A stretch of 64,000 bases of DNA. It comes from an uncultured Candidatus Saccharibacteria bacterium (GTDB lineage: Bacteria; Patescibacteriota; Saccharimonadia; Saccharimonadales; SZUA-47). Position numbers and translations under genes: made by a program. Of the stretch, positions 1-64,000 are shown piece after piece. Each line of letters starts with the position of its first letter. The first letter of the stretch is position 1. The stretch lies in assembly GCA_964419675.1 (NCBI GenBank), contig CAYQPN010000001.1, forward strand, positions 173,060-237,059, written 5' to 3'. The notes under the pieces are model-generated. The model saw only the letters and a program-made list of their open reading frames with translations. It had not been told where the DNA came from and searched no databases.

Positions 1-465
1 ATGCGATGGACTGTTCATCCAGCCTGTAATGGTCGAATTGCTACTACTGAATCCGTAGGCTAGATTCTCTCCAGCTTTTGTATACATGTAACCCTGTGCA
101 TCAATAAATATCCAAGGTTCCTGGCCTTCTGGAGTATTATGAGCCCAGTAATCCCTCGAAACCATATCATTTGCCTTCGCCTGAGCTGATGCATTTAATT
201 TGTCATTTATTGTAAGAGACGATGCTCCTACGGCGTTCCTCTCCGTGTTAGTTGCGGTAAGTAAATTAGAGCGGCTCATCTCCGTAGAATAGGCTAGAGT
301 CGCGGTTTTGTTGTGCTGGAGGGGCTGTATAATATTTAAATAAAGACAGCCAAAAAGTAGTACTAGAAGAGGAATGTATGGCCAATAAATTTTCAAGGCG
401 TGAGCAGAAGAATGCCTCGTCGGTGGTTTCAGGTGCTTTCTAGTTAATGTTTGTTTTTTTGCCAT
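1..465 (-). CDS. CAP/SCP/PR-1-like (YkwD-type) domain protein with N-terminal membrane anchor; C-terminus cut by window edge
   Basis: My own minus-strand translation from ATG at 465-463 gives MAKKQTLTRKHLKPP, a hydrophobic helix (IYWPYIPLLVLLFGCLYL), then NDKLNASAQAKANDMVSRDYWAHNTPEG...AGENLAYGF...GWMNSPSH, which reads like a CAP domain. The frame stays open to base 1, so it is absent from the ORF track. Confidence 0.6.
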   Translation of the reverse strand, partial: MAKKQTLTRKHLKPPTRHSSAHALKIYWPYIPLLVLLFGCLYLNIIQPLQHNKTATLAYSTEMSRSNLLTATNTERNAVGASSLTINDKLNASAQAKANDMVSRDYWAHNTPEGQEPWIFIDAQGYMYTKAGENLAYGFSSSNSTITGWMNSPSH

Positions 466-492
466 AACCTTAAATTCATTTTAACACAAGTA

Positions 493-999
493 TTATAGTA
501 GTCTAGCTTGGTATAGAGAAATCGCAGCAGCTACTGAAACATTGAATGATTCTTTTCCCCCTGTCATAGGAATTTCAAATACGCCGTCACAAACGTTAAT
601 TATGTCTTTTGGCAAGCCTTCTACCTCAGCACCTACAACTAACGCCACCGGAGATTTTTTATCAATATTACGGATATCATTTGAATCTTCATTCTGTTCA
701 ATTGCTAACACAGTGTAATTCTCAACCTTTAGAGTGTCATAAGCCTCTTCAAAATCATTGAAGTATCGCCATCTTATAGAGCTTTCTGCTCCTAAAGCAG
801 TTTTAGATATCGCCTTATGTGCTTTTTGGGCAATGTATGGCAAGCGAGTATCATTTTTGCCACCGGTAGGTCGTGGTGTTATACCTATTAAAATTACTTC
901 CGCTGAAAAACCGTCGGCTGATCTTATAATTGAACCAACATTATGGGAGCTTCTTATATCTACCAGTACTATACAAATGTTTCTTTTATAGTCAGCCAT
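493..999 (-). CDS. SpoU/TrmH-family RNA 2'-O-ribose methyltransferase
   Basis: 168-aa ORF with SpoU-type motifs (SSHNVGSIIRSA, LVVGAEVEGLP, IPMTGGKESFNVSVAAAISLY). Confidence 0.8.
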   Translation of the reverse strand: MADYKRNICIVLVDIRSSHNVGSIIRSADGFSAEVILIGITPRPTGGKNDTRLPYIAQKAHKAISKTALGAESSIRWRYFNDFEEAYDTLKVENYTVLAIEQNEDSNDIRNIDKKSPVALVVGAEVEGLPKDIINVCDGVFEIPMTGGKESFNVSVAAAISLYQARLL

Positions 1000-1054
1000 A
1001 GCTATATTGTACGCTATAGATTACGGGGTAGGTGATACGAAGTACGAAGATAGC

Positions 1055-1090
1055 TACACATATTATACGCTATAGCGTATAATATGTGTA
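1055..1090. promoter_or_regulatory. 36-bp perfect palindrome TACACATATTATACGCTATAGCGTATAATATGTGTA (copy 1); candidate bidirectional promoter/operator
   Basis: The two halves are exact reverse complements. On each strand it reads TACACA-N17-TATAAT. It lies between the divergent SpoU gene and pilB, and an identical copy sits at 26271-26306. Confidence 0.6.
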
Positions 1091-1151
1091 AACAGTAAAC
1101 AATATTAGCACTTACATGATTCATTGTTCTTATGGTTTAATGTAGATAACA

Positions 1152-2747
1152 ATGTCTCAAGATGCAAGACTCGATGAAGAGCAATCTACTATGCGACGTG
1201 CCGGTGTTTTAGGCATGCCGTATGTTGATACTTCAAAATTCGAAAAAGTTTTATACAAACAAATGCTTACAGTAGATGAACTTAGACAAGCTCGGGCTGT
1301 TCCGCTGTACGCGTCTGAACATCGTATAGACTTTGGTGTCACCACCAACACATCTCAACTGACAATGCAGGAATTAAGAAATAGATTTCTAGACCAACAG
1401 GTGACTTTTTCTATTATTAGCGAGGTTGGCTACCGGGACTATATGAAATTATATGACCCACCTAAGAAAGTGGAATATGCAGATATAGAGATTAACAGTG
1501 ATGACACAAAGGCCTTGATTGAAAGAGTGTCAAAGACTTTGCAACAGGTAAGGGCAGACGACATGTTGGCTTATCTTGTACAGCAATCTTTTAGGCTGAA
1601 GGCAAGTGATATACATCTTGAGAGTAAAGAAAAAGGTGCACGGATAAGAATTCGGGTGCATGGAGTACTTCATTCCGTGGCTACATTGGACGAAGATAAA
1701 TATAGACAATTGATTTCAGCGCTTGCCAGTTCGGCTAATATCAGCACTAGTAGCGTTGAGGACCAAACAGGGCATATCAATAAAAACTATAGAATGGCGA
1801 CAGGGGAAGATGTAACAGTAAACTTGCGTGTAGAGACTGTTCCTGCAGTAAACGGAATGGATGCAGTACTGCGCATATTTAATTTTCGTGCAGATATGTT
1901 AAAACTAAACAAGTTAGGTTTAGGTAAAGATCAAGAAGAATTAATACGAGAAATAATATCTCACCCGTCTGGGCTTGTTCTAATTGTTGGACCAACAGGT
2001 TCCGGTAAAACTACTACCTTATATAGTATTTTAAATGAGCTAAATACCGACGAACGTAAAATTATTACTCTAGAGGATCCGGTTGAATACCAAATAGAAG
2101 GTATTTCGCAAATCCCAGTGCGATCTAGAGATGGGCAGAGTTTTGCCGACAAATTTAGAGCCGTTTTACGTCTTGATCCGGACGTAATTATGGTTGGAGA
2201 AATTAGAGACCTAGATACAGCAAAAACAGCGCTTCAGGCAGCCTTAACTGGTCACCTAGTGCTTAGTACTTATCATGCAAGCTCAGCTTCAGCTGCCCTA
2301 ACTAGGTTGCTTGACGCAATTGGCGAGAATCCTCTATACGCCTCAGCAATTAGATTAATTCAATCACAGCGTTTAGTCAGAAAGCTTGACGAAAAAACCA
2401 GGAAACCATATCAACCAAACGATGCGTTTAAACAATATATCCATAAAGTCGTAGATTCTATCGAAGCACCGACCGAAATGGACCATTTAAAAGAAGCTCA
2501 TTTATACCAGCCCGGGAGTTCTGACGAAAATCCGTTTGGCTATGACGGTCAATTTGCGATTCGTGAATTACTTACTATGACTCCGAGTATGCAAAAGTTA
2601 CTTACTCGTCCAGCACATGAGCTATCTACAGAACTAATTGAAGCCACCGCAGTTAAAGACGGCATGTTAACCATGGAACAAGACGGCGTGCTAAGAGCTT
2701 TGAAAGGCGACACTACCCTAGAGGAAATATCGAGAGTAGTTGGTTAG
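1152..2747 (+). CDS. pilB: Type IV pilus / type II secretion assembly ATPase (GspE/PilB family)
   Basis: 531-aa ORF with a T2SSE_N-like N-terminus, Walker A GPTGSGKTTT, the GEIRD motif and a conserved hexameric ATPase core. Confidence 0.85.
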   Translation: MSQDARLDEEQSTMRRAGVLGMPYVDTSKFEKVLYKQMLTVDELRQARAVPLYASEHRIDFGVTTNTSQLTMQELRNRFLDQQVTFSIISEVGYRDYMKLYDPPKKVEYADIEINSDDTKALIERVSKTLQQVRADDMLAYLVQQSFRLKASDIHLESKEKGARIRIRVHGVLHSVATLDEDKYRQLISALASSANISTSSVEDQTGHINKNYRMATGEDVTVNLRVETVPAVNGMDAVLRIFNFRADMLKLNKLGLGKDQEELIREIISHPSGLVLIVGPTGSGKTTTLYSILNELNTDERKIITLEDPVEYQIEGISQIPVRSRDGQSFADKFRAVLRLDPDVIMVGEIRDLDTAKTALQAALTGHLVLSTYHASSASAALTRLLDAIGENPLYASAIRLIQSQRLVRKLDEKTRKPYQPNDAFKQYIHKVVDSIEAPTEMDHLKEAHLYQPGSSDENPFGYDGQFAIRELLTMTPSMQKLLTRPAHELSTELIEATAVKDGMLTMEQDGVLRALKGDTTLEEISRVVG

Positions 2748-3871
2748 CGGATAGCGTTTGCTACTGCTTCGACGACGCCATCATCAAACGGGCTAGGAAT
2801 GATTTTATCTGCTGTTGGGGATTTGACTAGCCCAGCTAGCGCCTCGGCAGCAGCTGTTTTATGATCGTCTGTAATCCTCTTGACTCCGTTATCGAGAGCG
2901 CCTCTAAATATCCCAGGAAATCCAAGTGCGTTATTAACTTGATTAGGGAAATCGCTTCTACCCGTTGCGATAACGGTGGCTCCTGCTTTTTTGGCGACGT
3001 CTGGCATTATTTCTGGCTCGGGGTTTGCTAGCGCAAAAATTATAGGATCTTTAGCCATGGTTTTTACCATCTCACCAGTTAGTAATCCTCCTTTACTTAG
3101 TCCGATAAAGATATCTGCATCTATTAATGCGTCCTCAAGTTTTCCTGGAGCAGTATTTTTACTGAAACTCATCAACATCACTTTTTCAGAATTCAGATCT
3201 TTTCTAGTTTGGTCAATTATACCTTTACTATCAACAACAACAATGTCTGGGTTAGCATATTGATGCAGCAACTTAGATACTGCAACTCCAGCCGCTCCAG
3301 CTCCGACTAAAACAATTTTACATCTAGAAAGTTGTTTGCTGACAACTTTTGTAGCATTGATTAGGCCAGCCAAGACAACTATGGCTGTACCGTGCTGATC
3401 GTCGTGCATTACTGGTATGTCCAGCTTTGCTTTTATTCGATCTTCAATTTCAAAACATTTAGGCGCGGCTATGTCCTCTAAATTTATTCCCCCGAAACTC
3501 GGCGCAATTGCCAAGACAGCGTCTACTATCTCATCGGCTGTATGAACATCCAAAACAATAGGAACAGAATCAATATTTGCAAAGTGCTTGAAGAGCATAG
3601 ACTTACCTTCCATAACTGGAAGTGCACCCTCTGGGCCTAAGTCTCCTAAGCCAAGAACTGCAGAGCCATCAGATATCACTGCAACAAGATTATTTGTCCA
3701 AGAGACTTCTTTAAGTTTATTTTTGTCGTTTTGAGCGTATTTCGAGGCAGCTCCAACACCTGGTGAATAAAATAACTTTAAAGTCTCGGGAGTAACTTCT
3801 CCTCGTAAACCGGTATAAATTTTGCCTCTTAGCTTTTTATGTAGGTTAACCGCCCCCTCGTATATATCCAT
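2744..3871 (-). CDS. NAD(P)-dependent malic enzyme (short form)
   Basis: 375-aa ORF with malic-enzyme signatures (VISDGSAVLGLGDLGPEGALPVMEGK, HDDQHGTAIV, VLVGAGAAGVA). It has a 4-nt convergent overlap with pilB. Confidence 0.85.
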   Translation of the reverse strand: MDIYEGAVNLHKKLRGKIYTGLRGEVTPETLKLFYSPGVGAASKYAQNDKNKLKEVSWTNNLVAVISDGSAVLGLGDLGPEGALPVMEGKSMLFKHFANIDSVPIVLDVHTADEIVDAVLAIAPSFGGINLEDIAAPKCFEIEDRIKAKLDIPVMHDDQHGTAIVVLAGLINATKVVSKQLSRCKIVLVGAGAAGVAVSKLLHQYANPDIVVVDSKGIIDQTRKDLNSEKVMLMSFSKNTAPGKLEDALIDADIFIGLSKGGLLTGEMVKTMAKDPIIFALANPEPEIMPDVAKKAGATVIATGRSDFPNQVNNALGFPGIFRGALDNGVKRITDDHKTAAAEALAGLVKSPTADKIIPSPFDDGVVEAVANAIR

Positions 3872-4095
3872 CTAGTTAGAAATCTCCAATATCGTTAGTT
3901 ATAAATTAATAAATCACAACGTAGAAATGTAATTATTATTTCTAACGAGATTCATAATATTAGTATAACGTATATCATAAGATTCCAGATTTAAGATTGA
4001 AGCCTGTGCGTCAACTCAAAAAGAGAGTAATTGGTAGAGTAAGTGATACGAAATTCTAAATTGTCAAGAAACGGCTTCCATTTTGTAGTCAACTC

Positions 4096-4104
4096 TGTTA
4101 TAAT
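4096..4104 (+). promoter_or_regulatory. Extended -10 promoter element (TGtTATAAT) upstream of rplS
   Basis: AACTCTGTTATAATT is shared almost verbatim with the elements upstream of secY (51601-51609) and infA (53171-53179). The -35 is weak. Confidence 0.45.
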
Positions 4105-4140
4105 TGGGTAAATTCAATAGAAAGTAAGAGTAAAGATTAT

Positions 4141-4680
4141 ATGAATTCAGTTCTTAAAGACCTTTCAGATAGTTATAAAAAGAAAGCTGTTGTTGATGTT
4201 CGTAGTGGCGACACAGTAAAAGTGCACCAGAAAATTAAAGAAGGCGCCAAAGAGCGTGTTCAGATATTTGAAGGCATGGTTATTCGTGCTACCAAGAAAA
4301 GTAGCCACACATCGTCAATCACTGTAAGAAGAATTGCTAGCGGAATTGGTGTTGAAAAAACTTATTTGCTACATAGCCCTTTAGTCACAAAAATTGAGGT
4401 TACAAAGCGTGGAAAAGTAAGCCGAAACTACCTAACTTATATGAGAGACCTTAAAGGTAAAGCAACTCGTCTTACTGGTCAGAGTTTTGATTCAAGAGCT
4501 GTAAACAATGTTCACGATGAAGAAGCTGAAAAACTAGAACTTGAAATGAAAGCAAAAGCAGAAGCCGAGCATGCCGAACTTGAAGCTCAAAAAGCTGCTG
4601 AACAAGCCAAAGAAGACGCAAAAGCCCAAGCAGTTTTAGATGCCCACAAGGCAAACGAAGCCGAAGCAAAAACAGAATAA
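4141..4680 (+). CDS. rplS: 50S ribosomal protein L19 with Ala/Glu/Lys-rich C-terminal tail
   Basis: L19 core (GDTVKVHQKIKEG..ERVQIFEGMVI...RRIASGIGVEKT) followed by a charged tail of about 55 aa. Confidence 0.92.
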   Translation: MNSVLKDLSDSYKKKAVVDVRSGDTVKVHQKIKEGAKERVQIFEGMVIRATKKSSHTSSITVRRIASGIGVEKTYLLHSPLVTKIEVTKRGKVSRNYLTYMRDLKGKATRLTGQSFDSRAVNNVHDEEAEKLELEMKAKAEAEHAELEAQKAAEQAKEDAKAQAVLDAHKANEAEAKTE

Positions 4681-4738
4681 TCACTAAGTCAGTTTTTTAG
4701 TACTTTACGCTATAACCTAAACCCTATACGCTATTATC

Positions 4739-5308
4739 ATGATTGGCATAGATGAAGTAGGACGCGGAGCACTAGCCGGCCCTTTAGTTGTAGCTGGGTG
4801 TTATTTTACAGAAAATCCAGGTTTTACCAGAGGGCTTGATGATTCAAAAAAATTATCTAAGAAAAAAAGAGAAGAAATGGATGATTTGGTAAAATCTAAC
4901 ACCTTCTCCTCAATAGTAACTATCAGCGCTCGGGACGTAGACAAGCTAGGGCTCACCAGAGCATTGCGACAGGCGATATTGAGTATATTGGAGCTAATGC
5001 CAACTGATATGGGAATAATGTTAGATGGCAAATATAATTTTTTAAAAGGTACAAAATATGAATCAAGAACGAAAGTTGAAGTCAGGGCAGACAGTAGACA
5101 CACAAGCGTAATGGCTTCATCTATAATGGCTAAAGTAGAACGTGACAGGTTAATGCGTGAATACGCAGTTAAATATCCCGTGTATGGCTTTGAACACAAT
5201 GTTGGCTATGGTACTAAATATCACATTGATGCATTAAATATATATGGGCCATCACCAATTCACAGAAAAAGTTTCAACCCATTGAAATCCATGCTGGTAA
5301 AGAAGTAA
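4739..5308 (+). CDS. rnhB: Ribonuclease HII
   Basis: IGIDEVGRGALAGPLVVAG N-terminal catalytic motif and the classic rplS-rnhB-yraN synteny. Confidence 0.9.
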   Translation: MIGIDEVGRGALAGPLVVAGCYFTENPGFTRGLDDSKKLSKKKREEMDDLVKSNTFSSIVTISARDVDKLGLTRALRQAILSILELMPTDMGIMLDGKYNFLKGTKYESRTKVEVRADSRHTSVMASSIMAKVERDRLMREYAVKYPVYGFEHNVGYGTKYHIDALNIYGPSPIHRKSFNPLKSMLVKK

Positions 5309-5647
5309 ATGAACACAACAGAGACTGGCAAGTCAGCGGAAGAACTTGTAGCAAACTTACTTAGGTCCAATAAACACAAAATTATAGAAATGAACTGGCG
5401 TACACGGTGGTGTGAGATTGACATTATCTCTAAACACAAAAAGGTTATATATTTTACAGAAGTAAAATTTAGAAGTTCAAATGCTTGGGGTGAAGGCTTA
5501 AGCTATATTACAAAATCTAAACTAAGGCAGATGCGTTTTGCTGCCGAGTTTTGGTTAAGTAGCAACAACTGGGACGGTGAATGTGTCTTGCAAGCAGCTG
5601 AAGTTAACGACTTTGATGAGATTAATTTCGTAGAGATTTTTGACTAA
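5309..5647 (+). CDS. yraN: YraN-family (UPF0102) endonuclease-like protein
   Basis: 112 aa with the GE/CEIDII motif (WCEIDIISK) and FTEVKFR. It starts immediately after the rnhB stop. Confidence 0.75.
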   Translation: MNTTETGKSAEELVANLLRSNKHKIIEMNWRTRWCEIDIISKHKKVIYFTEVKFRSSNAWGEGLSYITKSKLRQMRFAAEFWLSSNNWDGECVLQAAEVNDFDEINFVEIFD

Positions 5648-8223
5648 ACATTATTTGAAAACCACTCTAGTGCAAGTTTTGAGTCCCGTTCACGCCATGC
5701 AGTATTTGTTTGAGCAATTTCTAACCCCTGGTTAAATGAGCGCTCTAGAAGTGGTTCCATTATTGAGCTAAAGAATTCAACATAATTATTGATCAGTTTC
5801 TGGTCTGCAAAATTGCGTGCGGCATAAATTGGCATTCGTGAAAAGCTTAAATCTGTTCCCATATTCTTCTTTAACCATTCCCAGTTCTCTTTCATCCATT
5901 CCCAGGTTTTGGCCCTTCCATGACGATTCATAAAACAATATGCTATCCAGTATCCTGCATCTTGAAGGCGAATAGTATCGCTTTTTATTAATTCAAGAAC
6001 TTTATCGTGCAAGTCAGATTGTTCAAAGCTGGTCAAGGCTGCTGTTATTGCTAATTTTTCATCCGATGAGTCTGTGCTTTTGTAGATGTTCAATAACTCG
6101 TTGTATTCCTTTAACCCACCTAGACGAGCTGCAGTGCTATAAACAATCCCGCGTAAATCTGGATCAATATGGCTCTCCCCGTGTAATTTTTCTTTGTATA
6201 GGCCCAAAGCAGTTTCGACTGCGTTTTTATCGTCAGAACCTGTCGCCAGGCCGATGATTAATGGGCGCAGAAGTGTGTCAAAATGATCTTCACTAGTTTT
6301 CTTATCCCATCCTAGTCGCTTATATTGACCTTGTACTAAATTTCGGACAAAAGGTTTTATTAAGTCTCTTAAGGTATCGTCATCGTCGTTTGTAGATAAT
6401 GAACTGCGTATGGCACCAATACTACTAGTTATAATTTCCCACACTGATAAGCTTGATTCATCCTTGTAGTGCGCTAACAAATCTAAATATTCGGTTATCG
6501 GTTGGTAGCCGGCTTTAGTGGTTTCAAAACTGTCAGACAATAGCCCCATTCTGTCAATATCTGGTAGCATGCGAGCATCTAATGCCTTTAGTTGGTTTTG
6601 CTGGAGTGAGTGGGAGTAATCTACTCTATAAAAACCCGTTTGCCCCAAATTTAATTTTATCGGTATTTCATTGTTCTTAACTGGTATATTACTTACTTTT
6701 TGTGTTGCTATCTGCGAGGCTAAACCTTCGGTTAACAGTGGTATTGGCCATAAAGATTTGTCTTCTCTGGCACTTGAAATTGGATTAGCGACAAAACGGG
6801 ATTGACTGATTGTTAGGTGATCGTTCTTTTGTTCAACTTTGATTATCGGGTGACCTGAGTGCAAGGTCCAAACACCCATAAAGTCTCTAACTGGTTTTTT
6901 AGAGTCTTCTTCTAAACTTCGCCATAAATCGACGGTGCTGGCATTTCTATAAGAGTATTTCTTTAAATAACTGCGTAATCCTTCTCTAAAGTCATCTTCA
7001 CCTAAATAGTGGAAAAGCATGTTAATGACGCTAGCACCTTTTTGGTAGCTAATAGCGTCAAAAATTGTCCTTATTTCATCGGGATGTTTCACCTCTACTT
7101 CAACTGGGTGAGTATGCTCAAGAGCATCGCTTTTTAACGCCAGTTGTTGTTCGTCAACTGCGAACTGTGTCCAGAGATTCCATTCTGGGAATAACTTGTC
7201 TGCTGCAAGGTATTCTATCCAGCTTGCAAAACCCTCGTTTAACCATAGGTCAGTCCACCAGTGCATAGTTACTAAGTTACCAAACCACTGATGAGCTAAT
7301 TCGTGGGCAACTACCAAAACAACATACTGCTTGGTACTAAGTGATGTGTTAGCTTCGTCGTACAACAAAGTTTGTTCTCTGAAGGTAATAAGTCCCCAAT
7401 TTTCCATTGCTCCACTAGCAAAGTCTGGAAGGGCAATAAGGTCACACTTTTCAAGCGGGTAGGGTATATCAAAATAATCATTGAAGAAATCCAAGCACTT
7501 GACAGCTACTTCTAAAGCAAATGCAGAGTGTTTAATTTGATTTTTTGTAGCATATGTCCTAATTGCTACGCCTTGTTTGGACTTAGCCTCTAGATATTCA
7601 ATCTCTCCTACAGCAAACGCTAAAAGGTAGGTACTCATTATTGGCGTAGGCTCAAATTGAGTAGTCTTAAGGTTTCCAGCAATTGTTTCTTTAAGTACGG
7701 GTGTATTGCTAATCGCAGTTTCATGTTCTGCACCCGTTAGCGTCAACTGAAAAGTAGCTTTGGCTTCAGGCTCATCAATACAAGGGAATGCTTCTCTTGC
7801 ATGGTGACTTTCAAACTGTGTAGCAATTAAACGTTTTTGTACTCCTTCTTCTTCAAAGAAACATGGGTAGATTCCGTCCATATTTTTAGAAATAATTCCT
7901 GAGAATTCCAAGTAAATTGTGTACTCTCCAGGGTAGAGTAGCTTTCCGGAGTGAAGTCTTAACTCGTCTTGCTTATTCTGTAAAACCGTTCTGGTTAGTT
8001 CAATTTCCGTCAGTTTTCCAGTTTTGTCTTTATGCTTAACTCCAGCAGTACTAATTTTGAGGCCTTTTTGATGTAGAGTTATTCTTGCGCTTGGTCGGCC
8101 ACGTTTTTTACCAATAATTTGGACCGACCCCGTAAAACTCAGTTTATCTTCACTAATAGTTAATGACAGCTTATAATTATCTGGAGCAAACTGTGGGTAT
8201 AATCTAGTTACTTTTTTACTCAT
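5644..8223 (-). CDS. pepN: M1-family aminopeptidase N
   Basis: 859 aa with the GAMENWG exopeptidase motif and HELAHQWFGNLVT...WLNEGFA zinc site (HEXXH-18-E). Confidence 0.9.
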   Translation of the reverse strand: MSKKVTRLYPQFAPDNYKLSLTISEDKLSFTGSVQIIGKKRGRPSARITLHQKGLKISTAGVKHKDKTGKLTEIELTRTVLQNKQDELRLHSGKLLYPGEYTIYLEFSGIISKNMDGIYPCFFEEEGVQKRLIATQFESHHAREAFPCIDEPEAKATFQLTLTGAEHETAISNTPVLKETIAGNLKTTQFEPTPIMSTYLLAFAVGEIEYLEAKSKQGVAIRTYATKNQIKHSAFALEVAVKCLDFFNDYFDIPYPLEKCDLIALPDFASGAMENWGLITFREQTLLYDEANTSLSTKQYVVLVVAHELAHQWFGNLVTMHWWTDLWLNEGFASWIEYLAADKLFPEWNLWTQFAVDEQQLALKSDALEHTHPVEVEVKHPDEIRTIFDAISYQKGASVINMLFHYLGEDDFREGLRSYLKKYSYRNASTVDLWRSLEEDSKKPVRDFMGVWTLHSGHPIIKVEQKNDHLTISQSRFVANPISSAREDKSLWPIPLLTEGLASQIATQKVSNIPVKNNEIPIKLNLGQTGFYRVDYSHSLQQNQLKALDARMLPDIDRMGLLSDSFETTKAGYQPITEYLDLLAHYKDESSLSVWEIITSSIGAIRSSLSTNDDDDTLRDLIKPFVRNLVQGQYKRLGWDKKTSEDHFDTLLRPLIIGLATGSDDKNAVETALGLYKEKLHGESHIDPDLRGIVYSTAARLGGLKEYNELLNIYKSTDSSDEKLAITAALTSFEQSDLHDKVLELIKSDTIRLQDAGYWIAYCFMNRHGRAKTWEWMKENWEWLKKNMGTDLSFSRMPIYAARNFADQKLINNYVEFFSSIMEPLLERSFNQGLEIAQTNTAWRERDSKLALEWFSNNV

Positions 8224-8263
8224 TTATATATTAGTTTAACAGATGGTTTTGAATATTACGCTA

Positions 8264-8292
8264 TTGACAGAACCGTTGCAGTATGATACAAT
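8264..8292 (+). promoter_or_regulatory. Near-consensus sigma-70 type promoter (TTGACA-N17-TGaTACAAT) at head of nusA leader
   Basis: TTGACA at 8264-8269, a 17-nt spacer, TG at 8284-8285 and TACAAT at 8287-8292. Confidence 0.6.
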
Positions 8293-8356
8293 TAAATTAG
8301 AAGCTCAATAAAGTTATAGCCATTTGGTATAAATATTGCTATAATAGGTTTGTTAG

Positions 8357-8382
8357 TCCGGCCAATGCAGGTCGGATTTTTT
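8357..8382 (+). terminator. Intrinsic terminator-like hairpin inside the nusA leader
   Basis: UCCGGCC-AAUGCA-GGUCGGA (7 bp with one G-U pair) followed by six T (8377-8382). It lies about 60 nt downstream of the predicted transcription start and 170 nt upstream of nusA. Confidence 0.5.
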
Positions 8383-8550
8383 CATTGAGAGCCCAATGAT
8401 GGGAGTAATAATTAAGATTAAAAAGAAAGGGACTTTGCCTGCAGCTCTTGCAGCTAAAAGGGAAAAGAGCAGCCGGAACAGGGAATTTACTTCACTGTCC
8501 CGCGCGTCGAGGAAAACCGTAGGTTGTCCTTGAATAGCGAAGCGGTAATT

Positions 8551-9780
8551 ATGGATTTTGATGTAAAACAACTAGCAGGTGCGATGAGACTCATCGCCGA
8601 AGAAAAAAACTTGCCCGAAGAAACAGTTCAAGAAATAGTAGAATCAGCCCTGGGTGCAGCATATAAAAGAGACTACGGAGACAGAGAACAAGAAGTTAGA
8701 GTCTCTGTAAACTTATCTACTGGTGCGGTTGACGTATATGTACAAAAAGAAGTAGTAGAGACAGTCGGTGACGGTAATTTCGAGATTTCTTTAGTTGATG
8801 CTAAAAAACTTAAGAAAGAAGCTAAGATTGGTGATTTGTTAGAACAATTTGTAGAAGTTAAGGTTTTCGGCCGTGTTGCAGCACAAACAGCAAAACAAGT
8901 TATCATGCAACGCTTGCGTGAAGCAGAACGTGAAATCGTTATGGCTGAATATGAAGACAAAATAGGATCTGTAGTTAATGCTGTAGTTACAAGAATTGAA
9001 TCAAGAATTGTGCGTTTAGAGCTTGGAAAGGCTCAAGCTATCATGCCTGCTAGCGAACAGAGTCAGACAGAACGGTATTTCCCAGGTCAAAGAATAAAGG
9101 TTTTTTTGAAAGATATAGAAAAAAGTTTTCGTGGTCCTCAACTTGTTGTATCTAGGGCAAGCGCCGAGCTTGTACGGGTATTGTTCCAGGCTGAAGTTCC
9201 TGAAATGGAAAATGGAGCTGTAGAAATTAAGAATATTGCAAGAGATGCCGGAGTAAGGACAAAATTAGCAGTTAGCTCAACAGTCCAAGGAGTAGATCCA
9301 GTTGGTACTTTTGTTGGAGGTCACGGTACGCGTGTTAACGCAATCGTTAACGAAATTGGCGACCAAGAAAAAATTGACATTGTTGTCTGGGATGCCATTC
9401 CTGAAGTGTATGTGGCCAACGCACTTAGCCCTACCAAAGTTATAAAAGTGGTTATTGACGCAGACGGTAAGCGAGCAAGAGTAATTGTTCCAGAAGATCA
9501 ATTAAGTATTGCGATTGGTAAGGGTGGTCAGAATGTTAGGCTTGCCAGCAGACTAACAGGACTTGAGCTGGATATTGAGGCAGATAAAGGTGGAGAGCAG
9601 ACTGAAGATTCAGGGGCGAAGATTGAAAATACGCAAAAACCAGAAGGTAAACCTAAAGTAAAAGTAGCAGAAGGCAAAAAAGCAGTAGAAACTGTTGATA
9701 CTGCCCAAAAGCCAAAGCTAAAACGTAAAAGCGACCTAGAAAACAGCCTACTCTCAGCGATAGACGAACACGGAGAATAA
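8551..9780 (+). CDS. nusA: Transcription termination/antitermination factor NusA with Lys-rich C-terminal tail
   Basis: NusA N-terminal, S1 and KH regions (LIAEEKNLPEETV..., SIAIGKGGQNVRLASRLTG). I prefer ATG 8551 (MDFDVKQL) to the TTG at 8524 used in the ORF track. Confidence 0.9.
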   Translation: MDFDVKQLAGAMRLIAEEKNLPEETVQEIVESALGAAYKRDYGDREQEVRVSVNLSTGAVDVYVQKEVVETVGDGNFEISLVDAKKLKKEAKIGDLLEQFVEVKVFGRVAAQTAKQVIMQRLREAEREIVMAEYEDKIGSVVNAVVTRIESRIVRLELGKAQAIMPASEQSQTERYFPGQRIKVFLKDIEKSFRGPQLVVSRASAELVRVLFQAEVPEMENGAVEIKNIARDAGVRTKLAVSSTVQGVDPVGTFVGGHGTRVNAIVNEIGDQEKIDIVVWDAIPEVYVANALSPTKVIKVVIDADGKRARVIVPEDQLSIAIGKGGQNVRLASRLTGLELDIEADKGGEQTEDSGAKIENTQKPEGKPKVKVAEGKKAVETVDTAQKPKLKRKSDLENSLLSAIDEHGE

Positions 9781-9841
9781 AAACCGCTATTGCTTTGAAT
9801 CTTAGCCCAGTTAGATTATATTAATCCTAATAAGGAGTAAT

Positions 9842-10369
9842 ATGTCCAAGAATCGAAGTGGAACTAGAAAAGTTTTTCAAGGTGGTGCGTTAGCTGGCGT
9901 CGGCACAGACCAGCTGTATGGTGGAGGTTATCGTCATCAAACACCTCAGAAACCCGCGCAACTAGTGGAGGCTGTAATTAGAGGATTCAAAAATAGCGAC
10001 AGAGTGACAAGCGGTGTCAAAGATTTAAGTAGGCGAATACTAACAGTTTGGTCAAATGATTCAACTCCGGTTAGAAGTCGTGATTTTTGGATAATGCACG
10101 ATAGTGAAAGAGCACTCACATCATATGTACACGCGTTCGCTCTAGGTTCTCCAGCCCTAGCCTATTGCTCTGTCGTTGACTCAAATAATCAACCTATTGC
10201 CACAGGAGATTTATTTAATCCGGATAGGCACAGTGCTAGTCTCTTGGCAGGAGTTGGCTTAGTTGAAGTTTTAGGTGGGAAAGAACAGTTTGCTGCTTAT
10301 GAAGCTCAAAGACTAGAGGAACAATCTTATGCTGCCTTATATACTAGGCGGAGACAGTGGGATTGGTGA
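9842..10369 (+). CDS. Hypothetical protein, 175 aa, Arg/Gly/Ala-rich and Lys-poor; no family recognised
   Basis: ORF with a good AAGGAG Shine-Dalgarno 7 nt upstream of the ATG. By my count it has 15 R and 6 K. It occupies the position where ylxR/infB normally follow nusA. Confidence 0.5.
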   Translation: MSKNRSGTRKVFQGGALAGVGTDQLYGGGYRHQTPQKPAQLVEAVIRGFKNSDRVTSGVKDLSRRILTVWSNDSTPVRSRDFWIMHDSERALTSYVHAFALGSPALAYCSVVDSNNQPIATGDLFNPDRHSASLLAGVGLVEVLGGKEQFAAYEAQRLEEQSYAALYTRRRQWDW

Positions 10370-10491
10370 TTTTTGTAAGTTATCAAACAAGAAGAAATGT
10401 GAGTAGAAATTTATAATTTTAGAATTTTTAGCATAACTACTTTTTCAGCTAATCTAAATATGCTATGTTAGTGTTTAAATAAGGAGATTAT

Positions 10492-10725
10492 ATGACCGAT
10501 AGAGACCGTGATTACTTTTTGCCTGAGGCTGAAGAAGAAATAGAAGAAGTAAGTGAGTTAGGACCCGAACCAGATGTCCGTGACGTAGAAATATCCGGTG
10601 GCGCAACTCTGGCTATCTCACTAGGTCCCGATGTACAGAGAGATTTAGATTTTGCCCGGGCTCGAGCGTTCGATGCTAACTCCCATGATGCTGATTTTCA
10701 ATTTCCAATACCAACGAACAGGTAA
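10492..10725 (+). CDS. Hypothetical small acidic protein, 77 aa, no lysine
   Basis: AAGGAG Shine-Dalgarno 7 nt upstream. By my count it has 20 D/E and 0 K. Its stop codon abuts CIRCE. Confidence 0.45.
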   Translation: MTDRDRDYFLPEAEEEIEEVSELGPEPDVRDVEISGGATLAISLGPDVQRDLDFARARAFDANSHDADFQFPIPTNR

Positions 10726-10752
10726 TTAGCACTCGGACTTGACGAGTGCTAA
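10726..10752. promoter_or_regulatory. CIRCE (HrcA operator) TTAGCACTC-N9-GAGTGCTAA upstream of clpC
   Basis: Exact match to the CIRCE consensus. TTGACG (10739-10744) inside the element and TATACT at 10763-10768 form an overlapping promoter. Confidence 0.8.
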
Positions 10753-10826
10753 TTTGGGTGTGTATACTTTTAGTTATTGATTAAGTTCAATAGCCTATAA
10801 TTAAAACAGACGGGGTTTCGCATAAT

Positions 10827-13304
10827 ATGAATCCAAACGATGATTTTCAAGAATTCTTACATAATCTAACAGATAACGCACTGCAGAGCCTTAAGCATGC
10901 TGACGCTATTGCTAGGGCCGCTGGTAGTGCATTTGTGGGTACAGAACATATGCTTCTGGGTGTACTTGCTCAGCAGAGTTCTGTCGGGGCAAAGTTATTG
11001 AATGAAAATGGTATAACTCTTGACCGCGCTAGATTAGCCATGAATCTTAAACCGCAAACAATAGTTATGAGTATGGGTGCAAAAGGCTTAAGTGAAGCAG
11101 CTAAATTAACATTAAGAATGAGCTGGGAAATCGCTCAAGAATATGGCCAAGAAATGTGTGGTACGGAACATATTATCTACAGTATATTGAGCCAAAAGAA
11201 TGCTTCTGCAACTGTTTTATTAAAAAACATGAATGTATCAACAGAAGATGTTTTAACTGATTTAATGCATTTATTGAACCGACAAAGCTATGAGAGTAGC
11301 GACCCAACCAAAACAAGGCGCCGTAAAGGTAAAAAGACGCTTCTGGACCAGTACAGCACTGATTTAACAGTGCAAGCCAGAGAAGGCAAGCTTGACCCAG
11401 TTGTGGGCAGAGAAATGCAGATTAGACGCCTTGTTACAATTTTAAATAGAAGAACAAAAAATAATCCTGTGCTAATTGGTGAACCTGGTGTAGGTAAAAC
11501 TGCGATTGTGGAGGGCGTGGCTCAGCGTATTGCTAACGACGACGTACCTGACGCATTAATTGATAAGCGAATAGTGATGCTTGATTTAGCAGCGATGATT
11601 GCCGGCACTAAATATCGCGGTGAGTTTGAAGATAGATTAAAAAAAGTCATGAAAGAACTTGAAGCTGACGATAAAACTGTAGTATTTATTGACGAGGTGC
11701 ATCAACTTGTAGGTGCTGGATCTGCTGAAGGCTCTATGGATGCCGGAAATATTCTAAAGCCAGCTCTTGCCCGCGGTAAAATTCAGATGATAGGCGCAAC
11801 AACCACAAACGAGTATACAAAGCATATTGAAAAAGATGCAGCGTTAGAGAGACGTCTGCAGCCAATTATGGTGCCAGAATCAACTGAACAGGAGACTCTA
11901 GCGATTTTACGGGGCTTAAAAAAACATTACGAAGACTTTCATTCTGTAACAATTAGCGACGAGGTTCTTATTGATACAGTTCACCTAGCAGGTCGCTACA
12001 TTCAAGATAGATTTATGCCAGATAAGGCGATAGATTTATTAGACGAGACAGCAGCACATTTGCGTGTTGACAAGGGTAAGACTCCACCTAGGATGCGTGA
12101 ACTTCAAAAAGAAATTAAACTTGTGCAACTGAGAATTGACGAAGCTGTTGATGCTGAAGATTACGAAAGAGCTGCTAAAGAAAAACAAAGAGAAAGTCAG
12201 ATTCAAGCTGAACTGACTGATTTAGCTAAGAACAGCAAAGGTGCTAAAAGATTAAAGATGAGCAGTGAAGATATTTCTGACACTGTATCCCGAATGACCG
12301 GTGTGCCTGTTAGTAAGGTTATACGCTCAGAAGTTTCATACCTCCAGAATCTTGAAGTTAACTTGGCTAAACACGTTCTAGGCCAAACTGAAGCAGTTAC
12401 GGCCGTCGCAAAAGCGGTTAGGCGCAGTAGAAGTGGCGTGAGTAGCGAAAAACGCCCAATCGGTTCGTTCATATTCATGGGTCCAACAGGTGTTGGTAAG
12501 ACTGAACTCGCAAGGGTATTGGCTGCAGAGTTTTTTGGAAACAAAGATGCGCTAATTAAGATCGATATGAGCGAATTTGCAGAAAGACACACGACGTCTA
12601 GGCTTGTAGGTGCGCCAGCTGGATATGTTGGATACGATGACGGTGGTCAATTAACTGATAAAATTCGCCGTCAACCGTATAGCGTCGTACTATTTGATGA
12701 GATAGAAAAAGCTCACCCTGATGTATTCAATATGCTCCTTCAACTACTAGAAGATGGTGTAATTAGTGACGCTAAGGGCCGCAAGGTAGATTTTAGTAAC
12801 ACAATAATTATTATGACCAGCAATATTGGTGCCGCCAAACTACAAAAAGAAGCAAAACTAGGGTTTAATGCCGATAAAGAAAAAGATTTTGCAAACCTTG
12901 ACGAAATTCATGAAAAAAATCAAGAAGAAGTTCGGGCAGAACTTAAAAAAATGATGAAGCCCGAACTTCTGAATAGAATTGATAAAATTATCGTTTTTAG
13001 GGCAATTACGAAGCCTGATGCTATAAAGATTGTCGAACTTCAACTAGATGAACTCAGAAATCGATTGGTACGCAAAGGAATTAGCATTCAAGCAAGCAAG
13101 GCTGCAAAAGAATATTTGGTTGAAAAAGGATATGATGACAAAAATGGTGCTCGACCACTAAGACGATTAATTCAAGATGAAATTGAAAATTATTTAGCTG
13201 ATCAGTTGATTGCTGACAAACTTGCCAAAGGTTCTGTAGTTAAAGTTGACGCAAAAAGTAATAAGTTAGTATTTTCAAACGTTGCTGAATCTGTCAGTAA
13301 ATAA
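10827..13304 (+). CDS. clpC: ATP-dependent Clp protease ATP-binding subunit ClpC
   Basis: 825 aa with Clp_N repeats, two AAA+ modules (GEPGVGKT, GPTGVGKT), a UVR-like linker (DYERAAKEKQRE) and a ClpB_D2-small C-terminus. Confidence 0.9.
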   Translation: MNPNDDFQEFLHNLTDNALQSLKHADAIARAAGSAFVGTEHMLLGVLAQQSSVGAKLLNENGITLDRARLAMNLKPQTIVMSMGAKGLSEAAKLTLRMSWEIAQEYGQEMCGTEHIIYSILSQKNASATVLLKNMNVSTEDVLTDLMHLLNRQSYESSDPTKTRRRKGKKTLLDQYSTDLTVQAREGKLDPVVGREMQIRRLVTILNRRTKNNPVLIGEPGVGKTAIVEGVAQRIANDDVPDALIDKRIVMLDLAAMIAGTKYRGEFEDRLKKVMKELEADDKTVVFIDEVHQLVGAGSAEGSMDAGNILKPALARGKIQMIGATTTNEYTKHIEKDAALERRLQPIMVPESTEQETLAILRGLKKHYEDFHSVTISDEVLIDTVHLAGRYIQDRFMPDKAIDLLDETAAHLRVDKGKTPPRMRELQKEIKLVQLRIDEAVDAEDYERAAKEKQRESQIQAELTDLAKNSKGAKRLKMSSEDISDTVSRMTGVPVSKVIRSEVSYLQNLEVNLAKHVLGQTEAVTAVAKAVRRSRSGVSSEKRPIGSFIFMGPTGVGKTELARVLAAEFFGNKDALIKIDMSEFAERHTTSRLVGAPAGYVGYDDGGQLTDKIRRQPYSVVLFDEIEKAHPDVFNMLLQLLEDGVISDAKGRKVDFSNTIIIMTSNIGAAKLQKEAKLGFNADKEKDFANLDEIHEKNQEEVRAELKKMMKPELLNRIDKIIVFRAITKPDAIKIVELQLDELRNRLVRKGISIQASKAAKEYLVEKGYDDKNGARPLRRLIQDEIENYLADQLIADKLAKGSVVKVDAKSNKLVFSNVAESVSK

Positions 13305-13329
13305 TTCAAAAATCTTGTAATATAGAGTA

Positions 13330-14289
13330 GTGAAAATTCTTAAAAAGCTAAGTATTTTGGTTTTGGCCTTTTCGCCGGCCATTGGCGTTTATTTATTGTT
13401 TGCAAATAGCCAAAATATTGTTGACTGGTGGCGTTTGCAAAGCTATGAACCTAGCGACGCAATTGTAAGCCTTGCGGACACATCTTCATTTAATACTCAG
13501 GGCAGGAAACTTTTTTACATTTATGATCCCGGTTTTCTAAAAAAAGAAGATTTTGCCGGTAAATGCCAAATAGATGAGGCTACAATTGTTCTAGGCTGTT
13601 ATGTTAACTCAAATAAGATTTATGTACTTGATGTAGAAGATGACCGACTGGCAGGTGTCGAACAAGTAACAGCGGCCCATGAAATGCTACACGCTGCTTA
13701 CGACCGACTATCAAGTCAAGAAAAGAAAGACATTGATGCAGAACTGGGGGCAGTGTTTGCTAGCATAAAAGACCAGCGTCTGATAAGTACGATAGAAGAT
13801 TACCAAGCTCGTGATCCTAGCTTGGTTCCGAATGAGCTACATTCTATTATTGGGACAGAAGTAGCAAATCTGCCTGTCAGCCTAGAACAGTATTACTCCA
13901 AATATTTTATAGATAGACAATCGGTAGTGAAAAAGTCTGAAGCCTATGAAGGCGAGTTCACAAAACGTGAAAACCAGATTAAAGAGTACGATAGCCAACT
14001 CGCAAAACTAAAAGAGAAGCTAGACTCTCAGGAATTGTATCTCCAAGCTTTGCAACAAGATTTACAGCTAGAATCTGATAACCTGAACTCTAAAAGGGAC
14101 AATCCACAACAATTTAACAGCTTAGTAGATAGTTACAATGCAAAAGTTAAACAATACAATTCACTAGTAAATAAAGCTAAAAAATTAACCGAAGAATACA
14201 ACAGCATTGTTGAGCTAAGGAATTTGATAGCAGTTCAGCAACAGGAATTGCTTAGCGCAATTGATACACGGTTGCTTGAAACTCAGTAA
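13330..14289 (+). CDS. Membrane-anchored hypothetical protein with HExxH motif and C-terminal coiled coil
   Basis: GTG start, an N-terminal TM helix (LSILVLAFSPAIGVYLLF), AAHEMLHAAY, and a Q/L/K/E-rich heptad-like C-terminal third. Confidence 0.6.
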   Translation: MKILKKLSILVLAFSPAIGVYLLFANSQNIVDWWRLQSYEPSDAIVSLADTSSFNTQGRKLFYIYDPGFLKKEDFAGKCQIDEATIVLGCYVNSNKIYVLDVEDDRLAGVEQVTAAHEMLHAAYDRLSSQEKKDIDAELGAVFASIKDQRLISTIEDYQARDPSLVPNELHSIIGTEVANLPVSLEQYYSKYFIDRQSVVKKSEAYEGEFTKRENQIKEYDSQLAKLKEKLDSQELYLQALQQDLQLESDNLNSKRDNPQQFNSLVDSYNAKVKQYNSLVNKAKKLTEEYNSIVELRNLIAVQQQELLSAIDTRLLETQ

Positions 14290-14310
14290 AACACTAAACT
14301 AATAGATAAT

Positions 14311-15660
14311 ATGGGTAAAAAATCAGCACTTAGGTATGTCTGCAATAATTGTGGCGCAGTTCATATGTCATGGAGTGGCAAATGTAGTTCGTGCGACGCT
14401 TGGAATAGTATAGAAGAAATGCTAGATACCAGTAACGAAAAGGTGCTTCATTCTGGTAGAAAACTGGAAACAACAACTGTTGATAAGATAGTTAAAAGGG
14501 ACACAGTTAAGCGGATTGCAACAAAAGATTTACAACTAGATCTTGTATTAGGAGGTGGTTTTGTACCCGGAAGTGTTGTTTTGCTGGCAGGTCAACCTGG
14601 GATAGGGAAGAGTACTTTGCTTTTGCAAATAGCCCACGCTGTATCTGAGTCAGAAAATGTTTTATATATAAGCGGAGAGGAATCAGCTCATCAGGTAGCC
14701 TCTAGAGCTTCGAGACTCAAAACAGTAAACGATAAATTGAAACTAGCTTCCAGCACCGTTGCTGATGATATTGCAAGAACCATCACTGAAGAGAGTTTTG
14801 CGCTTGTTATAGTAGATTCAATTCAAACAATCACGGTTGAGGCGATTGCCTCAGCTGCAGGAACTGTTAGTCAGATTACAAATAGTACCCAACTGTTAAC
14901 TAAGGCTGCTAAAGCTAGTAACACAGTGCTAGTACTAGTTGGACATGTTACAAAAGAAGGCTCGATTGCCGGGCCAAAGGTTTTGGAACACAGCGTTGAT
15001 ACAGTCTTACAAATTGAAGGTGACCGTTATGGTGGTTTTAAAGTTTTAAGATCGATTAAAAATCGTTATGGTTCCACAAACGAAGCAGGTATTTATGAGA
15101 TGGAAGAAGGTGGTTTAAAACCTGTCTTAAACCCATCAGCAGCATTACTAGCTGAGCGACAAATTGTTGATGGTTCGGTTGTGTTGGCAACAATGGAAGG
15201 ATCTATGCCCGTTTTGGTTGAGATTCAAGCCTTAGTAAATAAGACTAGCTACGGTTATCCAAAGCGTGCTGCAAGCGGCTTTGACCTTAATAGGCTTAAT
15301 CTATTGGTCGCCATGTTAGAACGGCGCACAAAGCTAGTTTTGAACGATAAAGACATATATATTAATGTTGTAGGTGGTATTAGTGTCAATGAACCCGCTT
15401 CTGACCTAGCGATATGTATGGCTGTAGGCTCTGCCACAAAAGGTTTGAAACTGAAAAAAAATGCTGTTGTGTTTGGTGAGCTTGGCTTATCCGGCGAGGT
15501 TAGGCATGTCCCACATATCGACAAAAGAATAGCTGAAGCCAAAAAACTGGGTTTTGAAGCTGCCATAGGCCCACCCCTGAAAAGCAAACAAAAAATAGAT
15601 ATATTAACTAGTGTTGCTGACGTTCGAACTGCGTTAAATACATTCTTAGAGAAAGAGTAG
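14311..15660 (+). CDS. radA: DNA repair protein RadA/Sms
   Basis: C4 zinc finger (CNNCG...CSSCDAW), Walker A GQPGIGKST, the KNRYG (KNRFG-type) motif and a Lon-like C-terminal domain. Confidence 0.9.
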   Translation: MGKKSALRYVCNNCGAVHMSWSGKCSSCDAWNSIEEMLDTSNEKVLHSGRKLETTTVDKIVKRDTVKRIATKDLQLDLVLGGGFVPGSVVLLAGQPGIGKSTLLLQIAHAVSESENVLYISGEESAHQVASRASRLKTVNDKLKLASSTVADDIARTITEESFALVIVDSIQTITVEAIASAAGTVSQITNSTQLLTKAAKASNTVLVLVGHVTKEGSIAGPKVLEHSVDTVLQIEGDRYGGFKVLRSIKNRYGSTNEAGIYEMEEGGLKPVLNPSAALLAERQIVDGSVVLATMEGSMPVLVEIQALVNKTSYGYPKRAASGFDLNRLNLLVAMLERRTKLVLNDKDIYINVVGGISVNEPASDLAICMAVGSATKGLKLKKNAVVFGELGLSGEVRHVPHIDKRIAEAKKLGFEAAIGPPLKSKQKIDILTSVADVRTALNTFLEKE

Positions 15661-15671
15661 AGTTTCTCTAA

Positions 15672-18473
15672 TTAAGGGCCCGGTGGAGCTCCCGGAAGAT
15701 TAAATTTAACGTCTCGTGCATCTAGTGATGTGTAGAGGACACTATCAATAACTTGCACACTGACAGTCTTTGTCTCACTGTATATTGAAGTATAGGAAAC
15801 AACATATACTCCTGGGCCTGCTATTTGAATGGAGCCTCCCGGTATTGCTTGGCCGTCAACAGTAAAGTCTAGTTGGCCGGTGAACTTGTCGCTAGACATC
15901 GGATGAGTTCCAGTTCCGACCGATGCTTCTAGGCTATATGAACCATTTCCCAAATCGTAAATTGATAATGCAATAGTCGGCTTTATATCTTCACATTTAT
16001 GAACATCATCTTTATCTTGCCCATTACTACCGGAATTGTAGAAAGGATCTGACGAAAAGCTTAATGCGTCGCCTTCAGAAACTTCTTCTATTGCAAGCGG
16101 AGGCGTACATTCAGTAGAGAGCTTACCTGATACTTTATCTTTAAGAAGTTTTTCACCTTGTTTTACCGAACCTGGCTTTTTATACCATGAAGGGAACAAG
16201 TCTGTGCTAGGGCTAGGTTCTCTTGAGCTAACTCCAACATGCTTAGTCACAACGTATGCAGGCAGTGTCTGCACTCCAGCCGGTTTAACCCTGGCTTCTG
16301 GGGTAAGATTATCGTGTGCACGTTGCATCCATCCGCCCCAAATTGGCTGTGTCATTGTTTCCATAAAACCACGCATAGCAGTTTGGCGGGTATGATTACC
16401 AACCCAAACGCCGGCTGCATACTGTGTAGAAAAGCCCATTAACCAACCATCCTTATTATCGTTTGTGGTTCCTGTTTTAAGTGAAAAATCCCAGCCTTTG
16501 TAGTCATGCATTTTTTTGCTCATATAACTAGCGTTAGGGTCAGACATAATATCGGCAATTATATATGCCGATTCTGCTCTTACAACTTGCTCACCGCTTT
16601 TTGGTTGCCACTCATATAGTTTTCTTTTTTCTGAATCCTCAACACTTAATATATAGGTTTGGGGTATTTTATTGCCATTTCTTGAAATTGTTGAAAATGA
16701 ATGAACATGTTTATCTAAGGATAGAAACGCTCCATCCCCGATAGCAGAGGAGGCGTAACACGGAGCACTTTCACTTAATTCTTGATCGGCGTAGCATTTA
16801 TAGCCACCCACCTTGTGCTCATCATCGTATAGACCTAGTTTATTGGCGGTCTCAATTGTTTTATCGACACCAGCAATTAGCATCGCCTTAATTGCTGGAA
16901 CGTTTCTGGAGCCTCCAAGAGCATACCTAATTGTTATAGGTCCAGGATAATTAAAGTCATAATCCCAAAGACAATTTCCTCCACTCTTTGGCCTTGCTTT
17001 ATTGGTACATGGGTAACCTTCAATTGGGCCCTGAGTATCAAAAAGCACTGAACCTGCACCACTATTTTCAGTATTCTCTAGCAATGCAATGTAATCATAG
17101 GGTTTGAAGCTTGAGCCAGGAGGAAGTGGTTGTTGAGCATAGTTAATCTCACCAGCGCGGTCTTTATTACCAAAATCTCCGCCTCCTACTAATGCTACAA
17201 CTTGGCCCGTTTTAACGTCTTCTGCTACAAACGCTGCGGTGTCTCCACCTTGTCTCTCAATCTGCTTTATTCCATTAGTAACCTCTTCTTCTGCAATCTT
17301 CTGCAAGTTCATATCTAGTGTAGTAATAACTTTCCATCCTCCCTGCGAGTAGGAGTCTTTCTGATCTAACTCAAGCTGGTTCTTGGCCGCTAACACAAAG
17401 TGTGGTGCCAATATGCCGGTATATTTACTGGGATTCCTAGGCACTAACTTCGCAAGGGTATCAATACCTCTAGCTTGATCATGTTCTTCTTGAGTTATCA
17501 TGCCTAAATCTCGCATTACGTCTATTGTGTAGCTCTGTCTACCCAGCACGGCTTCTTTATCAAATGCCGGGCTGTGGGGTGTGTATGTTGGAGGTGATTT
17601 TGGTATTGAGGCGATGAACGCGGATTCGTCGATGGTTAGGTCTTTGGCTGACTTATTGAAGTATGTTCTTGCTGCAACTTCAGCACCATATTCAATAGTT
17701 CCGTACGGGGCAGCGTTTAAATATCCTGTTAGTATTTCATCTTTTGTATAGCTTCGCTCTAACTCGACAGCAATTATGATTTCTTTAATTTTTCTAGAAA
17801 CAGTTTGCTCATCTCTAAACCCAGGTGTTGTTAGCTTAACTAACTGCTGAGTAATTGTAGAGCCGCCTTGGGTTCCTGAACCGCCAAAAGCGTTGTTCCA
17901 GGCCGCTCTTGAAATACCGCGGACGTTAAATCCGGTATGTTCGTAAAAACCCCTATCTTCTAACGCAACTGTTGCCTTTTTAAGATTGTCAGATATCTGG
18001 CTACTTTCTACAGGCACACGCTTGACAGCATCATAATCCTCCCATAAAAGCACTTCTCCTGTTCGGTCATAATAGCGAATGCTGCCTCCTAAGTTATCGC
18101 CAGAAACAGATCTAAGGTTTGGAATGTCCTTTCTAAAGTATGCAAATAGACCGATAAGAAAAAAGAATCCTACAACTATACCAATTCCGGCTATTTTAGT
18201 TGCCATCAATAAACCGTCGCGACTAAACCAGTACTTGTAAACTCTTTTTGGGTTTAGCCTAAACAGAACTCTCTTAATACGAGTTTTAGGCATGCCCTTA
18301 AGACGCTCAGCTTTTCTAAGAGCCTTAGCATCCTGCTTTTCTTTCAATCTTTCGTTTAGTGTTCTGTGTAGCTTAATAGTTTTTCCTGATTTTGTCGTAA
18401 ACCTGCTACCCCTAATACGACTAGAACTAAACTTTTTGGCTTTCAAGGAAGGTTTCTTACCGATAAATGACAT
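15672..18473 (-). CDS. Class A penicillin-binding protein (PBP1A-type bifunctional transglycosylase/transpeptidase)
   Basis: GT51 motifs EDRGFYEH and GGSTITQQ, transpeptidase motifs SSFKP, SRN and KTGTT, a long basic N-terminal tail with a TM helix, and a beta-rich C-terminal extension. Confidence 0.9.
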   Translation of the reverse strand: MSFIGKKPSLKAKKFSSSRIRGSRFTTKSGKTIKLHRTLNERLKEKQDAKALRKAERLKGMPKTRIKRVLFRLNPKRVYKYWFSRDGLLMATKIAGIGIVVGFFFLIGLFAYFRKDIPNLRSVSGDNLGGSIRYYDRTGEVLLWEDYDAVKRVPVESSQISDNLKKATVALEDRGFYEHTGFNVRGISRAAWNNAFGGSGTQGGSTITQQLVKLTTPGFRDEQTVSRKIKEIIIAVELERSYTKDEILTGYLNAAPYGTIEYGAEVAARTYFNKSAKDLTIDESAFIASIPKSPPTYTPHSPAFDKEAVLGRQSYTIDVMRDLGMITQEEHDQARGIDTLAKLVPRNPSKYTGILAPHFVLAAKNQLELDQKDSYSQGGWKVITTLDMNLQKIAEEEVTNGIKQIERQGGDTAAFVAEDVKTGQVVALVGGGDFGNKDRAGEINYAQQPLPPGSSFKPYDYIALLENTENSGAGSVLFDTQGPIEGYPCTNKARPKSGGNCLWDYDFNYPGPITIRYALGGSRNVPAIKAMLIAGVDKTIETANKLGLYDDEHKVGGYKCYADQELSESAPCYASSAIGDGAFLSLDKHVHSFSTISRNGNKIPQTYILSVEDSEKRKLYEWQPKSGEQVVRAESAYIIADIMSDPNASYMSKKMHDYKGWDFSLKTGTTNDNKDGWLMGFSTQYAAGVWVGNHTRQTAMRGFMETMTQPIWGGWMQRAHDNLTPEARVKPAGVQTLPAYVVTKHVGVSSREPSPSTDLFPSWYKKPGSVKQGEKLLKDKVSGKLSTECTPPLAIEEVSEGDALSFSSDPFYNSGSNGQDKDDVHKCEDIKPTIALSIYDLGNGSYSLEASVGTGTHPMSSDKFTGQLDFTVDGQAIPGGSIQIAGPGVYVVSYTSIYSETKTVSVQVIDSVLYTSLDARDVKFNLPGAPPGP

Positions 18474-18604
18474 ATTTCCTACCTGCTACTCCGTTAATAC
18501 ATTCAATTATAGCAATAAACACTCGAATTTAAGCTTTTAGTTTTTGCTTATGATTAATTCAACAAGAGAACAACATTTTATAGCTCTAATTTTCAATATA
18601 GTTC

Positions 18605-18612
18605 TGTATACT
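18605..18612 (+). promoter_or_regulatory. -10 element (TG-TATACT) 7 nt upstream of the tyrS ATG (leaderless-type arrangement)
   Basis: TATACT at 18607-18612 and ATG at 18620, with no Shine-Dalgarno in between. Confidence 0.4.
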
Positions 18613-18619
18613 TATAATT

Positions 18620-19879
18620 ATGGCTAAAAATATGACTTTAAGCGAAGAACTTAAATGGCGAGGATTTGTTCAACAATCTACATATACTGACTTATCTGAA
18701 CTTGATAAGAAAACGAGTGCTTTTTATCACGGCTTTGATGCAAGTGCTGATTCTCAGGCGATAGGCAATTTGGCGGCTATGATGTTCGACAAGGTATTTA
18801 TTCGTCATGGTTGGACGGCGGTATTGCTAGCAGGCGGGGCAACTAGTTTAATTGGTGACCCGGGCGGAAAAGATAAAGAGCGTCCTATCCAAACAGAGGC
18901 AACAATTGCTAAAAATGTTGCAAATGCTGAGGCAGAGTTAACAAAAATCTTTAAAGACGACAAATTCACTCTGGTTAACAATCTTGACTGGACTAAAGAT
19001 ATGAAAGTTCTAGACTTCTTACGAGACATCGGCAAGCACTTTTCTATGACACCTCTGGTACAACGTGACTATATTGCGAAAAGAATTGGTGAAGCTGGAA
19101 GTGGAATCAGCTACACAGAGTTTAGCTACACACTTTTGCAGGGCATGGATTACCTTCATTTGTTTGATAATTATGGGGTAACTCTTCAGCTTGGCGGGAG
19201 TGATCAGTGGGGAAATTGTCTATCGGGAGTCGAGCTTATTAGAAAGGCACGGGGGGCCGAAACTCATGTCATTACGCTACCTTTGATTATAAATAAAACT
19301 ACTGGTAAAAAATTTGGCAAAAGTGAAGAAGGTGCGGTCTGGCTTAATGAGAACAAAACAAGCGTTTTTAAGTTTTACCAGTTCTGGATTAATCTTGGAG
19401 ACGACGGCGTCGAACAGTATCTTAAGGTTTACACGGAGCTAGGTAAGACAGAAATTGACGAAATAATGAAAACACATTCAAAAGATAAGGGGAGCAGAAC
19501 AGCTCAAAAACGACTTGCGCATGCCGTTACTACGATTGTACATGGAAAAGAAAAAGCTAATTCAGTACAACGGGTTAGTGAAGTTCTATTTGGAGACGGT
19601 GACTATAGCAAACTAGACAAAAAAGACTTTGAGGAGCTGGCAGGCGAATTAAAAGTGGTCTCAGCTAAACCAGGCGATGAATTAGTTGAGCTAATAGCTC
19701 AAAGCGGTCTTTCTTCAAGTAAGGGTGAAGCACGACAGTTCTTAAGTAGCGGAGCTATATATATAAATGGTGTTCCAGTCTCTAAGGAAAAAACAACGCT
19801 AGAAAGTAAGGATTTTATCGCAAATCACATTATTTTACGAAGAGGCAAAAACACAACTGTGCTGGTCGCAAACGGCTAA
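18620..19879 (+). CDS. tyrS: Tyrosine--tRNA ligase
   Basis: Class I aminoacyl-tRNA synthetase with KFGKS (KMSKS-type) loop, FYQFWIN and a C-terminal S4-like domain. Confidence 0.9.
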   Translation: MAKNMTLSEELKWRGFVQQSTYTDLSELDKKTSAFYHGFDASADSQAIGNLAAMMFDKVFIRHGWTAVLLAGGATSLIGDPGGKDKERPIQTEATIAKNVANAEAELTKIFKDDKFTLVNNLDWTKDMKVLDFLRDIGKHFSMTPLVQRDYIAKRIGEAGSGISYTEFSYTLLQGMDYLHLFDNYGVTLQLGGSDQWGNCLSGVELIRKARGAETHVITLPLIINKTTGKKFGKSEEGAVWLNENKTSVFKFYQFWINLGDDGVEQYLKVYTELGKTEIDEIMKTHSKDKGSRTAQKRLAHAVTTIVHGKEKANSVQRVSEVLFGDGDYSKLDKKDFEELAGELKVVSAKPGDELVELIAQSGLSSSKGEARQFLSSGAIYINGVPVSKEKTTLESKDFIANHIILRRGKNTTVLVANG

Positions 19880-19903
19880 ATCTGATACACTTCGCAAGCG
19901 AAT

Positions 19904-20674
19904 ATGGAAAAAGTTAACAAAAAACTAGCTAAAGCAGACCAGTACAATGACCCTAATCATAACTATTTGCATTATTGGGATGGTCGAGATTACGAACACG
20001 CCGCTGAAGAAATTGCGATAAGACGTATGTTATCAGGCAAAAAGTTTAAACATGCTGTAGATGTTGGCGGTGGATACGGCAGACTGTCGGTACTGCTAAG
20101 AGAATTCGCCGATAAGGTAACTCTAGCCGAACCGTCTCAACAACAATTAGATATAGCCAAAGATTTTTTGAGAGGAAAGCCTACCGTTGAGTCAAAGTTG
20201 GCTCAAGCAGAAGATTTACCATTTGCTGATTCTAGCGTTGATCTAGTGATGATTATCCGTATAATTCATCACCTTCCGGACCCTATGCCTGCTTTTTCTG
20301 AAATTCATAGAATACTTCAAAAAGATGGATACTTCTTAATAGAATTTGCTAATTATGCTAACTTTAAAAATCGTTTAAAGCATGCATTTAAGTTTAAAAA
20401 ACTTCCACTAGATCCTATTGATATACGAAGTGACGAAAGTAAAAAATCTGATGATATTCCTTTTGTTAATCACAATCCAAAAACAGTCAGAAAACAGCTT
20501 GCTCAAGCTGGATTTAAGTTAGAGAAAACTTTATCTGTCTCAAATTTTCGTTCTCCCGGGCTAAAGAAAGTGTTAAGTAAAAACACTTTGCTTCGCCTAG
20601 AAAAAGCTACTCAAGGGCCTCTTGCTAAATCGCATTTCGGCCCTTCTACTGTTTACCTTCTCCGAAAAGTGTAA
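19904..20674 (+). CDS. Class I SAM-dependent methyltransferase
   Basis: Motif I VDVGGGYGRLS and a post-I acidic residue, giving a Methyltransf_11-like layout. Confidence 0.75.
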   Translation: MEKVNKKLAKADQYNDPNHNYLHYWDGRDYEHAAEEIAIRRMLSGKKFKHAVDVGGGYGRLSVLLREFADKVTLAEPSQQQLDIAKDFLRGKPTVESKLAQAEDLPFADSSVDLVMIIRIIHHLPDPMPAFSEIHRILQKDGYFLIEFANYANFKNRLKHAFKFKKLPLDPIDIRSDESKKSDDIPFVNHNPKTVRKQLAQAGFKLEKTLSVSNFRSPGLKKVLSKNTLLRLEKATQGPLAKSHFGPSTVYLLRKV

Positions 20675-20739
20675 ATAAGGTGTAAATTAAATAAGCTGCA
20701 GATTAGACGATATAGTCAAAACATAGTATAATACAACTA

Positions 20740-21003
20740 ATGAAAACAATGATCCCTGTTACTAGCATTGAAACAATACACTGTGAGGGTAAGGCATCGT
20801 TGGGCAGGGTACTTGGAACTGACCACGCTGGAGGTCAGGTAGTAGAGCCTTATGGTCAGCACGTGATTCTTGACCAAATGGATGGCGCGTCGGATATTTG
20901 CCCAGTTATAAATATTCCAATGGGCGAAAGAACCCCTGCGGATTTTATTGCTGCATGCTACGAAACTCATTGTAGACGCGCTAGAATTAACACAGGTTAT
21001 TAG
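20740..21003 (+). CDS. Hypothetical 87-aa Cys/His-containing protein; coding status uncertain
   Basis: TATAAT at 20727-20732 lies 7 nt before the ATG. It has 4 Cys, 4 His and only 2 Lys. The antisense frame (20737-20970) is also open. Confidence 0.35.
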   Translation: MKTMIPVTSIETIHCEGKASLGRVLGTDHAGGQVVEPYGQHVILDQMDGASDICPVINIPMGERTPADFIAACYETHCRRARINTGY

Positions 21004-21022
21004 ATTATCATATTAGATCGTG

Positions 21023-21031
21023 TGGCATACT
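21023..21031 (+). promoter_or_regulatory. Extended -10 (TGgCATACT) 6 nt upstream of the recG ATG
   Basis: TG at 21023-21024, CATACT at 21026-21031 and ATG at 21038. Confidence 0.4.
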
Positions 21032-21037
21032 AGTTGT

Positions 21038-23059
21038 ATGCCTGAAGTACAGTCATTAAAGGGTGTGGGTGAGAATACAGCTAGTTTGCTGAAAAAGCTG
21101 AACATTAAGTCTGTTGAGGAATTAATTGATTATGTACCAAGGCGTTATGACGATTATTCTAAACTGATTCGGGTAAGTCAGATTAGACCCGGGCCGGTGA
21201 CAATTAAGGTGAAACTTGGTGCGTTAAAAGCTAGATATTCCAAAAGAGGACTGCACATAACTGAGGCAACAGCTTCTGACGAGACCGGAAGTGTCAAAAT
21301 CATATGGTTTAACCAACCCTATAGAGCAAAAGCCATTAAACTTGATGAGCAATATTTTGTTTCTGGTGAATTTGCCGGTAACTACAAATTTTTAGCAATA
21401 ACCAACCCAGCTTGTGAGCTTGTATCTTCATTCCCGGTTAATACGGCGCGCCTAGTGCCACATTACCGTTTAACTAAGGGTTTAGGGCAGACTCAGCTTA
21501 GAAAAGCAGTTAAGAGCGCTCTTCTAACTAATAGAGCAGTTGAAACACTACCAAACTGGCTGCTAGCTCAAGAAAATTTGATAGACAGACACAACGCTTT
21601 AATGCAGATGCATTTTCCTACAACATTAGAAAATTTAAAAAAAGCTCAAGTTAGATTGGGCTTCGAAGAAGTTTTTAGTTTAAGTTTGGCAAGCGAACTT
21701 AATCGCCAAGAGTTTAAGAATGAACATTCATATAACATCGCCTTTAACCAAGAGTTAGTTAAAAAGTTTGTCGATTCTCTGAAATTCAAGTTGACCAACG
21801 ATCAAAGAAAAGTTGCGTGGCAGATATTTAAAGATATGGAATCAGACGCACCGATGAACCGATTATTAGAAGGTGATGTAGGTTCTGGTAAAACTGTTGT
21901 TGCAGTTTTAGCAGTTTTAGGCGCAATGCAGGCAGGTTATCAAGTGGCATTTATGGCTCCAACGGAGATTTTGGCCAATCAGCACGCCATTAACTTAAAA
22001 TTAATGTTAAAAAATGTAGGTTACGATGACAAACTATTACTTCTAACAGGTAGCATGCTAACTAAACAAAAAGAGCTGGCAAGAGAAGCGATTGAATCAG
22101 GAAAAGCCCGAATAGTAGTTGGTACTCACGCAGTAATTCAACAGTCAATTAAGTTTAAGAAGCTTGGACTACTTATTATTGATGAGCAACATCGTTTTGG
22201 AGTTGAACAGCGTAAGGCACTTCAAGCCAAAGCCAAAAAAATGCCCCATGTTTTAAATATGACGGCTACACCAATCCCTCGCAGTCTAGCTTTGACTTTG
22301 TACGGAGAAATGGATGTTTCTGTAATTGCAGAGCTACCTCCGGGTAGAAAGATTGTTGAAACAGACATATGGGTCTTGGAAAACAGGGAACGAGTGTATA
22401 GAGAGGTTGCGTTGGAACTCGATAAGGGCAGGCAAGCGTTTGTTGTTTGCCCTCAAATAGAGGAAACGGATTTATCTAATATCTCGGTTAAAAAAGTATA
22501 TGATGATGTATCAAAAAAGTATCTAAAAAAGTATAGTATAGGTCTACTTCACGGAAAAATGAAAAGTTCTGATAAAGATAAATTAATGCAAGATTTCATA
22601 AATAAAAAGTTTGATGTACTTGTGAGCACAACAGTTATAGAAGTAGGTGTAGACATAAAAAACGCTAGTGTGATGGTTATTGAGGGAGCTGAGCGCTTTG
22701 GTTTAGCACAGCTTCATCAATTAAGGGGAAGAGTGGGTAGAGGTTCTGATGAGTCGGCCTGCCATTTAATTATGAGTGACAATAGCGAGCCCTCAACTAG
22801 ACTCAAGCTACTAGCTCATGAAAGTAATGGGTTTAAACTAGCTGAATATGATTTGAATATGCGTGGACCCGGAGCAATTTACGGTACTATGCAACACGGC
22901 GCGCTGGATTTAAAAGTGGCTAAGTTGACTGATGTTAAGTTGATTGAACGTGCCAGAAACGCCGCCAAAGAGTTTGTAAAAAAGGGTGAAAATCTGTTAA
23001 AATATACTCAGTTGAAAGCGCGGGTGGATAGCTTGCGCAGTATTACAAACCTTAATTAA
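21038..23059 (+). CDS. recG: ATP-dependent DNA helicase RecG
   Basis: Wedge/OB N-terminus and superfamily 2 helicase motifs GDVGSGKT, DEQHRFG, TATPIPR and QLRGRVGRG. I prefer ATG 21038 to the GTG at 21020. Confidence 0.9.
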   Translation: MPEVQSLKGVGENTASLLKKLNIKSVEELIDYVPRRYDDYSKLIRVSQIRPGPVTIKVKLGALKARYSKRGLHITEATASDETGSVKIIWFNQPYRAKAIKLDEQYFVSGEFAGNYKFLAITNPACELVSSFPVNTARLVPHYRLTKGLGQTQLRKAVKSALLTNRAVETLPNWLLAQENLIDRHNALMQMHFPTTLENLKKAQVRLGFEEVFSLSLASELNRQEFKNEHSYNIAFNQELVKKFVDSLKFKLTNDQRKVAWQIFKDMESDAPMNRLLEGDVGSGKTVVAVLAVLGAMQAGYQVAFMAPTEILANQHAINLKLMLKNVGYDDKLLLLTGSMLTKQKELAREAIESGKARIVVGTHAVIQQSIKFKKLGLLIIDEQHRFGVEQRKALQAKAKKMPHVLNMTATPIPRSLALTLYGEMDVSVIAELPPGRKIVETDIWVLENRERVYREVALELDKGRQAFVVCPQIEETDLSNISVKKVYDDVSKKYLKKYSIGLLHGKMKSSDKDKLMQDFINKKFDVLVSTTVIEVGVDIKNASVMVIEGAERFGLAQLHQLRGRVGRGSDESACHLIMSDNSEPSTRLKLLAHESNGFKLAEYDLNMRGPGAIYGTMQHGALDLKVAKLTDVKLIERARNAAKEFVKKGENLLKYTQLKARVDSLRSITNLN

Positions 23060-23088
23060 GATTTTAGGAGATAGATTTTAGATTTTAG
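23060..23088. repeat. GATTTTA(G) heptamer: one copy plus a tandem pair
   Basis: gattttag at 23060-23067, and gattttagattttag at 23074-23088. Confidence 0.7.
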
Positions 23089-23108
23089 ATAAACAGCTTT
23101 TTGCTTAC

Positions 23109-23136
23109 ATCTAATGTCTAACATCTAATATCTAAC
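23109..23136. repeat. 4 x 7-nt tandem array RTCTAAY (atctaat gtctaac atctaat atctaac)
   Basis: Read directly from the sequence. The array ends 1 nt before the TTG start at 23138 and contains a -10-like TAATAT (23126-23131). Confidence 0.85.
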
Positions 23137-23137
23137 C

Positions 23138-23959
23138 TTGTATTCTGGAACTACACTAACCAATAAATCAGGCGCAATAATAGGCACGCATCAAAAGATT
23201 GACCGTGTAGCTTATAAGTATTTACTTGAATTAATAAAGAATCGCAGTGGATTTCCAATTATTAAAGATATTCTTCATTTTGAAGGGAATAACGGACCTG
23301 ACGCGGTAAAAAGGAAAAGCCCAGCGGTAGACGAACCATGGCACTATTACGACCCTTTTGACGAGGATGACACGCAATTATTATTTCTTCTGACAGAGCA
23401 CTATAAAGAATTTGTTCAACAGCTAAAAAGAGGCGAACCAGAACGCTGTGCTTTTGACGCTGCCTGGATTGCTCACGCAGTTGTAGACGGGCTGACTCCG
23501 GCACATCATTTCCCATATGAGCAAAAATTGGCAGAAATTCGTGGGGGTGATAAAGAATCACGAACTACAATAGCTGACAAATTAGTAATGCCCGGCGACA
23601 CTATAAAAGAAAAAATGATAAATAACTGGGCTATGTGGGGTTTTGGAGGTTTAATGTCCTCTCACGGGTTTTTTGAACTTGGAATAGCGGCCGCCGTTGC
23701 AACACTACGTTTTCCGACAGCTAAACCGTCTGATAGTGATATTCAATTAATGCTCGAAATTGGATTTGAAGAATATTTTAAGAGAACAGCTCGACAGATT
23801 GCAATGATGGACATGTATGAAAGTTTTCTGGAACACGGTTGGCGATTAAAATTAATACGAGACATTCGTAATGAACTAATGCCACAAATAATAAAAACAG
23901 TTTGCCTGGTCTGGTATTGTGCAATGCGCGACGCCGGACTCCTTAAGGGCAAGAGATGA
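23138..23959 (+). CDS. Zinc-dependent phospholipase C / P1-nuclease superfamily-like protein
   Basis: 273 aa, with TTG as the only in-frame start. AWIAHAVVDGLTPAHH matches the H-x3-D-x3-P-x-H zinc-ligand spacing of Zn-dependent PLC (HYLGDVNQPMH). No signal peptide is seen. Confidence 0.5.
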   Translation: MYSGTTLTNKSGAIIGTHQKIDRVAYKYLLELIKNRSGFPIIKDILHFEGNNGPDAVKRKSPAVDEPWHYYDPFDEDDTQLLFLLTEHYKEFVQQLKRGEPERCAFDAAWIAHAVVDGLTPAHHFPYEQKLAEIRGGDKESRTTIADKLVMPGDTIKEKMINNWAMWGFGGLMSSHGFFELGIAAAVATLRFPTAKPSDSDIQLMLEIGFEEYFKRTARQIAMMDMYESFLEHGWRLKLIRDIRNELMPQIIKTVCLVWYCAMRDAGLLKGKR

Positions 23960-23964
23960 CAGAA

Positions 23965-23999
23965 CAGTTTCCAGTTTCCAGTTTCCAGTTTCCAGCTTG
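23965..23999. repeat. 4 x 7-nt perfect tandem array CAGTTTC plus a degenerate fifth unit (cagcttg)
   Basis: Read directly from the sequence. It starts 6 nt after the stop of the PLC-like ORF. Confidence 0.85.
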
Positions 24000-24002
24000 G
24001 CT

Positions 24003-24030
24003 TAGCGCCTCACGCCTAGCGCCTCACGCC
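24003..24030. repeat. 2 x 14-nt perfect tandem repeat TAGCGCCTCACGCC
   Basis: Read directly from the sequence. It is conspicuously GC-rich for this genome and is followed by the inverted repeat ttgcaatt-gga-aattgcaa abutting the rsmD ATG. Confidence 0.85.
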
Positions 24031-24053
24031 TATTTTGCAATTGGAAATTGCAA

Positions 24054-24581
24054 ATGAGAATCATAGCTGGGGAGTTTAAAAGTAGAGTATTGAAGAATCC
24101 TAAAGGTCGCCGTACTCATCCGATGAGCGAGAAAATTCGGGGTGCTCTGTTTAATTCTATCGGTGACATTACAGGACTAACTGTGTTGGACGCATTCTCT
24201 GGCTCAGGAGCTGTCGGCATAGAAGCACTAAGCAGGGGTGCTTCTCATGTAAACGCTGTAGAGCTTAGTGCTGATTCTTTTGATATTCTGCAAGCTAATA
24301 GAGACTTAGTCACAGATAGTTCGCGGATGGAAGTTCATAGGGCTAATATTAAAACTTGGCTTAAAAACCAAGAAAATCTTTTTGATTTAGTAATTGCAGA
24401 CCCACCATATGATGCGGTTTCGATGAATGCACTAGAAGTAGTATCAAAATACGTAGAACATGATGGTCTACTGATAGTTTCACTCCCGCCAGCAGAACAT
24501 ATAAAATTCGATGATTTCAAAATAATTGATGAAAAACGCTACGGAAACGCAAAGTTAGTATTTTACAAGAAGTTAAAATGA
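24054..24581 (+). CDS. rsmD: 16S rRNA (guanine966-N2)-methyltransferase RsmD
   Basis: MRIIAGEFKSRVL start, motif I LDAFSGSGAVGIE and the DPPY motif (VIADPPYD). I prefer ATG 24054 to the TTG at 24048. Confidence 0.85.
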   Translation: MRIIAGEFKSRVLKNPKGRRTHPMSEKIRGALFNSIGDITGLTVLDAFSGSGAVGIEALSRGASHVNAVELSADSFDILQANRDLVTDSSRMEVHRANIKTWLKNQENLFDLVIADPPYDAVSMNALEVVSKYVEHDGLLIVSLPPAEHIKFDDFKIIDEKRYGNAKLVFYKKLK

Positions 24582-24607
24582 ATATACGACCTAATCTGGT
24601 CGTATAT
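24582..24607. terminator. Perfect 10-bp hairpin (ATATACGACC-taatct-GGTCGTATAT) between rsmD and tRNA-Leu; likely bidirectional terminator
   Basis: The inverted repeat was read directly. It lies between the convergent 3' ends and has T-rich flanks on both strands. Confidence 0.55.
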
Positions 24608-24610
24608 ATT

Positions 24611-24695
24611 TGGTGGGGATGAAAGGACTTGAACCTTCACGAGTTGCCTCACTAGTTCCTAAGACTAGCGTGTCTACCAATTCCACCACATCCCC
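24611..24695 (-). tRNA. tRNA-Leu (anticodon UAG), class II with long variable arm, CCA encoded
   Basis: The reverse complement folds as a cloverleaf: GGGGATG acceptor, anticodon loop CTTAGGA, variable arm GAG-GCAA-CTC, T-arm GAAGG-TTCAAGT-CCTTT, then CATCCCC-A-CCA. Confidence 0.92.
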
Positions 24696-24770
24696 ATGCA
24701 ATTGTTTAACAATTATAACTTAACAAACCTTAAAATTAAAGGGTTGTATAAGACAAATAATAAAATAGTT

Positions 24771-24779
24771 TGTTATACT
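24771..24779 (+). promoter_or_regulatory. Extended -10 (TGtTATACT) 6 nt upstream of an 18-codon leader ORF
   Basis: TG at 24771-24772, TATACT at 24774-24779 and ATG at 24786. Confidence 0.4.
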
Positions 24780-24785
24780 TGTCGT

Positions 24786-24842
24786 ATGCAAGTTAATAAA
24801 GTAAATAACTCACATATGCAGCCGGGGCAACTTCTTCGGTAA
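24786..24842 (+). CDS. Candidate 18-aa leader peptide MQVNKVNNSHMQPGQLLR upstream of hisS
   Basis: My own translation. The His codon at 24813-24815 sits 5 nt before the 5' arm of the downstream terminator, and the stop codon (24840-24842) begins immediately after that arm. Confidence 0.3.
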   Translation: MQVNKVNNSHMQPGQLLR

Positions 24843-24891
24843 CTTTTATTTTTTGAAAAATTTTAAGCCGGAGAAGTGCCCCGGCTTTTTT
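24820..24891 (+). terminator. Very strong intrinsic terminator/attenuator hairpin 40 nt upstream of hisS
   Basis: 24820-24839 pairs with 24868-24886, giving 19 bp with one bulged A and one G-U pair. The loop is AU-rich and 28 nt long, and the hairpin is followed by TTTTTT. Confidence 0.65.
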
Positions 24892-24929
24892 ATTTGGTTA
24901 GATTAACAAAATATAGGAGAATGAAGTTA

Positions 24930-26222
24930 ATGAAAGTTAGCACAAGCGCTTATAAAGGGGCAAGAGATTTTTACCCAGAAGATAAACTTCGGCAGAAGTT
25001 TCTTTTTGATAATTGGAAAAATGTTGTTGAGAGATTTGGATACGAAGAATATGATGCTCCAATTTTAGAACCTACAGACTTATTCCTGATAAAAGGTAGT
25101 GCGGAAATAATTGAAGAACAGACATACACTTTTAAAGACCGAAGCGACAGAAGTGTAACCATTAGAACTGAAATGACGCCCACTGTCAGTAGAATGGTTG
25201 CAGGTAGACGTCAAGAGCTGGCATATCCGGCTCGCTGGTACTCTATTCCGAACTTATGGCGTTATGAGCGTATGCAAAGGGGTAGGTTAAGAGAATTTTG
25301 GCAGTTGAACGTTGATATGTTTGGGGTTAGTTCAAGAAATGCAGAGCTAGAAATGTTACAGATAGTTGATGGTTTGTTTCAGGAATTTAAAGCTAAACGT
25401 TCTTCATATCTAATTAAAGTCAACAGCAGAGTATTAGTTAATACGATGTTTGAGTTTGTCTGCGGAATGAATGATGAGCAAACTGCAAAGCTGATTCATC
25501 TTACGGATAAAAAAGATAAAATGCCTTCAGCTGATTTCAAAAAAGAAGTAGACAAGATAACAAAAAGCATCAAAAAAACTGAAGACTTAGTTAAGCTGTT
25601 AAATATTAAGGATTTAGCAGACTTACCAGATGAGCTGTTATCTAGCTCTAGTGCTAAAGAACTCCGTGATTTACTAACAAGTTGTAAAAGTAGCGGTATA
25701 AATAATGTAGTTTTTGATATTACTCTTATGAGAGGGTTTGATTACTACACAGATATAGTTTTCGAGGCTTTTGATACTAACCCAGAAAACAATCGTTCAA
25801 TCTTGGGCGGAGGCCGATATGACGGATTGGTTGCGCAGTTTGGGGTTGACCCTATTCCAACTATCGGTTTTGCAGTTGGCGATGTAGTCTTTATGGATTT
25901 CTTAACCACACACAAGCTTATTCCAGTGCTCGGAATTACTCCAGACGTAAGGATTCTAGTTGCTGAGAAAGAATCAACAGCAGATGCTCAAAAACTTGCA
26001 AGTGACCTTCGTGACTTAAGGGTTAAAGTCGCTATAGACTTAACAGAGCGTAAGCTAGAAAAACAACTAAAAGCAGCTGATAAAAGCGGAGTTAAGTATG
26101 TAGTATTTGTGGGAGAAAAGTCAGATATATACACTTTGAAAGACTTAAAAACCGGTAAAGAAGAACGTCATTCAGCTGATAGAATCGCAAAAATCATTAT
26201 GGATACACGCAAGAAGTATTAA
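24930..26222 (+). CDS. hisS: Histidine--tRNA ligase
   Basis: Class II HisRS features (KGARDFYPED, FRYERMQRGRLREFWQ, GGGRYDGL) and a C-terminal anticodon-binding domain. AGGAG lies 9 nt upstream of ATG 24930. The ORF-track start at 24876 would lie inside the terminator. Confidence 0.9.
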   Translation: MKVSTSAYKGARDFYPEDKLRQKFLFDNWKNVVERFGYEEYDAPILEPTDLFLIKGSAEIIEEQTYTFKDRSDRSVTIRTEMTPTVSRMVAGRRQELAYPARWYSIPNLWRYERMQRGRLREFWQLNVDMFGVSSRNAELEMLQIVDGLFQEFKAKRSSYLIKVNSRVLVNTMFEFVCGMNDEQTAKLIHLTDKKDKMPSADFKKEVDKITKSIKKTEDLVKLLNIKDLADLPDELLSSSSAKELRDLLTSCKSSGINNVVFDITLMRGFDYYTDIVFEAFDTNPENNRSILGGGRYDGLVAQFGVDPIPTIGFAVGDVVFMDFLTTHKLIPVLGITPDVRILVAEKESTADAQKLASDLRDLRVKVAIDLTERKLEKQLKAADKSGVKYVVFVGEKSDIYTLKDLKTGKEERHSADRIAKIIMDTRKKY

Positions 26223-26270
26223 GTACGTTGCTAGAAGTACACGGTACGAAATAAAGGTCAAGAAGATAGA

Positions 26271-26306
26271 TACACATATTATACGCTATAGCGTATAATA
26301 TGTGTA
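26271..26306. promoter_or_regulatory. 36-bp perfect palindrome (copy 2), identical to 1055-1090
   Basis: The string is identical, and the flanks (26262-26316 versus 1046-1100) differ at only 4 of 55 positions by my alignment. It lies 53 nt upstream of tig. Confidence 0.6.
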
Positions 26307-26358
26307 AAAAGTACAGGGCAGTGGACAGAACATGACAGAATTGATAGAGTAGAGACTT

Positions 26359-27633
26359 ATGAAGATACACGTGGAGAGAACAAAAAATACTACGGCAGTG
26401 GTTGAAATTTCAGCTAGTTTAGAAGAGTTAACTAGTATAAAAAACAAAGTGCTAAATAAGTTAGCACCAAGAGTTAAGCTATCTGGTTTTAGGGATGGTA
26501 AAGCTCCACTGTCTATGATTGAAAAGTCTGTTGACCAGGCTTTACTGCAGACTGAGTTTTTGGACGAAGCAGTCAACACTTTATACGTTGCTACTTTGCG
26601 AGAAGAACGGATAAGACCAGTAGGACAGCCTCAAGTAGATGTTAAGAAGTTCGTACCTTTTACAACTTTAGACGTAGTTCTAACTATCCCAGTTGTGGGT
26701 GAGCTAATAATACCTAATTACAAGAAGTTTAGCGCCAAACGAGAACAAGTTAAAATTGGCGCAAAAGAAGTTTCTGATGTATTGAAGAATCTCCAGATAA
26801 GAATGGCAGAAAAGAAAGTAGTAGAGCGTGCTGCTAAAAAAAGCGACGAAACGGTAATCGATTTTAGCGGAACTGACGCCAAAGGTGTAGCGGTTAAAGG
26901 AGCAGAGGGCAAAGATTATCCACTGGCTTTGGGTAGCAATACATTCATCCCGGGATTTGAGGACAATGTAATTGGTATGAAGGCTGGAGATGAGAAAACA
27001 TTTACGCTGGCTTTCCCTAAAGATTACGGTGTTAAAGCACTGCAGAACCGTAAAGTAACATTTAAGGTCACAGTAAAGTCTGTAACAGAAGTCATTGAAC
27101 CAAAATTAGATGATGATTTTGCTTCAAAAGTTGCAAATTTTAAAACTATTGATGAGCTTAAAGGAGATATTAAGAAACAACTTGAACATGAACAGTCCCA
27201 TAAGCTGGAAAGAGATTTTGAAGCCGCAATAGTAAATGAACTAACAGATAAAACTAAAGTCGAGATTCCAGAATTATTGCTAAAAGAACAAGAACAGCTA
27301 GTTTTAGATGAAGTAAAGCAAAACGCAGTATACCGGGGAATGACGTTTCAAGAGTACCTTGAAAACCAGGGTATAAAAGAAGAAGAGTTTATAAAAAGAG
27401 AAGTTGCACCCGAGGCTCTACGTAGAGTCAAAGCTGGTTTACTATTAAGCGAAATAGCAGATATTGAAGGAATATTAGTATCGCCTGAGGAGCTAGAGGC
27501 CAGAATGCAACAGCTAAAAGCTCAATACAAAGATCCTGAAATGCAGAAACAGCTAGATTTACCAGACAGTCGTAGAGACATCAATGCTCGCCTGCGCTCA
27601 GAAAAAGTTATCCAATTCATAAAAACGATATAA
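26359..27633 (+). CDS. tig: Trigger factor
   Basis: Ribosome-binding N-terminus (GFRDGKAP), a central FKBP-type PPIase (FIPGFEDNVIGMKAGDEKTF), a C-terminal arm domain and tig-clpP synteny. Confidence 0.9.
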   Translation: MKIHVERTKNTTAVVEISASLEELTSIKNKVLNKLAPRVKLSGFRDGKAPLSMIEKSVDQALLQTEFLDEAVNTLYVATLREERIRPVGQPQVDVKKFVPFTTLDVVLTIPVVGELIIPNYKKFSAKREQVKIGAKEVSDVLKNLQIRMAEKKVVERAAKKSDETVIDFSGTDAKGVAVKGAEGKDYPLALGSNTFIPGFEDNVIGMKAGDEKTFTLAFPKDYGVKALQNRKVTFKVTVKSVTEVIEPKLDDDFASKVANFKTIDELKGDIKKQLEHEQSHKLERDFEAAIVNELTDKTKVEIPELLLKEQEQLVLDEVKQNAVYRGMTFQEYLENQGIKEEEFIKREVAPEALRRVKAGLLLSEIADIEGILVSPEELEARMQQLKAQYKDPEMQKQLDLPDSRRDINARLRSEKVIQFIKTI

Positions 27634-27660
27634 TTAGCACTCGTACTTGACGAGTGCTAA
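27634..27660. promoter_or_regulatory. CIRCE (HrcA operator) TTAGCACTC-N9-GAGTGCTAA upstream of clpP
   Basis: Exact consensus match. TTGACG at 27647-27652 and TAGACT at 27671-27676 (18-nt spacer) mirror the clpC copy. Confidence 0.8.
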
Positions 27661-27747
27661 TTTGATTTGCTAGACTTATCATTAGCAAAGGAATAGTAGT
27701 GCTTGCGGCATCGCCGTCATACGTAATACGTACTACTAAATGCTAAG

Positions 27748-28329
27748 ATGAGTAGCATATTGATACCAACAGTAATAGAAAGTGACGGCCGAGTAGAACG
27801 TGCTTACGATATCTACAGTCGCCTGCTTAAAGAGAGAATTATATTTTTAGGTAGTGATGTAAACCCACATACCGCGAACTTAGTAGTTGCGCAGCTACTA
27901 TTTTTACAGAACGAAGACGCAAAAAAAGATATCCAGATTTACATTAATAGTCCAGGCGGTTCTGTATACGATGGGATGGCGATTTATGACACAATTAAGC
28001 ACATCAAAAACGACGTTTCTACTGTCGGAATCGGTTTGCAAGCAAGTATGGGGGCTTTCTTGTTAAGTTCCGGTACAAAAGGTAAAAGGTTTTTGTTGCC
28101 TCATTCTAAAGTAATGATTCACCAGCCTTCTTCTGGTACACGCGGAAAAGTAACAGATATGGAAATTGATTTGAAAGAAAGCCTAAAGGTTCGAGAGCTT
28201 CTGAATGAGATTTTAGCTGAGAATACCGGTCAGAAACTGTCTAAGATACAAAAAGACGTTGACCGTGACTACTGGATGACCGCAGAAGAAGCAGTTAAGT
28301 ACGGTCTAGTAGATAAAGTAATTAGCTAG
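27748..28329 (+). CDS. clpP: ATP-dependent Clp protease proteolytic subunit ClpP
   Basis: Highly conserved ClpP sequence ([40 protein letters not shown]), consistent with the Ser-His-Asp triad. Confidence 0.95.
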
Positions 28330-28534
28330 CAGTTAAACTTATCCACACAAAATATTTGACAAACAGTTAATTATCAGAGAAACTGTATGATAAGAAGTAG
28401 AGTACCAGTGAGCAGTGCTACGTTTGTCTCTTAAACGGCACGGAATTAAGCCTCTCGTAGAACCTTCGGCTAGAATATTAACGTAATAATTACAACACAC
28501 TATTTGATCAATAGGGTGAGGAGTATGGACATCT

Positions 28535-31500
28535 ATGCCAAAGACTACCAAGTCAAAGCCAATTGCGCGCGGCGAAAATAAGCGCAAGTTCTTTACCAAT
28601 AAAAAACAAGTTATCGGACTACCAAATTTAGTAGACCACCAAAACAAATCATTTAAGTGGTTTGTTGACGAAGGATTGGGAGAAATATTAAGTGAAATAA
28701 GCCCAATTGACGATTATACGGGTACAAAACTGAGCATTAGGTTTAAACAGTATCATTTTGAAGAACCAAAAATGACTGAAGAGGAAGCGCGTGAAAATAA
28801 CGTTAGTTTTGACGCACCCCTTAAAGCAATAGCTGAACTAACAAATAAGGTTACAGGCGAAGTAAAAGAACAAGAGATTTATTTAGGTGATTATCCATGG
28901 ATGACTAGCCGTGGAACTTTTGTTATTAACGGAGCAGAACGTGTAGTAGTCAGCCAGCTTATCAGAAGTGCTGGCGTTTTCTTCACAGCTGACTCACATG
29001 GTGGCGTTAATTATTACGGCGCGAAAGTTATTCCAGGACGTGGCGCATGGTTAGAATTTGAAACTTCTACATCTGGAGCTATGTTTGTAAAAATAGACCG
29101 CAAAAGAAAAATCCCTGTTACAACTTTGCTTAGAGCGCTAGGGATGAACGAACAACAAATGCGTGATGAGTTTAAGCATGTAGACAGCGGAAAAACTGGG
29201 TATATAACTGCAACTCTTGAAAAAGACCCAGCCCGTGGAGTTAACGAATCTTTAATTGAGGTTTACAGACGGCTTCGACCTGGAGATTTAGCAACTGTTG
29301 ATAACGCAAAAAGTTTAATAGAAAATATGTTTTTCAACTACAAACGTTTTGATTTTAGCCGAGTTGGACGTTACAAGATTAACAAAAGATTAAATTTGGA
29401 CGTTACTAATACCATAGAGAATAGAATCATGCGCCTTGAAGATTTGTCTGCAATTGTAGCTGAAATTATAAGATTGAATAATACGCAGGAATCACCTGAC
29501 GACATCGATAGTCTTGCAAACCGACGCATTAAGCTAGTAGGTGAGCTAGTCCAAAGACAATTTAGAATTGGGCTTCTTAGAATGGAAAGAAACGCTAAAG
29601 ATAGAATGTCTATGAGCGAAATTGAAACTGTCACTCCTTCACAGCTCATTAATGCACGCCCAGTAGTGGCAGCAGTCAGAGAGTTTTTTGCAAGTTCACA
29701 GCTTTCACAGTTTATGGACCAAATTAACCCACTCTCAGAGCTTGCTCACAAGAGACGATTAAGTTCTATGGGACCTGGTGGTCTCTCAAGAGAACGTGCA
29801 GGGTTTGAAGTTCGTGATGCTCACGCTACTCATTATGGTCGTATTTGTCCTGTTGAAACACCTGAAGGTGCAAACATTGGACTTGTATTGAACATGGCAA
29901 TGTATGCTCGCATTAATGACTACGGTTTCATAGAAACTCCTTACCGAAAAGTCATAAATGCGGTCACAGCTAAAGATGCAGTAGGATATACTGCTTCACA
30001 CAATTTAGAAGATATGGCAGGAAAAGTAATCGTCAAAGCAGGTCAAAAAATTACTGCAGATCAAGCTAAAAAACTTGCAGCTGTTAAAGAACGTGTGTCG
30101 TGGCCGGTAAAAGCGGTTGTAACTGACAAAATTGAATACTTAGACGCAGCAGACGAAGAACACGCTGTAATTGCAAGTGCCGGAGAGGAAGTAAATGCCG
30201 ACGGTCATTACTCTTCATCCAGAGTTAGTGCCAGAAAAAATTTGCTTGCAACAGAAGTGGACGCTAACGAAATTAACTACATGGATGCAGCCGATAGACA
30301 AATTATTGGTTCTAGTGCTGGTTTAATTCCTTTTGTTGAAAAGAACTACGTATATCGTTCACTCATGGGTAGCAACCAACAACGCCAAGCAGTACCACTT
30401 ATTGTTCCAGAAAGCCCAATTGTTGGAACTGGCTTAGAGGGTGACGTTGCTATAAACTCAGGTCAAGTAGTATTGGCTGAAGAGGATGGTGAGGTTTTGG
30501 AAGCACACGCTGAAAAAATCGTAATAGCTTATAAAAGCACAAAGAAGTCATATTACCCAGTTCACTTCTTGCGCAGTAACGAAGGAACATCAATCAACCA
30601 AAAAGTGGTTGTAAGTACTGGAGATAAAGTTAAGGCAGGCGACATAATCATTGAAGGTATGTCAATTGACGGTGGAGAGTTAGCACTTGGTAAAAACTTG
30701 ACTGTTGCATTCATGCCATGGCACGGATACAACTTTGAGGATGCAATAGTTTTGTCTAGAAGATTAGTACAAGACGATACTCTAACTTCGATACATATTG
30801 TTGATTACATGACAGAAGTTCGTGAAACAAAACTTGGGCCTGAAATTGTAACTCGAGATATTCCAAATGTGTCTGAGGACGCTCTACGTCACCTTGATGA
30901 AGACGGAATTGTAAGAATAGGAGCAGAAGTTCATCCTGGAGACATTCTGGTTGGTAAAATTACACCAAAAGGTGAGCAAGAACTATCAAGCGAAGAAAGA
31001 CTACTTCGAGCTATCTTTGGTGAAAAAGCTAAAGAAGTACGTGATACCTCGCAGAGAATGAGCAATGGAAAACACGGAAAAGTTGTAGGTGTTAAAGTTT
31101 TCTCAAGAGCTAACGGACACGAGCTAAAAGCTGGAGTAATTATGCAAATCCAGGTATTCGTTGCACAGATGCGAAAAATTTCTGTTGGTGATAAATTAGG
31201 TGGACGTCATGGTAACAAAGGTGTTATCGCAAGAATTCTACCAGTAGAAGACATGCCATTCACAGCAGACGGAACTCCAGTTGATATTGTTTTGAACCCA
31301 CTTGGTGTGCCAAGTCGTATGAACATCGGTCAGTTATTTGAAACTCACCTTGGAATGGCCGCTAAAACTCTTGGATTCAAAGTTGCTAGCCCTTCATTCG
31401 ACGGCGTTTCAATTGAGAAAATTCATGAGTTACTAAAAGAAGCTGGTTTACCTGAAGACGGAAAACAGCAACTTTATGATGGGCATACCGGTGAGCCATT

Positions 31501-32128
31501 CAATGAAAAAACTACAGTTGGTTCTATGTACATGATCAAGCTAAATCACATGATTGTAGACAAGATTCACGCTAGATCTACCGGACCATATACGATGGTT
31601 ACTCAACAGCCTCTTGGCGGTAAAGCACAAAATGGTGGTCAGAGATTCGGAGAAATGGAAGTTTGGGCGCTAGAAGCTTATGGCGCAGCTAACATTTTGC
31701 AGGAAATGCTTACTATAAAATCTGACGATGTTTATGGACGAAGCAAGGCTTACGAATCAATAATCAAGGGCACTGAAATAGTTGGGCCAAAAGTACCTGA
31801 GAGCTTCAATGTTCTTGTAAAAGAACTTCAAGGCTTAGGTCTGAAAGTAGATTTGATTGAAAAAGCCGGCGATAAAGAAGAAATTCTTGATGCAGAAGAA
31901 ATTCTACAAAGCAACATCAAAGACGAAGCAGATCACCCATCAGTAATTGATGTACCTGAAGAAGCGATTTCTGATGTAGACGTAACCGAAGACGCTAAGC
32001 TTGGAGATGATTTTGCAATAGTTGGCGTAGATGACGAAACAGAAGAAGTTATAGTAGATGAAACTGAGGATGCGCACGTAGAGCACGAATATGCCACTGA
32101 CACTGAAGACGAAGGAGAACAGTCATGA
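28535..32128 (+). CDS. rpoB: DNA-directed RNA polymerase subunit beta, with 87-aa acidic C-terminal tail
   Basis: Conserved blocks throughout (GTFVINGAERVVVSQL, RLSSMGPGGL, GRHGNKGV, GGQRFGEMEVWALE). GAGGAG Shine-Dalgarno is upstream. The stop overlaps the rpoC start (ATGA). Confidence 0.97.
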   Translation: MPKTTKSKPIARGENKRKFFTNKKQVIGLPNLVDHQNKSFKWFVDEGLGEILSEISPIDDYTGTKLSIRFKQYHFEEPKMTEEEARENNVSFDAPLKAIAELTNKVTGEVKEQEIYLGDYPWMTSRGTFVINGAERVVVSQLIRSAGVFFTADSHGGVNYYGAKVIPGRGAWLEFETSTSGAMFVKIDRKRKIPVTTLLRALGMNEQQMRDEFKHVDSGKTGYITATLEKDPARGVNESLIEVYRRLRPGDLATVDNAKSLIENMFFNYKRFDFSRVGRYKINKRLNLDVTNTIENRIMRLEDLSAIVAEIIRLNNTQESPDDIDSLANRRIKLVGELVQRQFRIGLLRMERNAKDRMSMSEIETVTPSQLINARPVVAAVREFFASSQLSQFMDQINPLSELAHKRRLSSMGPGGLSRERAGFEVRDAHATHYGRICPVETPEGANIGLVLNMAMYARINDYGFIETPYRKVINAVTAKDAVGYTASHNLEDMAGKVIVKAGQKITADQAKKLAAVKERVSWPVKAVVTDKIEYLDAADEEHAVIASAGEEVNADGHYSSSRVSARKNLLATEVDANEINYMDAADRQIIGSSAGLIPFVEKNYVYRSLMGSNQQRQAVPLIVPESPIVGTGLEGDVAINSGQVVLAEEDGEVLEAHAEKIVIAYKSTKKSYYPVHFLRSNEGTSINQKVVVSTGDKVKAGDIIIEGMSIDGGELALGKNLTVAFMPWHGYNFEDAIVLSRRLVQDDTLTSIHIVDYMTEVRETKLGPEIVTRDIPNVSEDALRHLDEDGIVRIGAEVHPGDILVGKITPKGEQELSSEERLLRAIFGEKAKEVRDTSQRMSNGKHGKVVGVKVFSRANGHELKAGVIMQIQVFVAQMRKISVGDKLGGRHGNKGVIARILPVEDMPFTADGTPVDIVLNPLGVPSRMNIGQLFETHLGMAAKTLGFKVASPSFDGVSIEKIHELLKEAGLPEDGKQQLYDGHTGEPFNEKTTVGSMYMIKLNHMIVDKIHARSTGPYTMVTQQPLGGKAQNGGQRFGEMEVWALEAYGAANILQEMLTIKSDDVYGRSKAYESIIKGTEIVGPKVPESFNVLVKELQGLGLKVDLIEKAGDKEEILDAEEILQSNIKDEADHPSVIDVPEEAISDVDVTEDAKLGDDFAIVGVDDETEEVIVDETEDAHVEHEYATDTEDEGEQS

Positions 32129-35100
32129 GAAAATATACAAACAGCATAAACATTGAAGATTTTGATGCAGTTCGTTTAGCAGTTGCTAGCCCAGAAGATA
32201 TTTTGGATTGGAGCAACGGCGAGATTACTAAACCAGAAACTATCAACTATAGAACTCAAAAACCTGAACGTGATGGTTTGTTCTGCGAGAGAATTTTTGG
32301 ACCAGTTAAAGATATAAACCCACATGACGCAAAATTCAAAGGTGTAAGAAGCCGTGAAGCAGCAGTCGACAAGAAGGGTGAACTTGTCACCAGAAGCATT
32401 GTAAGACGCGAACGAATGGGTCACATTCAACTAGCTACACCTGTTGCACACATCTGGTTTTTGAGAGGCACACCGAGTGCAATTGGCTTGCTACTTGGTA
32501 TGACAGTTAAGAATTTAGAGCGAGTCGCATACTTTGCTAGCTACATTGTTGTCAGCGTAGATCAAACAGCTAAAGCAAAACTACTTACTGACAAAGAGGC
32601 AGAATTTGCAGCAGCTAAAGAAGCAATAAAGATTAGATATGAAGCTGAAGCTAAAGTAGAAGGTGCAAACGTCAAAACGCTAGCAGAAATGCAGACAAAA
32701 GAACTAGAAGAACTAGAACTAGGGTTTGCAGAGTATAAGGCACAACTACAGTCATTAGAACGTCAGGCACTATTATCTGAGACAGATTATAGAAATCTTC
32801 CAGAAGAAATGAATGATGTTATCGAAGTGGGTATGGGAGCAACAGCTTTGAAAGATCTTCTAACAGAGGTTGATTTAAATAAGCTGATTGAGTCTTTGCA
32901 AGTTGAAGTAGAAGAAGCTAAAGGACAACGACGCAAGAAGTTAATGAAGAGATTGAGACTACTAGAAAGTATGCATCGTGCCGGCATCAAACCTACAAGC
33001 ATGTGCGTCAGCGTACTGCCTGTGATTCCTCCGGATCTTCGACCTATGGTACAGCTAACAGGTGGCCGTTTTGCAACGAGTGACTTAAACGATCTTTACC
33101 GAAGAGTAATAAACCGAAATAATCGTTTGAAGAAGTTAATTGACTTAAATGCGCCAGAAGTAATTTGCCGAAATGAACAACGTATGTTGCAAGAAGCTGT
33201 AGATGCTTTGATTGACAACAACAGCACTCGCTCAGGACGTGCAATTGCCTCAACGGGTCAAAGACGACGCCTAAAATCACTTAGCGATATGTTGAAGGGT
33301 AAGCAAGGTCGATTCAGGCAGAACTTACTTGGTAAAAGAGTCGATTATTCAGGTCGTTCAGTAATTATTGCTGGACCTGAGCTGAACATTGATGAGTGTG
33401 GACTACCAAAAATGATGGCTTTAGAGTTATTTAAGCCATTCGTCATAGGTTGCTTAATCGATAGAGACCAGGCCCATAACATTAGAAGTGCAACAAGAAT
33501 GATAGAACTAGGTGAAATAGCAGTTTGGGATGCCCTAGACTTTGTGATTAGAGAAAAATATGTACTTTTGAACCGTGCACCAAGTCTTCACAGACTTTCA
33601 ATTCAAGCATTTAAACCTGTTCTAATCGAAGGTAAAGCTATACAGCTTCACCCGTTAGTTTGTAAGGGTTTCAACGCTGACTTTGACGGTGACCAAATGG
33701 CAGTTCACTTACCTCTCAGCAACAAGGCTCAAGCTGAAGCTAGAGATATTATGGCAAGCAACAAGAACTTGCTAAAACCAGCAGATGGTTCTCCAATTTT
33801 ACACATCGAACAAGATATTGTTTTGGGTTGTTACTACTTAACATACGACCGTCCTGGTGTGAAAGAACAAAAGCCTAAATCATACAGCAGTATTGCGGAA
33901 GCAGTTATGGCAAGAGATAAAGGCGTTATAGTAGTGCAAAGTCCAGTAAATATAACATACAGAGGTGAAAATCGATTAACGACTCTTGGGCGAGTAATAT
34001 TTAACGAAATATTCCCAGAAGATTTTCCGTTCCAAAATGACGAAATGACAAAGAAAAAATTACAAGGTGTAATGGCGGCAGTTTTTGCTCAATATGGTCA
34101 AGAAGAAACGGCTCGAATCGCTGATGAGCTAAAACGAGTAGGATTTGAATTCGCAACCCGTTCGGGACTTTCCATGGGTATGTCAGACTTTACTGACGTC
34201 AAGGGTGTAAAAGAACTTATTGAAGGTGGAGAGAAAAAGACAGCAGAAATAAGTGACCAATATGACCAAGGTTTCATAACTAACGACGAAAGATACCGAC
34301 TTACCGTAGACAACTGGATGAAAACTGATGCAAAAGTTCAAAAAACTCTTGCTGAACAATTCGTTAAAGAAGATAGTTCTATGTCTACCGCAGTTAATTC
34401 AGGTGCAAGAGGTAACATCGGACAGGTTAAGACAGCTGTTGGATTACTGGGAGTTGTTACTGATGCAACCGGTAATGCAATTGAGCTTCCTATTAAGAAC
34501 AACTATAAATCAGGTCTTACGCCACTGGAGTACTTTACTGCTACTCGTGGTGCACGTAAGGGTATGATTGATACAGCTCTAAAGACAGCAGATTCAGGAT
34601 ACTTAACAAGAAGATTAGTTGATGTTTCTCAGGACGTATTTACTACTGATGAGGATATTGAAGACCCAGGTTTTGCAATGTACCGCTCAGACGCTGAAGA
34701 AATTGGCGTAAGTTACCGAAGCAGGCTTCAAGGACGTTACGCGGCAGAAGATGTTGCGAAGTATGTCAAGAAGGGTGAGTTATTTACCCAAGAAATTGCT
34801 GAATCAATTGAAAAAGACGAAAAACTTGATGGTGTAAAAATCATGAGTGTTCTATCAATTCCTTCTGTTCGTGGAATTCCGCAGAAGAGCTATGGTGTTG
34901 ACCCAGCAACAGGACGACTTGTAGATTTGTATCACCCCGTCGGCGTTATTGCAGCTCAAAGTATTGGAGAACCTGGTACCCAGCTTACTCTTAAGACTTT
35001 CCACTCCGGTGGTGTTGCGGGAGAAGATATTACAACGGGACTTCCTCGTGTTGAAGAGTTGTTTGAAGTACGAACACCAAAAGGTCAGGCATTTTTGTCT

Positions 35101-35949
35101 GAGTCTGATGGTAACGCAAAAGTATGGGAAGAAGGCAACCACTACATAATTCAAGTAACACCAAAGGGTGTAAAAGTTGAAGAATTAGAAGTAGGTAAAA
35201 GAGTTGTAGCTGTTGCTTCAGGTAGCGACGTACAAGTCGGAGATGTTCTTGCAAGTAAGAAAAACGGAGAAGACCCTCTGACTGCACCAGTTGCAGGTAT
35301 AGTTGAAGTAACTAAGACTAAGCTGATAATAACTCCTGGCAAACAATCCGCCGGGAGATACGAAATACCGAACTTTAAGCAAGTATTGATTAAAGATGGT
35401 GATGACGTTGTAGCAGGTCAAAGACTAACTAACGGTTCAATTAATCTTCATGAGTTAATTACTCTTGCAGGTGTAGAACCAACACAGCGCTACATCATGA
35501 ACGAAATTCTGCGCATCTTTGCAGCTCAGGGTCAGAACATTGCTGATAAACACCTTGAAATCATTGTGCGTCAAATGTTTAGTCGTGTACAAATTGACGA
35601 GCCGGGTGACAGCGAATATGTAACAGGTGACATTGTTAGCAAGCAGTCAGTTCTTGAAACAAACGAAAAGCTTGCTTCAAAAGGCTTCCAGCTTGTTAGG
35701 TACAACCAGTTGCTACTTGGAATAACAAAGGCATCACTAAGCACAGATTCATTCTTGAGTGCTGCCAGCTTCCAGGACACGACAAGAGTATTAATCGGCG
35801 CCGCTACCAGTGGTAAGGTTGATAATCTGTTTGGTTTGAAAGAGAACGTTATCTTAGGTCGTCTAATCCCTGTTGGAACAGGCGCCAAGGGTAATGAGTT
35901 AGTAATTGAAAACGAAGAAGTATTTGAAGCAGCAGTTGCAGCCGAATAA
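32125..35949 (+). CDS. rpoC: DNA-directed RNA polymerase subunit beta'
   Basis: NADFDGDQMAVH catalytic motif and conserved bridge-helix and trigger-loop regions. Confidence 0.97.
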   Translation: MRKYTNSINIEDFDAVRLAVASPEDILDWSNGEITKPETINYRTQKPERDGLFCERIFGPVKDINPHDAKFKGVRSREAAVDKKGELVTRSIVRRERMGHIQLATPVAHIWFLRGTPSAIGLLLGMTVKNLERVAYFASYIVVSVDQTAKAKLLTDKEAEFAAAKEAIKIRYEAEAKVEGANVKTLAEMQTKELEELELGFAEYKAQLQSLERQALLSETDYRNLPEEMNDVIEVGMGATALKDLLTEVDLNKLIESLQVEVEEAKGQRRKKLMKRLRLLESMHRAGIKPTSMCVSVLPVIPPDLRPMVQLTGGRFATSDLNDLYRRVINRNNRLKKLIDLNAPEVICRNEQRMLQEAVDALIDNNSTRSGRAIASTGQRRRLKSLSDMLKGKQGRFRQNLLGKRVDYSGRSVIIAGPELNIDECGLPKMMALELFKPFVIGCLIDRDQAHNIRSATRMIELGEIAVWDALDFVIREKYVLLNRAPSLHRLSIQAFKPVLIEGKAIQLHPLVCKGFNADFDGDQMAVHLPLSNKAQAEARDIMASNKNLLKPADGSPILHIEQDIVLGCYYLTYDRPGVKEQKPKSYSSIAEAVMARDKGVIVVQSPVNITYRGENRLTTLGRVIFNEIFPEDFPFQNDEMTKKKLQGVMAAVFAQYGQEETARIADELKRVGFEFATRSGLSMGMSDFTDVKGVKELIEGGEKKTAEISDQYDQGFITNDERYRLTVDNWMKTDAKVQKTLAEQFVKEDSSMSTAVNSGARGNIGQVKTAVGLLGVVTDATGNAIELPIKNNYKSGLTPLEYFTATRGARKGMIDTALKTADSGYLTRRLVDVSQDVFTTDEDIEDPGFAMYRSDAEEIGVSYRSRLQGRYAAEDVAKYVKKGELFTQEIAESIEKDEKLDGVKIMSVLSIPSVRGIPQKSYGVDPATGRLVDLYHPVGVIAAQSIGEPGTQLTLKTFHSGGVAGEDITTGLPRVEELFEVRTPKGQAFLSESDGNAKVWEEGNHYIIQVTPKGVKVEELEVGKRVVAVASGSDVQVGDVLASKKNGEDPLTAPVAGIVEVTKTKLIITPGKQSAGRYEIPNFKQVLIKDGDDVVAGQRLTNGSINLHELITLAGVEPTQRYIMNEILRIFAAQGQNIADKHLEIIVRQMFSRVQIDEPGDSEYVTGDIVSKQSVLETNEKLASKGFQLVRYNQLLLGITKASLSTDSFLSAASFQDTTRVLIGAATSGKVDNLFGLKENVILGRLIPVGTGAKGNELVIENEEVFEAAVAAE

Positions 35950-36067
35950 TATATCTGTTAAAATAAGTACATTAAACATAAAGTAATCCGAGCCGTGGAA
36001 CAAATTTACTACTAGGCATAAGGTAGTAAATCCATGCAGCAGACAGATTACAAATCGAAAGGAACTT

Positions 36068-36478
36068 ATGCCAACAATCAATCAATTAGTTAGGAAGCCT
36101 CGTAAAACGGCTAAGCCTAAAAGTAAATCACCTGCGCTTCACCGCGTGGTGAATAACTTAAATAACACAAACTACGAAAAATCTGCCCCGTTTAAGCGTG
36201 GGGTTTGTGTAAAAGTAACTACTAAAACACCTAAAAAACCTAACTCAGCCTTGCGTAAAGTTGCCCGCGTTCGTTTGAACAACGGCTACGAAGTGTGGGC
36301 ATATATTGGTGGTGAAGGTCATAATTTGCAAGAACACGCAGTGGTAATTATCCGCGGTGGTCGTGTTAAGGATCTTCCTGGTGTTAGATACCACATTGTT
36401 CGCGGGGCTCTAGACCTTCAAGGTGTTCAAGACCGTAAAAGAGGCCGAAGTAAATACGGCACAAAGAAGGGCAAATAA
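36068..36478 (+). CDS. rpsL: 30S ribosomal protein S12
   Basis: [10 protein letters not shown]...[17 protein letters not shown]...VRYHIVRG. Confidence 0.97.
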
Positions 36479-36480
36479 TT

Positions 36481-36960
36481 ATGCCACGTAAAACTACTAA
36501 AGCTTTGGTTCGCCCAAAACTACCAGATCGAAAATATAATTCTGAAATGGTACAGCGATTAATAAACCGTGTAATGCTAAATGGTAAAAAACAGTTAGCA
36601 GAACGCATTGTTTATGAAGGAATGGAAAAAGCCGCAAAAAAAGTAAAAAACGAGAATGTTATCGAAGTTTTTGATAAAGCAATAAAGAACGTAACTCCAT
36701 TTATGGAAACTCGTTCACGACGTGTCGGTGGTGCTAACTATCAAATTCCTTTTGAAGTTAAAGGTCAACGTCAAAAACATCTAACTGTTATGTGGTTTGT
36801 TCAAGCAACACGTGCTAAAAAAGGTATGCCAATGAGTGAACGTATTGCAATTGAGCTTGCAGACGCATATAACCAAACTGGTGTAGCCTTCAAGAAAAAA
36901 GAAGATACCCACAAAATGGCAGAAGCTAACCGAGCCTTCGCTCACTTCGCGAGAACTTAA
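36481..36960 (+). CDS. rpsG: 30S ribosomal protein S7
   Basis: MPRK...SRRVGGANYQIPFEV...ANRAFAHF. Confidence 0.97.
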   Translation: MPRKTTKALVRPKLPDRKYNSEMVQRLINRVMLNGKKQLAERIVYEGMEKAAKKVKNENVIEVFDKAIKNVTPFMETRSRRVGGANYQIPFEVKGQRQKHLTVMWFVQATRAKKGMPMSERIAIELADAYNQTGVAFKKKEDTHKMAEANRAFAHFART

Positions 36961-36962
36961 GT

Positions 36963-37334
36963 ATGGGTGATGTTCTTCAAGCTGAAGTTAGGCCTCCAGC
37001 TTTAGTCGCCACCGCTCTCGGATGCCCTTATGGAAAAAGTGGTGAACAAGCAATGCTAGCAGACGACCAGATGCATGAGATTCTAAAACCAACAGATGGT
37101 TTTAAAGAAGAAGATGATGAACTGGTCTTTCTTGAAACTGTGGCTGAAGCACAAAATAACGCTCTAAACATATCCCGTGCAATACTGGCTTGTGAAACCT
37201 GCCAAGGTAATCCGCATACAGTAGACTTGACAGATAAAGTTTGCGCTTTTGCTTTGGACGCCTGCATGGGAAACGTAGGTAATCCGATTGATGTTAACCA
37301 ATATTTAGAATCACGTGACGACTTCGGCAATTAA
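36963..37334 (+). CDS. Hypothetical acidic 123-aa Cys-containing protein inserted between rpsG and fusA
   Basis: ATG lies 2 nt after the rpsG stop with no separate Shine-Dalgarno. By my count it has 22 D/E, 4 K and 5 Cys including CETC. I recognise no family, and the antisense frame is also open. Confidence 0.4.
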   Translation: MGDVLQAEVRPPALVATALGCPYGKSGEQAMLADDQMHEILKPTDGFKEEDDELVFLETVAEAQNNALNISRAILACETCQGNPHTVDLTDKVCAFALDACMGNVGNPIDVNQYLESRDDFGN

Positions 37335-37372
37335 ACAACTTAAAACACTTTAGGGAAAAAGGACTGAAAAAA

Positions 37373-39460
37373 ATGGCAGGAAAAAAAGTAACACTAGATA
37401 AAATTAGAAACATCGGAATTATTGCACATATTGATGCCGGTAAAACCACAACAACTGAAGGTATTTTGTACCGAACAGGTTTGAAGCATAAAATTGGTGC
37501 TGTACACGACGGCGAGACTACAACTGACTGGATGGCACAAGAGCGTGAACGTGGTATTACCATTGTATCCGCCGCTGTAACTTGCTATTGGAAAGACCAC
37601 CAAATTAACATTATTGATACTCCAGGTCATATCGACTTCACTGTTGAAGTAGAACGCTCACTTCGTGTTCTTGACGGTGCTGTCGTAGTATTTGACGGTA
37701 AAATGGGCGTTGAGAGTCAATCTGAAACTGTTTGGCGTCAGGCTGATAAGTACGGCGTACCTCGTATTTGCTTTATTAATAAGATTAACCAAACTGGCGG
37801 AGACTTTTATAAATCACTTGAAAGTATCCATAACAGGCTTACAAAAGCAGCCTTTCCAATTCATCTGCCTATTGGTTTTGAACAGAGCATAAATGGAATC
37901 GTAGATTTAGTGTCTATGAAGGCCTACACATATAAAGATTTTACAGATAAAGAACTTGTAGTTGGTGAAATTCCGGCAGATATGATGGATCAAGTTAAAA
38001 AATACCGTAGCTTGCTTATTGAAAATGCTGTAGCCGAAGACGAAAAGATGCTTGAAAAATATTTTGAAGTCGGTGAAGAAGGTTTAAGCGAAGCGGAAAT
38101 TAAAGAAGCAATACGTTTAGCAGTGTTGGGCGGAAAGTTTTTTGTCGTAACTGGCGGAGACGGACGAGGCGTAATTGTTGAAAAAGTTCTAGATTTAGTT
38201 ACTGAACTTATGCCAAGCCCAATCGATAGGGGCAGTACTTGGGGAGAAGACGCAAAAACTGGGGACAAGCTAGAACGAAAACCTTCAGAATCAGAACCTA
38301 TGTCAGGCCTAGCATTTAAAATTGCAACCGACCCGTTTGTCGGAAAGTTAGCTTATTTTAGAGTTTATTCGGGTAAATTAGTATCTGGTTCGTATGTATT
38401 GAATAGTTCAAACGGTGAAAAAGAAAGAATTGGCCGTATCGTAAGAATGCAGGCCGACAAACGTGAAGAAGTACCAGAAGTTACGGCCGGAGATATAGCA
38501 GCAATTGTTGGGCTTAAGGCCACTACTACTGGTCATACATTAAGCGACCCAGCTCATCCGATCGTGCTAGAAAGCATAACATTCCCAGAACCACCTGTAA
38601 GTATTGCAATCGAGCCTAAAACTAAGGCTGACCAAGAAAAAATGAGCCTTGCCATGCAAAGGCTTGCAGAAGAAGACCCAACGTTTAGAATCAAAGTTGA
38701 TGCTGAAACTGGTCAAACAGTTATTAGTGGTATGGGTGAGCTTCATCTTGAAATCATTGTAGATAGAATGAAACGCGAATTTGCGGTTGAGGCAAACATC
38801 GGAGCACCACAGGTAGCGTACCGTGAGACTATCCGCAAAGAAAATGTTGAAGTGCAAGGTAAATTTATTCGTCAGTCTGGTGGACGTGGTCAGTACGGTG
38901 ACGTATGGCTTAGACTGTCGCCAAACGAACAAGGTAAAGGCTTTGAGTTTATTAACTCTATTAAGGGAGGAACTGTTCCTTCTGAGTATATAAAACCTGT
39001 ACAACAGGGAATAATCGAAGCTATGAACAATGGTGTATTAGCTGGATACCCAGTTGTTGACATTAAAGCTGAGCTATATGATGGTTCTTACCACGATGTA
39101 GACTCTAACGAAATGGCCTTTAAAATCGCCGGTTCAATGGCGCTTCAAGCTGGCGTAAAAAACGCAAAACCAGTACTTCTAGAACCTATCATGAAAGTAG
39201 TTGTTGTTACTCCTGAAAACTTTATGGGTGACGTAATCGGTGACTTGAACGGTAAGCGTGGCCGTGTTGAAACAATGGAAGATTTGAATGCTGGAATTAA
39301 AGAAATAACTGCGTTTGTACCGTTAGGTGAAATGTTTGGGTACACTACTAATCTGCGCTCAATGTCACAAGGAAGAGCTAGCTCCTCAATGGAACTTGAC
39401 CACTATGCCGACGTTCCAAATAACGTCGCCGAAGCCATAGCTGCCAAAAACGCAAAGTAA
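37373..39460 (+). CDS. fusA: Elongation factor G
   Basis: G-domain motifs AHIDAGKTT, DTPGH and NKID/NKIN, plus conserved domains II-V. Confidence 0.97.
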   Translation: MAGKKVTLDKIRNIGIIAHIDAGKTTTTEGILYRTGLKHKIGAVHDGETTTDWMAQERERGITIVSAAVTCYWKDHQINIIDTPGHIDFTVEVERSLRVLDGAVVVFDGKMGVESQSETVWRQADKYGVPRICFINKINQTGGDFYKSLESIHNRLTKAAFPIHLPIGFEQSINGIVDLVSMKAYTYKDFTDKELVVGEIPADMMDQVKKYRSLLIENAVAEDEKMLEKYFEVGEEGLSEAEIKEAIRLAVLGGKFFVVTGGDGRGVIVEKVLDLVTELMPSPIDRGSTWGEDAKTGDKLERKPSESEPMSGLAFKIATDPFVGKLAYFRVYSGKLVSGSYVLNSSNGEKERIGRIVRMQADKREEVPEVTAGDIAAIVGLKATTTGHTLSDPAHPIVLESITFPEPPVSIAIEPKTKADQEKMSLAMQRLAEEDPTFRIKVDAETGQTVISGMGELHLEIIVDRMKREFAVEANIGAPQVAYRETIRKENVEVQGKFIRQSGGRGQYGDVWLRLSPNEQGKGFEFINSIKGGTVPSEYIKPVQQGIIEAMNNGVLAGYPVVDIKAELYDGSYHDVDSNEMAFKIAGSMALQAGVKNAKPVLLEPIMKVVVVTPENFMGDVIGDLNGKRGRVETMEDLNAGIKEITAFVPLGEMFGYTTNLRSMSQGRASSSMELDHYADVPNNVAEAIAAKNAK

Positions 39461-39535
39461 AGTTAGTAAATATGTCTAGCAAGGCATAAAAACTGTCTCT
39501 AAAGCTACATAGAGTACTGCGCTCAGATTAAAGTA

Positions 39536-39564
39536 TTTACTAACCCAAACAGGTATGTTATAAT
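39536..39564 (+). promoter_or_regulatory. Strong promoter TTTACT-N17-TGtTATAAT ending 6 nt before the ATG of the fusA-tuf orphan ORF
   Basis: TTTACT at 39536-39541, TG at 39556-39557, TATAAT at 39559-39564 and ATG at 39571. This geometry predicts a leaderless transcript. Confidence 0.55.
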
Positions 39565-39570
39565 ATCTTT

Positions 39571-40140
39571 ATGATTAGAGGAAATGGTACAGAATTTGAT
39601 CCGGCTGCAACAATAGCTACTGCAGGCAAGATGATTGGTAGTATTAACACTCCCGAAATGGTAGAGGCTGTAAACCTAATGTTGGGCTTAGTTGAAAAAC
39701 CTACTCCACAAACGGAAGATAGGTGCGGAGAGCTAACATGGGGCTTAAGTGTTAGGACTCCAGAAGCAGATGCATACTTGCAAGCTGATGCTGTAAGACT
39801 TGGTGCTCGTGTTGCTTTAGAGGGCGTCAGAAATTCAGACTACGCGGAATCGCCGGAACTGAACTGGTTACTCTTGTTAAGAGGTAGTATTCAAAGCACG
39901 TTAAGAGGCATTCCAGGCAGGAGAAGATTAGGCTCAAACGACCTAGGCTTGAGAGCTTATGCAAGGCTGGAGGGTACCGAACTGATAAGTTGGTTGCTTA
40001 ATCCAAGAACTGAAAGTGGCAAAGATGTACAATCTGCCAGAGCGGTAAGGGCCGCACTAGACCAAGCTGTTGGGCTAGGTGTGGTTGGAAGAATGTATAC
40101 CCCACCAAAATTTAAGCTGAGCAGTTCGCGGTCTAAATAG
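39571..40140 (+). CDS. Hypothetical 189-aa Arg/Leu/Gly/Ala-rich, Lys-poor protein inserted between fusA and tuf
   Basis: Long ORF with its own promoter. By my count it has 18 R and 6 K. I recognise no family. Confidence 0.5.
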   Translation: MIRGNGTEFDPAATIATAGKMIGSINTPEMVEAVNLMLGLVEKPTPQTEDRCGELTWGLSVRTPEADAYLQADAVRLGARVALEGVRNSDYAESPELNWLLLLRGSIQSTLRGIPGRRRLGSNDLGLRAYARLEGTELISWLLNPRTESGKDVQSARAVRAALDQAVGLGVVGRMYTPPKFKLSSSRSK

Positions 40141-40373
40141 AGCTTTACAAGTTTTAAATTATTCGGTAATATATTGATAACTCGCGTGAGGGCTTTTGCT
40201 AGTGACGTCATAAAACACTAGTCAATATGGATCGCGAAAGTAACAATTCATTAAACCCTTATAAACTAAAAGGTGGGATAGCAACCACAAAAGAAGTAAG
40301 TAGGATTTATAGCGTACTTAAATAGCTATAAAACAACTAGTTACTTTAAAATCCCTGAAAGGAATTTTAAAAA

Positions 40374-41555
40374 ATGGCAAATTTTGACAGAACTAAGCCA
40401 CACGTAAACGTAGGAACTATGGGTCACGTTGACCACGGTAAAACTACGCTTACAGCTGCAATAACTGCAGTACTAGCAAAGAAAATGCCTAGCGAAACGA
40501 ACAAAGCTGTAGCCTTTGATCAAATCGACAAAGCACCAGAAGAGAAGGCTCGTGGTATTACCATTGCAACTTCTCACCAAGAATATGAGTCAGAAAAGCG
40601 TCACTACGCACACGTAGACATGCCAGGTCATGCTGACTACGTAAAGAACATGATTACTGGAGCTGCCCAGGTTGACGGAGCAATATTGGTTGTATCAGCC
40701 GCTGATGGTCCTATGCCCCAAACTCGTGAACACGTTTTGCTTGCTAACCAAGTTGGAGTTCCAAAAATCGTTGTTTTCTTAAACAAGATGGATGTTGCAG
40801 ACGCAGAGCTAGTTGAATTAGTCGAAATGGACATTCGTGAACTACTTTCAAAGTATGGTTACGATGAAAATTCACCAATAGTTAAGGGTTCTGCACTAAA
40901 AGCTCTTGAAGGTGATGCAACTTATGAAGAATCAATCATGGAGCTTGTAAAGGCCATGGATGATTTTATTGAAGAACCAAAGAGAGATCTAGACAAGCCA
41001 TTCTTGATGCCTATTGAGGATGTTTTCTCAATTAAAGGTCGCGGTACAGTTGCTACTGGACGTATTGAAACTGGCGTAGTTAAAGTTAACGACGAAATTG
41101 AAATTGTTGGAATCCGCCCAACAGTGAAATCAGTTGTTACAGGAATTGAAGCTTTCAAAAAGTCTCTAGACCAAGGGCAAGCCGGTGACAACGCAGGTGT
41201 ACTTTTAAGAGGTATTGAGCGTGAAGACATCGAAAGAGGTCAGGTTCTATGTAAGCCAGGAACAATTACTCCTCACACAGAATTTGATGCAGAGGTTTAC
41301 GTTTTGACTAAAGAAGAAGGTGGACGACACACCCCGTTTTTCAAGGGATACAAGCCACAGTTCTACTTTAGAACAACAGACGTAACTGGTGAGGTTGAAC
41401 TTCCGGCTGACAAAGAAATGGTTATGCCAGGTGACACAATAACCTTCAAAGTGAAATTGCTTGCGCCGATTGCTATGGATCAGGGACTACGTTTTGCTAT
41501 CCGTGAGGGTGGCCGAACCGTAGGTGCTGGTGTTGTTACAAAAATTACTAAGTAA
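40374..41555 (+). CDS. tuf: Elongation factor Tu
   Basis: [18 protein letters not shown] and NKMD motifs, with near-universal EF-Tu sequence throughout. Confidence 0.98.
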
Positions 41556-41577
41556 TTAATGCGACTAACTGGTCACT

Positions 41578-41620
41578 AAACAAATTAGGGGTCGATAAAT
41601 CGACTCCTAATTTGTTTGTT
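41578..41620 (+). terminator. Intrinsic terminator after tuf
   Basis: 18-bp stem (AAACAAATTAGGGGTCGA / TCGACTCCTAATTTGTTT with one G-U pair), loop TAAA, and a T-rich trail. Confidence 0.75.
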
Positions 41621-41871
41621 CTTGGCATATATTGAAAGTTTTCGCTCTGTATCAAAAATAGCAGTATTAGGTATACAGCTAGATTTTTGCTCCAGAACGA
41701 AGAGCTTCCAATCTGCACTCAATCCAGTCAGTCTAAGGTCCAAGCTACAAATAAGTTTACTAATGGCTTACTTTATTGTAAAATCAGATCATAAACTAAT
41801 CGTGGTGACTAAAAGTCGTCTTGTTTCGCTTAAGAATATAAGAAGATGTTACATCACAGGGAGAATTTTTT

Positions 41872-42306
41872 ATGGCGGAAGCCAAGAAACCAGTAGAAAA
41901 AAAAGCAAAACCAGCAGCTAAGCCAGTTGCTAAAGCTGAAGTTAAAGCACCAGAAGTTAAAAAGTCTGCGCATGTAGCTAAGCCAGCTGAAGCAGCACCA
42001 ATGAAGCAGAGAATTCGTATTCGTTTAAAGGCTTATGACCACAAGGTTATTGACCAGTCAGCAAAACAAATTGTTGACACAGCACTTAGAACTGGAGCAA
42101 CAATTGCCGGCCCGATACCTCTCCCAACACGTAAAAGTACCTTTACTGTTGTAAAAAGCCCTCACGTATACAAAAAAGGCCGTGAACAATTTGAAATGCG
42201 TATTCACAAACGTCTTATTGATGTTCTTGAGCCAACCCCAAAGACAATTGATTCTCTTATGAATCTTAGTCTTCCTGCTGGCTGCGACGCAGAAATAAAG
42301 ATGTAA
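41872..42306 (+). CDS. rpsJ: 30S ribosomal protein S10 with 43-aa Lys/Ala/Pro-rich N-terminal extension
   Basis: The S10 core starts at M44 ([14 protein letters not shown]). GGGAGA Shine-Dalgarno precedes the ATG at 41872, while no Shine-Dalgarno precedes the internal ATG at 42001. Confidence 0.9.
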
Positions 42307-42359
42307 CTTTAAGGTTAAGAGTCTGGCATCTAAGATCAGGGGATGGTAGAATATTGCTA

Positions 42360-42653
42360 ATGGTTAAGAAAAAGAAAACTTTATATAAAAATAGTAGAAA
42401 AAATGCATCGGTTGACAGGGACTCTGCATTCTTCTTGAAAGCTGTGGTATTTTTGATTCTTGGATCTCAGTGGATATATATTGAGTCTGCAGGGAGTAAT
42501 TTTCAGATACCAATCCCCGTAGGATTAATTTTAGGGCTAGTTTTCGCCACACATGAACACTTTAAAATTGATCGTAAAATTGAATATATTATCCTTTTGT
42601 TTGCTTCATTCATATCCTTCTGGCTCCCCTTGGGTCTAGTGTTGCAAGTCTAG
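42360..42653 (+). CDS. Small hypothetical membrane protein (about 97 aa, 3 predicted TM helices) between rpsJ and rplC
   Basis: Lys-rich N-terminus followed by three hydrophobic stretches (FFLKAVVFLILGSQWIYI, IPVGLILGLVFA, IILLFASFISFWLPLGLVL). The start may be ATG 42360 or TTG 42354. Confidence 0.5.
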   Translation: MVKKKKTLYKNSRKNASVDRDSAFFLKAVVFLILGSQWIYIESAGSNFQIPIPVGLILGLVFATHEHFKIDRKIEYIILLFASFISFWLPLGLVLQV

Positions 42654-42711
42654 CATATCGTGACTTGTGACTCGAAACTCCCAACTTTTTCATTGTAGAA
42701 TTGTCTACGTA

Positions 42712-42741
42712 TTGACAGATGAAATAATCTTATGTTAAACT
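42712..42741 (+). promoter_or_regulatory. Promoter TTGACA-N18-TGtTAAACT for the rplC-led operon
   Basis: TTGACA at 42712-42717, TG at 42733-42734 and TAAACT at 42736-42741. Confidence 0.55.
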
Positions 42742-42759
42742 GTTAGGAACATCGCTATT

Positions 42760-42817
42760 ACTTGGTGATTTGGTAAGTCCAAAGAAAAGGGAAACTGCCT
42801 CACACCAAGTGTTTTTA
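42760..42817 (+). terminator. Leader hairpin plus U-run (attenuator-like) upstream of rplC-rplD
   Basis: ACUUGGUG (42760-42767) pairs with CACCAAGU (42803-42810), enclosing the inner hairpin UUUGG-UAAGU-CCAAA. It is followed by GUUUUUAU and lies 65 nt before the rplC ATG. Confidence 0.45.
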
Positions 42818-42881
42818 TGTCTAAGACAATAGAAACAGTAACAGTTGTTTTAAGTGATAAAAGTTAATAACAAAGGGATAA

Positions 42882-43502
42882 ATGAAGGCATTAATTACCA
42901 GAAAAATTGGCATGACAAGCACAATCAGCGATGATGGTGTTGTTAGTGCTGTTACTCTGCTTTCTGCAACTCCCTGCGTAATTACTCAAATTAAGAATGA
43001 TGAAATTGACGGTTATCAAGCCTTACAAATCGGATTTGAAGAAACAAAAAAAGCTAATAACGCACAACTCGGCCACAACAAGCCAGCTAATATTCAACCT
43101 AAGATTGTGCGCGAATTTAGAACAGAAACAACAGAATTACCAGAAGATCTCGCAGTAGGAAGCAAACTTACAGCCGAGGTCTTTTCAGTTGGAGACATGG
43201 TTGACGTTGTTGGTACAAGCAAAGGTAAGGGTCACGCAGGAACAATCAAGAGACACAACTTTCACAGACAACGAGCAACACATGGTGGCAAAGGTGACAC
43301 TCGAAAAGTTGGTTCAATTGGTTCTATGTACCCTCAAAAGATTTTTAAAGGCAAGAAAATGGCCGGACGTATGGGTGGCGAACGCATAACTGTTAAGAAC
43401 CTTAAAGTTTCGATAGTTGATGCAGAAAAAGGCTTACTAGCAATAACTGGTGCAATTCCTGGCCCAAGACACAGCATTGTCCTTGTAAAAGGAGTCAAAT
43501 AA
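42882..43502 (+). CDS. rplC: 50S ribosomal protein L3
   Basis: MKALITRKIGMT...GKGHAGTIKRHNF. Confidence 0.96.
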   Translation: MKALITRKIGMTSTISDDGVVSAVTLLSATPCVITQIKNDEIDGYQALQIGFEETKKANNAQLGHNKPANIQPKIVREFRTETTELPEDLAVGSKLTAEVFSVGDMVDVVGTSKGKGHAGTIKRHNFHRQRATHGGKGDTRKVGSIGSMYPQKIFKGKKMAGRMGGERITVKNLKVSIVDAEKGLLAITGAIPGPRHSIVLVKGVK

Positions 43503-44152
43503 TGGCTACAGCAACATTTACGAAAGCCGGCGCAAAGGCCACTTCACCTGCAAAACTCGACAAGGCTGTTTTTTCTGTTGAACCTAAGAATCACGAACTA
43601 TTAAGACAAGCATACCTAATGTATTTAGCAAATGGCCGAGAAAACCTAGCAAAGACGCTAAGACGTGGTGAAGTTAGCGGTGGTGGACGAAAGCCTTGGA
43701 AACAAAAAGGAACAGGACGTGCACGTTTTGGTTCTATAAGAGTACCAATCTGGCGCGGTGGTGGAATTACCTTTGGCCCACTTGGTGTTGAGAACTATTC
43801 AAAGAATATGAACATTAAGGCTAAGCGCGTGGCTATTCGTCAAGCACTGACGCTTAAAGCAGGTTCTGGAAACATGATTATTATTGAAGATTTTAGCGCA
43901 AAAGACGGAAAAACATCTGCGGCCAAAGCACTACTAAGCAAAATAGGAGCAAAGGGCCGCATTTTAATAGCGGTAGATTCAAAAACACCTGAAGTTGACA
44001 GGTCTGTAGCTAATATAAGCAAAGTAGAAGTTGTCCAAGCTAACTATCTAAACACCTACAACATTATGAATGCCGACACATTGGTTATTACGACTAAAGC
44101 TCTTGAAATAGTCCATGCATGGCTTGGTGAGAAGAAAGAGGCCATAAAGTAA
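43502..44152 (+). CDS. rplD: 50S ribosomal protein L4
   Basis: GGGRKPWKQKGTGRARFGSIRVPIWRGGG, with a TAATG overlap with rplC. Confidence 0.96.
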   Translation: MATATFTKAGAKATSPAKLDKAVFSVEPKNHELLRQAYLMYLANGRENLAKTLRRGEVSGGGRKPWKQKGTGRARFGSIRVPIWRGGGITFGPLGVENYSKNMNIKAKRVAIRQALTLKAGSGNMIIIEDFSAKDGKTSAAKALLSKIGAKGRILIAVDSKTPEVDRSVANISKVEVVQANYLNTYNIMNADTLVITTKALEIVHAWLGEKKEAIK

Positions 44153-44532
44153 TGAGTATTATCGTCTTAAAGCCAAAAATGAGCGAAAAAACCTACGCAC
44201 TTAGCAACTCAAGAGTTTACGTGTTTAATGTTGACTCTTCACTTAACAAGCATCAAGTAGCTAAAACAGTTGAGCAAACTTATGAAGTAGTAGTCACTAA
44301 AGTAAACATGGTAAATACAAAGGGCAAAGCAAAACGTGCTTATAAAGGCCGAAAGTTTGAAAACGGAATGCGTTCTGATCTTAAGAAGGCATATGTAACG
44401 TTAGCTGAAGGCAATGCTATACCTATTTTTGCCGCTGTTGAAGAGGCAGAAGTTAAAGCTGAGAAATCTACTGAAGTTGCTAAAAAATCTGCAGAAAAAG
44501 CAGCTAAAAAAGCCAAAAAGGATGGGAAGTAA
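44152..44532 (+). CDS. rplW: 50S ribosomal protein L23 with charged C-terminal tail
   Basis: L23 core (LKPKMSEKTY...VFNVD) plus an A/E/K-rich tail. Confidence 0.93.
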   Translation: MSIIVLKPKMSEKTYALSNSRVYVFNVDSSLNKHQVAKTVEQTYEVVVTKVNMVNTKGKAKRAYKGRKFENGMRSDLKKAYVTLAEGNAIPIFAAVEEAEVKAEKSTEVAKKSAEKAAKKAKKDGK

Positions 44533-44535
44533 GCC

Positions 44536-45393
44536 ATGGCTATAAAAACTTATAACCCAACAACTCCTGGTCAGCGCGGAATGACAACTCGTGATTTTTC
44601 TGCAATCACAACTAACAAGCCAACCCGTTCTTTGATAACTATTAAAAAGAAACAATCAGGACGTAATAATCAAGGACGTATAACTACAAGACACCAAGGT
44701 GGTGGAGTGACTAGGTTTTTAAGAAACATTAATTTTAACCTCGCGCCTGGCACAGAAGCTATAGTTGAACACATTGAATATGACCCAAACAGAAGTGCCG
44801 ATATAGCACGACTTAAAGACAAAAACGGTGAGCCGCATTATATTATTGCTGCTAAAGGCTTAAAAGTTGGTAAAAAAGTTGAATCAGGTGCTGAATCGCC
44901 AATTTCTACCAGTAACCGCTTACCGCTTAAAAATATTCCAGCTGGTTCAGTAATTCACGCGGTTGAGTTAATCCCAGGTGGAGGTGCACGACTTGTTCGT
45001 AGTGCTGGAAACAGTGCACAGCTTATCGCTAAAGAAGATGATTATTGCCAAGTTCGTTTGCCTAGTGGAGAAGTAAGAAAAGTCCCTTCTGCTTGCATGG
45101 CAAGTATTGGCAGTATCGGAAACGACCAACATCAGAACGTTAAGTTTGGTAAAGCAGGACGAAAGCGAAAAATGGGCATTCGCCCATCTGTTCGTGGTGT
45201 AGTTATGAACGCAGTAGATCACCCTCACGGTGGTGGAGACGGTGGTAGACACGGCGTTGGTGGTAGCACAAATCATGGTCAGGCACCTAGAACACCATGG
45301 GGTCAGAAAACTCTTGGCTATAAGACGCGTAATCGAACCAAGACATCAAATAAATTTATCGTGAAGAGCCGTCACGAAGCGAAGAGGAAATAA
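44536..45393 (+). CDS. rplB: 50S ribosomal protein L2
   Basis: [16 protein letters not shown]...[14 protein letters not shown]. Confidence 0.97.
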
Positions 45394-45401
45394 GGAATAA
45401 C

Positions 45402-45674
45402 ATGTCTAGATCACTGAAAAAAGGACCATTTATAGACCCTAAACTAGCTAAAAAGCTGGCTGCTCTTGGAAATGACGACCGAACAATTGTAAAAACTTGG
45501 GCGAGAGCTTGCACAATACCTCCTGAATTCGTAGGCAGAACAGTTGCTGTACATAATGGTAAAGTTCACGTTCCTGTATATATCACAGAAAATATGGTTG
45601 GTCATAAATTAGGAGAATTCTCTCCTACACGTAAGTTCCGCAAACACGGCGGAAAGATAGCGAAGGCGGAATAG
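45402..45674 (+). CDS. rpsS: 30S ribosomal protein S19
   Basis: [12 protein letters not shown]...VAVHNGK...GHKLGEF. Confidence 0.97.
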
Positions 45675-45677
45675 TAT

Positions 45678-46070
45678 ATGTCAGTAATAGCATTAGCTAA
45701 AGGTGTACACCAAAGCCCAAGAAAAGTATCAGAAGTAGCTGCTTTAGTACGAGGCCGAACTGTTGCAGATGCACTAGTTATATTGAGCCACACACCACGA
45801 CGTTCAGCTTTAGCGGTATCTAAAGTTATTTCAAGTGCAAAGGCTAACGCAGAGCACAATCATAGCCTAAAACCTGATACATTGAAAATTACCGAAATTA
45901 CCGTTACAGCCGGCCCACGTATTAAACGATATCGACCAGCAGCACATGGACGCGCACTACCCTTCCAAAGAAAAACGAGCCACATTAGAGTTTCAGTTGA
46001 TGGTGAAGTTAGAGTTAAAAAAGCAGTTGCAAGCAAAGAAAAGCCAGCAACTGAAAAGGAGACCAAATAA
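45678..46070 (+). CDS. rplV: 50S ribosomal protein L22
   Basis: L22 core (SPRKV..VA.LVRG..V.DAL.IL) plus a short K/E tail. Confidence 0.95.
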   Translation: MSVIALAKGVHQSPRKVSEVAALVRGRTVADALVILSHTPRRSALAVSKVISSAKANAEHNHSLKPDTLKITEITVTAGPRIKRYRPAAHGRALPFQRKTSHIRVSVDGEVRVKKAVASKEKPATEKETK

Positions 46071-46699
46071 TGGGACAAAAAGTTAACCCAATTAGCATGC
46101 GTCTTCAAGTTAACAAAAACTGGAGAAGTAAGTGGTTTGCAAGCAAGCGTGAATACCGAAATTTCTTAACGGATGATCTGAATGTTCGAAGACTAATCGA
46201 TAACAAACTAGGTTCACGTGCTGCAATCAACAGAGTTGACATAGAACGCTCACCTAATCAGATTACAATTACAATTCAAACTGGTAAAGCCGGTGTTGTC
46301 ATTGGAAGAGGTGGAGCTGGTGTTAACGAGTTGAAGCTTGAAGCTGAAAATATTTACAAAACACCTGTAAGAATAAATATTGAAGAAGTAAAAAAGACTG
46401 AATTATTCGCAAAACTTGTTGCTGAGAACATCGCAAACCAAATAGAGCGCCGAATTGCATTTAGACGAGCTATAAAGTCAACAGCTGCAGCTACAATGCG
46501 TGGTGGAGCAAAAGGTATCCGTATTGAAGTAGCTGGCCGATTAAACGGAGCTGAAATGTCTAGACGAGAAAAAGAAGTTCAAGGTTCAGTTCCGCTTCAC
46601 ACAATTCGTGCAGATATTGACTTTGCGAAAGCTGAAGCAAAAACCCCAGCCGGAATCATTGGTGTAAAAGTATGGATATACAAAGGCGAGGTAGTCTAA
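46070..46699 (+). CDS. rpsC: 30S ribosomal protein S3
   Basis: [12 protein letters not shown]... and the KH domain sequence [10 protein letters not shown]. Confidence 0.97.
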
Positions 46700-46700
46700 C

Positions 46701-47114
46701 ATGTTAGTTCCAAACCGAACCAAATTCAGAAAAGTACGCAAAGGACGAAATGATGGACCTGCTACTTCTGGTAACTCAATAGCTTTTGGCGAGTACGCAC
46801 TTCAGTCAATTGAAAACGAACGAATCACTAGTAGACAAATAGAGGCTTCTAGACAAGCAATGACTAGATATATAAAGCGTGGTGGACAAATTTGGATAAG
46901 AATCTTTCCGCACACACCTATTACCAAGAAACCGCAGGACGTCAAAATGGGTGGCGGAAAAGGAAATCCTGAATATTTTGCAGCAAAAGTACAAGCTGGA
47001 ACAGTGCTATTCGAAATTGCTGGAGTAACTCCTGAAGATGCAAGCGAAGCAATGAGACTCGCATCTCACAAGTTGCCTGTTAAGACTAGGTTTATCAAGC
47101 GAGAGGTATCATAA
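46701..47114 (+). CDS. rplP: 50S ribosomal protein L16
   Basis: [16 protein letters not shown]...[12 protein letters not shown]. Confidence 0.97.
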
Positions 47115-47118
47115 AATC

Positions 47119-47322
47119 ATGTTAAAAATGGAAGAAATACGAGAAATGACTACTGAAAAGCTTGCAACCGAAACTACAAAGCTTAGAGAAGAAATTGCTG
47201 AAATGAGACGAAGAGTACACATGGGCGAAGTTCAAAACACAAGAATTATTCGAATTAAACGCCGAGAAATGGCACGAATGTTAACCGTACTAGGTGAACA
47301 ACTATCTAAGGAGAGGGCATAA
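47119..47322 (+). CDS. rpmC: 50S ribosomal protein L29
   Basis: Size, operon position and a typical helical L29 sequence (EIREMTTEKLATETTKLREE). Confidence 0.9.
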   Translation: MLKMEEIREMTTEKLATETTKLREEIAEMRRRVHMGEVQNTRIIRIKRREMARMLTVLGEQLSKERA

Positions 47323-47323
47323 T

Positions 47324-47635
47324 ATGGCACGATCAATTATAGGAACAGTTGTATCTGACAAAGCTGATAAAACTATTGTATTAAGCACGACTGTAAGAAA
47401 AACTCACCCAATATATAAGAAGCAGTTCAGCAGAAGCACAAAATACATTGCGCACGATGAGAATAATGAAGCTGTTGTTGGGGATGTTGTCGAGGTTGTA
47501 GAAACCAGACCAATATCTGCAAGAAAGAAGCTTAAATTAGTGAAAATTATCTCAAGGGCAAAAATTGCTGAGGCTGATCGTGTCGAAAACGTAACCGCAG
47601 AGCCAAAAGAAGAAACTGTTGAGGAGAAGTCATGA
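47324..47635 (+). CDS. rpsQ: 30S ribosomal protein S17
   Basis: [26 protein letters not shown] Shine-Dalgarno precedes ATG 47324, whereas the ORF-track start at 47294 overlaps rpmC. Confidence 0.95.
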
Positions 47636-48000
47636 TACAACAAGAATCAAGACTAGGCGTATGCGACAACAGCGGAGCGAAAGAAATTCTTTGCATCAGA
47701 GTATTAGGCGGAACTAGAAAGCGTTATGCCGGAATTGGTGACACTATTGTAGCTACTGTAAAACAAGCCTCTACTAGCGGTACAGTAAAGAAGAAGACAG
47801 TAGTAAGAGCAGTTATCGTGAGAACAAAAGACACAATTCAAAGAAAAGATGGCTCGACAATTAAATTTGATGACAATTCTGCAGTAATAATTGGTGACGA
47901 CAAACTTCCTAAAGGTACTCGTATTTTTGGGCCAGTTCCTCGTGAACTAAGAGATTTAGGCTATGCAAAAATTATCAGCCTTGCCCCGGAGGTACTTTAA
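47632..48000 (+). CDS. rplN: 50S ribosomal protein L14
   Basis: [18 protein letters not shown]. Confidence 0.97.
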
Positions 48001-48357
48001 ATGAGCTTCAAGTTAAAAAATATGGAAACTATGCCTGTTTCAAAGATTAGATTGAAAAAGGGTGACACAGTAGTCGTTCTAAGTGGTAAGTATAAGGGTC
48101 AGAGCGGAAAAATTGAAAAGACACATCCTACTTTAAACAAAGTCACTGTTGAAGGAATCAATATTGTTAAGAAACACATAAAAGCATCTCAAACAAATCC
48201 ACAAGGTGGAATTGTCGATATTACAAAGCCAATTTGGGTAAGTAAAGTAGCTATTGTTGAACCATCTAGTAAGAAACCAAGCAAAATAGGTTATAAATTT
48301 GATAAAGACGGCAATAAGGTACGTGTATTTAAGCGCAACGGAAAGGAGATAAAGTAA
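48001..48357 (+). CDS. rplX: 50S ribosomal protein L24
   Basis: KOW motif (LKKGDTVVVLSGKYKGQSGKI). The exact start is uncertain (48001 or the internal ATG codons). Confidence 0.93.
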   Translation: MSFKLKNMETMPVSKIRLKKGDTVVVLSGKYKGQSGKIEKTHPTLNKVTVEGINIVKKHIKASQTNPQGGIVDITKPIWVSKVAIVEPSSKKPSKIGYKFDKDGNKVRVFKRNGKEIK

Positions 48358-48962
48358 TGGCTGAAACTAAAACCAAAGCACCTATAAAGAAAAAGTCTGC
48401 TACTGTATCTACTTCAGCAAGGCTTAAAATTCAATATCTAGAACAATTTAGGACCGAACTAGTAAAAGAGTTAGGTTTAAAAAATGTAAACCAAGCACCA
48501 GTTCTTATGAAAATTGTAGTAAACGTAGGTCTAGGAAAAGCAAAAGATGAGAAAAAATTGATGGAAGTTGCAAATAACACGCTCGCCAAGATTACAGGGC
48601 AAAAACCAATCGAGCGAGCTTCAAAAGTATCCATCGCAACGTTTAAATTACGTGAAGGTAGCAAAATTGGAACCATGGTTACATTACGTGGTGAACGTAT
48701 GTATGAATTCATGGACAGAGTTATAAACGTAGTATTACCAAGATTAAGAGATTTCCACGGTGTTTCTAACAAAGCTTTTGACATGCAAGGTAATTACAGC
48801 CTTGGGTTCACGGATCAATCAGTTTTTCCCGAGCTGTCATTTGAAGAGACAACTACACCACATGGTCTGCAGGTGAATTTCGTAATAAATTGTGAAAACG
48901 CAGAAGGCGCAAAAGCTCTATTAGTAAAGTTCGGGATGCCGTTCATGAAAGAAGGAAAATAG
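48357..48962 (+). CDS. rplE: 50S ribosomal protein L5
   Basis: L5 core (VNVGLGKA...[11 protein letters not shown]...LPRLRDF) with a basic N-terminal extension of about 20 aa. Confidence 0.96.
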
Positions 48963-48963
48963 T

Positions 48964-49233
48964 ATGGCCAAGAAATCAATAATCGCACGAGATTTAAAGA
49001 GAATAAAAATGATAGAACAGTACTCTGCTAAACGCGCTGAGCTAAAAGCGGCTGGAGATTCAGAGGGTTTGCATTTACTACCTAGAAATAGCAGTCCTAC
49101 AAGAAGAACTAACAGGTGTAGTGAATCAGGACGATCCAGAGCTTATATGAGGCAGTTTGGTTTATCTCGTATGTCGTTTAGAGAACACGCTGTTAAGGGT
49201 GAAGTGCCCGGCATAACGAAAGCAAGTTGGTAG
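48964..49233 (+). CDS. rpsN: 30S ribosomal protein S14, long non-zinc (C-) form
   Basis: 89 aa, ending ...RNRC-type [14 protein letters not shown]...KASW. No CxxC pairs are present. Confidence 0.93.
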
Positions 49234-49240
49234 GATTAAT

Positions 49241-49627
49241 ATGGTATCAACAGACCCAATAGCAGATATGCTAACAAGAATCAGAAATGCCCAAGCCGTT
49301 CTTAAGACTGAGGTTACTCTTCCTTTTAGTTCAGTCAAAGAATCAGTTGCTAAAATATTAGTTGAGAATAAATATGTAGAATCTATAAAAGTTGAAAAAG
49401 ACGGCTTTAAGAAGCTTCTTGTTATTACGCTTCCAGAAAAAACTGTTATCAATGAAATAACTCGCATAAGTAAGCCAGGACGTCGTGTATATGCAAAAGT
49501 TAAAGATATCCCACATGTTAAACAGGGACGTGGAATCGTTATAGTGTCTACTTCGCAAGGAGTTATGTTAGGTTCAGATGCAAAAGCTAAAAGACTTGGT
49601 GGCGAAGTCTTGTGTAAGGTTTATTAA
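49241..49627 (+). CDS. rpsH: 30S ribosomal protein S8
   Basis: DPIADMLTRIRNA...GGEVLCKVY. Confidence 0.97.
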   Translation: MVSTDPIADMLTRIRNAQAVLKTEVTLPFSSVKESVAKILVENKYVESIKVEKDGFKKLLVITLPEKTVINEITRISKPGRRVYAKVKDIPHVKQGRGIVIVSTSQGVMLGSDAKAKRLGGEVLCKVY

Positions 49628-49638
49628 GGAGAAATAAA

Positions 49639-50175
49639 GTGAGTCGAATAGGAAAACAACCAATCGAAATACCGAGCGGAGTGACAATCACTGTCGATGA
49701 GCATGCTATTACGGTTACAGGACCTAAAGGTACACTCAGTCAGTTTATGATGCCCGGAATAAGTGTAACCGTAGATGGGAATATAGCTACAGTATCAAGA
49801 ATAGATGACGAGCAAGTCCATCGTTCTAAGCACGGCTTGGTACGTAGTTTGGTAAACAACATGATAATCGGAGTTACAACTGGTTATTCAAAGAGTTTAG
49901 AAATTAACGGAGTAGGTTATAAAGTACAATTAGCAGGAAGTGGACTAAAGTTAAGTCTTGGATTTTCACATGATGTTAATTATGCGTTTCCAGAAGGCAT
50001 CACAGCTAAAGTAGAGCAAAACAATATAACTATAATTGGTAATAGCAAACAACTCGTAGGACAAGTAGCTGCCGATATTCGTTCATTAAAGAAACCTGAA
50101 CCGTATAAGGGTAAGGGAATCAAATATACTGACGAAAGAGTGCTCCGAAAGAGCGGAAAGTCGGGTAAGGAGTAG
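49639..50175 (+). CDS. rplF: 50S ribosomal protein L6
   Basis: GTG start preceded by AAGGAG, then MSRIGKQPIEIPSGV. Confidence 0.96.
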   Translation: MSRIGKQPIEIPSGVTITVDEHAITVTGPKGTLSQFMMPGISVTVDGNIATVSRIDDEQVHRSKHGLVRSLVNNMIIGVTTGYSKSLEINGVGYKVQLAGSGLKLSLGFSHDVNYAFPEGITAKVEQNNITIIGNSKQLVGQVAADIRSLKKPEPYKGKGIKYTDERVLRKSGKSGKE

Positions 50176-50178
50176 ATT

Positions 50179-50532
50179 ATGAGTGAAATAAATAGAAAAC
50201 GCAGTAATCGAATTCAACGAGCCGCTCGTACTAGAGCTTCAATAACTGGAACATCTGAGCGACCTAGATTGTCGGTTCACATCAGCAACACGAACATATC
50301 AGCGCAGATCATAGACGACGAAAAAACGATTTCATTAGTACAGGTGTCGTCAGTCGGAAGTAAAACTAATGGAACAATGACAGAAAAAGCTAAAGCAGTT
50401 GGAGCAGAAGTAGCTAAGAAAGCAATAACTAGTAAAATTAAACGAGTTGTATTTGACCGAGGTGCAAAAAAGTACCACGGAAGAGTGAAAGCATTAGCCG
50501 ACGCAGCCCGAGAGAACGGTTTGGAGTTTTAA
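50179..50532 (+). CDS. rplR: 50S ribosomal protein L18
   Basis: [20 protein letters not shown]...[22 protein letters not shown]. Confidence 0.96.
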
Positions 50533-50533
50533 T

Positions 50534-51091
50534 ATGGCCAGAGAACCACGAATGGAAAGAGAAGAAAAGCAATTTGACGAAAGAGTTGTTGCTATTGACC
50601 GTGTTGCACGTGTAGTTAAAGGTGGACGTAGATTTAGGTTTAGGGCCTTAATGGTTGTAGGAGACAGAAAAGGTAGTGTTGGAATTGGTACTGCTAAAGG
50701 CGCCGATGTTACCGCAGCCGTGGCAAAAGCTACTGAAGTAGCTAAAAAGAATATGGTAAAAGTAGTAGTAGAAAAAGACACTATACCCCATGATCAAGAG
50801 GCTAAAGTAGCCGGAGCTCATATACTTATAATGCCTGCTGCTCCGGGTACTGGACTGATTGCTGGAGGAGTTGTAAGAGTTGTATTAGAAGTAGCTGGAG
50901 TAAAGAATGTGCTCTCTAAGTCTATTGGGTCAAGCAATAAGATTAACGTAGCTTACGCAACAGTTGAAGCTCTTAAATTAATGCAACCAAAAGCTAAATG
51001 GCACACGGAAATGTTAAGAAAAGCTAAACCTGCCGATAAAAAGCCAACAGTTAAAAAAGAAGCAGTAAAAGTTGGACCAAAGGATAAATAA
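50534..51091 (+). CDS. rpsE: 30S ribosomal protein S5 with Lys-rich C-terminal tail
   Basis: [20 protein letters not shown]...GIGTAKG. It is followed directly by rplO, with no rpmD in between. Confidence 0.96.
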
Positions 51092-51559
51092 ATGAAATTT
51101 AACGAACTTAACGTACAGAAAAAGAAAAAAGCCGGACGAGTAGGTAGAGGTATTGCTGCTGGACAAGGTAAGACAGCAGGAAGAGGAACTAAGGGTCAGG
51201 GTTCAAGAGCAGGCAGTACTCGAAAACCAGGATTTGAAGGTGGCCAAAACCCATTGTTTAGAAAAATACCTAAACTACGAGGATTTACACCTTTCTGGGA
51301 TAAACCGACGACACTAACAACCGGAGATTTGAACGTGTTTAAGGGTCTTGTAGACAACTTCACACTATTCGAAGCTAAGGTTATTGCAAACCCTTCAGTA
51401 ATAGTAAGAGTTGTATTAAGAGGTGATGTTACTTCCAAAGTGGACGTAAAACTTCAAGGTGCTTCTGAAAAGGCTATTTTAGCTATATCAAAAGCTGGCG
51501 GAAGCTTTGAAAAAACTGCGAGAGTTAAAGCAGCTGGAAAATCTGATACCGAGAAATAA
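51092..51559 (+). CDS. rplO: 50S ribosomal protein L15
   Basis: GRGIAAGQGKTAGRGTKGQ. Confidence 0.96.
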   Translation: MKFNELNVQKKKKAGRVGRGIAAGQGKTAGRGTKGQGSRAGSTRKPGFEGGQNPLFRKIPKLRGFTPFWDKPTTLTTGDLNVFKGLVDNFTLFEAKVIANPSVIVRVVLRGDVTSKVDVKLQGASEKAILAISKAGGSFEKTARVKAAGKSDTEK

Positions 51560-51600
51560 TATTTTTTCATACATAATGTTTTAAAAATAAAGTCCCCAAC

Positions 51601-51609
51601 TGTTATAAT
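51601..51609 (+). promoter_or_regulatory. Extended -10 (TGtTATAAT) upstream of secY (internal promoter)
   Basis: AACTGTTATAATT closely resembles the elements at 4091-4105 and 53166-53180. A possible -35 TTTAAA lies 18 nt upstream. Confidence 0.45.
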
Positions 51610-51654
51610 TGACTTCAACGGGTGGAAAACGAAACAAGAGGGTAAATAAATAAA

Positions 51655-53145
51655 ATGAATTGGCGAATAATATGGCGATCATTAAAGCATAACGATATGC
51701 GAAATCGGGTGTTGGCGGTATTAGGCATGATTATTGTTTTTCGTATGTTGGCACAAATACCAATACCCCTCGCAGACCCTACTACACTCAAAGATTTATT
51801 AAATACATTATTCACTGCGACTCAAAATACGCAGTTATTTAGTTTTTTGGATGTTCTTTCGGGCGGTGCATTAGCTAACTTCTCTATCATGCTAATTGGG
51901 CTGGGCCCCTACATTAATGCGAGTATTATAATGCAACTTCTGACCCAGGCAATTCCTAAACTTGAGGCGATGAATAAAGAGGGTGAATACGGACGAAAAA
52001 AGATTAATCAATACACTAGAATTCTTACCTTTCCGTTAGCTATTGTCCAATCAGTAGGAGCACTATATTTAGTAAGACAGCAGGCTCAACAAATATCCGG
52101 AGTAGATATCACCGCTAACGCCACCGCAGGAACTTGGATACTCATGGTCGCAGCTCTCACAGGTGGGGCGATGTTACTGATGTGGTTAGGTGAGCTTATA
52201 ACCGAAAAGGGTGTAGGAAATGGAATAAGCTTATTAATAACAGCAGGTATAGTATCTCAACTCCCTTCAACGGTCGCGTCTATTGTGACAAGTATCTTCT
52301 CGGGCGGAAGTAGTGTTACTTTACTCGGAAAGACTATAAACTATAGGACAGAATCCTTATTTATAGCGTTAACAATACTTGCAGCTACGATTTTGACTAC
52401 TTGGATAGTAGTGAAACTAAATGAGGCGAAAAGAAATATTATAATAAATTATGCTAAACGAGTACAGGGTAACCGCACATATGGAGGTGTAACAACCAAT
52501 TTGCCAGTTAAACTTATTACTGCTGGAGTAATACCTGTAATATTTGCAATTGCGTTCTTGAGTTTGCCTAGTTTTATTGGACAGTTGCTAACCACAAACA
52601 ACAGTGCCAGACTTGTAGAATTAGGAAATAATTTATTGTTATGGTTCCAACAACCATCTAGTCAAACTTTTGCACAACCAGGATGGATACCTTACATTTA
52701 TCCTATCGTGTACTTCACTCTAATTGTTATGTTCACCTACTTCTATACAAGCATAACTTTCAATGCAAAAGAAATTGCTGAAAATTTGCAGAAGCAAGGT
52801 GGATTTATAGAAAGTGTACGAAGTGGAGCAGCAACTGAAAAGTACTTGAAAGTAATAGTAAATAGATTAACTTTCTTTGGAAGCATCTCGCTTGGTTTAG
52901 TAGCTCTTGGTCCTATAGTTGGTCAAGTCTTTTTAGATACCAGTATATCCATAGGGGGAACTAGTGTATTGATTTTGGTGGCTGTAGCGCTTGAAACACT
53001 TCGTCAAGTTGAATCTAGGGCATTGATGGTAACATACGATGATTACTCAACACCAGATTTTGTATACGGACCTACGAACGCTGTAGAAGCTGCTAGTGGT
53101 GCTAGACGACTTAAGTTTTTACCTAAGAGAAAAGCAAAAAAATAA
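51655..53145 (+). CDS. secY: Preprotein translocase subunit SecY
   Basis: Ten-TM SecY pattern (LGMIIVFRMLAQIPIPL, GLGPYINASIIMQLL, WLGELITEKGVGNGISL). At 496 aa it has a C-terminal basic tail. Confidence 0.95.
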   Translation: MNWRIIWRSLKHNDMRNRVLAVLGMIIVFRMLAQIPIPLADPTTLKDLLNTLFTATQNTQLFSFLDVLSGGALANFSIMLIGLGPYINASIIMQLLTQAIPKLEAMNKEGEYGRKKINQYTRILTFPLAIVQSVGALYLVRQQAQQISGVDITANATAGTWILMVAALTGGAMLLMWLGELITEKGVGNGISLLITAGIVSQLPSTVASIVTSIFSGGSSVTLLGKTINYRTESLFIALTILAATILTTWIVVKLNEAKRNIIINYAKRVQGNRTYGGVTTNLPVKLITAGVIPVIFAIAFLSLPSFIGQLLTTNNSARLVELGNNLLLWFQQPSSQTFAQPGWIPYIYPIVYFTLIVMFTYFYTSITFNAKEIAENLQKQGGFIESVRSGAATEKYLKVIVNRLTFFGSISLGLVALGPIVGQVFLDTSISIGGTSVLILVAVALETLRQVESRALMVTYDDYSTPDFVYGPTNAVEAASGARRLKFLPKRKAKK

Positions 53146-53149
53146 ACTC

Positions 53150-53179
53150 TTTACAAACAAGCCCTAACTCTGTTATAAT
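53150..53179 (+). promoter_or_regulatory. Promoter TTTACA-N18-TGtTATAAT upstream of infA
   Basis: TTTACA at 53150-53155, TG at 53171-53172 and TATAAT at 53174-53179. Confidence 0.55.
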
Positions 53180-53198
53180 TCTAAGTTGAATATAATTT

Positions 53199-53420
53199 AT
53201 GGCAGCAAACAAGGAAGTAATCGAATTAACTGGGGTCGTGGTAGAAACATTACCGAGTACTCAGTTTAAGGTAGAACTTGAAAACGGACATAAAATTATA
53301 GCCCATGTAGCCGGAAAGATGCGTAAACATTATATACGTATAGTTCCAGGAGACAGCGTGACGGTTGAACTGACTCCTTACGATCTTACGAAGGGTCGAA
53401 TAACCTACCGCAAAACTTAA
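53199..53420 (+). CDS. infA: Translation initiation factor IF-1
   Basis: S1-like IF-1 sequence ([41 protein letters not shown]). Confidence 0.97.
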
Positions 53421-53517
53421 ATTTTTATTAAAACTAGAGCAGTGTGTCTGCCAAAGGGCAGATCCGCAAGAGACTAAATAGTTAGTTTCGATCCTAGCAA
53501 GAGAGGATTCATCAAAG

Positions 53518-53634
53518 ATGAAAGTGCGTGCAAGTGTAAAAAAGATCAGTCCGGACGACAAATTAGTACGTCGTAAGGGTAGATTGTATGTAATAAACAA
53601 GTTTAAGCCTAAGCACAAGCAGAGGCAGGGTTAG
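53518..53634 (+). CDS. rpmJ: 50S ribosomal protein L36, Cys-less (C-) form
   Basis: My own translation, below the ORF-track size cutoff: [38 protein letters not shown]. The usual CxxC...C ligands are replaced by S/D/N. Confidence 0.9.
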
Positions 53635-53636
53635 AT

Positions 53637-54023
53637 ATGGCCAGAATATCCGGTATAACAATACCTAACGAAAAACAAATACTATATTCGCTTTGCTATG
53701 TACATGGCATAGGTAGAAAGACTAGTTCAGACATATTATCTAGAGCCAACGTGGAAGCAGCAGTTAGAGTTAAAGATTTAACTGATGCCGAAATCTCTAG
53801 AATCCAGGACGTAATTAATGAGAGATTAGTTGTTGAAGGTGAACTACAAAGAGTCGTGACTGCCAACATAAAAAGACTAAAAGATATAAAGTCTTACAGA
53901 GGATCACGTCACACATTGAATCTACCATCAAGAGGTCAACGGACTAGAACCAACGCCAGGACACGTCGTGGTAAAAAAGTAACTGTGAGCGGTACTGCTA
54001 AGAAGGCCGCTACGAAGACCTAA
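53637..54023 (+). CDS. rpsM: 30S ribosomal protein S13
   Basis: MARISGITIP...IKSYRGSRH...GQRTRTNARTRRG. Confidence 0.97.
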   Translation: MARISGITIPNEKQILYSLCYVHGIGRKTSSDILSRANVEAAVRVKDLTDAEISRIQDVINERLVVEGELQRVVTANIKRLKDIKSYRGSRHTLNLPSRGQRTRTNARTRRGKKVTVSGTAKKAATKT

Positions 54024-54037
54024 AGAGGATAATTTAT

Positions 54038-54475
54038 ATGAATGATGAAACAACAATCACACCAGTTTTAGAAGAGACAGACGAAAAGAAGCCTGTTAAG
54101 AGTAGAAAAAAGAAAGTAAAGCGAAGCGTCCCTTACGGACAGATGCATATTAACGCAACGTTCAATAATACTATAGTTAGTTTTACAGATCATAACGGAG
54201 CAGTATTAGCCTCGTCTAGCGCAGGAAGTTGCGGTTTTAGGGGTTCTAAAAAAGGAACCGCCTATGCTGCCCAGATTGCTGCTGAAAAGGCTGGAACACT
54301 AGTAAAGCAACAGTTTGGAATGACAAAAGTTGACGCTATTGTAAAAGGTGTAGGACAAGGACGGGATACCGCTATAAGAGCATTGATAAACTTAGACATA
54401 AGTGTTGAGAAAATCAAGGACATTACACCTATCGCACATGGTGGTGTAAGACCAAGAAAGATGAAGAGAAACTAA
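54038..54475 (+). CDS. rpsK: 30S ribosomal protein S11 with short N-terminal extension
   Basis: HINATFNNTIVSFTD..G...SAGSCGFRGSKK.T.YAAQ...ITPIAHGG.RP.K. Confidence 0.96.
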   Translation: MNDETTITPVLEETDEKKPVKSRKKKVKRSVPYGQMHINATFNNTIVSFTDHNGAVLASSSAGSCGFRGSKKGTAYAAQIAAEKAGTLVKQQFGMTKVDAIVKGVGQGRDTAIRALINLDISVEKIKDITPIAHGGVRPRKMKRN

Positions 54476-54476
54476 A

Positions 54477-55094
54477 ATGGCTAGAGATATACAGTCAATA
54501 GTAAAAATGTCGAGGCGGGAAGGCTATGCATTGCACCCTAAGGCGCATAAGGCACTTGTAAAACGATCAACCCCCCCAGGACAGCAGTCTTCTCGTGGTT
54601 ACCGACAGAAGACAAGCCAATACGCATTACAACTTAGAGAAAAGCAGAAAGTTAAACGATTGTACGGATTGCTTGAAAAGCAATTCTCAAACTTAATGGT
54701 AGAAGCATCTAGGACAAAAGGCCAATCAGGACAAGTTTTGCTAAAGCTTCTTGAACTTAGGGCTGACAATGTCATTTATAGAGCTGGTTTTGCGCCTAGC
54801 AGACGAGCATCGCGACAATTAGTCACGCACGGTCACTTCATGCTAAACGGCCGTAGATTTGATATCCCGTCATTAAAGCTAAAAATTGGCGATGAACTAG
54901 TACTTAGAGATCACAGCAAACAAACTGATTATTTTAAGAGGTTAGATGAAACAAGCCCAGCTATGGAAGGAGCTGTATCTTGGTTAAAGGTTAATCGAAA
55001 AAATGTTTCGGTTTCAGTTAGTGCTGAACCGGTAAGAGAAGAGACTGAGCCAGATATCAATGAACAATTAATAGTCGAGTATTACTCGCGATAA
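54477..55094 (+). CDS. rpsD: 30S ribosomal protein S4
   Basis: [22 protein letters not shown] and the S4 domain [26 protein letters not shown]. Confidence 0.96.
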   Translation: [205 protein letters not shown]

Positions 55095-55114
55095 TTTAGA
55101 AGGAAAGAAAATAT

Positions 55115-56062
55115 ATGTCAAACCACATTAACACACCAACTATAACCAGCGTTCAGGATGATGCCGATAACACAGCTACATTTGTCGTAGAGCCACTTCA
55201 CAGTGGTTACGGAATGACGCTAGGAAATAGTATAAGAAGAGTACTTCTATCTAGCATTTCTGGCGCAGCTATAACATCATTTAGGATTGATAACATTGCT
55301 CATGAGTTTACTACCGTTAAGGGTGTAAAAGAAGATGTAGTAGACATTATGCAGAACCTAAAGGGCGTAAGATTTAAGGTTTATTCAGAAGAACCACAAA
55401 CCCTTGTACTAGAGAAAAAAGGCTCAGGAAATCTTACGGCAGCAGACATTAAGACTAACGCTGACGTAGAAGTTGTTAACAAAGATCACCACATCGCTAC
55501 CATAGACGGAAAAACTGGATTTAAGGGCGAGGTTGTAGTTGAAGTTGGTCGTGGATATCGAACAATAGAAGAAACATCCGAAACACGCCAAAGTTCAGAT
55601 TTTATTGCTCTAGATGCAATATTTACTCCTGTCTTAAGAGTAAGATACAAAGTTGAAAATACTCGTGTAGGACAAATGACTAACCTAGATAAGCTAGTAT
55701 TAACAGCAGAAACAGATGGAACTATTACTCCGAGAGATGCCTTTGAAGAGGCTTCAGCAATTTTGGTTAATCAATATGCTGCTCTAGCTGGTAAAACAAC
55801 TGTCGAAGCTGTTCCTTTGGAAATGCAAGCTCCAACTAATCAATTTTCAGGCTCAAGCGAATCTGAAGAAAAGGATGCGCTTACAACTTCTATTGAGGAT
55901 TTGAATTTCTCAGCTCGTACAACAAATGCACTTATAAATAACGATATTCATACGCTAAAAGACCTATTTAGTCTTACAGATGCAGAACTAAAGGATCTTA
56001 AAGGATTTGGAAGTAAAGCACTCGATGAAGTAAGAGAAAAATTGGCGGAATTGGAACTCTAA
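55115..56062 (+). CDS. rpoA: DNA-directed RNA polymerase subunit alpha
   Basis: Alpha N-terminal domain (EPLHSGYGMTLGNSIRRVLLSSI) and alpha C-terminal domain (LNFSARTTNALINNDIHTLKDL). Confidence 0.96.
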   Translation: MSNHINTPTITSVQDDADNTATFVVEPLHSGYGMTLGNSIRRVLLSSISGAAITSFRIDNIAHEFTTVKGVKEDVVDIMQNLKGVRFKVYSEEPQTLVLEKKGSGNLTAADIKTNADVEVVNKDHHIATIDGKTGFKGEVVVEVGRGYRTIEETSETRQSSDFIALDAIFTPVLRVRYKVENTRVGQMTNLDKLVLTAETDGTITPRDAFEEASAILVNQYAALAGKTTVEAVPLEMQAPTNQFSGSSESEEKDALTTSIEDLNFSARTTNALINNDIHTLKDLFSLTDAELKDLKGFGSKALDEVREKLAELEL

Positions 56063-56063
56063 T

Positions 56064-56588
56064 ATGCACAGACACGGATATAAAGGACGTAAATTTGGTA
56101 GAGAACGCGATCAGCGTGAAGCTCTAATTAAAGGGTTAGCAAACAGCTTGGTGCTTCACGAATCAATTGAAACAACTCTAGAAAAAGCCAAAGACTTGCG
56201 ACCATACTTAGAAAAATTAATCACAAAAGCAAAAAAAGGTGATTTACATAATAGAAGACAAGTAATAGCTGGCTTGCAGACACTGGAAGCTGCTCATAAG
56301 CTTGTAGACAGTATAGCGCCTAAAATTGCTCGTTCTAGTGGATATTTAAGAATAGTAAGAACAGAAACAAGACGTGGAGACAATGCTCAGCTTGCCAGAA
56401 TTTCATTTGTAGATGACCTAAAAGCCACTAAAGCGAAGTCCCGTAGTGCTGAAGAGTCTACTACAGGGATAGCAAAATCTGAATCAACGGACGTAAAAGT
56501 AAAAACTGCTAAAACTGTTTCAACAAAGCCGGCTGCAGTTAAAAAAGCGCCTGCTAAAAAGACTGTTGCTAAAAAAGGAGCGAAATAA
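56064..56588 (+). CDS. rplQ: 50S ribosomal protein L17 with Lys/Ala-rich C-terminal tail
   Basis: MHRHGYKGRKFGRERDQREAL...GGYLRI followed by a K/A/T tail of about 55 aa. Confidence 0.95.
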   Translation: MHRHGYKGRKFGRERDQREALIKGLANSLVLHESIETTLEKAKDLRPYLEKLITKAKKGDLHNRRQVIAGLQTLEAAHKLVDSIAPKIARSSGYLRIVRTETRRGDNAQLARISFVDDLKATKAKSRSAEESTTGIAKSESTDVKVKTAKTVSTKPAAVKKAPAKKTVAKKGAK

Positions 56589-57031
56589 TGAAGACTTATA
56601 GCGCAAAACCAGCTGACATAACCCGCAAATGGTATGTTGTAGATGCAAGCGAAGCTCCTATTGGTCGTATAAGCACTAAAATTGCAACTCTACTAACAGG
56701 CAAAGGCAAGCCGATGTTTACTAGCCATATAGACTGTGGTGATTTTGTGGTAGTTATCAATTCTGACAAGACAGTCTTTACAGGTCAAAAAGAACTAGAC
56801 AAGAAATACTACAGGCACAGTGGCTTTCCGGGTGGAATAAAAGAACGGTCAGTTGGCGAACAAAGAGTTAAAGACTCAACTTTTTTGGTTAGAAATTCTG
56901 TACGGGGTATGTTGCCAGTTAATAAATTAAGAGACGCAAGACTTCAAAGGCTGAAAATCTATACAGGTGCAGAACATGGTCATGAAGCTCAGAAACCAGA
57001 AACGTTAAGCTTCAAGAAGGGTACAAAATAA
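56588..57031 (+). CDS. rplM: 50S ribosomal protein L13
   Basis: RKWYVVDASEAPIGRISTKIATLLTGK...YYRHSGFPGG. Confidence 0.96.
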   Translation: MKTYSAKPADITRKWYVVDASEAPIGRISTKIATLLTGKGKPMFTSHIDCGDFVVVINSDKTVFTGQKELDKKYYRHSGFPGGIKERSVGEQRVKDSTFLVRNSVRGMLPVNKLRDARLQRLKIYTGAEHGHEAQKPETLSFKKGTK

Positions 57032-57423
57032 TGGCTGAACATTATACATACGCAATAGGACGAAGAAAAAGTGCAAACGCCAAGATTCGTCTAACGAATG
57101 GAAAAGGACTAATCACTATTAACGGGAAGTCAGCTTCAGATTACTTTGCAGGCGCCTCTAAACTACTAGAGGGATTACTAGAGCCATTTAAAGCTATAGA
57201 AGATAACAAATATGATGTTTCAGTAGTAGTTGATGGTGGCGGACATTCAGGACAGGTCGACGCTATTAAACTTGGAATCGCTAAAGCACTAGTTTTGAAG
57301 AATGACGCGCTCAAAGCAACTCTTAGAAAAGCTGAACTATTAGGAAGAGATTCGAGAGAGAAAGAACGTAAGAAGTTCGGTCTAAAGGGCGCTCGAAAAC
57401 AACGCCAGTTCACAAAACGTTAA
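57031..57423 (+). CDS. rpsI: 30S ribosomal protein S9
   Basis: GRRKSANAKIRL..G.G.ITING...GGG.SGQ..AI.LGIA.AL...RD.R.KERKK.GL.GARK..QF.KR. Confidence 0.96.
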   Translation: MAEHYTYAIGRRKSANAKIRLTNGKGLITINGKSASDYFAGASKLLEGLLEPFKAIEDNKYDVSVVVDGGGHSGQVDAIKLGIAKALVLKNDALKATLRKAELLGRDSREKERKKFGLKGARKQRQFTKR

Positions 57424-57459
57424 TTACAAAAATTACTGCAACATATTCAACTTGTAAGT

Positions 57460-57465
57460 TATACT
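57460..57465 (+). promoter_or_regulatory. -10 element TATACT 8 nt upstream of the trpS ATG (leaderless-type arrangement)
   Basis: TATACT at 57460-57465 and ATG at 57474, with no Shine-Dalgarno in between. Confidence 0.35.
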
Positions 57466-57473
57466 AAGTACTA

Positions 57474-58502
57474 ATGAGTAAGAAGGTAATACTAACTGGT
57501 TTACGAACTAATGCTGAGTACCATCTAGGAAATTATTTAGGTGCTCTAATGCCAATGGTAAAAATGGCACATTCTAAGGCTGGAGAGTATCAAGTAAACT
57601 TGTTTGCACCAGATCTTCATAGCTTTACAACGCCCATAGATTTCACTACTTTTCATGAACAAACTTTGCAGAATTTGAAGCTTTTTGTAGCTTGTGGCTT
57701 TCCGTTGGATAAAGAAGACGTATACTTGTACCGCCAGAGCAGGATACCGGCTAATTCAGAACTAACCTGGATATTATCTTGTTTCACGGGCTTCGGAGAG
57801 ATGGCCAGAATGGTTGAATTTAAAGATAAATCTGAAAAACTCGGAGATGATAGAGTTACAGTAGGGTTGTTTAGCTACCCAATGCTTATGGCATGCGACA
57901 TTTTACTCTACAATGCTTCATATGTCCCTCTTGGAGAAGACCAGCGCCAACATCTAGAATTCACTAGAGAAATAGCTAAAAGAATAAATAATAGGTTCGG
58001 AGAATTGTTTGTAGTACCTGAAGCACAAGATAAACAACAATCTATCCTAAGCCGAGAAACTGCGCCTAGAATTAGAAGTTTGCGAGATCCTAGCAAAAAA
58101 ATGAGTAAAAGTGTTGATGATCCTGCAGGAACTATTAAGCTCAGTGATTCACCCAAAGAAGCTACTAAAAAAATAATGGGTGCGACAACTGACAATATTG
58201 GAATTATTAATTTTGACTGGAATTTGCAGCCCGGGATAACAAATTTACTTCAAATTCTATCTATATTGCAAGAAGTACCTCAGTCTGAGATTAATAAATT
58301 GTGGACAGGTAAAACAAGCTACGGAGACTTAAAAACAGCAGTATCAGAAGCAGTTGCAAAAACACTTGATACTATTCAAAGTAGTTTAAAAAATGTATCT
58401 GAAACTGAACTTATGAAAAAAATTGAAGAGTCTGAAGCAAAAATGAACGAGGTCGCAAACCAAACGCTACGAAAAGTACAAAAAGCAATCGGTCTGTATT
58501 AA
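57474..58502 (+). CDS. trpS: Tryptophan--tRNA ligase
   Basis: Class I aminoacyl-tRNA synthetase with a HIGH-region variant (YHLGNYLGA), KMSKS (KKMSKS) and GEDQRQHLEFTREIA. Confidence 0.9.
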   Translation: MSKKVILTGLRTNAEYHLGNYLGALMPMVKMAHSKAGEYQVNLFAPDLHSFTTPIDFTTFHEQTLQNLKLFVACGFPLDKEDVYLYRQSRIPANSELTWILSCFTGFGEMARMVEFKDKSEKLGDDRVTVGLFSYPMLMACDILLYNASYVPLGEDQRQHLEFTREIAKRINNRFGELFVVPEAQDKQQSILSRETAPRIRSLRDPSKKMSKSVDDPAGTIKLSDSPKEATKKIMGATTDNIGIINFDWNLQPGITNLLQILSILQEVPQSEINKLWTGKTSYGDLKTAVSEAVAKTLDTIQSSLKNVSETELMKKIEESEAKMNEVANQTLRKVQKAIGLY

Positions 58503-58507
58503 TAGTA

Positions 58508-59380
58508 ATGCCAAAACAACACCTGATAATAACTGAAGATGACGGCGTTGTTCGAATTGATAAGTTTTTAGCAAAGAAATTTCCTGAATACTCTAGAGCT
58601 GCTCTTGCAAAGTTATTCGACCTAAATCTAATTAAGCGTGAAGCTATTAGTCTAAAACCAGGTGAAAAGGCGCGTCCGGGTAACATAATCGAATATGACC
58701 TAGGGCCACTTCAAGAAGTCCCTGAGGTTATTCAGTTACCTATAATCTATGAAGATGACGACGTAGTTGTAGTAGATAAACCAGCCGGAATAATTTCTCA
58801 CGCAAGAGGGCGTTTTTGGCAAGAGGCTTCAGTTGCTTCATTTGTCCGCGACAAAGTTAAAAATGCTACAGGTGATAGAGCCGGAATCGTACATAGACTA
58901 GATAGAGCGACGAGCGGTGTAATGATTTGTGCGAAACATGAGGCTGCTTTAAAAATGTTACAAAAACAATTTCATGATAGATTAGTTAAAAAGACATACA
59001 TAGCAGTAATTAAGGGTGAACTTGAGCCTAAAAAAGCTCAGATAATTGCGCCTATAGGCAGGAACTTGAACAATCCAAAACAATTTCACGTAACAACACT
59101 AGGAAAACAAGCAGAAACAGTTTATGAAGTCCTTGAAAGTGAAAATGGTTACTCTCTTGTTCAGCTTACACCTGCTACAGGGCGTACGCACCAGCTAAGA
59201 GTACATTTAGACCACATAGGTTACCCAATAGTTGGAGACGCACTCTACAACGGCGAGGAGGCCGATAGGCTATTACTTCACGCACAAAGCCTTGAGATAA
59301 AGTTACCGAGCGGGGAAGTCAAGTTATTTAAGAGTAAATTACCCAAAGAATTTAAGGATAAGCTGAATAATGTTAAATAA
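58508..59380 (+). CDS. RluA/RluD-family 23S rRNA pseudouridine synthase
   Basis: N-terminal S4-like domain, catalytic HRLDRATSGVMICAK and the RTHQLRVH motif. Confidence 0.88.
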   Translation: MPKQHLIITEDDGVVRIDKFLAKKFPEYSRAALAKLFDLNLIKREAISLKPGEKARPGNIIEYDLGPLQEVPEVIQLPIIYEDDDVVVVDKPAGIISHARGRFWQEASVASFVRDKVKNATGDRAGIVHRLDRATSGVMICAKHEAALKMLQKQFHDRLVKKTYIAVIKGELEPKKAQIIAPIGRNLNNPKQFHVTTLGKQAETVYEVLESENGYSLVQLTPATGRTHQLRVHLDHIGYPIVGDALYNGEEADRLLLHAQSLEIKLPSGEVKLFKSKLPKEFKDKLNNVK

Positions 59381-60215
59381 TCTTCTTCTAAATCCAACCA
59401 CTCTTAAATGGATTAATGCATATATAAAACGGCCTTCTGCAAGTTTATTGATAAATTCTAATGGCGACCAAGACACAGCAATAAAAATTATCGAATCAAT
59501 TCATAAAAAGCTTGTAAGTACTAAATCGCCTTTAATTACTGTTTTCCCAGATAAAGATAGTATAACCATAGACCAAATTAGAAGTTTACAGCATTCTCTC
59601 TCGTTAGTTGCTGATAAAACAAAAAGTCAGATTACGCGGATAGCCATAATACATCAAGCGAACTTACTAACGAATGAAGCACAAAACGCGCTTCTGAAAC
59701 TTATTGAAGAGCTTCCAAAAAGGACAATAGTGTGTTTACTAGCAGATAATAAAAATAACTTGCTAGAGACAATTATATCAAGATGTTTTTCCATAGAGAT
59801 ATTGCCAATCTTTAAGGAACAAGCTATAAAATACGCCGATTTAGCTGGCTATGATAAGGCAGAGTCACAAAAAGCTTACTTACTTTCAGAAGGAAATGCT
59901 AGCTTGTTCACTCAATACCTTCAAAATGGATATACAGAAGCAGAGATTCATATAAACAAAGCTAAGCTTTTTGTATCTTCTAGCGGATTTGTAAGGCAGG
60001 AGATACTGTTGGAACTATATAAGGATAAGGAAGCATTGAACAGTTTTGTGAAATATTTAGAGCTGATAAGTAAGACGGCTTTGAGAAGTGCGAATAATTT
60101 AAAAGCTAAACAAAACTGGAGATTAGTTTACCAAGAAACTATTAAAGCAAAGAAACAATTAAGTTCAAATGTTTCTCCAAATCTAGCACTACTGAGATTA
60201 AGTTTGGAAATATAA
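59370..60215 (+). CDS. holB: DNA polymerase III delta' subunit-like clamp-loader protein
   Basis: NALLKLIEELP (NALLKTLEEPP-type) and the SRC motif (IISRCFSIEI). The Walker A is degenerate. It overlaps the preceding gene by 11 nt. Confidence 0.75.
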   Translation: MLNNLLLNPTTLKWINAYIKRPSASLLINSNGDQDTAIKIIESIHKKLVSTKSPLITVFPDKDSITIDQIRSLQHSLSLVADKTKSQITRIAIIHQANLLTNEAQNALLKLIEELPKRTIVCLLADNKNNLLETIISRCFSIEILPIFKEQAIKYADLAGYDKAESQKAYLLSEGNASLFTQYLQNGYTEAEIHINKAKLFVSSSGFVRQEILLELYKDKEALNSFVKYLELISKTALRSANNLKAKQNWRLVYQETIKAKKQLSSNVSPNLALLRLSLEI

Positions 60216-60240
60216 CTATTTTGCGTAGTATAATGATGCA

Positions 60241-60897
60241 ATGACCTCATTAATATTTTTGTTTGTATTCGGTGTAATTGCACTACTTTCTAGCAAAATA
60301 AGAGATACAGAACTTTCTCCTATACCCCTTAAAATTAGTGATAGAATGGGTAAACTTTGGGAAATTGCCCACCAAGGAATGCGAGACAATAGATTGCTGA
60401 GGGCCGAAAAAGCACTATTGACTATACTAAATATGGATGAAAAGAACGCTGCAGCCTATAACCGCTTAGGGATTCTATATGCAAAACAAAAAGAATTTAA
60501 AGATGCCATAGACTGTTTTGAGATTGCTAGCAGTATCGAGCCATCAGCCTCAAGCCTTCATAACTTGGGACTAATATATTATGAAACGGAGAATTTTGAG
60601 AAAGCTTCGACCGCTTTTGAACAAGCTCTAAAACTAGAGGATCAATTAGCAGCAAGACACATAGCGCACGCTAAAGCTAATGAGAAACTCGGAAATCACG
60701 GCGTTATGGTGTCAGCACTTCAAAAAGCGGTAGAGCTTGAGCCTACAAGAGAATCACTAACACTTTTGTACCAAGCCTATATATCTCAGGGAATGGAAAA
60801 TGAAGCAAAATTAGTAGAGAGACGGTTAGAGAGAACTAAAGCGGTATCGTCTCAAACTCCGAAAAAAGTCATGCGTCCCAGGAGAGTCGTTGTATAA
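60241..60897 (+). CDS. Membrane-anchored tetratricopeptide (TPR) repeat protein
   Basis: N-terminal TM helix followed by TPR-like repeats (AAYNRLGILYAKQKEFKDAIDCFEIASSIEP, LHNLGLIYYETENFEKASTAFEQALKLE). Confidence 0.75.
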   Translation: MTSLIFLFVFGVIALLSSKIRDTELSPIPLKISDRMGKLWEIAHQGMRDNRLLRAEKALLTILNMDEKNAAAYNRLGILYAKQKEFKDAIDCFEIASSIEPSASSLHNLGLIYYETENFEKASTAFEQALKLEDQLAARHIAHAKANEKLGNHGVMVSALQKAVELEPTRESLTLLYQAYISQGMENEAKLVERRLERTKAVSSQTPKKVMRPRRVVV

Positions 60898-60918
60898 GAC
60901 TGAAATTATTTTTCAGTC
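60898..60918. terminator. 8-bp hairpin (GACTGAAA-ttatt-TTTCAGTC) between the convergent TPR and SemiSWEET genes
   Basis: The inverted repeat was read directly. It overlaps the 3' end of the SemiSWEET ORF. Confidence 0.4.
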
Positions 60919-61157
60919 ATCTTAAGGATAAGGATAAGGATAACAGCGCTTGACAGTGCAACAACACTATTTGTAATAATTATTGCTAGAGAATTTGCCT
61001 CAACTCCATACAATATCCAAACTATTGAGCCAGAAACTAACAACAGGTAAGTTGGTAAAGATAAATCTCTGGTCTGACGTGTCTTAATAGTCTTAACCGC
61101 TTGTGGCAGAAAAGCAGCGATTGTTAAAACTGCTCCGATATACGATAGTGTTTCCAT
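60906..61157 (-). CDS. SemiSWEET / PQ-loop family sugar transporter (3-TM)
   Basis: 83 aa with three TM helices and the PQ motif (AAFLPQAVKTIKTRQTRDLS). Confidence 0.8.
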   Translation of the reverse strand: METLSYIGAVLTIAAFLPQAVKTIKTRQTRDLSLPTYLLLVSGSIVWILYGVEANSLAIIITNSVVALSSAVILILILKMTEK

Positions 61158-61194
61158 TGTTTGAGTATAACAGTTACTTCGTAAAAACGTTTTT

Positions 61195-61210
61195 GTGCAG
61201 GGTGTAGGAT
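61195..61210 (-). pseudogene. Orphan copy of the 3' end of tRNA-Tyr (16-nt exact duplicate, degenerate beyond)
   Basis: GTGCAGGGTGTAGGAT at 61195-61210 is identical to 61348-61363 inside the intact tRNA-Tyr, and the next roughly 10 nt are loosely similar. Confidence 0.6.
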
Positions 61211-61314
61211 GAGTGACCTAAATAATCTAAGCGCCGAGTACAACTCGGGTTTGAAACTATTTAGCGAACCTGCTGCTTTGCAGCACGGTTCGAATACATA
61301 AACATGTACCAAAT

Positions 61315-61337
61315 AAAAAAATCCCGTTAGACGGGAC
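61315..61337 (-). terminator. Intrinsic terminator downstream of the tRNA-Thr/tRNA-Tyr pair
   Basis: The minus strand reads GUCCCGU-cua-ACGGGAU followed by seven U. Confidence 0.65.
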
Positions 61338-61345
61338 ATTTTATA

Positions 61346-61431
61346 TGGTGCAGGGTGTAGGATTCGAACCTACGAACTCGAAAGAGGACAGATTTACAGT
61401 CTGTTGTGTTTGACCGCTTCACTAACCCTGC
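61346..61431 (-). tRNA. tRNA-Tyr (anticodon GUA), long variable arm, CCA encoded
   Basis: Reverse-complement cloverleaf: GCAGGGT acceptor, anticodon arm ACAGA-CTGTAAA-TCTGT, T-arm GTAGG-TTCGAAT-CCTAC, then ACCCTGC-A-CCA. Confidence 0.92.
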
Positions 61432-61452
61432 GTTCTTGCGCATATTATATTA

Positions 61453-61529
61453 TGGAGCCACCTATCGGATTCGAACCGATGACCTGCTGTTTACAAAACA
61501 GCCGCTCTAACCAGCTGAGCTAAGGTGGC
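61453..61529 (-). tRNA. tRNA-Thr (anticodon UGU), CCA encoded
   Basis: Reverse-complement cloverleaf: GCCACCT acceptor, GCTC-AGCTGGTTA-GAGC D-arm, GCTGT-TTTGTAA-ACAGC anticodon arm, and ATCGG-TTCGAAT-CCGAT T-arm. Confidence 0.92.
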
Positions 61530-61610
61530 GTGTATACATTTATACTAAATGATTCTAGCAAATAACAGATGATTTTGCTACCATGAGTTAGTTAAAACCT
61601 AATAAATCAA

Positions 61611-61685
61611 GCCCAGGTAGCTCAGTGGTAGAGCGCATCCATGGTAAGGATGAGGTCTCGAGTTCAATCCTCGATCTGGGCTCCA
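61611..61685 (+). tRNA. tRNA-Thr (anticodon GGU), CCA encoded
   Basis: GCCCAGG acceptor, GCTC-AGTGGTA-GAGC D-arm, CATCC-ATGGTAA-GGATG anticodon arm, TCGAG-TTCAATC-CTCGA T-arm, then TCTGGGC-T-CCA. Confidence 0.92.
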
Positions 61686-61695
61686 CACTTTAGCC

Positions 61696-61724
61696 TTGAA
61701 GAATCGAAACGAATCTGTTAAAAT
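61696..61724 (+). promoter_or_regulatory. Promoter TTGAAG-N17-TGtTAAAAT ending 9 nt before the rpmG ATG
   Basis: TTGAAG at 61696-61701, TG at 61716-61717, TAAAAT at 61719-61724 and ATG at 61734. Confidence 0.55.
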
Positions 61725-61733
61725 CTATTGCAT

Positions 61734-61940
61734 ATGGGAAAGACATCAGATAAACGAAAAATTGTCGGGCTTGTTTGCGAGGAAACCGGACATCGTCACT
61801 ATTACACCATGAAAAATACTCAGAACTCTCCTGATAAATTAAGATTACGTAAGTATAATCCTTTTTTACGCAAACACACTTGGTACGTTGAAACAAAGAA
61901 AAGCTTAGGCCGAAACGAAGTAAAACCTCGTAAAGGTTAG
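61734..61940 (+). CDS. rpmG: 50S ribosomal protein L33, non-zinc (C-) form with C-terminal extension
   Basis: MGKTSDKRKIVGLVCEETGHRHYYTMKNTQNSPDKLRLRKYNPFLRKHTWYVETKK. The CxxC pairs are replaced (CEET, NPFL). I prefer ATG 61734 to the TTG at 61728. Confidence 0.88.
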   Translation: MGKTSDKRKIVGLVCEETGHRHYYTMKNTQNSPDKLRLRKYNPFLRKHTWYVETKKSLGRNEVKPRKG

Positions 61941-61941
61941 G

Positions 61942-63870
61942 CTAAACCCCTAAGTCTAATATAGTGTTAATTAGCTCGGCATGGCTCCATACAAGTGGTG
62001 TGACGCCGACTACTGAACCGTCTTCAGGATTTATCTGCTCGGATAACATGCCGGAGGGCAGGGCGTGCTTAAGAGCCCAGTCTATGTAGTGCACTGTAAT
62101 GTCTGATTTACTAATTCTATTATAATATTGTGCCATCCAGAGCGTCGTAACACACCAAGGGTTACCCATATGTGGTTTAGGACTTTTAAAGTAGTCATCA
62201 TGCTCGTAACGAGGAGTACCACCTGATGGGGACACATCAAGTAGAGTCTCTTCAATAAGTTTAGCTGTACTTAAGATTTGCTCTTTGTTGCTCGCATATC
62301 CAAAAGTAAAAGCGGAATATAGGCTAGACACATCTAAAGTATTGTCAAAAGTCATATCTCCACTTTCTTCAATCAAAAACCCTTTTCTGAAGGCTCTACG
62401 TTCTGTATCAAAATACATATCAACGTTTTTTATCATTTGTTCTGCGCAAAGCAACCATTTTTCACTGTCCTTTTCTTGACCAAGCTTTTGAGCTAAGTAT
62501 GCAGCTGTTTTTAAGGCTTTATAAGTAGCCCCGGAACTGAAGGTATTCGACAAAAACTTCTGTTCCCATAAATCGTATGTTGCATGTGGAAGTCCTGTTC
62601 TTTTATCAATGTAGCTACTCATAAAATTAGCCATTGGCTTAATCATAGATTCATACATTGAATGTATATACTCTAAATCTTTTGAGTACTCAAAATATTC
62701 GCCTAACATAAATACGATTAAAGCTGTTTCATCTTCTTGAATAGCGAGTTCTGAGTGCCTACCGTGGAGTAGAGGATGCCAAGTACTACCAATAGCTTTA
62801 TCTGGTTGGTATTTATGCATCATATAGCCCTTAGGTGCCATAATATCCCTACAGTACTCGAAGAATTTCTTCGCTTCCTCGTAAATTCCAAGTCTAATAA
62901 GTGGCCAAACGGTAAAAGCACCGTCTCGGGGCCAAACGTAACTATAATAATCTCGGTTATAATTATATATAGAGGAGTCACAGGCAGCAATTATTCCACC
63001 CCTGTTGTCTACATGCGCTTTTATTGTGAATAAAGACGTAAGTACGGCTTTTCGATAACGTGGGGCTAACTTTTGCAGATGGGTTTTTGCAGGGCTCAGC
63101 CATTTGTCCCAATGTTGCAATTGCAATCTTTTTCTTGAGTGTATGCCTTCACTAAGTATAGCTTCATTAATGTACCTAGCGTCTGCTTGTGAATCAGAAG
63201 CAATAACCCAGTAGTGTAAAGATTTAGACTTTCCGGATTCTAATAATGTAGATAGCCTTAATACAGAATCGACGCCTGCGTGTTCTACACTACTCATAGA
63301 TAGCTCGCCATCCTCTGCGTCTTTGAAGGTACCCTCTTTGCCTTCTACTCCGTAGCCTCCTGCGGCATACTGGTCAAACGCAACTCCGTCGTCAAATTCA
63401 GCTTTTATAAGCAGCGAACATCTACCCTTATAATCTAGTATGTAGTGACCGTCTGGGACATACAGAGCTGTGTCTGAACGTCCTTCACTACTAATCTGAA
63501 AAACTTGATGAAAAAATATCCTTACATCAGCTTGTTCTTTAGCAGTGTTCTCTATTCGAACGTGCCGAATTAAGGCGTTATTATTACAATCAACATATGT
63601 TTCGATGTGTAGAATTACATTAAGCTCTGCATTCTCATGTCTAGAATTAGTAATCATGGCATCTTCTTGTAGCACTATAGAATTTTCCCAACCAGAATTA
63701 TGTATCCAGCTAAACTTACCGTTTATCCATACGCCAATATAGTGAGGTGCGATGCGTGAACTGTTTAAGTTCTCTAAACCTACATAAGGATAGTAAAAAT
63801 CATGTATTAATCCACTTTCATCTATTCCAACTGCCAAGCTACCATTTCCGAGTATTGCGCTACGAGCCAT
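61942..63870 (-). CDS. Glycoside hydrolase family 15 (glucoamylase/glucodextranase/trehalase-like)
   Basis: 642 aa with an N-terminal beta-sandwich (ILGNGSLAVGIDESGLIHDFYYPYVG) and (alpha/alpha)6 catalytic motifs YSYVWPRDGAF and DLWEQKF. Confidence 0.85.
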   Translation of the reverse strand: MARSAILGNGSLAVGIDESGLIHDFYYPYVGLENLNSSRIAPHYIGVWINGKFSWIHNSGWENSIVLQEDAMITNSRHENAELNVILHIETYVDCNNNALIRHVRIENTAKEQADVRIFFHQVFQISSEGRSDTALYVPDGHYILDYKGRCSLLIKAEFDDGVAFDQYAAGGYGVEGKEGTFKDAEDGELSMSSVEHAGVDSVLRLSTLLESGKSKSLHYWVIASDSQADARYINEAILSEGIHSRKRLQLQHWDKWLSPAKTHLQKLAPRYRKAVLTSLFTIKAHVDNRGGIIAACDSSIYNYNRDYYSYVWPRDGAFTVWPLIRLGIYEEAKKFFEYCRDIMAPKGYMMHKYQPDKAIGSTWHPLLHGRHSELAIQEDETALIVFMLGEYFEYSKDLEYIHSMYESMIKPMANFMSSYIDKRTGLPHATYDLWEQKFLSNTFSSGATYKALKTAAYLAQKLGQEKDSEKWLLCAEQMIKNVDMYFDTERRAFRKGFLIEESGDMTFDNTLDVSSLYSAFTFGYASNKEQILSTAKLIEETLLDVSPSGGTPRYEHDDYFKSPKPHMGNPWCVTTLWMAQYYNRISKSDITVHYIDWALKHALPSGMLSEQINPEDGSVVGVTPLVWSHAELINTILDLGV

Positions 63871-64000
63871 TAATGTCTACACCTTTCCTAATAATCCTGG
63901 TAGTCAAGTCTCTGTATGCGTTCATAAAATACATATACGCCTTATACGGGGAATCGTAGGGGCTAAAATAAGCGTGAACATCACCGTCGTTAAACCACTT
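63860..64000 (-). CDS. 3' end of an unidentified ORF (N-terminus outside window), overlapping the GH15 start by 11 nt
   Basis: My own translation of the minus strand gives ...KWFNDGDVHAYFSPYDSPYKAYMYFMNAYRDLTTRIIRKGVDINGS*. The frame is open from the window edge, and I cannot assign a function. Confidence 0.35.
   Translation of the reverse strand, partial: KWFNDGDVHAYFSPYDSPYKAYMYFMNAYRDLTTRIIRKGVDINGS

Follow-up and report, generated by a model that had tools for sequence, protein, structure and literature searches.

A probable species-restricted orphan gene with a predicted leaderless start between fusA and tuf of a Saccharibacteria bacterium

Background

In E. coli and most bacteria, the str operon has the gene order rpsL-rpsG-fusA-tufA. 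Leaderless genes are known from Actinobacteria, from Deinococcus, and from the genomes that form the 'leaderless' class of GeneMarkS-2. No published description of leaderless initiation in Saccharibacteria or in the CPR was found in the literature searched. Cultivated Saccharibacteria are epibionts of Actinobacteria, they are naturally competent, and the tuf and rpsJ promoter regions of TM7x drive resistance and reporter genes in Saccharibacteria (PMC10633639).

The window analyzed here, a stretch of 64,000 nt from an uncultured Candidatus Saccharibacteria bacterium, keeps the classical order rpsL, rpsG, fusA, and tuf. In Saccharibacteria-like loci, unlike in the classical str operon, tuf has a conserved promoter and leader of its own, and lineage-specific genes lie in the rpsG-fusA and fusA-tuf spacers, both of which are expanded. 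Between fusA and tuf of the window lies an open reading frame, here named ORF189, which is probably a real, species-restricted orphan gene of this bacterium, located in a slot between the fusA stop codon and the tuf promoter that is empty or differently filled in relatives. It resembles the ORFan genes of the CPR/Patescibacteria in being small, without a homolog, at most hypothetical by annotation, situated at a variable locus, and written in native codons. It differs from them in its unusually clear expression signals (an extended -10 element and exact leaderless geometry) and in its insertion site, which is unusually well defined and lies within a cluster, rpsL-rpsG-fusA-tuf, that is conserved in other respects. 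As an orphan gene ORF189 is new, but its kind of situation is known, and it gives no pointer to a new mechanism or system.

Methods

For the coding score, the remaining genes of the window served to train a three-periodic second-order Markov model; real genes of the window scored 1.6 to 14.6. The survey of leaderless starts covered 60 ORFs of the window. For the comparison of the fusA-tuf gap, 80 fusA loci were used, including 21 Saccharibacteria-like loci (L003-L025) with tuf downstream. The TtsA-like GH108 sequences from which a profile was built were taken from viral contigs.

Results and discussion

Organization of the locus

The window carries rpoB, rpoC, rpsL (36068), rpsG (36481), a 123-aa ORF (36963), fusA, ORF189, and tuf in that order, followed after tuf by rpsJ (41872), a 99-aa ORF (42354), and rplC. 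The separation of fusA and tuf by 913 nt, as given by the initial annotation, was confirmed, the fusA stop lying at 39460 and the tuf ATG at 40374. The closest matches to the EF-G encoded by the window were found in the Candidatus Saccharibacteria MAGs L003-L009, at 83-85% identity. The features of the region are collected in Table 1.

Table 1. Coordinates of features in and around the fusA-tuf spacer of the window
Feature	Coordinates	Strand	Remarks
fusA (EF-G)	37373-39460	+	695-aa ORF; upstream boundary of the slot
Spacer 3' of fusA stop	39461-39535	+	bracketed by an 11-nt perfect inverted repeat
Predicted ORF189 promoter, TTTACT-N17-TGtTATAAT	39536-39564	+	sigma-70-type, extended -10
ORF189, 189-aa orphan	39571-40140	+	supported by length, frame-specific coding score, and codon usage
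Predicted tuf promoter, TTTACA-N17-TAATAT	40144-40172	+	aligned with relatives; downstream boundary of the slot
tuf 5' leader	40173-40373	+	5' part conserved; structured
tuf (EF-Tu)	40374-41555	+	393-aa ORF; Pfam GTP_EFTU domains in the identical contig L001

The arms of the inverted repeat lie at 39462-39472 and 39534-39544, and the right arm overlaps the -35 element of the ORF189 promoter. The spacer between fusA and ORF189 had no DNA similarity to relatives. No intrinsic terminator was found between fusA and ORF189 or between ORF189 and tuf.

The fusA-tuf slot in related genomes

The initial annotation took fusA and tuf to be normally adjacent. This holds for bacteria generally, the gap being 27-170 nt in the non-Patescibacteria loci (Firmicutes, Proteobacteria, Acidobacteria, and similar), but not for this phylum, in which the spacer is usually expanded: it exceeded 400 nt in 14 of the 21 Saccharibacteria-like loci, and the expanded spacers ranged from 450 nt to 4.6 kb and held unrelated genes. 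The loci with the EF-G closest to that of the window include four with unrelated ORFs in the slot that had no Pfam match (L003, L004, L005, and L007) and three in which the slot is empty (L006, L008, and L009); it is also empty in L020, L023, and L024. A DUF998 membrane protein is encoded in the slot of L011, L013, L014, and L015. Small, mutually related ORFs occupy that of L018, L022, L028, L032, and L036, with L021 similar by eye; at the N-terminus these show a weak resemblance to Phd/YefM (best Pfam E = 0.006, which falls short of the Pfam cut-off). When the window was compared with the relatives using blastn, the 680-nt filling of its slot (promoter and ORF189) had no DNA similarity to any of them, while the tuf leader that follows did.

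The tuf promoter of the window aligns with CTTTACAAA-N17-TAnAAT in the ten closest relatives aligned (L003-L009, L020, L023, and L024), and L014 and L017 have matching sites as well. Because this element starts 4 nt after the ORF189 stop codon in the window and directly after the fusA stop codon in L020, the limits of the slot are exactly defined, by the fusA stop on one side and the tuf -35 on the other. The initial annotation had taken a dedicated strong promoter inside the str operon as an argument for expression. Since tuf has its own conserved promoter, the ORF189 promoter is not oddly placed within the operon, and ORF189 forms an extra unit in an already split cluster. The published use of the tuf and rpsJ promoters, together with competence, fits separately promoted units and insertion by recombination.

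The bounded, hypervariable, separately promoted slot across Saccharibacteria is a more interesting by-product of this analysis than ORF189 itself. A far-reaching version of this finding, that the slot is a phylum-wide expression site into which competent cells recombine strain-specific leaderless genes for host or phage interaction (ORF189, the DUF998 and Phd/YefM-like genes, and others), with ORF189 as the founder of a new family, is considered improbable.

Promoter and predicted start of ORF189

A strong promoter in the gap had been described initially, and its sequence and position were confirmed: TTTACT (39536-39541) is followed by a 17-nt spacer, with TG at 39556-39557 and TATAAT at 39559-39564. 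This is the top-scoring promoter-like site on the + strand between 35.8 and 43 kb. Its significance rests on the extended -10 class only, as promoter-like sites with at least 9 of 12 matches were not enriched in the region relative to shuffled sequences (16 vs 14.1). Of sites having at least 10 of 12 matches and a TGn extended -10, the window has 7 on its + strand, where 0.5 per strand would be expected, an enrichment of about 14-fold. The members of this class that were placed relative to the ORF list (8264, 8317, 39536, 42712, 51580/51581, and 53150) all lie between listed ORFs; they precede the ORFs at 8524, 42882 (rplC), and 51655, and one follows the ORF ending at 53145. The chance of such a site in the 110 nt 5' of ORF189, calculated from the class counts, was about 1e-3.

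The leaderless geometry noted for ORF189 was also verified, with an AUG start and 6 nt (ATCTTT) between the end of the -10 (39564) and the A of the ATG (39571). This ATG is the first possible start because of an in-frame stop codon at 39541-39543. No Shine-Dalgarno motif (GGAG, GAGG, AGGA, or AAGG) was present at -20 to -4. The predicted transcription start thus coincides with the A of the ATG, giving a predicted leaderless mRNA.

Across the ORFs surveyed, a TANNNT hexamer ending 5-9 nt before the start codon was found for 12 of the 26 genes that lack a Shine-Dalgarno sequence and for only 1 of the 34 that have one (Fisher p = 6.6e-5); the background rate, taken from all 1777 ATGs, is 10%. Similar arrangements precede slot genes of relatives: TGcTATAAT, 6 nt, and ATG in L014; TATAAT, 9 nt, and ATG in L005; and TATACT, 5 nt, and TTG in L007. 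Leaderless geometry appears to be the ordinary way for this organism to start transcription units, and the prediction that ORF189 is expressed is therefore strengthened. Bacterial leaderless genes share with ORF189 a -10 element that ends 6 nt before the AUG and the lack of a Shine-Dalgarno sequence, a pattern that recurs at many operon-leading genes of this genome; they differ in that leaderless starts in the present organism are predicted from sequence geometry.

Coding properties of ORF189

The ORF189 product has a predicted mass of 20.4 kDa and a pI of 9.2. An ORF of at least 189 codons arose in none of 2000 simulated 913-nt sequences with the dinucleotide composition of the gap, and in 2 of 2000 (0.1%) with the composition of the window. 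The coding score was +4.7 bits per 100 nt in frame and -7 to -38 in the other five frames. The synonymous-codon log-likelihood of 0.161 falls among those of real window genes (0.099-0.320), and it was higher than that of all 2000 composition-weighted back-translations. GC content at the first, second, and third codon positions is 0.53, 0.51, and 0.35, respectively, the third position being low as in the genome and the first two GC-rich; overall GC is 0.46.

The codon and residue counts of the initial annotation (189 codons, 18 Arg, and 6 Lys, with Arg mostly AGA/AGG) were reproduced. The protein contains a single Cys and lacks His, 14% of its residues are K, F, I, N, or Y, and its K/(K+R) of 0.25 is the lowest among the 60 window ORFs. 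AGA or AGG is used for 16 of the 18 Arg codons, compared with 49% in 20 long window genes. That the gene is not a recent high-GC import was likewise borne out, by a third-position GC of 0.35 and by synonymous codon usage within the range of window genes. The second-position GC and the K/R ratio are atypical for the genome and count against the reading as an established gene.

No transmembrane segment was predicted for ORF189 (maximum 19-residue Kyte-Doolittle hydropathy 0.87), and no signal peptide, the N-terminus MIRGNGTEFDPAAT being polar. The region showed no excess of RNA structure (folding z = +0.39). A structured RNA or riboswitch in place of a gene was rejected on this value and on the lack of an Rfam match at E <= 1 over 36.9-42.9 kb. 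With native codon usage, a promoter of its own, a predicted leaderless start, and no recognizable domain, ORF189 looks like a genuine gene.

Search for homologs and origin of ORF189

An exhaustive phmmer (HMMER) search of 1.84 billion representatives at 50% identity returned the ORF189 protein itself (P0001) as the sole match, and a word-index search of 5.8 billion clusters likewise returned only this query. No domain match was obtained in Pfam, NCBIfam, PHROGs, or PADLOC, in agreement with the initial statement that no domain is recognized. No relative was found in JGI metagenome contigs, IMG/VR contigs, or phage GenBank records, the last comprising 50,697 records searched using tblastn. Against the 80 fusA loci and 105 gap ORFs, tblastn, phmmer, and tblastx identified no positional ortholog. 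Synteny at the fusA-tuf junction had been put forward as a check on the frame, and ORF189 has no counterpart there in relatives; a trivial match to a known family had been named as a possible refutation, and none was significant in the sequence and profile searches, a weak lead to GH108 having failed (see below). The identical protein was present in three data sets that are independent of each other (a 252-kb NCBI contig, ENA ERZ3430527, and Logan SRR7369924). These copies are uninformative on selection (dN/dS) because they are nucleotide-identical over the ORF.

Several sources of the ORF were considered and rejected. A paralog or duplicated fragment was absent from the window (tblastn and tblastx). 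A pseudogene of a known family in another frame was discounted, as the two longest antisense ORFs had no Pfam match and tblastx found nothing. Insertion of a mobile element was set aside in view of the absence of flanking direct repeats, the 11-nt inverted repeat upstream being the only repeat, and of negative PHROGs, PADLOC, phage, and viral contig searches.

The lack of relatives also bears on whether ORF189 has a function. A proto-gene or a decaying remnant could be transcribed, and perhaps translated, solely through its position in a spacer with high transcription; the selected role of its promoter would then be to boost tuf, and the ORF would be due for loss or replacement. Among 15 billion proteins ORF189 is a singleton, the close relatives L006, L008, L009, and L020 have nothing in the slot and other close relatives have different ORFs there without Pfam match, the amino-acid composition is atypical, the structure model is of low confidence, and a promoter with no terminator before tuf would feed tuf. 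No relative was found even where EF-G is 85% identical, and a young and a decaying sequence would look alike in this respect. Against this explanation, an open frame of 189 codons is expected neither by chance nor after long decay, an established gene would show this codon usage and this pattern of positional GC, and the GC content and low K+F+I+N+Y are unlike the product of AT-rich intergenic DNA. Moreover, tuf already has its own conserved promoter, and the ATG lies exactly at the predicted +1, an arrangement used by bona fide genes of this genome. The explanation was judged possible but rather unlikely.

If ORF189 is instead a functional orphan gene, as favored here, RNA polymerase would start at or within 1-2 nt of 39571 from the extended -10 promoter, and 70S ribosomes would initiate directly on the leaderless mRNA. 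Transcripts would run on into the tuf leader and tuf, because no terminator intervenes, and would add to tuf transcription. The product, of 20 kDa, would be soluble, basic, and mostly helical, and would remain intracellular, since it has no export signal. With no His, a single Cys, and no export signal, it may be a binding, structural, or regulatory accessory protein rather than a metal- or Cys/His-dependent enzyme, which is a weak inference.

The gene may have reached the slot by recombination, as Saccharibacteria are naturally competent, and the spacer would tolerate insertions because fusA and tuf are separately promoted. A typical AT-rich spacer is ill suited as the source of ORF189, given its high GC content and its low content of K, F, I, N, and Y. 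Third-position GC and codon usage are native, however, and this combination would fit either very fast divergence or import long ago from a donor that has not been sampled.

Lysine-poor ORFs of the window

The initial annotation had speculated that ORF189 and the ORFs at 9842, 10492, 20740, and 36963, as Lys-poor proteins, could form a family that is secreted or directed at a host, where they might escape Lys-directed tagging. Pupylation in an actinobacterial host would be an example of such tagging. The epibiotic life of cultivated Saccharibacteria on Actinobacteria (PMC10633639) suits this proposal, as do the K/(K+R) of ORF189, the lowest in the window, and the K-poor composition of other ORFs without known relatives (ORF175 with 0.29, and ORF77 with 0 K and 7 R). 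The family itself was not upheld, as the five ORFs have no sequence similarity to each other: in an all-against-all BLASTP the best E value for ORF189 was 2.5, and a tblastn search of the window returned only ORF189 itself. ORF123 (36963), furthermore, is not Arg-skewed, having 4 K and 3 R, and is simply acidic. Secretion and evasion of Lys-tagging were not corroborated either, as ORF189 has no signal peptide or transmembrane segment, no route for delivery of its product into a host is known, and nothing links the ORFs to either process. A simpler account is available, since higher GC at the first and second codon positions alone shifts Lys (AAR) to Arg (AGR); in the three ORFs measured (9842, 36963, and 39571), GC is higher than in core genes at the first codon position, the second, or both, and native at the third. 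Membership of ORF189 in a host-directed Lys-poor family is therefore regarded as highly improbable. Four of the five ORFs are singletons at the 90% cluster level, and when the 5.8 billion clusters were searched by word index (E <= 0.01), ORF123 likewise proved to be a singleton.

Comparison with GH108 muramidases

The best PDB sequence match to ORF189 was 6v40_A, a 197-aa PG_binding_3/GH108 protein, at E = 0.58, with TEDRCGELTWGLS aligned to PDDRGGPTHWGIT through a DRxGxxTWG motif. ORF189 might then be a highly diverged GH108-type muramidase of the TtsA or phage-endolysin kind (about 180 aa, with GH108 and PG_binding_3 domains), which in an epibiont could cut host or self peptidoglycan. The likeness to GH108 muramidases (PF05838 and PF09374; Salmonella TtsA, PDB 6v40) consists of the length, which is close to that of 6v40_A, the all-helical secondary-structure prediction, and the short DRxGxxTWG(I/L) motif. 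However, an E value of 0.58 is at chance level in that search. A profile from 61 TtsA-like sequences scored 9.9 bits compared with 13.1 bits for the single sequence, with 60 residues aligned; the hhalign probability was 2.3%; PF05838 and PF09374 were silent even at E <= 10; and the tblastn search of the phage records found nothing. In the hhalign pairing, G16-Y17-V18 is matched with G39-L40-V41, hence E14 falls on M37, so that the catalytic Glu of EGGY lies on a non-acidic residue, and ORF189 contains no EGG. For the C-terminal PG_binding_3 domain, there was no Pfam match, and the profile alignment ends at residue 107. With the profile, profile-profile, and catalytic-residue tests all failed, membership in GH108 is effectively refuted at the sequence level, and this identity for ORF189 is very unlikely.

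A single-sequence AF2 model of ORF189 was helical only, with a low-confidence pLDDT of 41. The Foldseek search of PDB with this model gave no match below E = 1 and TM-scores of 0.1-0.3; these matches are noise.

Use of the slot and structure of the tuf leader

If expressed as predicted, ORF189 would provide a tractable example of leaderless initiation in Patescibacteria, for which no published 5'-end data were found in the literature searched, and an example of lineage-specific gene gain in ultrasmall, reduced genomes; apart from this, it is one more hypothetical protein among many in CPR genomes. The site of gain is precisely bounded, insertion-tolerant, and beside the most highly expressed genes, and the slot with its two promoters could serve Saccharibacteria genetics as a natural neutral site and promoter pair.

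Downstream of the slot, the tuf leader begins with GGTAACTCGCGTGAGGGC in most of the aligned relatives, and the 5' part of the window leader is conserved in L007 and L020. The leader is structured (folding z = -3.1), and the tuf Shine-Dalgarno sequence lies within a hairpin at 40345-40371.

Variable contents of the fusA-tuf slot

The space from the fusA stop to the conserved tuf promoter, which in the window holds the 189-aa orphan ORF (ORF189), was filled differently among relatives. In a Saccharibacteria clade of approximately 71% EF-G identity it was occupied by a DUF998 membrane protein, identified at locus L014 by PF06197 (E = 2e-12); the gene at this locus was preceded by a terminator-like hairpin and a TGcTATAAT leaderless promoter. 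A small ORF of 86-140 aa was recurrent in more distant Patescibacteria (six loci), with pairwise E-values as good as 1e-20 and an N-terminus weakly similar to antitoxins of the Phd/YefM or RelB type; these Pfam matches (E = 0.006-0.06) did not pass the cut-off.

Coordinates of features in the window and at relatives' fusA loci (L numbers)
Feature	Location	Strand	Remark
Conserved tuf promoter and 5' leader	window 40144-40376; L007 4773-4862; L020 8130-8217	+ (window)
Small fusA-tuf ORF	L018 8745-9101; L021 8118-8378; L022 8228-8599; L028 3897-4319; L032 8081-8413; L036 8124-8432
DUF998 slot protein	L011 8137-8721; L013 6277-6876; L014/L015 8160-8780
11-nt perfect inverted repeat	39462-39472 / 39534-39544		GTTAGTAAATA / TATTTACTAAC
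Leaderless-type starts (examples)	493-, 1152, 18620, 23138, 26359, 57474, 60241		TANNNT 5-9 nt before start
123-aa acidic ORF	36963-37334	+	second orphan, opposite side of fusA from ORF189
rpsJ, ribosomal protein S10	41872-42306	+
99-aa hydrophobic ORF	42354-42653	+	between rpsJ and rplC

Sequence elements bordering the slot

The conserved form of the tuf promoter was CTTTACAAA-N17-TAnAAT, and the 5' leader downstream of it was structured (folding z = -3.1), with a 5' hairpin (CUCGCG...CGCGA) kept in L007 and L020 and the tuf Shine-Dalgarno (SD) sequence placed inside a hairpin at 40345-40371. The leader was approximately 90 nt longer in the window than in relatives; the window leader was without an Rfam match and may represent a tuf leader element not yet characterised. 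At the other end of the slot, the arms of an 11-nt inverted repeat, for which the estimated chance expectation is approximately 0.2 pairs per 1.2 kb, flanked the 61 nt from the fusA stop to the ORF189 promoter. The downstream arm overlapped the -35 of that promoter, and the repeat could form a long-range stem in read-through fusA transcripts.

Leaderless-type starts in the window

Starts were classed as leaderless-type if a TANNNT hexamer lay 5-9 nt upstream of the start codon and an SD was absent. Across the whole window the hexamer was present at that spacing in 12 of 26 SD-less ORFs versus 1 of 34 SD-bearing ORFs (p = 6.6e-5). Operon-internal ribosomal-protein genes carried AGGAG-type SDs. 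The literature searched yielded no study of leaderless initiation in Saccharibacteria.

Relationship of the fusA allele

Window positions 36068-43502 were compared with 5045-12340 of L020 (RFTN01000004.1), the relative whose rpsL, rpsG, tuf, and rpsJ matched those of the window best (87-95% identity). Its EF-G, however, was only 68% identical to that of the window, whereas L003-L009 had 83-85% identical EF-G and lower ribosomal-protein identity; these opposed patterns suggest that the fusA allele was swapped by recombination in one lineage.

Neighboring genes

The 123-aa ORF upstream of fusA (22 D+E, 5 Cys) started 2 nt after the rpsG stop and had no SD. A word-index search of 5.8 billion clusters returned it as a singleton, and no relative had it in the rpsG-fusA spacer, the length of which also varied (18 nt to 3.7 kb). 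The 99-aa ORF had a poor coding score (-3.0) and an uncertain TTG start; its product is nonetheless likely to be a genuine small membrane protein, because counterparts with 37-48% identity occupied the same position in L003, L004, L005, and L023. S10 carried an N-terminal extension of approximately 44 aa, rich in Lys/Ala/Pro, which is variable as judged by alignment, since similarity with relatives began only at residue 22-47.
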